A stretch of 5,062 nt of DNA from a virus. Taxonomy: Duplodnaviria > Heunggongvirae > Uroviricota > Caudoviricetes. This document shows positions 1 to 5,062 of this stretch, one piece after another (position 1 is the first letter of the stretch; each line of letters starts with the position of its first letter). The notes below the pieces were generated by a model, which searched no databases, had not been told where the DNA came from, and was given only the letters and a program-made list of their open reading frames with translations. The position numbers and the translations under genes are program-made. The DNA is taken from IMG/VR virus record IMGVR_UViG_3300012974_000295; one strand, written 5' to 3'.

Positions 1-123
1 AAAGTGCTTCATAAAATCGTTAAGCGCATTAATTCGCTGATCGAAAGGCATTACAGGTGCTTCACCAGCAATTTTTGTTTTTTCAGCGATTTCACGAAGC
101 TTTTGATAATCAATCTTGCTCAC
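1..123 (-). CDS. Hypothetical phage early protein, partial (start in window, 3' end beyond left edge); positional equivalent of the gene after yfdS in CPS-53-like elements
   Basis: Minus strand has GGAGG (130-134) 6 nt upstream of a GTG at 123-121 that overlaps the stop of the upstream gene (GTGA-type coupling). The frame is open for 41 codons to the window edge (VSKIDYQKLREIAEKTKIAGEAPVMPFDQRINALNDFMKHF...). It is absent from the ORF track because it has no in-window stop. Product unknown. Confidence 0.4.
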   Translation of the reverse strand, partial: MSKIDYQKLREIAEKTKIAGEAPVMPFDQRINALNDFMKHF

Positions 124-470
124 TGGTTGCCTCCTTTGCGAATCTGTTCCGCCCATTCTTCTAGGGATTTCTCCGCATATTCACCAGACAGGCCATCAAT
201 CGGATGCGGTTCATTAGCCAACTCTTCTTTCGCTGACAGAATCATGCGTGTAACGTCGAAAACTTCAGCCAAAGGCTTATTGATAAATCCGTGATTGAAA
301 GCAGCAGCAAGACGGCTTGCGGTATAGTTAATACCCTCGTTGCGAGCCTCAGCACGTACTTCATCGAATTTACGCACCAGATACTCAGCATTTGTTTCAT
401 TCACTTTCAGATCTCGCGGTACACATTTCCCGCGAAGAAACCCTTCCATTTCGAAAACATTCATGCGCAT
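120..470 (-). CDS. Hypothetical early-left operon protein, 116 aa (114 aa if started at M3); positional equivalent of yfdS
   Basis: ORF-track ORF with protein-like composition (charged, helical). GGAG lies 8 nt upstream of the ATG at 470. The alternative start M3 (464-462) forms an ATGA overlap with the stop of the upstream HD gene. The overlapping plus-strand ORF 4-294 is Cys/Phe/Ser-rich and judged spurious. No recognisable domain by eye. Confidence 0.65.
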   Translation of the reverse strand: MRMNVFEMEGFLRGKCVPRDLKVNETNAEYLVRKFDEVRAEARNEGINYTASRLAAAFNHGFINKPLAEVFDVTRMILSAKEELANEPHPIDGLSGEYAEKSLEEWAEQIRKGGNQ

Positions 471-997
471 TTGCGTAACTCCGATAACTCGTTAAAACGT
501 TCCATAAACATCCCATAGGCATGGCCTGGCGACAGTGGAATAACTTTGAACATCTCTGTTGCCGGGATACCTTCCAGAACAGGCCAGAAAGAGCCATCAT
601 CAAGCCCGAGATCACGGCGTTCGGTTGCCAGCATAATGAGATCGGCATATTTCACTGGCGTGCTCATAACAGGAGGTAACCCGTATTTCTCACGGATTAC
701 GGCGTCTATTTTTTCTTCCATCCGTTTATAGTCAGGAAGAAGTCGTTTCAATGGTGCGGGGATGTCCTGGCAATACGCTTCTGTTGCATCATGCATTAAC
801 GCTTCAAAAGCAAATTCCTGCGGCACCAGCTGGCTGCAAAGCACTGCATGCTGGGCGACACTGTAGAAGTGTGAAAGATGTCCTGCAAAGCGACAGATAT
901 TTGAAAGGGAAACCGCGATATCGTTAATCACGATGTCGTCTTTATTTATCTTGTCATAATAAAAATGCTTCCCGGAAAAAGTTTTAATAAATGACAT
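461..997 (-). CDS. yfdR: HD-domain metal-dependent phosphohydrolase, YfdR-like (178 aa)
   Basis: Translation contains the HD-superfamily motifs H...HD...D (SVAQHAVL, ALMHDATEAY, CQDIP). The track ORF begins with GTG at 1024; I prefer the ATG at 997 (MSFIKTF...) because GGAGAA lies 6 nt upstream and the 178-aa length matches my memory of K-12 YfdR. Symbol is from memory and synteny (120/274/178-aa genes in yfdP-Q-R order), not from a search. Confidence 0.7.
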   Translation of the reverse strand: MSFIKTFSGKHFYYDKINKDDIVINDIAVSLSNICRFAGHLSHFYSVAQHAVLCSQLVPQEFAFEALMHDATEAYCQDIPAPLKRLLPDYKRMEEKIDAVIREKYGLPPVMSTPVKYADLIMLATERRDLGLDDGSFWPVLEGIPATEMFKVIPLSPGHAYGMFMERFNELSELRKCA

Positions 998-1090
998 TTT
1001 GTTCTCCACGTATATGCGTTGCACCGTGCTGAATTCTGGTAAAAGGAAGCCCTCACCATCTGGCGATTATTGGGTAAATTATGTTGACAT

Positions 1091-1112
1091 AAATGCCCCC
1101 GCAGGGGCATTT
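1091..1112 (-). other. GC-rich hairpin in the yfdQ-yfdR intergenic region (possible partial terminator or RNA stability/processing element)
   Basis: Perfect 9-bp inverted repeat AAATGCCCC / GGGGCATTT with a 4-nt loop, 13 nt downstream of the yfdQ stop on the minus strand. The flanks are only moderately U-rich on either strand, so a strong terminator is unlikely. Confidence 0.3.
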
Positions 1113-1124
1113 GCAGTAATGAAA

Positions 1125-1949
1125 TCAGGCGGTGAAAGTACCAATAAAGGTTTCTGCTTTGCTGTCTTTGAATTTCTCAACAAGCAGATCACGAAATTCG
1201 TTAGCCATTTCTTCCTGCACCGCTTCCAGCTGAATAATGCGCAGAACCAGTACAGGACGATCGCCAGTGATAATGCTGAGGCGTAATTTAAACGGACGTT
1301 CTTTCAGACCTTCAAACGGAACGCATTTAAATTCAAATGCCACTGGCATAATGTCTTTGGTCTTCGCTTCGACAGACTCCATCAGGGAGCGTTTGCCGCT
1401 GAAGTCATTATCTTCAAAATCAGCGGTCTGGTTCGCTTCAATTGTGATTTTACGGATCGCCGCAGCCGCTTTGGTTGCCTGAATGGCGTCACCATTAGCA
1501 TCAAAGCCCACAAGGTAGTCGGCCCAGTCTTCAATCCATTCTGCCAGTGACTTCTGGGAGTTACGCTCGCCGTTAACAGACAACAGGGCAGAGAACGGTG
1601 CTGTCTTTTTCAGTTTGAGAGTGGCGGTGTTATCTGCGTGACCTGGTTCATCAATAGTACCCAGGTTAAGCACACTGACTGCTCGCATATTATCGGCATC
1701 GATAAAGCAGCGGGTGCCTTCATCTGCAAGATCTTTAGAATAACGGGTAAAGTCATCGATGCTGGCAGTGGAAAGCGCACCACGGAAACGGAAGCGATTT
1801 AAATTAAATTTTTCCAGATCATGAATGCGGAAATTCTCAGGCAATGCCACAGCATCGGCACCAATCTTACTGATAATTTCATTAACACCCTGAGCAGAAA
1901 TAAGGGCATGGATTTGATTAATTGCGGTTGCGTCTAAGTTCTGAGACAT
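1125..1949 (-). CDS. yfdQ: YfdQ-like phage protein (DUF2303 family as I recall), 274 aa
   Basis: ATG at 1949 with GAGGA 6 nt upstream and TGA stop at 1127-1125. Protein-like composition. Length and gene order match my recollection of K-12 CPS-53 YfdQ. No catalytic motif recognised by eye. Confidence 0.7.
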
Positions 1950-2014
1950 AATAAGTCCTCACTATATAAAGATATTCAGTGATGAGATAAATAATCGGTT
2001 AATTAAGAACGATA

Positions 2015-2377
2015 TTAATGACCTGCTGCGCGGAGTTTTCCGTCAGGTTCACCGGCAAGAGTCAGTAATTGTCCCTGGTCTTCCTGCAGAATAGTCAGGC
2101 GACCACCGCGATTGACATACATCGGCGTTTCGGTGGTGTCTTCTTCGGAAATTTTCCCGCGGTTAGTCGGGCGAACATATGAGAGTTTGTGTTTGATTTT
2201 CACACGGTTCTCATCAAATGGTTCGATTTCCAGGTTGAGTGAGACCTTACCTTTGGTTTTCGTGTTCATCACACCTGAAGCGACTTCACTGAGAACTGCG
2301 CCGATTTTGGTTTCAAATACGCCGCCGTCCAGCTCCCCGATAAATGCCTGCACATCAGTACTGCGTTCGCTAGCCAT
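2015..2377 (-). CDS. yfdP: YfdP-like phage protein, 120 aa; first gene of the leftward early operon
   Basis: The track ORF extends to 2563, but the 62-codon N-terminal extension is Cys/His/Arg/Pro-rich and coincides with the leader hairpins. The internal ATG at 2377 (MASERSTDVQ...) has GAGGAG 7 nt upstream and gives 120 aa, matching my recollection of K-12 YfdP. TAA stop at 2017-2015. Confidence 0.65.
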   Translation of the reverse strand: MASERSTDVQAFIGELDGGVFETKIGAVLSEVASGVMNTKTKGKVSLNLEIEPFDENRVKIKHKLSYVRPTNRGKISEEDTTETPMYVNRGGRLTILQEDQGQLLTLAGEPDGKLRAAGH

Positions 2378-2425
2378 TTTGCTGCTCCTCATCATATCGA
2401 CCCTGCAAGGTCGGTTGGTTTCTCC

Positions 2426-2514
2426 ACAAAACAGAGAAGAACACCTGCGGTGGCAGCCGCCCGGATGGATTGGGTTATGAGCCCGTCGTCCGGTGATGCT
2501 CTTCTCTGTTTTGT
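2426..2514 (-). repeat. Long inverted repeat (15 bp perfect, 16/17 extended) enclosing a 55-nt GC-rich core; predicted compound RNA hairpin in the yfdP 5' leader
   Basis: 2426-2442 ACAAAACAGAGAAGAAC is the reverse complement of 2498-2514 GCTCTTCTCTGTTTTGT with one mismatch. The core contains nested small inverted repeats (GCGG/CCGC 2447-2460, GGG/CCC 2472-2484, CCGG/CCGG 2461-2493). The element ends 49 nt upstream of the yfdP ATG. Confidence 0.5.
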
Positions 2515-2560
2515 AAAAAGAGCGGTACCAGCCGGAAGCAAGTGTACAAACTGGTACCGC
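2515..2560 (-). terminator. Candidate intrinsic terminator within the early-left leader (minus strand)
   Basis: Perfect 10-bp stem GCGGTACCAG / CTGGTACCGC (2522-2531 and 2551-2560, 7/10 GC) followed on the minus strand by UCUUUUU (2521-2515). The 19-nt loop is larger than typical. There is no U-tract on the plus strand, so any activity is minus-strand specific. Confidence 0.4.
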
Positions 2561-2985
2561 CAAAGCAGTGGCTGTTGTGGTGACCGGTGCTGATCTCCGG
2601 CTTGCGGTTATTTCAGACTCTCACGGGTGTTTAATTGCCCCGCCGAACAGCTCTTTTCCGCAATAGCTGCAATGTCTTTCGCGCATCAGCCTGCGCATTC
2701 ACCACAACGTTGAGAGCACTTAGCCAGTTACGGCACCACACTTTGTCGCGGTTCCATAAATGCCCTCATCGTTGCACCCTGGTCTCTTCCCAGGTGTCAA
2801 ACCGAACCGCCACGCTGGTTAGGCGTCTTATCAGCATCATCATTGACTTGCACATTCCGGCTACCTGGTTTGTTTGCCCGAGCAAGGAGTGGATTGTCCC
2901 CTTTAACGTCCCCAGACCGCTAACGACGCATGTGCCATACGCCGTGTTACAACCAAATTTTGTTAGTACCTTGTTTGTTGGTCTG
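2561..2985 (-). ncRNA. Candidate structured noncoding leader or ncRNA transcribed from the pL-like promoter (no N-like ORF present)
   Basis: Every minus-strand frame is broken by stops every 10-60 codons. The only long ORFs (2635-3003 plus, 2766-3044 minus) are Arg/Cys/His/Thr-rich and not protein-like. By hand count the region is about 55% GC against roughly 30-40% for the adjacent repressor gene. Several local inverted repeats are present (e.g. GGTCTGG 2980-2986 with CCAGACC 2912-2918). Boundaries are approximate. Confidence 0.3.
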
Positions 2986-2991
2986 GAAAGA

Positions 2992-3020
2992 AAGATAAAA
3001 TGAAGTTGCGCATTATGCAA
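2992..3020 (-). promoter_or_regulatory. pL-like early-left promoter (candidate)
   Basis: On the minus strand, TTGCAT (3020-3015, inside an operator site) is followed by a 17-nt spacer and TATCTT (2997-2992). Predicted start is near 2985, reading toward yfdP. Confidence 0.4.
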
Positions 3021-3044
3021 GTGTTTTTGTTGCGAGATATGCAA
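3006..3044. promoter_or_regulatory. OL-like operator pair: two 15-bp imperfect palindromes
   Basis: TTGCGCATTATGCAA (3006-3020) and TTGCGAGATATGCAA (3030-3044) have centres 24 bp apart. They share the TTGCG...GCAA pattern with the sites between the cI-like and cro-like genes. Confidence 0.5.
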
Positions 3045-3050
3045 TTTGAT

Positions 3051-3079
3051 GGGTAATGAAAAGCCACCTTCGGGTGGCT
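3051..3079 (-). terminator. Intrinsic terminator downstream of the repressor gene (minus strand)
   Basis: 7-bp stem AGCCACC / GGTGGCT (3062-3068 and 3073-3079) with a 4-nt loop, followed on the minus strand by UUUUCAUU. It lies about 20 nt beyond the repressor stop codon. The plus-strand tail is not U-rich. Confidence 0.55.
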
Positions 3080-3099
3080 AATTGATGAGGAGGTAAGGG

Positions 3100-3792
3100 T
3101 TAATTGTGTCGCTTAAGGGTTTGTGACTGGCTGATTAAGACCTTTCCAAAGACCATAAACCGGTGTTCATTTTCGCTGGTAATTCCCCATTCACGGTAAA
3201 TCTGGTTATCAGAAATCACCAGTAGTTTGTCAGGTATCATTTGCAGTCGTTTGACATAAATTTTATCATCAAAACCAAATACATAGATACCATCTCCATC
3301 AAACTGATTGATACTGACATCAACGAAGATGAGATCTCCTGGCTCAATGGTTGGACACATACTGTCCCCACGAACGTTGATTACTTTAATGTGATTTGCT
3401 GGCCGTCCGCCAAACATCGATACAGCATTATCAGTTCTGTATTCAATGGCATGAATCACATCAATGACATCACCGCCCTGGATAAGGCCATTTCCCGCAC
3501 TGGCACTGATATCCAGCATTTCAATACGGAATACATCCTTCACCTGCGCAACATCCTCACTAATACTGTTTTTACATACAGTATTACTTTTGAAGTCTGA
3601 GGTAAAGAGATCAGCAATATCAACACCTAAGCTCCTGGCAATATTACTCAGGGCTTGTTCAGTGAATTGTTTCTGCTTACCTGTTTCCAGGCGCGAGATA
3701 TTTGCCGCATCCACTCCTATTGCTTCAGCGAGATCGGCGATTTTCATGTTCTTCGCTTGGCGAAGTTGTCTGACTCGATTTCCTATGTTCAT
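3100..3792 (-). CDS. cI-like prophage repressor: N-terminal XRE-type HTH plus C-terminal LexA-like S24 peptidase autocleavage domain (230 aa)
   Basis: N-terminus RVRQLRQAKNMKIADLAEAIGVDAANISRLETGK is a classic HTH. The C-terminal domain has the Ser-Lys dyad context (VRGDSMCPTIEPGDLIFVD and YVKRL) and a candidate Ala-Gly cleavage site (SASAGNG). It is divergent from the cro-like gene. There is no SD upstream of the ATG at 3792. Confidence 0.85.
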   Translation of the reverse strand: MNIGNRVRQLRQAKNMKIADLAEAIGVDAANISRLETGKQKQFTEQALSNIARSLGVDIADLFTSDFKSNTVCKNSISEDVAQVKDVFRIEMLDISASAGNGLIQGGDVIDVIHAIEYRTDNAVSMFGGRPANHIKVINVRGDSMCPTIEPGDLIFVDVSINQFDGDGIYVFGFDDKIYVKRLQMIPDKLLVISDNQIYREWGITSENEHRFMVFGKVLISQSQTLKRHN

Positions 3793-3798
3793 GCGTTT

Positions 3799-3827
3799 AT
3801 TACATTTCTTTATTGCGCGTTAAGCAA
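3799..3827 (-). promoter_or_regulatory. PRM-like promoter for the repressor gene, predicted to give a leaderless mRNA
   Basis: On the minus strand, TTGCTT (3827-3822) is followed by a 17-nt spacer and TGTAAT (3804-3799). The -10 ends 6 nt before the ATG at 3792, so the predicted start is at or next to the A of the ATG, as for lambda cI from PRM. The -35 overlaps operator site 3813-3827. Confidence 0.35.
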
Positions 3828-3875
3828 ATCAACTTGCGCAAAATATTTGCGTGAAATAATATGCTCATCACGCAA
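3813..3875. promoter_or_regulatory. OR-like tripartite operator: three sites with centres 24 bp apart
   Basis: Sites are TTGCGCGTTAAGCAA (3813-3827), the palindrome CGCAAA-ATA-TTTGCG (3837-3851, overlapping TTGCGCAA at 3834-3841) and ATGCTCATCACGCAA (3861-3875, reverse complement TTGCGTGATGAGCAT). Centres fall at 3820, 3844 and 3868. The half-sites TTGCG/CGCAA are shared with the OL pair. The middle site has inverted half-site polarity and is the least certain. Confidence 0.5.
3834..3862 (+). promoter_or_regulatory. PR-like promoter for the cro-like gene
   Basis: TTGCGC (3834-3839), a 17-nt spacer and TAATAT (3857-3862) predict a start near 3869. GGAGG (3881-3885) lies 4 nt before the ATG at 3890. 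The -10 and start overlap operator site 3861-3875. Confidence 0.45.
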
Positions 3876-3889
3876 TATGTGGAGGTTAT

Positions 3890-4150
3890 ATGCAATCACC
3901 ATTACGGAATGTGCGTAAAGCGCACGGATTTACTTTGCAGCATGTTGCTGCTGGCGTTCAGGTCAATCCAGCGACGCTGAGTCGTATTGAAAGACTGGAA
4001 CAAATTCCATCTATCGAGCTTGCAGAACGTCTGGCCAATTTTTTTAAGGGTGAAATCAGCGAAATGCAGATTCTTTATCCGGCACGTTTTCAATCTAGCC
4101 AAAACCAGAATGGGTTTAAACCACAGGAACAGGAGATAAGCCGTGGGTAA
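3890..4150 (+). CDS. Cro-like HTH regulator (86 aa)
   Basis: Small ORF divergent from the repressor gene, with an HTH segment (TLQHVAAGVQVNPATLSRIERLEQ) and GGAGG upstream. Its TAA stop at 4148-4150 overlaps the GTG start of the next gene by 8 nt. Confidence 0.8.
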   Translation: MQSPLRNVRKAHGFTLQHVAAGVQVNPATLSRIERLEQIPSIELAERLANFFKGEISEMQILYPARFQSSQNQNGFKPQEQEISRG

Positions 4151-4694
4151 GCATCACTGGAAAGTGGAAAAACAGCCTGAGTGGTACGTGAAAGCTGTCA
4201 GAAAAACTATCGCGGCGTTGCCGGGGGGTTACGCTGAAGCTGCTGAGTGGCTGGATGTAACAGAGAACGCTTTATTCAACCGCCTTCGTGCAGATGGCGA
4301 TCAGATTTTCCCGCTGGGATGGGCAATGATTTTACAGCGCGCTGCTGGCACTCACTACATTGCGGATGCTGTCGCACAGTCTGCTGGTGGGGTGTTTGTA
4401 TCGCTTCCTGAAATTGAGGAAGTAGAGAACGCCGATATAAACCAGCGCCTGCTGGAAGTCATCGAACAAATCGGGAGTTACTCAAAGCAGATTCGTTCGG
4501 CAATCGAAGATGGGGTAGTGGAGCCACACGAGCAGACAGCAATTAATGATGAGTTGTATCTGTCAATTTCGAAGCTCCAGGAGCATGCGGCACTGGTCTA
4601 CAAAATTTTCTGCGCTCCAGAAAAGAGTGACGCCCGCGAGTGTGCAGCTCCGGGCGTCGTGGCGTTTTGTGTCTGTGGAGAAACTAACGCATGA
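4143..4694 (+). CDS. cII-position regulatory protein (183 aa); possibly a CII-like/CP76- or YdaT-like regulator
   Basis: GTG start at 4143 with AGGAG (4131-4135) 7 nt upstream, translationally coupled to the cro-like gene. Protein-like composition with a possible HTH around AEWLDVTENALFNRLRADG. Function is inferred mainly from gene position; family assignment is unverified. Confidence 0.55.
   Translation: MGKHHWKVEKQPEWYVKAVRKTIAALPGGYAEAAEWLDVTENALFNRLRADGDQIFPLGWAMILQRAAGTHYIADAVAQSAGGVFVSLPEIEEVENADINQRLLEVIEQIGSYSKQIRSAIEDGVVEPHEQTAINDELYLSISKLQEHAALVYKIFCAPEKSDARECAAPGVVAFCVCGETNA
4619..4658 (-). terminator. Candidate minus-strand intrinsic terminator inside the 3' end of the cII-position gene (oop-like antisense RNA terminator)
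   Basis: Perfect 8-bp GC-rich stem GACGCCCG / CGGGCGTC (4629-4636 and 4651-4658), with an extra GAG/CTC pairing inside the loop. On the minus strand it is followed by ACUCUUUUCU (4628-4619). On the plus strand a U-run starts only 6 nt after the stem. Confidence 0.35.
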
Positions 4695-5062
4695 ACAGTT
4701 TAACGGCAAATAACCGTTTGTCGCAACAGCTGGTGGTCAGCGTCTCTGAACACCTGTTGTTACGGCATGAATGCAGATTACCAAATCACCAGGCTGTAAG
4801 TAACCACAGAGAACTTTACCTGACTGTGGGGGGCGAGTTGTGCAGGAACTTAACCGCTGGTTTCGTGACGGAAGAGGGCTTTATGTTCATGTTATTCGTT
4901 GGGAACCAGAAACACAGCGCGTTATCTATCTTCGCAAAGACTACCCGCATGAGTGCTTTAGTCCTTTGTGGAAATTCAGGCGTGATTTTGTTGAGTGTGA
5001 CGGACCACCAACACATTGATTCTGCCATTCCGGGACGTTACACTGTTCAGGCACCTTATAAA
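4691..5062 (+). CDS. Hypothetical protein, partial (5' end in window, runs off the right edge); position suggests first replication-region gene
   Basis: The ATG at 4691 overlaps the TGA of the upstream gene (ATGA) and GGAG lies 10 nt upstream. The frame is open for 124 codons to the window edge. An alternative small ORF in another plus frame (GTG 4840 to TGA 5019, 60 aa) also looks protein-like, so the frame is unresolved. Confidence 0.35.
   Translation, partial: MNSLTANNRLSQQLVVSVSEHLLLRHECRLPNHQAVSNHRELYLTVGGELCRNLTAGFVTEEGFMFMLFVGNQKHSALSIFAKTTRMSALVLCGNSGVILLSVTDHQHIDSAIPGRYTVQAPYK

Follow-up and report, generated by a model that had tools for sequence, protein, structure and literature searches.

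The yfdP-yfdQ-yfdR block of a probable lambdoid early-left operon: a common gene cluster with a possible accessory role in replication

Introduction

The closest described counterpart of the locus reported here is found in the Escherichia coli K-12 prophage CPS-53 (KplE1), which carries the genes yfdP-yfdQ-yfdR-yfdS-yfdT. In multicopy, yfdQ and yfdR together with either yfdS or yfdT inhibit initiation at oriC, and YfdR binds DnaA domain I via Phe46, as shown by Phe46-dependent pull-downs; inhibition was also obtained in vitro (Noguchi and Katayama 2016, PMC4776307). Deletion of yfdQRST gave no replication phenotype, and the same authors allow that the multicopy inhibition may be an overexpression artefact (PMC4776307). 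The characterized activity of YfdR is on dNMPs, for which a low substrate affinity was reported (PMC4776307). Among known enzymes, YfdR most resembles E. coli YfbR and Agrobacterium Atu1052 (PDB 2gz4), with which it aligns at the H...HD...D metal ligands as well as at the catalytic Glu and at the Asp that contacts the substrate. Overall identity between YfdR and YfbR is nevertheless only ~19%, the R18-W19 position of YfbR is occupied by an R-F pair in YfdR, the reported substrate affinity of YfdR is much lower, and DnaA binding has been reported for YfdR only, not for YfbR or Atu1052. In binding the host initiator and lowering oriC initiation, YfdR also resembles lambda P and Bacillus subtilis SirA, the latter of which uses the same Phe46/Phe49 surface of DnaA domain I; however, neither protein has a sequence or fold relationship to YfdR, and lambda P binds DnaA domain III and is a helicase loader that is absent from phages of the type described here.

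At the level of whole phages, 22% of lambdoid phages are without a Rec module and compensate via Chi sites and host RecBCD; this high-Chi class has O-only replication genes, and a put-like mechanism was proposed for it (Zheng et al. 2025, PMC12315714). RecBCD aid to growth has been reported for phage LLS only. The early-left operons of LLS-type phages likewise open with a yfdP, yfdQ and HD-nucleotidase cluster, which Zheng et al. call "fairly common" and also find in phages with a full Rec module; since it occurs beside complete Rec modules, they do not regard it as a stand-in for recombination genes (PMC12315714). A further parallel is HK022, another N-less lambdoid phage, in which the structured put RNA lies between the early-left promoter and the terminators, as does the leader described below. 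Here, a stretch of 5,062 nucleotides from a tailed-phage record (IMGVR_UViG_3300012974_000295; hereafter, the window) is compared with these systems.

Results and Discussion

Gene content of the early-left block

The features of the window are listed in Table 1. Annotation was aided by a RefSeq relative that covers the full window at 97% identity, and phage mEp460 matches the window at 97.6%. The viable phages mEp460 and SfV, Stx phages and Citrobacter phage phiNP share the gene order of the window after cI. YfdP, YfdQ and YfdR are 99.2%, 99.3% and 98.3% identical, respectively, to the CPS-53 proteins, confirming both the placement and the identity of the three minus-strand genes that the preliminary description of this DNA had called YfdP-, YfdQ- and YfdR-like. 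The genes and their order are the same as in CPS-53, and DNA homology to K-12 amounts to 97.3% across window positions 364-2396. Homology ends at position 2396, where yfdP of K-12 abuts a remnant yfdO; in CPS-53 all that preceded yfdP, namely the leader, the operators, cI and cro, is gone, whereas the window retains this regulatory context.

Table 1. Features of the 5,062-nucleotide window and the evidence for each
Feature	Position	Strand	Evidence
ead/Ea22-like gene, 5' end, runs off the window	1..123	-	RefSeq annotation of 97%-identical relative; frame translation
116-aa ORF, YfdS-like chimera	120..470	-	ORF; comparison with K-12 YfdS; PHROG
yfdR, HD-domain 5'-deoxynucleotidase of YfbR type, 178 aa	461..997	-	K-12 identity; PHROG; PDB; residues
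yfdQ, DUF2303 protein, 274 aa	1125..1949	-	Pfam; PHROG; K-12 identity
yfdP, 120 aa	2015..2377	-	K-12 identity; start from homologue alignment
Long near-perfect RNA hairpin directly upstream of yfdP ribosome-binding site	2421..2519	-	Inverted repeat I2
Terminator-like hairpin, 13-bp stem then CUCUUUUUAC, between operators and yfdP	2514..2561	-	Inverted repeat I9
tRNA-like structured RNA in leader	2574..2708	-	Covariation of 70 unique copies
Conserved non-coding element upstream of tRNA-like RNA	2702..2945	-	Shared with phiV10-type and P1-like phages (~80% identity)
Two 15-bp operators, TTGCGCATTATGCAA and TTGCGAGATATGCAA, 24 bp apart, putative OL	3006..3044	.	Repeat and motif search
Weak candidate PL, TTGCAT-17-TATCTT	at putative OL	-	Hexamers read by eye from sequence
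Intrinsic terminator after cI	3062..3079	-	Terminator scan; RNA fold
CI-type repressor, HTH and S24 peptidase	3100..3792	-	Pfam
OR region, two TTGC-N7-GCAA operators between cI and cro-like gene (3813-3827, 3861-3875)	3813..3875	.	Repeat search

The start of yfdP at 2377 is backed by the homologue alignment, while the mechanical ORF extends to 2563; listed YfdP homologues carry PF27127 as a precomputed database annotation. YfdQ is a full-length Pfam DUF2303 protein (PF10065, E = 5e-92, residues 7-272) that also matches PHROG 210 (E = 1e-119). YfdR matched PHROG 318 (E = 4e-110) and PDB 2gz4 (E = 2e-13), with scores of 24.2 bits against Pfam YfbR-like (cut-off 25.9) and 19.9 against the NCBIfam YfbR equivalog (cut-off 122). 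Residues H50, H69-D70, E73, D78 and D119 align with YfbR and 2gz4 and are kept in homologues of 66-71% identity, so that the protein can be described, as had been proposed, as an HD-domain phosphohydrolase, its metal and catalytic residues being intact on alignment.

At least two further small proteins had been noted in the block. After yfdR come the 116-aa ORF, the two reading frames sharing 10 nt, and the beginning of the Ea22-like gene, with an ATG that overlaps the preceding stop codon. Residues 1-42 of the 116-aa product are 88% identical to K-12 YfdS, but its C-terminal ~80 residues are unrelated to YfdS/DUF551, an unrelated domain taking the place of the DUF551 C-terminal part of the K-12 protein. 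This part does match the C-terminal ends of three PHROG families of unknown function (614, 14548 and 368), and the ORF gave no match to Pfam. The protein was also considered as an Ea22 relative and rejected, as it has no similarity to Ea22-like proteins. At the position of K-12 yfdT the window has the Ea22-like gene; no YfdT match was found within the window, and YfdS is kept only as residues 1-42. The segment is a mosaic of three parts: the yfdP-yfdQ cassette, yfdR, and small, variable downstream genes.

Regulatory region and leader RNA

The two operators at 3006-3020 and 3030-3044 share the TTGC-N7-GCAA pattern and match a site that lies between cI and cro (3813-3827); the fourth site, at 3861-3875, differs by one mismatch. 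The putative OL operators sit just downstream of cI. A consensus promoter scan at the putative OL found no strong -35/-10 pair. The proposal that the block lies under a repressor-controlled early promoter agrees with the matching operators at the putative OL and at OR, while the promoter itself is a weak candidate that the consensus scan did not report. Taken together, positions 120-2377 are somewhat likely to represent the promoter-proximal genes of a CI-repressed early-left operon in a lambdoid prophage of the mEp460/SfV/CPS-53 type.

Between the operators and yfdP lies a structured leader. The long hairpin adjoining the yfdP ribosome-binding site has an RNA fold energy of -51.2 kcal/mol (z = -7.5), and the terminator-like hairpin has one of -21.2 kcal/mol (z = -3.3); the latter precedes yfdP in 76 of 79 E. 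coli viral contigs. Because this hairpin, with its U-run, precedes yfdP, deployment of the block right after induction, as had been suggested, is not assured. Further upstream, the tRNA-like RNA has a closing stem, followed by a conserved hairpin with a GGCUGA loop and then by a variable insert; next comes a second conserved hairpin, with loop AGAUCAGCA, which adjoins the closing stem at its 3' strand. Covariation is strong: among 70 unique copies, 94.9% of cells were paired, the corresponding figures being 81% for shuffles and 28-45% for slid controls, and 15 pairs were changed on both sides. ARAGORN identified no tRNA in the leader, and Rfam gave no match over the whole window at E <= 1 and only chance-level matches at E <= 10. 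The tRNA-like RNA precedes yfdP in only 24 of 79 related E. coli loci and also adjoins tRNA genes in unrelated phages; in phiV10, a genuine tRNA-Arg follows the conserved element at the position occupied here by the tRNA-like RNA. The tRNA-like RNA is a widespread, well-supported structured RNA family without an Rfam match. Compared to HK022 put, the leader has a tRNA-like fold with a variable insert, and its identification as put RNA was rejected after blastn and motif searches against the whole HK022 genome returned nothing meaningful. The idea that the rightward operon has its own putR-like counterpart of the leader was likewise rejected, with only one 15-nt near-repeat observed (2414-2428 and 4674-4688).

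Recombination genes and Chi sites

The reported absence of exo/bet/gam- or erf-type genes was borne out both in the window and in the complete operons of relatives. Pfam identified no Red, Erf or RecT-type domains in the window, none of the four proteins showed homology to an annealase, exonuclease, Gam or Abc2, and no recombination genes are annotated in the complete early-left operons of mEp460, Stx2a_WGPS2 and phiSTEC1575, with the exception of a lone DnaQ-type exonuclease beside xis. What is unsupported or overstated is the suggestion that the block stands, unusually, instead of the usual recombination genes: the cluster coexists with a full Rec module elsewhere, as in phage P13374, where gam-recT-exo-ssb lies directly upstream of yfdP-yfdQ, and 22% of lambdoid phages are without a Rec module (PMC12315714).

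The nearest counterparts of the LLS proteins CI and Cro are in mEp460_4F5, whose YfdR is exactly that of the window; relatives of the window are likewise O-only, and mEp460 is likewise Chi-rich, with 20 Chi sites (GCTGGTGG; 16 + 4) compared to ~2 expected (~1 per strand). The 5-kb window itself has two Chi sites, both on one strand, and its genome-wide Chi density and replication genes are read from the 97%-identical relatives. On this basis, we lean towards a phage type with no recombination module, an O-type replication protein only and no N gene, in which the yfd module would not be a replacement for recombination genes and the phage would rely on host RecBCD and many Chi sites.

Possible functions of YfdR

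There are several potential explanations for the presence of this block among the first genes of the operon. The one that we consider somewhat probable is an accessory early function acting on DnaA/oriC and on nucleotide pools. Upon loss of the repressor, leftward transcripts would cross the structured leader with its terminator-like hairpin and the proteins would be made; YfdR would then dephosphorylate dNMPs and bind domain I of E. coli DnaA at Phe46, where DiaA and DnaB make contact, and YfdR, YfdQ and a small partner would together reduce initiation at oriC. The net effect may be to shift replication resources and nucleotide pools to the phage. Nucleotidase activity, DnaA binding and multicopy inhibition were shown by others on proteins 98-99% identical to those encoded here; an effect at natural expression during induction and a benefit to the phage are what we infer from them. 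The K-12 background given in the preliminary description, namely inhibition of initiation and YfdR-DnaA binding, was accurate (Noguchi and Katayama 2016, PMC4776307). Its candidate host-takeover module is upheld with respect to gene identities, the HD motif and operon position, but the requirement for YfdS or YfdT is not clearly provided for, as the window has yfdQ and yfdR from the inhibitory set and neither a full yfdS nor yfdT.

It is also possible, if somewhat improbable, that YfdR is chiefly a nucleotide-pool enzyme that removes dNMPs early in infection and that DnaA binding is incidental. Phage T5, for example, has a pre-early deoxynucleoside-5'-monophosphatase that removes dNMPs early. 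YfdR-type HD proteins are found in 333 phage records, with hosts as distant as Bacillus, Caulobacter and Rhizobium; jumbo and virulent phages from unrelated hosts are among them, and this spread points to enzymatic activity as the probable conserved function of YfdR. The family as a whole retains the catalytic residues, and PHROG, NCBI and EcoCyc-type annotation is 5'-deoxynucleotidase. Conversely, the low reported substrate affinity fits such a role poorly, a temperate phage that spares host DNA has no obvious need for dNMP disposal, and a nucleotide-pool function is compatible with the accessory early function rather than exclusive of it. Since some HD enzymes hydrolyse signalling nucleotides, the block had additionally been proposed as an anti-defence device degrading the nucleotide second messengers of host immunity. 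Apart from two general facts, this capability of HD enzymes and the early gene position, this proposal found no support and appears highly improbable: YfdR is a YfbR-type dNMP phosphatase whose family matches were only to YfbR-like and HD_3 dNMP phosphohydrolases and whose characterized activity is on dNMPs, none of the four proteins matched PADLOC (a library of defence, not anti-defence, proteins), and over half of E. coli genomes keep the cluster as part of prophages.

The YfdP-YfdQ pair

YfdP and YfdQ occur without YfdR in Vibrio and Xanthomonas phages, Pseudomonas phage PG1 and Stx phage P13374, and therefore have a role of their own that is not explicable through DnaA. The pair is present in lambdoid, Vibrio, Pseudomonas and Xanthomonas phages, and yfdP lay directly upstream of yfdQ in all 11 loci compared (seven lineages); a viral-contig search for diverse loci with the YfdQ alignment returned only near-identical E. 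coli loci, which served for the counts of leader elements upstream of yfdP given above. The pair is an old, strictly paired phage cassette. It usually lies near genes for SSB, DnaQ- or YqaJ-type exonucleases or annealases, as in Vibrio 24E30.2, the Xylella phage Usme, P13374, VvAW1 and JC1. YfdQ has near-invariant charged and aromatic residues (H104, E140-D141-W142 and R166), and DUF2303 proteins are without added domains, as no fusions were seen and none of the 150 best representatives exceeds 302 aa. AF2 models YfdP as a helix and three long strands, with a C-terminal tail that is conserved (TPMYVNRGG(R/K)LTILQEDQGQL) but of low confidence; a fold search with this model gave no informative match. 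In PDB entry 9o7m, read here by its molecule name ("YfdQ Protein") and its sequence, 36 chains share a single YfdQ sequence, pointing to a large assembly. A protein from Xanthomonas phage MET23-P3 shows 98.8% identity to it. With respect to its origin, the PhiXacm4-11 cryo-EM preprint makes no mention of the entry, and no paper citing code 9o7m or describing a deposited YfdQ homologue structure was found; of the two genes flanking yfdQ in the related Usme, neither has a PDB entry.

These observations could be taken to mean that the target of YfdP and YfdQ is the phage DNA itself, with the pair perhaps forming an oligomeric accessory that binds DNA ends or single-stranded DNA in replication, repair or recombination; the inhibition of host initiation would then be a by-product of overexpression. 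The fixed pairing, the usual neighbours, the 36 chains of 9o7m and the near-invariant YfdQ residues all favour this explanation, which we nonetheless consider doubtful: neither AF2 model has a recognisable nucleic-acid-binding or nuclease fold, the presence of the JC1 homologue in virions suggests yet another role, and a hidden recombination role is disputed on the grounds that the cluster coexists with complete Rec modules (Zheng et al., PMC12315714). A more far-reaching version, unlikely in our estimation, would make YfdP-YfdQ a self-contained ancient cassette, rather than an accessory of YfdR, with novel folds and a large oligomer, that carries out an undescribed DNA-transaction step, for example protecting phage DNA ends or forks or handing them to host enzymes, and in some E. 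coli prophages lies behind the tRNA-like RNA and terminator.

Conclusions

The yfdP-yfdQ-yfdR early block is ordinary, since it has been described before and 3,012 of 5,426 complete E. coli genomes, more than half, carry it. The cluster is already annotated by name in RefSeq, and both main points of the preliminary description have been published, namely the inhibition of DnaA-dependent initiation (2016) and lambdoid phages that carry the cluster without a Rec module (2025); as originally written, the finding is therefore of little weight. What is new is that YfdP and YfdQ form a fixed pair in distant phages, with no recognisable fold relatives and usually with SSB, exonuclease or annealase genes nearby. 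The tRNA-like leader RNA may be worth a separate study. Compared to the decayed copy in K-12, the intact, inducible copy described here is the right material for examining the link between the YfdR enzyme and DnaA during induction.

Gene content and genomic setting

The window corresponds to the immunity region of a lambdoid prophage. Chromosomal prophages of E. coli match its entire length at 97% identity, while Stx2a-converting phages, mEp460, phiSTEC1575-Stx2k and PhiR phages match 91-97% of its length at 97-99% identity. The observation of an early-left operon of YfdP, YfdQ and YfdR homologues on the minus strand is confirmed; the encoded proteins share 99.2% (YfdP), 99.3% (YfdQ) and 98.3% (YfdR) identity with those of the K-12 cryptic prophage CPS-53. 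Alignment of homologues places the yfdP start at 2377 rather than at the TTG further upstream that opens the mechanical ORF. DNA homology to K-12 is confined to 364 to 2396; therefore CPS-53 has lost the leader and the immunity genes, both of which the window still carries. The 116-aa protein is a chimera in which residues 1-42 are YfdS-like (88%) and the remainder matches the C-termini of PHROGs without assigned function; beyond residue 42 it resembles neither DUF551 nor Ea22-like proteins. The preliminary description had made its reading depend on the metal-binding residues of the HD protein, and every metal-binding and catalytic residue was found: YfdR H50, H69-D70, E73, D78 and D119 align with those of YfbR and Atu1052 (PDB 2gz4; E = 2e-13 against YfdR) and are conserved across the family.

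Features of the window
Feature	Position	Strand	Remarks
ead/Ea22-like gene	1-123	minus	initial codons
116-aa ORF	120-470	minus	
yfdR	461-997	minus	
yfdQ	1125-1949	minus	
yfdP	2015-2377	minus	
Near-perfect 99-nt hairpin	2519-2421	minus	-51.2 kcal/mol, z = -7.5; ends at yfdP ribosome-binding site
Terminator-like hairpin	2561-2514	minus	13-bp stem, then CUCUUUUUAC (U-run); -21.2 kcal/mol, z = -3.3
tRNA-like structured RNA	2708-2574	minus	
Conserved non-coding element	2945-2702	minus	~245 nt
Stretch without credible gene	between cI terminator and yfdP	minus	~620 nt
cI terminator	3062-3079	minus	
CI-type repressor	3100-3792	minus	HTH and S24 peptidase
cro-like, CII/YmfL-like and DUF4222 genes		plus	

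The yfdP-yfdQ-yfdR block occurs at ≥90% nucleotide identity in 3,012 of 5,426 complete E. coli genomes and is therefore a common module, already named and published, which the preliminary description read correctly. Its statement that the K-12 cluster inhibits initiation when overexpressed and that YfdR binds DnaA likewise agrees with the literature. [quoted passage not shown] Deletion of yfdQRST had no replication phenotype, and the authors acknowledged a possible overexpression artefact and suggested an ancestral role in phage growth (PMC4776307).

Recombination genes and Chi sites

The absence of the usual recombination genes holds beyond the operon itself: no recombination protein domain was found in the window, and the annotation from cI to int of Stx2a_WGPS2, mEp460 and phiSTEC1575 contains no recombination protein except one DnaQ-type exonuclease beside xis. 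A Rec module is missing from 68 (22%) of the Enterobacteriales lambdoid phages surveyed by Zheng, Casjens, Davidson, Amundsen and Smith (2025, PMC12315714); these phages are mostly Chi-rich, and RecBCD helps the growth of their type phage, LLS. The LLS CI and Cro are closest to mEp460_4F5 proteins, its replication module is O-only, the N gene is absent, and its early-left operon opens with homologues of "yfbR, yfdQ and yfdP" (PMC12315714). In our comparison, the mEp460_4F5 YfdR is identical to that of the window. The yfbR/yfdQ/yfdP cluster is "fairly common" and neither limited to Rec-less phages nor universal among them, and is therefore unlikely, according to these authors, to represent hidden recombination genes (PMC12315714). 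The genome of the close relative mEp460 contains 20 Chi octamers (16 on one strand), compared with approximately one per strand (approximately two in total) expected from base composition, and the window carries two, both on the plus strand (4383-4390 and 4729-4736); these counts fit the published Rec-less, Chi-rich class. In Stx phage P13374, yfdP-yfdQ directly follows kil-gam-recT-exo-ssb. The Chi excess of mEp460 and the co-occurrence of the cluster with a Rec module in P13374 reproduce two points of Zheng et al.

Separately, the replication regions of three relatives of the window, L001 (RefSeq-annotated), L004 and L093, encode an O-type "replication protein" without a helicase or helicase loader, as in the LLS class. 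It is tempting to consider a hypothetical link between these loader-less regions and the binding of YfdR to the DnaB-contact surface of DnaA.

Proposed repressor control and the leader

Two 15-bp TTGC-N7-GCAA palindromes (3006-3020 and 3030-3044) share their repeat family with the operator between cI and cro (3813-3827), and a fourth site with one mismatch lies at 3861-3875. These repeats make a repressor-controlled leftward promoter just beyond the cI terminator a sound inference; the operators support the early promoter originally proposed, although its candidate hexamers are weak and were not reported by a consensus promoter scan. The terminator-like and 99-nt hairpins both lie between the operators and yfdP, which suggests that expression of yfdPQR may need read-through or processing. 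The proposal of deployment right after induction is thus less than certain, given the terminator-like hairpin preceding yfdP.

The terminator-like hairpin was present in 76 of 79 E. coli viral contigs that share this yfdQ, upstream of yfdP whatever the immunity region, while the structured RNA was present in 24 of them and the window's operator in 17. Hence the terminator region moves together with yfdP, the structured RNA acts like an optional insertion, and immunity regions are exchanged freely. The conserved element at 2702-2945 shares approximately 80% identity with phiV10-type and P1-like phages (records L011, 2501-2745, and L098, 2501-2685), and in phiV10 a real tRNA-Arg follows the same element exactly at the position of the tRNA-like RNA. 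The element together with a tRNA or tRNA-like gene thus looks like a mobile cassette. A 15-nt near-repeat (14 of 15 matches; approximately 0.03 matches expected by chance, by our estimate) was also noted, with TGTGGAGAAACCAAC at 2414-2428 (minus) just upstream of yfdP and TGTGGAGAAACTAAC at 4674-4688 (plus) where the cII-like gene ends. Each copy is oriented along its own operon, and the repeat might be a mosaic-junction sequence.

The structured RNA is tRNA-like in its fold. A 7-bp closing stem is followed by AAU, a 5-bp hairpin with the loop GGCUGA, a variable insert (whole elements span 82-218 nt) and a second 5-bp hairpin with the loop AGAUCAGCA, in which UCAGC complements GCUGA of the first loop. 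This second hairpin is immediately adjacent to the 3' strand of the closing stem, much as the T arm lies against the acceptor stem in tRNA. A pattern scan of viral contigs matched at least 120 loci and yielded at least 118 copies, anchored on the first hairpin and second loop only, so the closing stem played no part in their selection. Among the matches listed, at least 7 of 9 tested closing-stem positions pair in 68 of 70 unique copies, with 38 different stem sequences. For the entire structure, 94.9% of cells pair, compared to 81.4% in shuffles (0 of 500 as high as the real alignment) and 28-45% in slid controls; both-sided changes occur in 15 of 24 pairs, again among the matches listed. Covariation is therefore strong; for the loop-loop pair, one side was fixed by the search pattern, so this pairing is putative. 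A same-strand tRNA lies within 600 nt of 12 of 100 listed copies, with none on the opposite strand. The RNA has no match in Rfam, was not predicted to be a tRNA, and bears no relation to the HK022 put antiterminator RNA. Its role may be that of an RNase P processing site, of a moron in the form of a stable small RNA gene equipped with a terminator, or of a device that influences read-through. The copy in IMG/VR contig L107 carries a canonical hammerhead-ribozyme core (CUGAUGA, stem GGCC-AUAA-GGCC, GAAAC) in its variable insert.

Composition and potential functions of the module

The module is a composite of a YfdP-YfdQ pair and a separately distributed YfdR. In profile searches, yfdP lay directly upstream of yfdQ in 11 of 11 loci from seven lineages (E. 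coli lambdoids, Citrobacter phiNP, Stx phage P13374, Pseudomonas PG1 and LPPA56, two kinds of Vibrio phage, and Xylella/Xanthomonas phage Usme). Across these loci, YfdR accompanied the pair only in enterobacterial lambdoids and, with one gene in between, in LPPA56. The YfdR-type HD protein alone was found in 333 phage records, among them jumbo and virulent phages infecting Bacillus, Caulobacter, Rhizobium and other hosts, which argues for enzyme activity, rather than DnaA binding, as its probable conserved property. The YfdQ (DUF2303) family is moderately large and comprises approximately 1,800 clusters at 50% identity, and its best-scoring 150 representatives are at most 302 aa long and lack added domains. 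A YfdQ homologue has been deposited as "YfdQ Protein" (PDB 9o7m; 36 chains of a single sequence, 98.8% identical to a Xanthomonas phage protein), for which no publication was found. YfdP is modelled as a helix and a three-stranded sheet, and a fold search with this model returned no relatives. Its tail, TPMYVNRGG(R/K)LTILQEDQGQL, combines high conservation with low model confidence, as would be expected for a partner-binding peptide. In P13374, a frameshift breaks the yfdP homologue (5558-5934 in that record) into two overlapping ORFs, each annotated as a small hypothetical protein; the gene may be a pseudogene, or the break may reflect sequencing or recoding.

There are several potential explanations for the role of these genes. 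We lean slightly towards an accessory early module, in which YfdR would act as a dNMP phosphatase that additionally binds DnaA domain I and, with YfdQ and a small partner, would damp host initiation, while phage recombination would depend on host RecBCD and Chi. This host-takeover interpretation, as first proposed, is partly supported, by the gene identities and the literature; however, the published inhibition was observed at multicopy, a bona fide YfdS or YfdT is absent here, and YfdP and YfdQ clearly serve some purpose that does not require YfdR. The main rival, that YfdP and YfdQ act on phage DNA, appears rather unlikely; in its favour, genes for SSB, DnaQ- or YqaJ-type exonucleases and annealases recur next to the pair in other phages, whereas a DUF2303 protein of podovirus JC1 has been detected in virions, which suggests a further role. 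A nucleotide-pool role for YfdR, tentatively entertained, is compatible with the accessory-module reading and not exclusive of it. An anti-defence function, the second suggestion of the preliminary description, is highly improbable, as nothing favours it and none of the four proteins matches the PADLOC library of defence proteins. What is worth carrying forward is the function of the YfdP-YfdQ pair, together with the tRNA-like leader RNA.

Follow-up and report, generated by a model that had tools for sequence, protein, structure and literature searches.

In E. coli, Shigella, and Salmonella, many lambdoid prophages have no N gene, and the way in which their early-left operon is read has been a question. 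The same question is raised by the window analyzed here, a stretch of viral DNA of 5,062 nucleotides (IMGVR_UViG_3300012974_000295), in which positions 2378-2990 lie at the map position of nutL and N. A sequence-only reading had described this interval as gene-free, structured, and richer in G+C than its flanks, and had offered three hypotheses for it: (a) cis-acting antitermination by an RNA of the put type, (b) release of an ncRNA from the early-left transcript, or (c) a long, regulated 5' untranslated region. ORF, folding, and G+C analyses agreed with that description. The G+C content was 0.525-0.56 over 2301-2900, against 0.375-0.45 in the repressor gene and 0.36-0.49 in yfdP/yfdQ, and the transcribed strand of the whole leader gave a folding z score of -4.26 in comparison with shuffled sequences. 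On balance, we hold it probable that the interval serves a lambdoid prophage without N as its untranslated early-left leader and is arranged as an array of ncRNA cassettes that yields stable RNAs, with a terminator gating expression from yfdP to int.

Genomic setting and promoter

The window comprises the immunity and early-left region of an mEp460/PhiR63_1-type lambdoid prophage, and positions 2300-3100 were 99.9% identical to Escherichia phage PhiR63_1 and 98.5% identical to mEp460. The minus strand carries yfdS (120-470), yfdR (461-1024), yfdQ (1125-1949), yfdP (2015-2377; 120 aa, phrog_204, start at 2377), and a cI-type repressor gene (3100-3792, gene end at 3100), and the plus strand carries cro (3890-4150) and a cII/YmfL-like gene (4143-4694). 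Of the 5426 complete E. coli genomes searched, 3022 contained part of 2300-3100, and 808 contained at least 80% of the stretch. In E. coli K-12, only yfdP and about 20 bases upstream of it remain of this stretch.

Two 16-bp operator-like direct repeats were found at 3005-3020 and 3029-3044, in line with the pL-like promoter and operators placed earlier at 2992-3044. The putative pL, on the minus strand, has a -35 element TTGCAT (3020-3015) and a -10 element TATCTT (2997-2992) separated by a 17-nt spacer, and would start transcription near 2984; a consensus promoter scan did not call it, so it stands as an inference. The independent prophage L165 has TTGCGT-17-TATCTT at the same place. The minus-strand transcript would begin with a 5' linker (AGACCAAC...GGUUGUAAC, 2947-2984), within which homology to P1/P7 starts at 2958. 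Because module M1 (see below) starts in other phages 7-8 nt after a -10 element, the linker cannot be counted as a constant part of the module. Only a modest enrichment of promoter-like sites was seen upstream of M1 (7/69, background 3.4%).

The leader is a mosaic of three modules

The leader was compared by BLAST with the loci around yfdP homologues and with phage records. The data showed that the leader is not a single unit but is pieced together, on the minus strand, from three modules, M1, M2, and M3. Positions 2958-2781 were shared with P1, P7, D6, RCS47, and SJ46, where a tRNA gene lies just upstream and ban lies downstream; the M1 module was also present in the epsilon15-like phages phiV10, TL-2011b, and SPN1S, in which the match was offset (2945-2702 in phiV10, shorter in SPN1S). 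Positions 2721-2573 were shared with P1-like plasmids, in which they lie downstream of tRNA-Thr, and a 42-nt core of this segment, with an identity of about 92%, was present in Klebsiella phages of the T1-like and Vi01-like kinds, in HK633, and in Cronobacter and Edwardsiella phages. Positions 2564-2412 were kept immediately 5' of yfdP across many Enterobacterales genera. The order pL-M1-M2-terminator was likewise found in L165, which has different early-left genes and a similar repressor, and no N-like ORF was found in that prophage either.

The M1 and M2 cores (of 19-24 nt) were each matched exactly in at least 120 IMG/VR loci, so these families are common, though absent from Rfam. The group occurs in the P1 family and in lambdoid, epsilon15-like, T1-like, and Vi01-like phages, and also beyond Enterobacterales.

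M1 is a conserved pseudoknotted RNA

Comparative alignment delimited M1 as a conserved pseudoknotted RNA of the minus strand, running from about 2958/2946 to 2711. Thirty-three diverse copies were aligned with MAFFT, and five proposed helices were scored. The alignment contained 56 invariant columns; 97.6% of the cells in the helices were paired, and 10 pairs had changed on both sides. None of 500 shuffles was as good, and slid controls were 28-52% paired. The folding energy of M1 was unremarkable (z -1.0), and its support is therefore comparative. In both M1 and M2, invariant G-U pairs fit the minus strand only.

The M1 structure, all on the minus strand, begins with a local hairpin, H1 (2944-2924), followed by a long-range helix, H2 (2916-2913 with 2867-2864), formed around a variable hairpin, and by an invariant block, GGUAGCCGGAAUGUGCAAG (2865-2847). 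Hairpin H3 (2826-2823 with 2815-2812) contributes its loop to a pseudoknot (2820-2817 with 2803-2800), in which CACC/GGUG changes to AACC/GGUU, and is followed by the terminal hairpin H4 (2794-2790 with 2782-2778). A closing helix between GAGGGCAUU (2767-2759) and AGUGCUCUC (2720-2712) was recognized by eye and stands outside the pair counts. It encloses a variable "cargo", which in relatives can be a true tRNA or a T-arm-bearing element. A long-range pairing proposed by RNAalifold in M1 (GGCACAU/AUGUGC) was set aside; both of its sides are invariant, so it is beyond a covariation test, whereas the local hairpin covaries.

The string GUGCUCUCAAC at 2719-2709 resembles boxA (AGUGCUCUY), yet it forms the 3' strand of the conserved helix with GAGGGCAUU. 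In some relatives, a perfect boxA, UGCUCUUUAACAA, follows M1. Concerning the surroundings of M1, a tRNA was found within 500 nt in 41 of 124 copies, on the same strand every time, and M1 was on the same strand as the downstream genes in 54 of 79 contexts.

M2 is tRNA-shaped and, with the terminator, forms sRNA-17

M2 occupies 2709-2573 on the minus strand and scored 74.4 bits in the window with a covariance model, R2, built from 25 short M2 members. R2 was searched in loci chosen independently of M2 and recovered 24 copies, the window copy among them. In this independent set, 97.6% of cells were paired, 10 pairs had changed on both sides, and none of 500 shuffles was as good; two of the ten double changes fell in a loop-loop helix that is outside the R2 model.

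On its predicted pairing, M2 is tRNA-like in shape, with an acceptor-like stem and two arms whose loops interact. The elements, on the minus strand, are a closing stem (2708-2699 with 2583-2574; UGUGGUG/CACCACA in the family, often longer), hairpin A (GCGCA-GGCUGA-UGCGC, 2696-2681), hairpin B (GCCGG-AGAUCAGCA-CCGGC, 2601-2583), a variable insert of 13-150 nt across the family between the two hairpins, and the loop-loop helix between GCUGA (2690-2686) and UCAGC (2593-2589). The canonical T-loop and the G3-U70 alanine identity pair were absent from M2. NCCA followed the stem in 29 of 83 copies (about 35%, with about 5% expected). The idea that M2 ends in CCA like a tRNA was dropped, as only some copies have this ending and the copy in the window lacks it; within one subfamily, the CCA belongs to an extended helix.

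M2 was on the same strand as the next gene in 65 of 76 contexts, and in several phages it begins a few bases after a -10 element. Among 92 distinct contexts, 37 had a terminator-like site in the 150 nt downstream of M2; the corresponding figure for background windows was 10 of 237. A tRNA within 500 nt was near background for M2 (9 of 120 copies) and was always co-oriented. The same junction motif stands before M2 or before a true tRNA.

An sRNA of 193 nt, sRNA-17, has been mapped by 5'/3' RACE and Northern blot in an mEp460-like prophage of E. coli K1 RS218, was described as having "no homolog in Rfam", and was reported to affect survival of E. coli K1 in blood (Front Microbiol 2020;11:574833, PMC7719688). 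Its "full length" primers match the window at 2516-2547 (plus strand) and 2709-2677 (minus strand). At the sequence level, these primers, the supplementary alignment, and the RACE length showed M2 plus the terminator (2708-2516, minus strand) to be identical to sRNA-17; this RNA opens with the first base of the closing stem in M2 and ends at the fourth U in the tail of the terminator. The hypothesis that an ncRNA arises from the early-left transcript was thus supported. The 5' end coincides with the first base of a stem supported by covariation, and inspection by eye revealed no sigma-70 promoter directly upstream of 2708.

The fragment treated as the sRNA-17 promoter, to which ArcA bound at 20-80 μM protein (PMC7719688), corresponds to 2709-2958, that is, to M1, and we reinterpret it as a further structured RNA. 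The qRT-PCR amplicon of the same study maps to 2958-2570, and its detection indicates that an RNA spanning M1 and M2 exists in the RS218 lysogen. RNA-seq of RS218 gave 0.49 reads for yfdP in the wild type and 47 in the sRNA-17 mutant (PMC7719688). The wild-type value indicates little transcription past the terminator in the lysogen, and the rise to 47 is not interpretable because the mutant retains a chloramphenicol cassette.

Tag-bearing modules in relatives

In relatives, the slot of M1 holds a different module that carries an SsrA-like tag frame, and M2 lies further downstream. The frame, GCA AAC GA..., had exactly 10 codons plus a stop in 124 of 124 copies, and its peptides formed 15 conservative variants (ANDDLMMVAA, ANEEMYLAVA, ANDEQFLAVA, and others) with synonymous codon changes. 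As seen by eye, the stop codon of the tag lies in a hairpin loop, as that of tmRNA does. The tag module was present in at least 120 viral contigs, and that of HK633 gave weak Rfam tmRNA matches. Among 62 loci fetched by the tag module alone, 34 contained M2, always downstream, on the same strand, and 175-1008 nt away. ARAGORN found no tmRNA in 221 IMG/VR loci or six annotated loci, tag-bearing relatives included, and 0 tRNA or tmRNA genes in the window. The window has no tag frame, and the corresponding place reads GCA AGU CAA UGA UGA UGC UGA UAA GAC GCC UAA. Text searches of the literature for the module core sequences and the tag peptides found no paper.

The tie between tag modules and M2 makes a tmRNA-/tRNA-like trans function of the family a serious possibility. 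M1 and M2 would then be a tag-less form of a phage tmRNA-/tRNA-like system, in which M2 would be processed by the enzymes that act on tRNA and tmRNA, and the RNAs would work in trans, on translation or on the rescue of ribosomes, and not in cis on the operon. The 7-10 bp closing stem of M2, its two arms with pairing loops, the insert at the place where tmRNA has its mRNA-like part, the frequency of NCCA after the stem, and the constant length of the tag frame in the M1 slot, with M2 downstream on the same strand, are all consistent with such a system. However, ARAGORN and Rfam were negative for the window, which has no tag, M2 has neither G3-U70 nor a canonical T-loop, the CCA falls within a helix in one subfamily, and a layout in which the tag module precedes, on the 5' side, a self-contained tRNA-like domain differs from the known tmRNA topology. 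We consider this reading unlikely.

A broader proposal is put forward as a tentative one. M1 and M2 may represent a large, undescribed, modular group of phage RNAs, whose fuller versions would join the tRNA-shaped M2 to an SsrA-like tag template (AN[DE][DEN]xx[LM]x[AV]A plus stop). Such a group would be a phage analogue of tmRNA with a non-canonical layout, serving to tag, rescue, or divert ribosomes that have stalled; what the window holds would then be a derivative that has no tag and is expressed from the immunity region. Should the tie to the tag module be functional, it would amount to phage-encoded manipulation of ribosome rescue, which would be of broad interest.

The leader is not a put element

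A covariance model of put, R1, was built from putL/putR of HK022, UPF_BP1, phiEt88, CobraSix, S9-5, HK639, and PdC23 (8 sequences), with a consensus of two stem-loops in about 70 nt (GAACGGC...GUCGG...GGCGGG..CAGGA..CGGCAAU). Searched with filters off in the window and nine loci, R1 gave 96.6 bits for HK022 putL and 55.7 bits for putR, whereas its best score in the leader was 6.2 bits (E 9), at 2623-2643, outside M1. Membership in the put family was rejected because R1 found nothing in the leader, and the leader is not a put element. The strings ACGGCG and CAUGCGUCG, which the first hairpin of M1 shares with stem I of HK022 putL, had suggested homology to put, and R1 ruled this out. The hypothesis of put-like cis antitermination was therefore left unsupported as family membership.

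In HK022, put brings about read-through of terminators in cis, an effect that mutations in the beta' zinc-binding domain block. A function like this might exist without homology to put. M1, alone or with M2, would in that case be a cis-acting processive antiterminator RNA that modifies RNA polymerase initiated at pL and thereby carries it past the terminator at 2560-2515 and past later ones. The placement is that of put, as some 38 nt separate M1 from the inferred start of pL (in other prophages, M1 begins 7-8 nt beyond the -10 element), and M1 lies upstream of the terminator, which separates pL from the early-left genes. ORF, Pfam, and homologue analyses found no N-like conserved arginine-rich protein downstream of pL, the invariant M1 core is what would be expected of an RNA that binds a conserved machine, the strings in common with putL stem I point the same way, and a "put-like" RNA has been proposed as a guess for N-less relatives (PMC12315714). 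However, besides the negative R1 result in M1, the M1 copies of P1/P7 lie 2.4 kb from a promoter, between a tRNA gene and ban; the perfect boxA that follows M1 in some phages suggests antitermination by Nus factors there; and in the RS218 lysogen the M1-M2 amplicon was detected but yfdP was almost silent. Constitutive read-through of any strength is thus spoken against by the published lysogen data. These data and the other contexts of M1 disfavor a put-like function for M1, which we regard as quite improbable.

Terminator and M3

The terminator-like hairpin noticed earlier proved to be a minus-strand intrinsic terminator of the tL type (2560-2515), in which GCGGUACCAG...CUGGUACCGC is followed by UCUUUUU. 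The stem (2560-2551 with 2530-2521) is a 10-bp perfect inverted repeat forming the core of a minimum free energy fold of 13 pairs (-21.2 kcal/mol, z -4.33), and the U-tract lies at 2519-2515. In the published 3' RACE, sRNA-17 ended at a base corresponding to 2516, within this U-tract. The terminator was kept upstream of M3 in other genera.

M3 is a long minus-strand hairpin (2514-2426; -47.8 kcal/mol, z -6.96) with arms at 2426-2450 and 2490-2514 and a three-way apex that contains GGG-CUCAUAA-CCC. The sequence-only reading had noted an inverted repeat of 15/17 bp here; the repeat is real, but the actual stem is 22 bp long. The stem was preserved by compensatory changes among 14 copies from at least eight named Enterobacterales genera, and one pair was CG in 9, GC in 4, and UA in 1 of them. 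In a post hoc comparison with the anticodon arm of E. coli initiator tRNA-fMet, 2488-2472 matched at 16 of 17 bases, 14 nt of them in an exact run, a score reached by 0 of 300 shuffles. M3 lies just upstream of a small hairpin (2415-2396), which other genera retain with one compensatory change, the yfdP ribosome-binding site GAGGAG (2390-2385), and the yfdP AUG (2377-2375), all on the minus strand. M3 is most likely a processing or translation-control element of the yfdP mRNA, and the hypothesis of a regulated long 5' untranslated region is plausible, with the 22-bp stem near the ribosome-binding site as a candidate for that role.

The mosaic make-up of the leader, with pieces common to P1, epsilon15-like, and T1-like phages, the tRNA-fMet-like fragment in M3, and the run of stop codons at the place where relatives carry the tag would also be found in the remnant of a decayed tRNA or ncRNA array that is functionless now and is retained by recent common descent alone. 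We consider this highly unlikely, as compensatory changes in M1, M2, and M3 extend across distant phages and genera, the exact cores recur in so many viral contigs, and an expressed RNA with a mutant phenotype has already been published.

Coding capacity and known RNA families

ORFs of 122, 92, 49, 47, and 36 aa are present in the interval, counting both strands. The 122-aa and 47-aa ORFs of the plus strand are annotated in mEp460, and the annotation of cdtI includes ORFs of this kind too; the 36-aa ORF, which is arginine-rich, lies on the minus strand (2741-2631) and spans the M1/M2 junction and the M2 variable insert. A Pfam search of the interval ORFs gave zero matches. Two ORFs matched phrog_3651 and phrog_33599, both of unknown function, on opposite strands of the same DNA, which fits protein families built from wrongly called ORFs. 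In about one third of the homologues from other genera, both frames were stopped or shifted while the RNA stems were intact. The lengths of homologues and modules differed by non-multiples of three, with indels of that kind inside modules, and the substitution pattern tracked the stems in M1, M2, and M3. The earlier statement that there was no credible ORF was correct in substance, and the interval 2378-2990 is non-coding.

It is exceedingly improbable that the interval codes for small proteins such as the 122-aa and 47-aa ORFs or the 36-aa ORF, since against the annotations in mEp460 and cdtI and the two PHROG matches stand the lack of a Pfam match, the opposing strands of those PHROG matches, the interrupted frames, the M2 inserts of 13-150 nt and non-triplet indels, and substitutions that follow RNA stems.

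Rfam 15 gave no match in the whole window at E ≤ 1 and chance-level matches only in the leader at E ≤ 10, among them rydB positions 30-47 against M2 hairpin B. The earlier remark that the RNA belongs to no recognized family holds for Rfam but misses the published sRNA-17 (PMC7719688).

Proposed reading of the early-left leader

The reading that we prefer, an untranslated leader made of ncRNA cassettes, rests on structures that are conserved in M1, M2, and M3. After induction, leftward transcription would start at pL; in lysogens, the leader would probably be transcribed by read-through out of the repressor gene. Polymerase would copy M1 and then M2 and would mostly halt at the 2560-2515 terminator. 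The piece comprising M2 and the terminator would accumulate as the stable 193-nt sRNA-17, whose 5' end would be formed by a cut, presumably by a processing enzyme, at the base of the closing stem in M2. The terminator would also gate transcription into yfdP, yfdQ, yfdR, yfdS, and beyond, and would therefore do a double job, setting the 3' end of sRNA-17 and controlling expression from yfdP onward. In transcripts that pass it, M3 would be present and would act as a control element of yfdP. An efficient terminator with no antiterminator at induction would leave room for M1 or another factor in the expression from yfdP to int.

In this prophage, the gap left by N is filled by defined, conserved RNA structures that are not put homologues and that are tied to an sRNA implicated in survival in blood. 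The sRNA-17 part has already been published; the structural families, their breadth, and the link to the tag module appear to be undescribed.

Comparison with known systems

The leader shares its map position with the nutL/N leader of lambda, which has an RNase III site, and it resembles that leader in being long and untranslated and in having a long stem, M3, by the ribosome-binding site of the first gene. Unlike lambda, it has no N gene, and its boxA-like UGCUCUC is a strand of a conserved helix. The resemblance to HK022 is that of another N-less lambdoid phage with a structured RNA located just 3' of pL and before a terminator, and with ACGGCG and CAUGCGUCG in common between putL stem I and the first hairpin of M1. 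However, put consists of two stem-loops in about 70 nt, whereas M1 is about 235 nt long and contains a pseudoknot, and M1, unlike put, also occurs far from promoters and beside tRNA genes.

With tmRNA (SsrA) and phage tRNA clusters, the leader has in common the enrichment of M1 beside same-strand tRNA genes and the 10-codon SsrA-like frames of its relatives. The differences are that the tag module of those relatives precedes the tRNA-like part on its 5' side and is not inside it as in tmRNA, that M2 has no canonical T-loop or alanine identity pair, and that the M3 apex resembles tRNA-fMet in its anticodon arm alone, with no cloverleaf. The leader also compares with sRNA-17 itself, which has the same sequence and the same position upstream of yfdP in an mEp460-like prophage. 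It was described as a stand-alone, ArcA-controlled sRNA with its promoter in the 250 bp upstream (PMC7719688), whereas here those 250 bp are the structured RNA M1, the terminator of sRNA-17 lies in the early-left leader, and sRNA-17 is seen as one member of a large family of tRNA-shaped phage RNAs.

SsrA-like tag module in related loci

Viral loci related to the window were found to carry a conserved module with an SsrA-like tag frame. The module was located at L037:940-1140 (HK633), L036:~960-1150, L039:~830-1000 (P7), L308:960-1160 and L303:2760-2950, and was present in at least 120 IMG/VR loci. The length of the frame was constant, with 10 codons and a stop in every copy, and 15 tag variants, including ANDDLMMVAA, ANEEMYLAVA and ANDEQFLAVA, were recorded, with synonymous changes present. 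No tmRNA was called at the module by ARAGORN, and the tmRNA matches from Rfam at this position were weak only. The tRNA-shaped module M2 lay downstream of the tag module on the same strand, and was present there in 34 of 62 loci that had been fetched by the tag module alone.

Elements beside M1 and M2

ARAGORN predicted a tRNA-Arg(tct) in phiV10 (L038:1742-1818), immediately 3' of the junction motif of the pseudoknotted module M1. The phiV10 record has no tRNA at this position, and an opposite-strand CDS is annotated over the bases that follow. A tRNA-Ser(tga), also unannotated, was predicted in P7 (L039:1866-1952), immediately 3' of an M2-like element. In L226, L178 and L190, M1 was followed by a hairpin and either a perfect rrn-type boxA (UGCUCUUUAACAAUC) or the lambda-like GCUCUUUAAAAA, a sequence arrangement that suggests Nus-factor antitermination immediately after M1. 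A second recurrent conserved block, CAGCCAUUCACG..UAAGCAUC...GGGACUGGAAGAGUUACCACUUGGAGACGGUCC..AAAUGUCCUGGACAGUGGCGG, was found 3' of M1 in L020, L057, L099, L181 and L233, and may be an additional RNA module of the same arrays.

A hairpin resembling an intrinsic terminator (AGCCACCCGAAGGUGGCU, then UUUC) was found on the minus strand at window positions 3062-3079, in the stretch that separates the operators from the repressor gene's end. Transcripts reading through this hairpin could be a source of leader transcription in lysogens.

Gene calls across the RNA modules

The protein families phrog_3651 and phrog_33599 match opposite-strand ORFs in one and the same DNA, that of the hairpin M3 and the terminator (window 2450-2593, plus strand, and 2392-2541, minus strand), and gp36 and gp37 of mEp460 are plus-strand annotations spanning M1-M3. 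These look like protein families and gene calls made from structured non-coding DNA.

Spread of M2 and likeness to RydB

At L308:950-975 the closing stem of M2 was present 3' of the junction motif as a bare hairpin (CGUUGUG-GCAG-CACAACG), which looks like an empty cassette slot. M2 copies with an identical 24-nt core were found in the G+C-rich contigs L067, L084, L086, L095 and L138, one copy lying directly beyond the 3' end of a tRNA. Because these contigs do not look enterobacterial, conservation of the core may reach well past Enterobacterales. At its positions 30-47, the rydB model of Rfam (GCCGGAGAUAAGCGCCGG) is matched by hairpin B of M2 (GCCGGAGAUCAGCACCGG; window 2584-2601, minus strand, and L037:1282-1299). 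RydB is a chromosomal sRNA and may be what remains of an M2-type element.

What the first reader, a model, noticed from the sequence alone, without database searches (positions are those of the whole stretch)
2426..2514. 15/17-bp inverted repeat forming a large compound hairpin just upstream of the yfdP ribosome-binding site
Arms 2426-2442 and 2498-2514 are complementary over 17 positions with one mismatch (15 contiguous perfect), which is very unlikely by chance in this length of sequence. The 55-nt core carries nested small stems. The element ends 49 nt before the yfdP start. It could be an RNase III processing site, like the N-leader site in lambda, or a translational control structure. A DNA-level role (protein binding site or small palindromic repeat element) is an alternative; it did not match REP or ERIC consensus as I recall them.
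Basis: seen in the sequence. Interest (0 to 1): 0.6.

Follow-up and report, generated by a model that had tools for sequence, protein, structure and literature searches.

The report
Conserved tRNA-like phage RNA hairpin
The inverted repeat is real and is one copy of a widespread, undescribed structured RNA of temperate enterobacterial phages: a long double-stranded stem capping a tRNA-like three-way junction whose invariant loop copies the anticodon arm of initiator tRNA; it is not a control element specific to yfdP.

Summary
On the minus strand, 2519-2421 folds into a 25-bp stem (P1) that closes a three-way junction. P2 carries an invariant 23-nt loop and P3 is a variable hairpin.

Sixty-seven distinct copies from at least 15 enterobacterial genera keep this fold: 96% of cells are paired and 10 pairs show compensatory changes. 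Wobble pairs show that the minus strand is the RNA strand.

The loop shares 14 contiguous nt with the E. coli initiator-tRNA anticodon arm. Rfam and ARAGORN find nothing.

The element starts inside the U-tail of a published, RACE-mapped sRNA (sRNA-17, minus strand 2709 to about 2517). It sits in the PL leader ahead of whichever gene comes first: yfdP, rdgC-like, yfdR-like or xis-like.

Short-stem relatives that end in CCA occupy the last slot of tRNA arrays in Klebsiella-type phages. Long-stem relatives alternate with tRNA-derived, STnc100-like modules in P1 plasmids.

Best reading, with the mechanism inferred: a tRNA-derived RNA module whose long duplex is an RNase III-type processing or insulating site. 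Its invariant loop would be a recognition surface for an unknown partner.

yfdP-specific translational control is not supported.

The parts
2421..2519 (-). H1, the finding: a compound hairpin forming a three-way junction RNA. P1 is 2519-2495 paired with 2445-2421. J1/2 is A2494. P2 is 2493-2489 paired with 2465-2461. P3 is 2460-2457 paired with 2450-2447. J3/1 is A2446.
   Evidence: MFE fold. Covariation on 67 distinct copies. Covariance model R1 scores 114.5 bits on the minus strand against 43.6 on the plus strand.
2466..2488 (-). Near-invariant 23-nt P2 loop, CGACGGGCUCAUAACCCAAUCCA. It contains a GGG/CCC mini-stem with the 7-nt loop CUCAUAA. Fourteen contiguous nt (CGGGCUCAUAACCC) are identical to the anticodon arm of E. 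coli initiator tRNA metZ.
   Evidence: Invariant columns in A1 and A2. Longest common substring with metZ is 14 nt.
2523..2562 (-). Hairpin T. Together with the U-run 2519-2515 it is the intrinsic terminator and mapped 3' end of sRNA-17. The U-run doubles as the outermost 5' strand of H1.
   Evidence: Fold. The 3' RACE and 'full length' primers of PMC7719688 Table S2 map here. A GC-rich hairpin plus U5-7 sits at this position, with varying sequence, in most of the 50 non-redundant copies.
2517..2709 (-). sRNA-17, a published 193-nt sRNA of mEp460-like prophages. It is an STnc100-like, tRNA-derived multistem closed by GUUGUGGUG/CACCACAAC, followed by terminator T.
   Evidence: PMC7719688 text and primer table. 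Sub-threshold Rfam STnc100 hit on the ST64B homologue (35 bits).
2703..2776 (-). H2, a second long-stem hairpin of the same family. The stem is 2776-2759 paired with 2720-2703 (17 pairs, 1 mismatch). Its 3' strand runs into the 5' end of sRNA-17 (C2709).
   Evidence: MFE fold. Stem sequence is homologous to H1 and to the P1-plasmid hairpins.
2781..2958 (-). Module A. This leader segment is about 80% identical to DNA that directly follows tRNA-Ile(CAU) in P1-like plasmids.
   Evidence: blastn; sequences.
2398..2413 (-). Small GC hairpin CGACC-UUGCAG-GGUCG between H1 and the yfdP ribosome-binding site.
   Evidence: Folds. Equivalent hairpins with different sequence occur in other copies.
2015..2377 (-). 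yfdP coding sequence (SD GAGGAG at 2390-2385). It is the first early-left gene in this phage.
   Evidence: ORF list; phrog_204; mEp460 annotation.
3006..3044 (.). Two exact operator-like palindromes TTGCR-N5-YGCAA (3006-3020 and 3030-3044), read as OL. A third near-match lies in the cI-cro region at 3813-3827. A candidate PL, TTGCAT-17-TATCTT, lies on the minus strand at 3019-2991.
   Evidence: Pattern search. The promoter is an inference from reading the sequence.
3062..3079 (-). Terminator after the cI-like repressor gene.
   Evidence: Terminator scan. SfII annotates the equivalent site as a terminator.

Best explanation
H1 is one copy of a conserved, modular, tRNA-derived structured RNA carried by temperate phages and phage-plasmids of Enterobacterales.

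Shown:
- It is a three-way junction made of an acceptor-like stem P1, an arm P2 that presents an almost invariant initiator-tRNA-type anticodon loop, and a variable hairpin P3.
- The fold is kept by compensatory changes.
- The RNA strand is the minus strand.
- It begins in the U-tail of the mapped sRNA-17 terminator.
- It heads the early-left operon whatever the first gene is.

Inferred:
- It is made only when RNA polymerase reads through that terminator, starting from PL or from the sRNA-17 promoter.
- Its 20-25 bp duplex is then cut by RNase III, as in the lambda N leader, at sib, or at rRNA processing stalks.
- That cut would separate the upstream sRNA from the early-left mRNA, give the mRNA a defined 5' end, and release the tRNA-like core.
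- In late-operon relatives the same core would be released by the tRNA-processing route instead, because there the stem is 7 bp, ends in CCA, and sits one tRNA spacing after the last tRNA.
- The invariant loop is the recognition surface for an unidentified partner.
For: - Structure: 96.0% of 2278 pair cells are standard pairs, against 40-50% when partners are slid. Ten pairs and 114 cells change on both sides. None of 500 shuffles reaches the covariation score.
- Strand: a U.G wobble at pair 24-102 in 62 of 67 copies, and further G.U pairs. RACE of sRNA-17 is on the same strand.
- Stem: 20 uninterrupted pairs plus 5 more here.
- Independence from yfdP: the first downstream gene is yfdP-like in 92 loci, RdgC-like in 16, yfdR-like in 10, and something else in 2.
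- Same core in another processing context: the late-type copies checked with ARAGORN lie 4-6 nt after the last tRNA of an array, at the same spacing as between the tRNAs. They have a 7-bp P1 followed by invariant CCA.
- Family: long-stem homologues alternate with tRNA-derived modules in P1-like plasmids, and a second one (H2) precedes sRNA-17 in the window.
- The RACE 5' end of sRNA-17 (C2709) lies inside H2's stem and one nt from the base of its acceptor-like helix, which fits processing.
- Loop: 14-nt identity with the metZ anticodon arm.
- Prevalence: 2490 of 5426 complete E. coli genomes.
Against: - No cleavage data of any kind were available.
- RNase III does not explain why the 23-nt loop is invariant.
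- Most copies carry a conserved mismatch in mid-stem (pair 16-110 is unpaired in 41 of 67). RNase III tolerates this, but it shows that a perfect duplex is not what selection maintains.
- The stem sequence is itself conserved beyond what pairing requires. That could reflect recent common descent or a sequence-specific partner.
- In the RS218 lysogen yfdP is almost silent (0.5 reads), so the element is rarely transcribed in the prophage state.
- The tRNA ancestry rests on local features only. Global alignment to tRNAs is not significant (z 0.2-2.3).
Confidence: 0.4

Rival explanations
1. A trans-acting tRNA mimic. The released core acts on its own as a decoy or ligand through the initiator-tRNA-like anticodon loop. 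Targets could be a tRNA-fMet-directed nuclease, MetRS, or the 30S P site. On this view the long stem is only packaging.
For: The loop is invariant across genera while P3 and the flanks vary freely. It shares 14 nt with the metZ anticodon arm, including the three G-C pairs and U33-CAU. Late-type copies look like free-standing tRNA-sized RNAs with a CCA end inside tRNA arrays. CAU and the GGG/CCC pairs are also kept in the diverged P1-plasmid copies.
Against: There is no evidence that the core accumulates. The window copy has no CCA end. There is no T-arm or D-arm. No partner is known. The link to VapC-type nucleases comes from memory and is not a test.
Confidence: 0.2
2. A relic. H1 would be a decaying piece of a tandem array of tRNA genes and hairpins, kept only by linkage and recent spread, with no function of its own.
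For: The whole 2378-3099 leader is a mosaic of segments found next to tRNA genes elsewhere. H2's cargo differs. The motif GUGGAGAA after H1 looks like a truncated GUGGUGAAU start of a lost downstream module.
Against: Compensatory changes in P1, P2 and P3, and an invariant loop across at least 15 genera while neighbouring sequence is replaced. The core also persists in three different genomic contexts.
Confidence: 0.1
3. A cis-acting modifier of transcription. It would be either a put-like antiterminator RNA acting on downstream terminators of the early-left operon, or a structure that shields the long untranslated leader from Rho.
For: No ORF in the roughly 600-nt stretch between OL and the first early-left gene matched a phage protein family, and that stretch contains a terminator. 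P2 and P3 are adjacent stem-loops separated by 0-1 nt, which loosely recalls put.
Against: There is no sequence similarity to the HK022 early region. A closing helix is present, which put lacks. H1 lies after, not before, the leader terminator and about 460 nt from OL. No second copy was found in the part of the PR operon covered by the window. Late-type copies sit in Q-controlled operons.
Confidence: 0.08
4. A DNA-level element: a cruciform or hairpin site for a recombinase or other protein, or a recombination hotspot that shuffles modules.
For: Mosaic breakpoints cluster at the module edges (2562/3, 2708/9, 2964). Stems are conserved while the cargo varies among family members.
Against: Pairing depends on G.U wobbles that become A.C mismatches on the other strand. 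The sense-strand model score far exceeds the antisense score, although the model was built from the sense strand. No recombinase is linked to the element.
Confidence: 0.07
5. A yfdP-specific translational control structure.
For: It lies 49 nt upstream of the yfdP start. One MFE fold pairs 2573-2562 with the yfdP SD/AUG, bracketing T and H1.
Against: Downstream genes differ between phages. H1's own stems do not touch the RBS. K-12 yfdP has no H1. The 2562/3 breakpoint separates the putative anti-SD segment from H1 in many phages.
Confidence: 0.05

Closest known systems
RNase III processing hairpins of lambdoid phages (lambda N-leader site, sib) and rRNA processing stalks
   Same: A near-perfect duplex of 20 bp or more, located in the PL transcript between the leader and the first early-left gene. 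The stalk encloses a structured RNA, as with 16S and 23S rRNA.
   Different: No sequence relationship was found. Cleavage is untested. H1 carries a conserved three-way-junction cargo with an invariant loop, which those sites lack. The comparison with lambda and rRNA rests on established knowledge, not on a tool result.
tRNA and tRNA-like RNAs (initiator tRNA; bacterial Y-RNA-like YrlA; viral TLS; mascRNA)
   Same: Anticodon-arm identity of 14 nt with tRNA-fMet. Relatives have a 7-bp acceptor-like stem plus CCA and occupy a tRNA slot in arrays. Like YrlA, the element combines a long terminal stem with a tRNA-like domain.
   Different: There is no D-arm and no T-loop consensus. ARAGORN and the Rfam tRNA and YrlA models do not detect it. 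In YrlA the long stem replaces the anticodon arm, whereas here it extends the acceptor stem (YrlA architecture from memory).
sRNA-17 (PMC7719688) and the STnc100/PasD family (RF02076)
   Same: Immediate neighbour and co-transcribed. H1's 5' end overlaps the 3' U-tail of sRNA-17. Both belong to the same phage ncRNA arrays and both appear tRNA-derived.
   Different: H1 lies outside the mapped sRNA and has no Rfam match. Its fold is different (a three-way junction with a CAU loop). No paper found here describes it.
HK022 put antiterminator RNA
   Same: A protein-independent structured RNA in the early leader of a lambdoid phage that lacks an obvious N gene. Both have two adjacent stem-loops.
   Different: See the membership test: closing helix, position, sequence and absence of a partner copy all differ.

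Membership tests
RNase III processing site | About two helical turns (20 bp or more) of near-perfect dsRNA in the transcript | tested here: met
   20 contiguous pairs plus 5 A-U/G.U pairs. The stem is kept by covariation.
RNase III processing site | rnc-dependent staggered cleavage in vivo or in vitro | not testable with these tools
   No end-mapping data for 2421-2519 were available.
RNase III processing site | Absence of antideterminant base pairs in the proximal and distal boxes | not tested
   The rules were not available in any tool, and memory is insufficient.
tRNA / tRNA-like RNA | Cloverleaf recognised by tRNA detectors | tested here: not met
   ARAGORN finds 0 genes in the window. There is no Rfam tRNA-clan hit on H1 or on late-type copies.
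tRNA / tRNA-like RNA | 7-nt anticodon loop with U33 on a G-C-rich stem | tested here: met
   GGG-CUCAUAA-CCC; 14-nt identity with metZ.
tRNA / tRNA-like RNA | 7-bp acceptor stem followed by (N)CCA | tested here: not met
   The window copy has a 25-bp stem followed by GGAGAAAC. The feature is met only in the late-type relatives (CAGGCC[A/G]CCA).
tRNA / tRNA-like RNA | T-arm (GGUUCGAAUCC type) and D-arm | tested here: not met
   P3 is a variable hairpin without T-loop consensus, and there is no fourth arm. Other hairpins of the family do carry T-arms.
HK022 put RNA | About 70 nt, two stem-loops, no closing helix | tested here: not met
   H1 has a 25-bp closing helix. The put description is from PMC9378689.
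HK022 put RNA | Sequence similarity to putL/putR, with paired copies in the PL and PR operons | tested here: not met
   No blastn match to the HK022 early region. R1 finds only one copy in the window.
REP/ERIC-type dispersed repeats | Many copies dispersed in core-genome intergenic regions | tested here: not met
   Median of 1 and maximum of 5 places per genome; 3309 chromosomal places in 2490 genomes. Every copy whose surroundings were inspected lies in prophage DNA. K-12 CPS-53 has none.
Intrinsic terminator | GC-rich hairpin followed directly by a U-run | tested here: not met
   H1 is followed by GGAGAAACCAAC. The terminator is the separate hairpin T upstream.
STnc100 (RF02076) | Match to the covariance model | tested here: not met
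   No hit on H1 at E<=10. The family does match the neighbouring module in ST64B and in P1 plasmids.

The most novel reading that the evidence does not exclude
H1 and its short-stem relatives are phage-encoded mimics of the initiator-tRNA anticodon arm. They would be excised from early-left transcripts by RNase III, or from tRNA arrays by tRNA-processing enzymes. They would then act in trans, for example as decoys for host nucleases that cleave tRNA-fMet (VapC/MvpT type) or as ligands of the 30S P site or MetRS. They would be part of a wider, unrecognised class in which phage sRNAs (sRNA-17, STnc100, PasD) and their spacer hairpins all derive from tRNA arrays.
Probability: 0.12. Interest if true: 0.85.

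Novelty: new variant of a known kind. Interest (0 to 1): 0.6.

Why it matters
A structured RNA present in nearly half of complete E. coli genomes, and in prophages of at least 15 enterobacterial genera, has no Rfam family. It is currently annotated as nothing or as spurious 'hypothetical proteins'.

Its invariant loop reproduces exactly the features that mark initiator tRNA: CAU, U33 and three G-C pairs. That points to a specific molecular partner and to testable hypotheses on phage manipulation of translation or of tRNA-directed defence.

It also changes how a published virulence-associated sRNA (sRNA-17) should be read. Its terminator is fused to this element, and its 5' end lies where a tRNA-like precursor would be processed.

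Finally, it suggests that the STnc100/PasD/sRNA-17 group of prophage sRNAs descends from tRNA arrays.

Tried and rejected
- Rfam scans of the window found nothing relevant. The full scan at E<=1 gave 0 hits, and the 2380-3060 scan at E<=10 gave only chance miRNA and ribozyme fragments.
- ARAGORN found no tRNA.
- HK022 put: there is no similarity and the architecture differs.
- boxA/nut reading of CGCUCUUUUUACAA at the terminator: rejected, because GCUCUUU is not conserved among copies.
- Hammerhead reading of CUGAUGA in the late-type P2: rejected, because it is absent from early-type copies and there is no GAAA core.
- Protein-coding reading: the plus-strand 47-aa ORF 2450-2593 matches phrog_3651. 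However, element lengths of 99, 100, 101, 102, 103, 118, 122, 124, 125 and 126 nt break any reading frame, so that family is best explained as annotation of conserved non-coding DNA. The 182-aa TTG ORF 2563-2015 is yfdP with a spurious extension.
- Conserved small ORF starting at (A/G)UG-GAG-AAA after P1: no SD and no conserved continuation.
- 933W: a canonical STnc100 sits downstream of stx2B and is not preceded by an H-type hairpin. The hairpin is therefore not an obligatory part of STnc100 genes.
- Hits to the core pattern outside Enterobacterales lack the stems and fall in unrelated sequence, so they are chance matches.
- Global alignment of the late-type copy to neighbouring phage tRNAs is not significant.
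- RS218 genome record: not in the collection. Mapping was done through the paper's primers instead.

Full report
**Setting**

The window is the immunity and early-left region of an mEp460/SfV/cdtI/ST64B-type lambdoid phage. It is 99.9% identical to phage PhiR63_1 and 98% identical to mEp460 over 2380-3100.

- On the minus strand lie yfdS, yfdR, yfdQ and yfdP (2377-2015), and a cI-like repressor (3792-3100).
- cro-like and ymfL-like genes run rightwards.
- Between the repressor and yfdP lie 722 bp in which no ORF matched a phage protein family.
- A terminator follows cI (3079-3062).
- Two exact palindromes TTGCR-N5-YGCAA (3006-3020 and 3030-3044), of the same type as one in the cI-cro spacer, mark OL.
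- I infer a leftward PL (TTGCAT-17-TATCTT, 3019-2991) from reading the sequence.

**Observation**

The repeat is there as described, and it is longer than reported. On the minus strand 2519-2421 forms a 25-bp stem P1. This is 20 uninterrupted pairs, 2514-2495 with 2445-2426, plus five A-U/G.U pairs that join the U-run 2519-2515 to GGAGA 2425-2421.

P1 closes a three-way junction:
- P2 (CCGGA/UCCGG) carries a 23-nt loop.
- P3 (GCGG/CCGC) is a small hairpin.

Evidence for this comes (-76.2 kcal/mol, z -6.6). A perfect 15-bp stem exceeds every one of 60 dinucleotide shuffles, whose maximum was 12.

**It is a conserved structured RNA**

The core pattern GACGGGCTCATWAYCCAATCCA retrieved more than 120 viral contigs. 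In species-representative genomes it retrieved copies in Escherichia, Shigella, Citrobacter, Enterobacter, Kosakonia, Mixta, Leclercia, Phytobacter, Pseudescherichia, Raoultella, Pseudocitrobacter, Erwinia, Pantoea, Klebsiella and Buttiauxella. Matches in other phyla lack the stems and are chance.

Results on 67 distinct copies (A2), tested against the proposed structure:
- 96.0% of cells are paired, against 40-50% when the partners are slid.
- Ten pairs and 114 cells change on both sides. Examples are G-C/C-G at pair 14-112 (45/22), C-G/A-U at 9-117 (39/20) and G-C/A-U at 31-55 (42/17).
- No shuffle out of 500 reaches the observed covariation score.

P3 ranges from 14 to about 50 nt with unrelated sequences, yet it always folds as a hairpin.

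A U.G wobble at pair 24-102 in 62 of 67 copies, together with other G.U pairs, identifies the minus strand as the RNA strand.

Element lengths of 99 to 126 nt in steps that are not multiples of three rule out the plus-strand ORF annotated in mEp460 (gp36). That ORF matches phrog_3651 only because the DNA is conserved.

The element is present in 2490 of 5426 complete E. coli genomes, with a median of one copy. Every copy whose surroundings were inspected lies in prophage DNA. K-12 CPS-53 has lost it.

**The loop**

The 23-nt P2 loop is nearly invariant. It contains GGG-CUCAUAA-CCC. Fourteen contiguous nt are identical to the anticodon arm of E. coli initiator tRNA metZ.

From textbook knowledge, the three G-C pairs plus CAU are the initiator hallmarks. 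Diverged copies keep U33-CAU and the three pairs.

**Neighbour upstream: a published sRNA**

Sun et al. 2020 (PMC7719688) mapped a 193-nt sRNA, sRNA-17, by RACE and Northern blot. It lies in the mEp460-like prophage of E. coli K1 RS218. Their 'full length' primers place it on the window's minus strand from C2709 to about 2517.

Hairpin T (2562-2523) plus the U-run is therefore an experimentally supported terminator and 3' end. H1 begins inside that U-tail.

T and H1 travel together. Dozens of loci share homology starting exactly at 2562/3, with unrelated sequence upstream. Most of the 50 non-redundant copies have a GC-rich hairpin plus U5-7 at this place, of varying sequence, and a few have none.

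H1 can therefore be transcribed only by read-through. In the RS218 lysogen yfdP is almost silent, and it rose 95-fold in their deletion/cassette mutant.

**Not tied to yfdP**

The first gene after H1 is yfdP-like in 92 loci, RdgC-like in 16, yfdR-like in 10 and other in 2. H1's own stems do not involve the yfdP SD or AUG.

**Relatives in other contexts**

(i) Late operons of Klebsiella-type lambdoid phages. These copies lie between Q and the lysis genes.
- The same P2 loop sits in a 70-nt three-way junction with a 7-bp P1 followed by invariant CCA.
- The junction starts 4-6 nt after the last tRNA of an array (Arg-tct, Asn-gtt, Thr-tgt or Phe-gaa), at the same spacing as between the tRNAs.
- Evidence: - Model R1 finds these copies at 38-41 bits.

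(ii) P1-like plasmids. The spacer between trnT and tciA is a tandem array of units.
- Each unit is a long hairpin followed by an STnc100-like multistem.
- The hairpin stem reads ACAACAGGUAAGRGCA.../...UGCYCUUACCGUUGUG and is homologous to H1's P1.
- Two of the hairpins carry CAU-loop cargo (35.8 and 29.4 bits). Another carries a perfect T-arm, GGGUUCGAAUCCC.

(iii) The window itself holds a second family member, H2 (stem 2776-2759 paired with 2720-2703), whose 3' strand runs into sRNA-17.

The multistem closed by GUUGUGG...CCACAAC matches Rfam STnc100 at sub-threshold in ST64B and in the P1 plasmids. In some phages the same helix encloses canonical D- and T-arms (L099 and L105), so it is tRNA-derived.

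Segments of the window's leader also recur directly 3' of tRNA-Ile and tRNA-Thr in P1-like plasmids.

The conserved GUGGAGAAAC after H1 resembles the GUGGUGAAU that starts such a module. This suggests that H1 has lost its downstream partner.

**Mechanism**

Shown:
- the fold;
- the RNA strand;
- the fusion to a mapped terminator;
- independence from the downstream gene;
- membership of a hairpin family that punctuates arrays of tRNA-like RNAs.

Inferred:
- The long duplex is an RNase III-type processing or insulating site in read-through (PL) transcripts.
- Cutting it would separate the sRNA from the early-left mRNA and release the tRNA-like core.
- The late-type core would be released by tRNA processing instead.
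- The 5' end of sRNA-17 (C2709) lies inside H2's stem, one nt from the base of its acceptor-like helix. That is where RNase III or RNase P would be expected to cut.

The invariant loop needs a separate explanation, namely a specific partner, and this is the main gap. I give this composite reading 0.4.

Rivals and their weights:

| Rival | Confidence |
|---|---|
| Trans-acting tRNA-fMet anticodon-arm mimic | 0.2 |
| Non-functional relic | 0.1 |
| put-like or anti-Rho role | 0.08 |
| DNA-level site | 0.07 |
| yfdP-specific translational control | 0.05 |

**Known or new**

Rfam 15 has no family for it. The sRNA-17 paper stops at the terminator. The 2026 Pas-sRNA survey mentions only 'tRNA-like sequences' near prophage sRNAs and interprets them as integration scars.

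I found no description of this motif. It is a new RNA family of a known general kind: a tRNA-like structured RNA combined with a processing stem.

Noticed in passing
window 2517-2709 (-): This stretch equals the published sRNA-17 of E. coli K1 RS218 (PMC7719688). Its body is an STnc100-like multistem closed by GUUGUGGUG/CACCACAAC. The homologous helix in other phages (L099, L105) encloses canonical tRNA D- and T-arms, so sRNA-17, STnc100 and PasD look tRNA-derived. The RACE 5' end lies where RNase P would cut such a precursor.
   Followed up: partly
window 2703-2776 (-): A second long-stem hairpin (H2; 17 pairs, 1 mismatch) of the same family as the finding. The repeat finder missed it because of G.U pairs. 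Its cargo is unrelated to H1's.
   Followed up: partly
window 2562-2573 and 2372-2392 (-): The MFE fold pairs AGCCACUGCUUU, the single-stranded part of sRNA-17 just 5' of its terminator, with the yfdP SD/AUG region (GAGCAGCAAAAUGGCU). This might explain the 95-fold yfdP increase in the published delta-sRNA-17 strain, whose deletion (about 2566-2683) removes part of that segment but leaves hairpin T. Conservation was not checked.
   Followed up: no
window 2450-2593 (+), 2635-3003 (+), 2015-2563 (-): ORFs annotated as hypothetical proteins in mEp460 (gp36, gp37), and the extended yfdP ORF, overlap the structured RNA modules. They start with GTG or TTG. gp36 matches phrog_3651 only. They are probably annotation artefacts.
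   Followed up: partly
L179 (phage P1 NC_005856) 373-942, opposite strand to trnA/trnT: The P1 genes plp and upl are annotated antisense to the array of long hairpins and STnc100-like modules that follows tRNA-Thr. The RNA array may be the real content of this spacer.
   Followed up: no
window 3006-3044 and 3813-3827: Operator-like palindromes TTGCR-N5-YGCAA flank the cI-like gene and are read as OL and OR. No N-like ORF was recognised between OL and the early-left genes, so how PL transcripts pass terminator T is open.
   Followed up: partly
L023 3747-3825: An above-threshold Rfam isrJ hit (59.8 bits) lies just upstream of a four-tRNA array that ends with a late-type copy of the element.
   Followed up: no
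L100 12006-12060 (+): A weak second hit to the core of the model (21.7 bits, positions 20-82) in a contig that also has an early-type copy. It may be a late-type copy in the same phage.
   Followed up: no
L129 (K-12 CPS-53) 4247-4604: K-12 keeps yfdP but lacks T and H1. Homology to the window ends about 20 nt upstream of the ATG and is replaced by a run of GATTTTGACG-type repeats next to yfdO.
   Followed up: no
window 2398-2413 (-), and P3 loops in other copies: Hairpins with UUGCAG-type loops recur both as P3 (for example L105, L112, L134) and as the small hairpin between H1 and the RBS. Their significance is unknown.
   Followed up: no

Follow-up and report, generated by a model that had tools for sequence, protein, structure and literature searches.

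The question raised by this locus is which sites the repressor of a lambda-like genetic switch would occupy, and from where the genes on either side of those sites would be transcribed. The window, i.e. the whole stretch of 5,062 nucleotides that was analysed, is 99.9% identical to PhiR63_1 and 91-98% identical to mEp460, Stx2a_1447 and SfII. The region governs immunity (repressor/anti-repressor control) in a prophage that is common in E. coli and of the mEp460/SfII type; among 5,426 complete genomes of this species, 735 contain at least 80% of positions 2400-4200. Over the same interval the immunity regions of mEp460, PhiR63_1, Stx2a_1447/WGPS2, 1720a-02, phiSTEC1575-Stx2k and SfII are the same DNA (91-99.9%). 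Several of these phage records name the genes cI, cro and cII, and that of SfII also annotates a terminator. Operators and promoters are unannotated in these records.

A set of 298 related loci was used for comparison, giving 129 distinct OR and 204 distinct OL haplotypes with repressors that are 66-100% identical. Sequences, conservation, geometry and protein domains were read directly from this material, and from them we infer the protein bound at each site, the points where transcription starts, cooperativity and inducibility. A conventional lambda-style CI/Cro switch had been proposed for the locus in the original prediction, and the gene content, the protein domains and the conservation in the 298 related loci agree with this. 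We consider it likely that the locus is the lysis-lysogeny switch of a lambdoid phage of the mEp460/PhiR63_1/SfII type, operating by the mechanism described below.

The genes are arranged as in a lambdoid immunity region. The cI gene (3792-3100, minus strand) and the cro gene (3890-4150, plus strand) diverge from a gap of 97 bp, and a CII-like gene is found downstream of cro. The cI-like repressor has 230 amino acids. Pfam finds HTH_3 in its N-terminal part and Peptidase_S24 (PF00717, E = 6.6e-19) in its C-terminal part, and the protein belongs to PHROG 4 'transcriptional repressor'. Downstream of cI an intrinsic terminator was found by a terminator scan on the minus strand (3062-3079; AGCCACCCGAAGGTGGCT followed by a run of T), which is present in all relatives and is the one annotated in the SfII record. 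The Pfam HTH model already begins at residue 7 of the repressor, and residues 1-15 are kept at the protein level, so the start of cI is Met1 at 3792 and not Met16. The Met16 start of the mEp460 and Stx2a_1447 annotation (648 nt) was rejected, as it would truncate the HTH domain. The region of the DNA-recognition helix, ANISRLETGKQK, is invariant or nearly so in relatives, consistent with one operator family.

The autocleavage domain that had been proposed for the repressor was found again, in the form of the HTH_3 and Peptidase_S24 pair with a retained Ser/Lys dyad. The catalytic residues of LexA, lambda CI and UmuD have their counterparts in S144 and K181, both of which are also invariant in relatives. 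The residues A97-S98-A99-G100 (ASAG) are invariant in 9 relatives, and an alignment with LexA, lambda CI and UmuD puts G106/G107 at the LexA cleavage column. We chose A99-G100 as the probable cleavage site, guided by conservation. Judging from the domain only, the repressor may be subject to RecA-stimulated cleavage and hence SOS-inducible; DNA damage would then lead to self-cleavage at A99-G100 by S144/K181 and to prophage induction. Nothing relevant to the inducibility of PhiR phages was found in the literature searched.

The Cro-like protein of 86 amino acids (3890-4150, plus strand) carries an HTH_3 domain according to Pfam and is called Cro in the PhiR63_1, SfII and Stx2a phage records. 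Its Shine-Dalgarno sequence GGAGG, read from the sequence, is located at 3881-3885 on the plus strand. Overlapping the end of cro is the gene of the CII-like regulator (4143-4694, plus strand), assigned by Pfam to the Phage_CP76/YmfL family and to PHROG 101, with a score of 169 bits against the NCBIfam YmfL model (cutoff 90). Cro, a helix-turn-helix protein, is presumed to act on the same sites as CI. That the two share operators is an assumption, since the CI N-domain and Cro have no detectable sequence similarity.

The pattern TTGCG-N5-CGCAA fits sites beginning at 3006, 3030, 3813 and 3861, and their sequence and position are kept in the 298 related loci. Exact copies of TTGC-N7-GCAA occur three times in the window (3006-3020, 3030-3044 and 3813-3827; 0.23 by chance), a number reached in none of 200 shuffles, and 3861-3875 is a fourth copy with one mismatch. 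A position weight matrix trained on 68 canonical family sites gives these four sites 16.5-20.7 bits, while the best other non-operator position has 2.65 bits. Six exact matches are found in the 48-kb PhiR63_1 genome, three of which flank cI, and the other three correspond to the chance number. Left of cI, OL1 (3006-3020, TTGCGCATTATGCAA, 20.7 bits), whose position is conserved in relatives, lies over the -35 of PL and its spacer; OL2 (3030-3044, TTGCGAGATATGCAA, 18.4 bits) is found 24 bp from OL1, on the upstream side of the promoter. Right of cI, site A (3813-3827, TTGCGCGTTAAGCAA, 18.2 bits), which is OR3-like, lies over the -35 hexamer and the spacer of PRM, the maintenance promoter, and the OR1-like operator (3861-3875, ATGCTCATCACGCAA, 16.5 bits) covers the -10 and start of PR. 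The positions of the OR sites are unchanged in 128-129 of the 129 OR haplotypes (site A in 129, OR1 in 128). Operators of one consensus thus flank cI left and right, overlapping PL, PR and PRM, as is expected of a lambdoid switch. According to the proposed mechanism, a CI-like dimer, with an N-domain of the 434-like helix-turn-helix kind and an S24 C-domain like that of LexA, would bind these 15-bp operators through 5-bp arms and leave the centre free. Other identities were rejected for wrong symmetry or spacing, namely LexA boxes and the TTGC-N6-TTGC direct repeats of lambda-CII sites, both as generally known.

Five operators had been claimed, two at OL and three at OR. Matrix and conservation bear out four of them, and the exception is the middle OR site at 3837-3851, which has the reverse polarity and a score of -47.6 bits. 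The claimed 24-bp phasing stands for the OL centres of this phage; at OR it depends on the middle site, and the OL spacing of relatives ranges from 22 to 24 bp. Exactly two OL sites are present in 198 of the 204 OL haplotypes, at a spacing of 22 bp (59), 23 bp (108) or 24 bp (31). A distance of 48 bp separates the outer OR centres, at 3820 and 3868, and instead of the three tandem OR operators about 2.3 helical turns apart that characterise lambda, two canonical sites are found. Site A matches the consensus as well as OR1 does, and CI filling site A would shut PRM, so a lambda-like filling order cannot be assumed. These operator sequences are described nowhere in the literature searched, which fits the remark in the original prediction that the operator family was unfamiliar, and a search of the same literature for binding, footprint or start-site data on this repressor found none. 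The motif search in related prophages that had been suggested was carried out on the 298 related loci, with the conservation of the four canonical sites as its outcome.

Three promoters are predicted around these operators, and in each of them an operator arm of the form TTGCnn would double as the -35 hexamer. PL (2992-3020, minus strand) consists of TTGCAT (3020-3015), a spacer of 17 nt and TATCTT (2997-2992), with a start near 2985; the pattern TTGC[GA]N, 17-nt spacer and TA-rich -10 (mostly TATCTT) recurs across the 204 OL haplotypes. PR (3834-3862, plus strand) has TTGCGC (3834-3839), 17 nt and TAATAT (3857-3862), with a start near 3869; a -10 of the form TAA-N-AT (TAATAT, TAACAT or TAAAAT) stands 17 nt after the invariant TTGCGC in almost all relatives. 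PRM (3799-3827, minus strand) has TTGCTT (3827-3822), 17 nt and TGTAAT (3804-3799), and its predicted start, 3792, is the A of the cI ATG. All three are weak against the consensus (7-8 of 12 positions; 7 of 12 for PL), and none, PL included, is listed by a consensus promoter scan. The overlap of the outer OR sites with the PR-like (TTGCGC-17-TAATAT) and PRM-like (TTGCTT-17-TGTAAT) promoters had been predicted earlier and is found again here. Across the 298 loci the operator arms, the promoter -10 hexamers, TTGCGCAAG (see below) and TGTAAT-N6-ATG stay fixed; the centres of the sites and the spacers vary.

A leaderless cI mRNA had been predicted from the position of the PRM-like -10 and the missing Shine-Dalgarno sequence. 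The geometry of TGTAAT, 6 nt and ATG holds in 126 of the 129 OR haplotypes (7 nt in the other 3), with TGTAAT itself invariant in all 129, while the 6 nt between TGTAAT and ATG vary, as do the 8 nt upstream of TGTAAT. A Shine-Dalgarno 4-mer is missing from the 20 nt before the cI ATG in 124 of the 129 haplotypes; in contrast, one is present before cro in 105 of 127. Comparison thus supports the predicted leaderless mRNA well, short of proof, the start site itself being a prediction. On these grounds the maintenance mRNA of cI is probably leaderless, with TTGCTT-17-TGTAAT starting transcription at the A of the ATG.

It is also conceivable, though we think it rather unlikely, that the cI mRNA has a leader and comes from a promoter further upstream, the internal AUG without Shine-Dalgarno being aided by an A/U-rich leader and TGTAAT being kept for another reason. 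Consistent with this, TGTAAT has G at the place of the usual key A(-11), the -35 matches the consensus at 3 of 6 positions, and a CII-family activator is encoded, from which a CII-dependent establishment promoter upstream of cI, with a leadered transcript, would be expected. The promoter scan also gave a better-scoring leftward match, TCCACA-16-TATTAT at 3883-3856. This match was dropped, as its -35 is not kept in relatives: TCCACA is the reverse complement of the Shine-Dalgarno region of cro, which varies. Further points against a leader are that neither TGTAAT nor its spacing from the ATG varies, while the neighbouring bases do, and that PRM of lambda has the same geometry.

Several readings compete for the part of OR between site A and OR1. 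Nine bases at 3833-3841, CTTGCGCAA (TTGCGCAAG in the sense of cI), are invariant in 129 of 129 OR haplotypes; they include the palindrome TTGCGCAA and the PR -35, and TTGCGCAAG occurs once in the 48-kb PhiR63_1 genome. Partly overlapping this element is the middle site of the original prediction, the everted repeat CGCAAAATATTTGCG (3837-3851), in which the arms stand as CGCAA-N5-TTGCG. It scores -47.6 bits with the matrix, at the 12th percentile, and on account of this score and its reverse polarity it is not of the same site class as the other four. With the canonical matrix, no register of the central element of this window scores above zero. In the clade with repressors at least 93% identical (25 haplotypes) the everted arms are invariant and 4 of the 5 central positions vary. 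The clades with 66-83% identical repressors all lack the left arm, their recognition helix being the same. These remoter relatives have instead a conventional site with one mismatch 3 bp towards cI from 3837-3851 (centre equivalent to 3841). Central one-mismatch canonical sites occur in four relatives, and xRGC/TTAC-N7-GCAA in whole clades. The entire OR is an imperfect palindrome with 32-nt arms about 3844. A PurR box was considered for the central ACGCAAAT-A-TTTTGCG, which is similar to one, and rejected, since the element has an extra central base and is without the central CG of PurR boxes as generally known.

We take CTTGCGCAA at 3833-3841 to be the probable anchor of an equivalent of OR2. 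According to this, the invariant TTGCGCAA at the PR -35 would most likely hold a weak operator with one good arm in the present phage. In remoter relatives the 15-mer that begins at the PR -35 is a canonical site with one mismatch, the far arm of which would have decayed in this clade, where a CGCAA arm 3 bp further towards cro would give the everted repeat. A doubtful competitor is the original layout of three equivalent OR operators centred at 3820, 3844 and 3868, with CGCAAAATATTTGCG in the middle and lambda-like pairwise cooperativity of CI across 24 bp. It has the merit that CGCAAAATATTTGCG is a near-perfect palindrome exactly midway between the outer sites in an OR that is palindromic about the same point, that invariant arms around a variable centre in the clade of at least 93% identity are the pattern of real operators, and that the OL spacing of the window is also 24 bp. 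Nevertheless, the middle arms have the polarity opposite to all four canonical sites, and a symmetric HTH dimer reading TTGCG-N5-CGCAA is, from general knowledge, not expected on CGCAA-N5-TTGCG. The 66-83% clades, with the same recognition helix, lack the left arm and have the conventional site nearer cI, and an OL spacing of 22-24 bp means that 24 bp is no fixed rule.

The other competitor, which we regard as possible but on balance not probable, is that OR holds two repressor operators only, site A and OR1, and that TTGCGCAAG is conserved as the PR -35 and/or as a site for Cro or another factor. All 15-mers between A and OR1 in this window score at or below zero with the canonical matrix, TTGCGC and the conserved -10 TAATAT are separated by exactly 17 nt, and OL likewise has just two sites. 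What this leaves over is that TTGCGC is a poor -35 (3 of 6), yet nine bases are invariant in 129 haplotypes, which is more than a promoter by itself should need. In addition, TTGCGCAAG amounts to two overlapping operator arms, and in several clades a full operator with one mismatch is built on it.

An additional operator-like palindrome, GTGCGTAAAGCGCAC, is located within cro (3911-3925, codons 8-12), 50 bp downstream of OR1 as measured from its centre. With 8.9 bits it is the fifth best site in the window. This site was absent from the original prediction. In almost all of 295 loci the core xTGCG-N5-CGCAx is kept, the right arm being TGCAT in one locus; 41 loci have a perfectly canonical site here, and about 150 have one with a single mismatch. 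Four-fold degenerate codon positions never vary in the arms and vary freely in the central N5 across the 295 loci, and the site is accordingly preserved through codon choice. Such a codon-held operator within cro would be a clean case of a regulatory site constraining coding sequence.

Transcription from PL would enter a structured non-coding leader of about 600 nt (structure z = -5.8) with a terminator at 2559-2514, in which the published primers locate sRNA-17. The paper on sRNA-17 names ETEC H10407 and UTI89 among the strains that have this leader. No credible ORF was found from PL to 2380, and no N gene. A search of Rfam gave nothing for the whole window at E up to 1 and chance-level matches only for 2380-3000 at E up to 10, and no tRNA was found in the leader. 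What the 3' end of sRNA-17 has in common with K-12 dicF is limited to the terminator tail and a block of 17 nt, and the DicF Rfam model does not match it even at E up to 10.

Two broader alternatives concern the mechanism as a whole. Some other protein than CI, e.g. Cro alone or the CII-like YmfL, may be the main binder of the palindromes; this we judge very improbable. The sequence is silent on the binder, and in most loci the sites occur together with cro and a gene of the YmfL family. However, the location of the sites on both sides of cI, overlapping PL, PR and PRM, is the pattern of a repressor, and one locus without cro (L012) keeps OR1, TTGCGCAAG and site A beside cI. In the e14 prophage a YmfL homologue is combined with another repressor, and the operator-like repeats there are of quite another kind, so the sites travel with cI and cro and not with YmfL. 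Improbable, though less so, is a wiring unlike that of lambda, in which the repressor acts on the wide sites A, OR1 and cro (48 and 50 bp) together with OL1/OL2 some 0.8 kb off. Here, TTGCGCAA and the everted repeat would form a specialised central element (e.g. Cro-specific or a half-site), repression would be looped and of higher order instead of by adjacent pairwise cooperativity, and an RNA-level layer would be possible in the PL leader (terminator, DicF-like sRNA-17).

The preferred CI/Cro switch resembles lambda in several respects. cI and cro diverge around OR, a second set of operators is found beyond cI at PL, and operators overlap promoters; the repressor combines a DNA-binding N-domain with a self-cleaving S24 C-domain with Ser/Lys dyad; the -10 of the maintenance promoter ends six nt before an ATG without Shine-Dalgarno, PRM of lambda being spaced in the same way; and a cII-type gene follows cro. 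Unlike in lambda, the operators are 15 bp (TTGCG-N5-CGCAA) and unrelated in sequence to the lambda 17-mers, there are two OL sites instead of three, OR consists of two canonical sites 48 bp apart and an invariant half-site palindrome, and an extra site is present inside cro. The centre of site A, which lies over the PRM -35, is at -28, whereas lambda OR3 is centred near -19. Furthermore, the CII-like protein is of the CP76/YmfL family and not of the lambda CII family, and the non-coding leader after PL takes the place of an N gene.

A structure search found no solved structure of a close relative of cI. The best match to its N-domain was the 434-repressor derivative 1sq8 (E = 2e-4), a weak similarity. 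In 434 operators the outer bases are conserved and the centre is variable, which is the same logic as here, while the operator consensus of 434 and that of P22 both differ from TTGCG-N5-CGCAA. The e14 prophage of E. coli K-12 (ymfK-ymfT-ymfL) has the same gene order and a homologous, CII-like YmfL; its repressor YmfK is a different S24 protein with just a 39-residue local match, and its flanking repeats are based on GTAC and not on TTGCG, so e14 was rejected as a prophage of the same immunity type. A repressor-type operator within the gene downstream of the lytic promoter, besides the operators at the promoters, is also known from OD of TP901-1, where both the repressor family and the host are unrelated.

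The switch is conventional, its operator sequence is the part that is undescribed in the literature searched, and the layout of its sites differs from the one first proposed. The general understanding of such switches is unchanged by these findings. The immunity type is common, and its carriers include Shiga-toxin phages (Stx2a_1447/WGPS2 and the Stx2k phage) and the Shigella serotype-converting phage SfII. The operator consensus together with the promoter map may be used for predicting homo-immunity and hetero-immunity among these prophages, for mending the start of cI in some phage records, and for designing induction-defective or reporter constructs.

Escherichia phage PhiR63_1, which is lambda-like and has head and tail genes of the lambda type, matches the region 2400-4200 at 99.9% identity and is collinear with the whole of the window from about position 500 onward. 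Identity to the same region is 96-98% for mEp460, phiSTEC1575-Stx2k, 1720a-02 and Stx2a_1447/WGPS2, and 91% across 79% of it for Shigella phage SfII; 735 of 5,426 complete E. coli genomes contain at least 80% of it. The repressor gene (cI, 230 aa, minus strand, 3792-3100) encodes HTH_3 and Peptidase_S24 domains. On the plus strand follow a Cro-like protein of 86 aa with an HTH_3 domain (3890-4150), which several records label Cro, and a CII-like protein matching the Phage_CP76/YmfL family (4143-4694). The PhiR63_1 gene at window positions 4691-5062 (plus strand) is annotated as a 383-aa 'Rha protein', in which Ash and pRha domains are found only from residue 117 on and the first 124 residues are without a Pfam match. 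An overlapping frame (4840-5019, plus strand) has a clear DUF4222 domain (E = 9e-14). The annotated reading frame may be too long, and the true arrangement a small DUF4222 gene ahead of a shorter Ash/Rha gene.

Three exact matches to TTGC-N7-GCAA are present in the window, namely OL1 (3006-3020), OL2 (3030-3044) and the OR3-like site A (3813-3827), where 0.23 would be expected by chance and none of 200 shuffled sequences reached three. OR1 (3861-3875) is a fourth copy with one mismatch. OL1 and OL2 are 24 bp apart and the outer OR sites 48 bp apart. The complete 48-kb genome of PhiR63_1 has six exact matches, of which three flank cI and the other three are consistent with chance (about 2 expected). 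A symmetrised weight matrix was built from 68 distinct canonical sites and applied to the window, giving 20.7 bits for OL1 at 3006, 18.4 for OL2 at 3030, 18.2 for site A at 3813 and 16.5 for OR1 at 3861. An operator-like site within cro scored 8.9 bits and the next best position 2.65 bits. The original prediction had five operators, three of them at OR. Its coordinates and half-sites were right for four, which are solid as judged from sequence, but the middle OR site (3837-3851) is a different element: its arms are everted, with CGCAA-N5-TTGCG in place of TTGCG-N5-CGCAA, which accounts for its score of -47.6 bits. The operator family, which the original prediction did not recognise, appears to be undescribed: such sequences were neither printed nor discussed in the literature searched, which covered the SfV, SfII and ST64B papers incompletely, so that an earlier description is possible.

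For comparison, related loci with repressors 66-100% identical to that of the window were collected from phage records, one genome per species and viral contigs, resulting in 298 loci, among which 129 different OR and 204 different OL sequences (haplotypes) occur. The HTH region of the repressor, presumed recognition helix ANISRLETGKQK included, is invariant or almost invariant, and a single operator family is therefore expected. Across the 129 OR haplotypes the same holds for TTGCG and GCAT of OR1, TAA-N-AT of the PR -10, the 9-mer TTGCGCAAG (3833-3841), TTGC...CGCAA of site A, and TGTAAT together with the cI ATG, while the centres of the OR sites and the spacers between them vary freely. Relative to the 9-mer, 128 of the 129 have OR1 34 nt upstream and site A 14 nt downstream. 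Exactly two OL sites were found in 198 of the 204 OL haplotypes, with a start-to-start spacing of 22 bp in 59, 23 bp in 108 and 24 bp in 31. The proposed 24-bp phasing is therefore correct for OL of the window but no design rule, as the relatives tolerate three spacings. In one Pseudescherichia metagenome-assembled genome (L012, 595-1305, minus strand) cro is absent and a 236-aa Cys-rich ORF abuts OR; OR1, the 9-mer and site A are still present beside cI. This is probably a deleted, defective prophage.

Within the clade whose repressors are at least 93% identical to that of the window (25 haplotypes), both arms of the everted repeat in the middle of OR are invariant; in its centre, the polymorphism profile shows variation at four of five positions, and none of the five is the same in every haplotype. 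This pattern of fixed arms and variable centre looks operator-like. The left arm is missing from all remoter clades, in which the 15-mer starting from the PR -35 (equivalent to 3834-3848, centre 3841) has the form of a conventional site except for one mismatch, for example TAGCGAATTGCGCAA, TTACGACTTGCGCAA or TTGTGATTTGCGCAA, ending 3 bp towards cI relative to the site first proposed. The family-wide OR2 equivalent would then be anchored on TTGCGCAA and, in this phage, have only one good arm. The everted repeat may be a functional replacement for it.

The site within cro, overlooked in the original prediction, is GTGCGTAAAGCGCAC at 3911-3925, corresponding to codons 8-12 and centred 50 bp away from OR1. 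Its core, xTGCG-N5-CGCAx, occurs in almost all of the 295 loci with a placeable cro, one locus having TGCAT as right arm. A perfect canonical operator is found here in 41 loci and one with a single mismatch in about 150; the clade of the window reads GTGCG...CGCA(C/T). Within the arms, the third bases of Leu/Val (TTG/GTG) and Ser/Ala (TCG/GCG) never change; those of Arg (CGT, CGA, CGG, CGC) and Lys (AAA, AAG) in the central N5 are free to vary. This codon choice shows a DNA-level constraint. A simple terminator scan also picked up the hairpin at this site, its T-tract being poor; no T-run follows it in the one relative inspected (L005).

The predicted PR (plus strand) has TTGCGC at 3834-3839 and TAATAT at 3857-3862, and OR1 covers about -9 to +6. 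The predicted PL (TTGCAT 3020-3015, TATCTT 2997-2992) and PRM (TTGCTT 3827-3822, TGTAAT 3804-3799) are on the minus strand, with OL1 and site A, respectively, covering -35 to -21; all three have a 17-nt spacer. OL1 starts exactly where the PL -35 starts, and site A exactly where the PRM -35 starts, so an operator arm would serve as -35 hexamer in all three promoters. They match the consensus at only 7-8 of 12 positions, a promoter scan of the window reported none of them, and their assignment is based on position and conservation. The expected overlap of PR and PRM with the outer OR sites was found, OR1 lying on the PR -10 side and site A on the PRM -35.

That the cI mRNA is leaderless is a prediction, unproven but well supported by promoter geometry and the missing Shine-Dalgarno, each of which holds in nearly all haplotypes. 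TGTAAT is followed after 6 nt by the cI ATG in the window and in 126 of 129 haplotypes (7 nt in three), the bases between them varying. No Shine-Dalgarno 4-mer was found within 20 nt before this ATG in 124 of 129 haplotypes, compared with 105 of 127 in which cro has one, and no in-frame start codon precedes 3792. The geometry equals that of lambda PRM. As a caution, TGTAAT has a G at -11, a normally critical position. In GenBank/RefSeq, mEp460 gp38 (L001 3202-3849) and Stx2a_1447 CI (L006 1246-1893) begin at Met16 (648 nt). This shorter gene is probably wrong, because the first 15 residues show conservation at the protein level and the HTH model already starts at residue 7. Helix 1 of the HTH would be lost, and the conserved first residues together with TGTAAT-N6-ATG favour a gene of 693 nt.

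The LexA-like autocleavage domain of the original prediction is supported by a Peptidase_S24 match (E = 6.6e-19) and by S144 (GDSM) and K181 (VKRL), invariant among relatives, which fall on the catalytic Ser and Lys in an alignment with LexA, lambda CI and UmuD (reference sequences entered by hand). ASAG (97-100) is also invariant, and A99-G100 is therefore the likely cleavage site. The LexA cleavage column of the four-protein alignment falls on G106/G107, both variable among relatives. From the domain we infer SOS inducibility. The nearest solved structures are all distant (a 434-repressor derivative for the N-domain, UmuD' for the C-domain).

About 600 nt between PL and a yfdP-like ORF (2380-2015) are without a credible ORF, and this leader is much more strongly folded than shuffled sequence (z = -5.8). 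Inside it lies sRNA-17 of E. coli K1 RS218 (2709-2516, minus strand), with a published length of 193 nt (PMC7719688). The full-length primers of that study match the window exactly and its Northern probe is plus-strand sequence, so sRNA-17 runs in the PL direction. It gave very few RNA-seq reads (PMC7719688), which would fit PL repression in lysogens. A minus-strand stem-loop at its 3' end, GCGGUACCAG...CUGGUACCGC followed by UCUUUUU (stem 2559-2521, U-tract to 2514), resembles an intrinsic terminator. A perfect-stem hairpin of about 87 nt (2513-2427, minus strand) comes next, ahead of the yfdP-like gene, and expression of the leftward genes may therefore depend on antitermination; neither an N-like ORF nor a known nut/put element was found in the PL leader.

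Parts of the leader recur elsewhere. The piece 2427-2559 is common to SfV, SfIV and SfII at about 96% identity. The sRNA-17 3' end (2514-2562) has a 17-nt block and terminator tail in common with K-12 dicF (L308 2383-2435), TTTGGCGGTA(C/T)CAGTTT and ...CCGC(T/C)CTTTTTA, and DicF of prophage Qin is likewise located in a lambdoid prophage, at the same place in its leftward early operon. This 3' end gave no match to the Rfam DicF model. Segments 2860-2958 and 2573-2721 are 86-95% identical to noncoding stretches of the C1-controlled ban operon of phage P1, where they sit just 3' of tRNA genes. P7, D6, SJ46 and epsilon15-like phages carry the former as well. Many unrelated lytic phages of Klebsiella, Salmonella and Erwinia have 90-93% identical copies of a 44-nt core (2677-2720, hairpin GCGCAGGCUGAUGCGC), placed beside tRNA clusters (loci compared for the two segments and the core: P1, L306 2501-2600; L302 2501-2649; L303 2001-2045; L307 1501-1583). 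ARAGORN found no tRNA in the window. Just downstream of PL-like promoters, e14 (L304 6100-6260) and the post-OL stretches of L003, L005 and L015 have AACAGGCAGGA(C/A)GCCCACGAAGTAGCC in common, which may represent another type of conserved element in the leader RNA. The leader of the window differs but has CGTTAGCGG in common with that of e14.

Compared with lambda, the operators of the window are 15 bp long and unrelated in sequence, OL has two sites, OR consists of two canonical sites and a half-site palindrome, an extra site lies within cro, CII is of the CP76/YmfL type and the N gene is absent. With e14 the window has ymfL in common, whereas repressor and repeats are different. The overall plan is that of lambda, and gene content, domain matches and conservation among the 298 loci agree with the conventional arrangement originally described; the locus is a conventional lambdoid immunity switch.

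Follow-up and report, generated by a model that had tools for sequence, protein, structure and literature searches.

The closest described counterparts of the element reported here are the oop RNA of phage lambda, the SymR RNA and the ECS003 RNA of Escherichia coli K-12. The oop RNA is 77 nt long, starts at the promoter pO and has its terminator inside cII. Krinke and Wulff reportedly found, in 1987 and 1990, that repression by oop depends on RNase III. SymR, as Kawano, Aravind and Storz are said to have described in 2007, acts as a cis-antisense control of symE and its SOS-induced toxic protein.

ECS003 is a candidate cis-antisense sRNA of the e14 prophage of K-12 (Shinhara et al. 2011; PMC3175480). 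Its reads (mean 358) form a dense region of 78 nt that runs from CAUGCG to a U-tract, a Northern blot gave a band of ~70 nt and a faint one of ~120 nt, the level was unchanged (constitutive) across the tested conditions and a sigma-70 promoter was predicted (PMC3175480). Some read-through is visible in the same Northern. Genomic SELEX in K-12 places an RpoD holoenzyme site between ymfL and ymfM (PMC3946193), and ymfM (SfiC/YmfM) is itself an SOS-inducible cell-division inhibitor. At the gene level, which is the resolution of both the p19 and the rnc data, p19-captured RNase III duplex fragments amount to 19-85 RPM in ymfL but to 0-9 RPM in ymfT and ymfM on either side of it, and ymfL sense reads go up 1.6-2.8-fold in rnc mutants. 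Antisense reads over ymfL in K-12 roughly equal the sense reads. A p19 duplex cluster at 1202930-1203049 in the older K-12 numbering was not found among the entries listed.

We analysed a 5,062-nt stretch of viral DNA (hereafter the window; Caudoviricetes, IMG/VR record IMGVR_UViG_3300012974_000295) at the 3' end of its ymfL gene. Quite probably this locus encodes an antisense sRNA of about 72 nt on the minus strand, with a TTGCGA/TAAACT promoter and a hairpin terminator, that would pair with the rightward mRNA. The features concerned are the following:

4143-4694, plus strand: ymfL, gene for a CII-like regulator of 183 aa (Pfam PF06892 (Phage_CP76), NCBIfam NF041471, PHROG 101)
4677-4680 and 4691-4693, plus strand: Shine-Dalgarno sequence GGAG and start codon ATG of the downstream ORF, both entirely under the 5' part of the predicted sRNA
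~4621-4693, minus strand: predicted antisense sRNA of about 70-73 nt, based on ECS003 orthology, folding and synonymous suppression in ymfL over the exact footprint
4721-4726, minus strand: -35 element TTGCGA, conserved in 21 lineages
4697-4702, minus strand: -10 element TAAACT, with TA.A.T invariant in 21 lineages
4629-4658, minus strand: terminator stem-loop of the antisense sRNA (11 bp, one bulge, 7-nt loop CUGCACA), from folding and covariation
4617-4628, minus strand: U-rich tail ACUCUUUUCUGG, directly 3' of the hairpin, with U in 6 of its first 10 nt

PHROG 101 is annotated as 'CII-like transcriptional activator'. The predicted sRNA overlaps the last ~25 codons of ymfL, and the Pfam and NCBIfam models stop earlier (residues 150 and 156, respectively). 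The downstream ORF begins on the ymfL stop codon, the two overlapping as ATGA, and its Shine-Dalgarno sequence and start codon are conserved across genera. Elsewhere the homologous ORF codes for a protein of 59-67 aa (PHROG 20047), of which YmfM is the K-12 counterpart. In the window the N-terminal half of this ORF has diverged and gives no match to PHROG 20047, and the translation target is accordingly less certain than it is for other genera. The genes after ymfL are this small ORF, DUF4222 and Rha.

The hairpin lies within the 183-aa ORF, inside its last 66 nt and 36 nt short of the stop codon. Read on the plus strand, the left arm consists of GACGCCCG (4629-4636), a bulged C (4637) and GAG (4638-4640), followed by the loop TGTGCAG (4641-4647) and a right arm of CTC (4648-4650) and CGGGCGTC (4651-4658). 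Folding of the minus-strand hairpin yields -18.5 kcal/mol. A 76-nt minus-strand RNA (4693-4618) has a folding z-score of -3.63, a value equalled by 0 of 200 shuffles, and for the 30-nt stretch covering the hairpin (4630-4659) z is -2.6. With an 11-bp GC-rich stem and a U-tract directly after it, the minus strand carries what is expected of a Rho-independent terminator. The U-tract of the window, UCUUUUCU, is interrupted. The GC-rich minus-strand hairpin with a U-rich tail that an initial annotation had placed inside the 3' end of the 183-aa gene is thus present at 4629-4658, its tail running from 4628 to 4617. A consensus promoter and terminator scan of the window does not include it in the terminator list, presumably because the bulge divides the stem into 8 + 3 pairs. 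A search of the whole window against Rfam (E <= 1) returned no match, and Rfam holds no family for the element. The window-type RNA also has a 5' hairpin (GCGUU...AACGC); this was dropped as a part of the element as it is absent as a conserved helix from the other lineages.

It is the comparative evidence that is decisive for the hairpin being more than a chance structure. Compensatory changes preserve the stem in about 20 lineages that range from E. coli to Edwardsiella, Rosenbergiella and Limnobaculum. Over 19 distinct sequences 98.6% of the cells are paired and both sides have changed at 7 of the 11 pairs; these figures are slightly conservative, since MAFFT misplaces the shifted bulge in one variant (A2) and so creates three cells scored as 'other'. 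None of 500 shuffles did as well, and controls slid along the alignment were paired at 35-53% only. Each of the 16 wobble cells is a G.U pair on the minus strand and would be A.C on the plus strand. RNAalifold recovers the same terminator helix and no other, which makes it the sole helix conserved in every lineage. The bulge switches arms between variants, and in Edwardsiella and Rosenbergiella the arm sequences are wholly different with pairing retained; the Edwardsiella and Rosenbergiella-type stems form a perfect 12 bp on the minus strand only. Directly after the stem, the minus strand has 4-7 T in the first 10 nt in 59 of 59 unique homologous sequences. The loop sequence is nearly invariant despite available synonymous changes, and the 5' arm of the sRNA is conserved across the complement of the Shine-Dalgarno sequence and AUG.

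The overlapping ymfL codons carry the same signal. From 0.49 over the body of the gene, synonymous diversity drops to 0.10 over the final 22 informative codons (p = 7e-12), the fall being confined to exactly the last ~25 codons. The peptides encoded over the hairpin differ between lineages and are even frame-shifted (DARECAAPGVVA, NAPSCSSGRS, DAQTVQVVGV and HRECRPSAP), with the hairpin at the same place. An overlapping sRNA gene explains why the nucleotides that encode the C-terminal tail of YmfL are frozen.

Across the 21 lineages the promoter shows a consistent pattern as well. The -10 element occurs as TAAACT, TAAATT, TACAAT, TAGAAT or TACACT, always 3 nt from CATGCG; in the -35 element TTG and G5 are invariant and C4 is nearly so. 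The spacer is 18 nt in every case, its sequence being free to vary. The promoter (4726-4697) falls within codons 3-12 of the downstream ORF, which starts at 4691. Inspection by eye revealed no LexA box (CTGT-N8-ACAG) around it. The 5' end of ECS003, CAUGCGUUAGUUU (CAUGCG), corresponds to position 4693 of the window. The sRNA is accordingly predicted to start at 4693-4690 and to end in the U-tract around 4622-4619. The reported C4693 is just 4 nt from the -10 element, whereas A4692 or G4690 would be more usual, which leaves the exact start uncertain by about 3 nt.

These observations change part of the initial reading, in which an oop-like minus-strand RNA of 55-60 nt was driven by TTGCCG (4709-4704) and TAGTTT (4686-4681). 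Its core, the minus-strand terminator of a short antisense RNA over the 3' end of the gene at the cII position, is borne out by the covarying stem, by the T-rich tail in all 59 sequences and by the ~70-nt RNA of the K-12 orthologue (PMC3175480). The promoter and the length have to be replaced. Both hexamers do occur at the stated positions. They agree with the consensus in just 7 of 12 bases, however, and are not conserved in homologues, and the supposed -10 lies inside the RNA that corresponds to ECS003. With a start at 4693 a length of 55-60 nt is too short, and about 72 nt is expected from the K-12 5' end. As TTGCGA/TAAACT matches the consensus at 8 of 12 positions, and the consensus scan of the window lists neither pair, the hexamers by themselves were undecided; conservation and the K-12 5' end settled the choice. 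The initial annotation had also missed that the RNA extends over the Shine-Dalgarno sequence and AUG of the following ORF.

Several other explanations were weighed. The plus strand folds well too (-18.3 kcal/mol for 4630-4659) and the window-type plus-strand hairpin has GTGGCGTTTTGTGTCTG after it (5 T in the first 10 nt), which might indicate an attenuator or terminator, a tR1-like checkpoint in the rightward mRNA before the genes after ymfL. This alternative, already raised in the initial annotation, is now very improbable: the plus-strand tail has just 1-3 T in the first 10 nt in every other lineage, the variants that give G.U on the minus strand would produce A.C mismatches, and the RNA detected in K-12 comes from the minus strand. 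Moreover, the site precedes the ymfL stop codon by 36 nt, so that termination there would give non-stop mRNAs. It might also be argued that the sRNA is real and works through the act of being transcribed or through its terminator instead of by base pairing, either by convergent interference or by insulation (the terminator shielding ymfL, cro and cI from leftward read-through). The promoter does point head-on at the rightward operon and is apparently constitutive, and the terminator is the one helix that every lineage retains. Such an effect, however, needs neither a conserved 5' arm complementary to the Shine-Dalgarno sequence and AUG nor a nearly invariant loop, and K-12 yields RNase III duplex fragments in ymfL; we regard this explanation as unlikely.

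Two further readings, in which the RNA plays no part, have hardly any probability left. At the DNA level the element forms a perfect inverted repeat of 8 bp, close to where the window type and K-12 e14 cease to be homologous (about 4704), as might be expected of a protein-binding site or of a hot spot for recombination at a mosaic junction. Yet for double-stranded DNA an asymmetry of 16 G.U to 0 A.C would be meaningless, the arms exchange the bulge or are replaced altogether with pairing retained, and a conserved T-tract and a conserved promoter lie on the flanks. Similarly, the motif DARECAAPG is found in most YmfL homologues, and the hairpin could be the by-product of a functional C-terminal peptide. 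This scarcely fits a freezing that affects synonymous sites, nor the unrelated peptides, even in another frame, of lineages that keep the stem; the family models, too, end before the tail.

The antisense sRNA remains the best explanation. The interval noted initially would be the 3' two-thirds of its gene, and the gene would share its DNA with the final 25 codons of ymfL and the initial 12 of the downstream ORF, the latter holding the presumed constitutive sigma-70 promoter TTGCGA-18-TAAACT. In this phage, as predicted from likeness to K-12, transcription would begin at about 4693-4690 and end at the hairpin (4658-4629) and its U-tract, giving about 72 nt that should comprise a 5' arm without structure, about 35-40 nt long, and then the terminator stem-loop. 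Such an RNA would be fully complementary to the rightward early (pR-type) mRNA, along the final ~75 nt of ymfL and at both the Shine-Dalgarno sequence and the AUG of the ORF that follows. Such pairing would most likely prevent ribosome entry at the downstream ORF, which may be the main target. It could also form a duplex cleavable by RNase III, as with lambda oop at cII, and cleavage would then damp leaky expression of ymfL and the later genes in a lysogen.

The element, or part of it, is present in 2708 of 5426 complete E. coli genomes and in 88 phage records, including SfV, SfII, ST64B, cdtI, mEp460, Stx2a and Stx2c converting phages and Klebsiella phages. No RNA feature is annotated at the element among the matches listed (12 genomes and 40 phage records). 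If the proposed pairing holds, an sRNA on the ribosome-binding site of the SfiC/YmfM ORF in K-12 offers a testable handle on how leaky expression of the inhibitor is restrained, and the same handle would apply to restraint of the early operon in several Shiga-toxin phages. The 5' arm and the hairpin are almost identical among YmfL-type phages that are otherwise heteroimmune, and the RNA of a resident prophage (for example ECS003 of e14) could therefore act in trans on relatives. A wider scheme, which we put forward as a speculation and hold to be rather doubtful, is that the RNA is the brake of a conserved module with three parts, namely the CII-like ymfL, the antisense RNA and a small SOS-inducible ORF of the YmfM/SfiC family of division inhibitors, with cross-immunity in trans among relatives. 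If true, superinfecting or co-resident SfV, SfII, ST64B, mEp460 and Stx2a/Stx2c phages would be targets, and this layer of cross-immunity would be independent of the repressor.

Compared with the described systems, the window RNA is nearest to ECS003. Both are antisense across the ymfL stop codon and 3' end and across the ribosome-binding site and start of the next ORF (ymfM in K-12). They share 85% identity (70 of 82 aligned columns), and the terminator hairpin, promoter hexamers, spacer length and first 22 nt are all identical. ECS003 is longer by 6 nt in its middle part and has a less continuous U-tract (UUACUUUCU in K-12), and the downstream ORF diverges beyond codon ~13. The transcript (~70-78 nt) was detected in K-12, whereas the window RNA is predicted from its sequence.

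The likeness to lambda oop concerns the arrangement. Sequence homology to oop was not detectable, as 28 of 500 shuffles aligned equally well. In both cases a short constitutive RNA would be antisense to the rightward early operon, the leftward RNA has its intrinsic terminator within the 3' end of the gene at the cII position, and the start is at the gene boundary, the -10 and -35 elements falling among the initial codons of the next gene. The overlap with the gene at the cII position is 55 nt in lambda and about 72 nt for the window RNA. The gene under the window RNA is not a lambda-type cII but a member of another, unrelated CII family (Phage_CP76/YmfL), which shows that the oop arrangement arose, or was kept, beside such a family. 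The next gene is O in lambda, against the small ORF, DUF4222 and Rha in the window. Moreover, as the lambda sequence is read here, oop starts just 3' of the complement of the O Shine-Dalgarno sequence and leaves that sequence uncovered, whereas the window RNA covers both Shine-Dalgarno sequence and AUG.

In this last respect the window RNA resembles SymR, a constitutive RNA of ~75 nt that is transcribed from a promoter within the first codons of its target ORF and covers the Shine-Dalgarno sequence and start codon. The two have no sequence relation, and in the window the target would be the second cistron of a phage operon, with the RNA also overlapping the upstream gene. The target of SymR is an SOS-induced toxic protein, and the K-12 counterpart of the putative target considered here, ymfM, is an SOS-inducible division inhibitor.

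A lambdoid prophage immunity region makes up the window. Over the part queried (3800-5062) it is 99.9% identical to Escherichia phage PhiR63_1 and ~98% identical to mEp460, and SfV and cdtI match at ~98% from ~4115 rightward. The genes are laid out as follows:

left end of the window, leftward: yfdS/R/Q/P-like genes
2400-3060, right of these genes: gene-free stretch of ~650 nt
3100-3792, leftward: S24-type cI repressor gene
3890-4150, rightward: cro-like HTH gene
4143-4694, rightward: ymfL, the 183-aa gene (Pfam, NCBIfam and PHROG matches)

Three family matches identify the 183-aa gene as ymfL: PHROG 101 'CII-like transcriptional activator', Pfam Phage_CP76 'CII' and NCBIfam 'YmfL family putative regulatory protein'. 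The copy in the e14 prophage of E. coli K-12 has ~88% DNA identity to the window, with homology reaching 4704. Directly 3' of the cI-like repressor gene lies a clean intrinsic terminator (AGCCACCCGAAGGTGGCT followed by TTTCATT, minus strand, 3062-3079).

The small RNA predicted opposite the end of ymfL, on the minus strand, consists of the following parts:

4726-4721, minus: -35 element TTGCGA, its pattern conserved in 21 lineages
4702-4697, minus: -10 element TAAACT, its pattern conserved in 21 lineages
about 4693-4690, minus: predicted RNA start
start to ~4659, minus: unstructured 5' arm, holding the complements of ATG (4693-4691) and GGAG (4680-4677)
4658-4629, minus: terminator hairpin
4628-4617, minus: U-tract

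The terminator hairpin proposed in the initial annotation is present at its claimed place, with coordinates that need a shift by one base. On the plus strand it reads GACGCCCG (4629-4636), c (4637), GAG (4638-4640), the loop TGTGCAG (4641-4647), CTC (4648-4650) and CGGGCGTC (4651-4658). On the minus strand it forms an 11-bp stem with one bulge (-18.5 kcal/mol) followed by ACUCUUUUCUGG (4628-4617). None of 200 shuffles folds as well as the 76-nt minus-strand RNA spanning 4693-4618 (z = -3.63). The hairpin is absent from the output of a consensus terminator scan, which we attribute to the bulge breaking up the stem.

YmfL-encoding loci were collected from genomes, viral contigs, metagenomes and annotated records, giving 254 usable loci with 59 distinct region sequences and protein identities to the window down to 54%. 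Every locus carries a hairpin at the same place. The 30-nt stretch is nearly unchanged in most Enterobacteriaceae; in Limnobaculum, the Rosenbergiella type, Edwardsiella and several uncultured phages the arms differ yet pair, with the bulge lost or on the opposite arm. An alignment of 19 distinct sequences has 98.6% of cells paired and changes on both sides in 7 of 11 pairs, which none of 500 shuffles matched, and shifting the partner by 1-3 columns leaves only 35-53% pairing. Alignment A2 treats the shifting bulge imperfectly, making the covariation test slightly conservative. With RNAalifold, the terminator helix is the sole conserved helix found in the small RNA.

A plus-strand attenuator had been offered as the alternative reading of this hairpin. 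All 16 wobble cells in the 19-sequence alignment are G.U or U.G when read on the minus strand (A.C cells: 0), and the same positions are A.C mismatches if the plus strand is read. The stems of the Rosenbergiella type (GAACGCCCUGAG/CUUGGGGCGUUC) and of Edwardsiella are unbroken 12-bp helices on the minus strand only. By our count these differences represent about six independent events, in one direction throughout. In the first 10 nt past the stem, the plus strand has 5 T in the window type only and 1-3 in all other types, against 4-7 on the minus strand in 59 of 59 variants. The attenuator reading is therefore unsupported, and the wobbles and T-rich tails favour a minus-strand terminator.

The conserved thing at this site is not the protein. 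The peptide encoded at the hairpin is DARECAAPGVVA in most lineages, and elsewhere NAPSCSSGRS, DAQTVQVVGV, DARSVQLAGV, HRECRPSAP or DAQGLQPKAS, partly via a frame shift within the stem. Synonymous diversity in a codon alignment of 25 representatives falls from ~0.49 throughout ymfL to ~0.10 in the last 22 informative codons (Mann-Whitney p = 7e-12), the drop starting with the codons for the U-tract. The YmfL family models end just short of the overlapped tail, at residue 150 (Pfam) and 156 (NCBIfam). The last ~27 residues (~158-183, 4614-4694) appear to form a tail in which the antisense RNA, and not the function of the protein, sets the sequence.

A counterpart is found in K-12: Shinhara et al. 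2011 (PMC3175480) list nine cis-antisense candidates that have a predicted sigma-70 promoter, and ECS003 is the most abundant of them. It was located at 1203047<-1202932, opposite 'ymfL & ymfM', with 358 mean reads mostly within 78 nt; Northern blots gave a ~70-nt band and a faint ~120-nt band, and its level was constant across the media, stress conditions and hfq mutant tested (PMC3175480). The ECS003 sequence starts with CAUGCGUUAGUUUCUCC, the complement of the ymfM start codon, and its nucleotide 78 lies within the U-tract past the hairpin. Its 5' end corresponds to window position 4693. Identity between ECS003 and the window RNA is 85%, the first 22 nt and the hairpin being identical, and the window RNA can be filed as the ECS003 orthologue. 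Other K-12 data agree with an antisense RNA, at coarse resolution. In genomic SELEX, RpoD holoenzyme bound an 'internal promoter' between ymfL and ymfM, coarsely resolved (PMC3946193). At gene-level resolution (PMC7373196 data), antisense and sense reads over ymfL are roughly equal in total RNA, with sense reads 1.6-2.8-fold higher in rnc mutants, and p19-captured RNase III duplex fragments reach 19-85 RPM for ymfL (ymfT 0-6, ymfM 4-9). Among the K-12 p19 table entries listed, there is no duplex cluster entry for the small-RNA site.

The promoter differs from the one suggested initially, TTGCCG (4709-4704) with TAGTTT (4686-4681). Both hexamers are present as written; they vary freely among lineages, however, and since the 5' end of ECS003 falls at 4693, TAGTTT lies within the RNA. 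When 21 lineages are anchored on CATGCG, the -35 element has an invariant TTG and G5 and a near-invariant C4, the spacer is 18 nt of free sequence, and the -10 element is invariant as TA.A.T (TAAACT, TAAATT, TACAAT, TAGAAT or TACACT), ending 3 nt before CATGCG. In the window these elements read on the plus strand as Ser-Leu and Ser-Gln codons of the next ORF. Leu is encoded by TTA throughout (by TTG or CTA in the Rosenbergiella type) and Gln by CAA without exception, the kind of synonymous constraint also seen in ymfL. The predicted start is uncertain by ~3 nt, C4693 being just 4 nt from the -10; from a start at ~4693-4690 the expected length is ~72 nt rather than the 55-60 nt proposed before.

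The window type and e14 lose DNA homology at ~4704, yet just beyond this break the 6-nt -35 island and the 18-nt spacing are kept. The RNA gene and its promoter therefore travel with ymfL as one module, and the mosaic boundary lies just outside that promoter. Only the middle of the RNA varies in length, by 6-nt indels between window type and e14 type. A small 5' hairpin (GCGUU...AACGC, 4659-4690, minus) can form in the window-type RNA and is lacking in other lineages.

Across the last ~72 nt of ymfL and the translation-initiation region of the ORF that follows, the small RNA has perfect complementarity to the rightward early mRNA; the ATG of that ORF overlaps the stop codon of ymfL (ATGA). From this geometry and the established behaviour of lambda oop (reportedly described by Krinke and Wulff in 1987 and 1990) and SymR/symE (reportedly by Kawano et al. 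in 2007), we infer that the RNA would pair with this message, occluding the SD and AUG of the downstream ORF. The duplex would be a substrate for RNase III, destabilising the ymfL end, and a constitutive RNA may act as a threshold that leaky rightward transcription in the lysogen has to exceed.

The ORF that follows ymfL encodes a conserved protein of 59-67 aa in other genera (PHROG 20047) and corresponds in K-12 to the N-terminal half of YmfM. Expression of ymfM blocks FtsZ-ring formation, and ymfM is the SOS-inducible SfiC function (bioRxiv 10.1101/2020.11.19.390815). In the window the SD, ATG and first ~13 codons are kept, after which the N-terminal half has diverged and the ORF runs on into the Rha frame; records place the Rha start at either 4691 or 4949. 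The ORF from the ymfL stop (window 4691-5019; 3083-3441 in the K-12 e14 locus, L001) has a DUF4222 ORF (window 4840-5019) overlapping it in a different frame, and RefSeq records annotate one or the other. Of the 180 nt of the DUF4222 frame, 160 are also on the filamentation-causing pBAD-ymfM clone, so either product, YmfM or that of DUF4222, could be the division inhibitor.

The element or part of it occurs in 2708 of 5426 complete E. coli genomes (up to 4 copies per genome) and in 88 phage records, including SfV, SfII, ST64B, cdtI, mEp460, mEp390, Stx2a and Stx2c phages, Klebsiella phages and Citrobacter phiNP. Across the genome and phage records listed, no RNA feature is annotated there. The existence of the RNA in K-12 was already published; added here are its reading as an oop-type RNA, the evidence on covariation and strand, the conserved promoter, the finding that its gene is overprinted on two ORFs and the link to the YmfM-type ORF. 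The region is also present in a 415-bp Nocardia alni contig (L007), whose encoded protein segment is 100% identical to the window, and in a 'Chryseobacterium sp. 18061' contig (L009) resembling the Scandinavium and Erwinia versions; these non-enterobacterial labels probably reflect contamination or mislabelling.

Elsewhere in the window, within the gene-free stretch, the leader upstream of the yfdP-like gene (2385-2600, minus) folds at -89.4 kcal/mol (z = -5.6, 0 of 200 shuffles as good) into a 12-bp hairpin (2560-2522), UCUUUUU and a ~25-bp stem around a branched loop. It has no Rfam match; possible roles are those of a leader, a small RNA or an RNA of the antitermination type.

Finally, we read the oop region directly from the lambda sequence. 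There the start of oop is 11 nt ahead of the O start codon, pO has a -10 (CATAAT) that overlaps the ATG of O and a -35 (TTGAGT) within early O codons, and the terminator lies 55 nt inside cII. The window RNA has the same layout, which bears out the oop-like arrangement first proposed. Homology to oop was considered and rejected: sequence similarity is no better than chance (28 of 500 shuffles align equally well), Rfam gives no match for the small RNA, the overlapped gene belongs to a different CII family from lambda cII, and, unlike oop, the window RNA reaches over the SD and AUG of the next gene. It is therefore not filed as an oop homologue, but as an RNA that sits where oop sits and, by analogy, would work like it.
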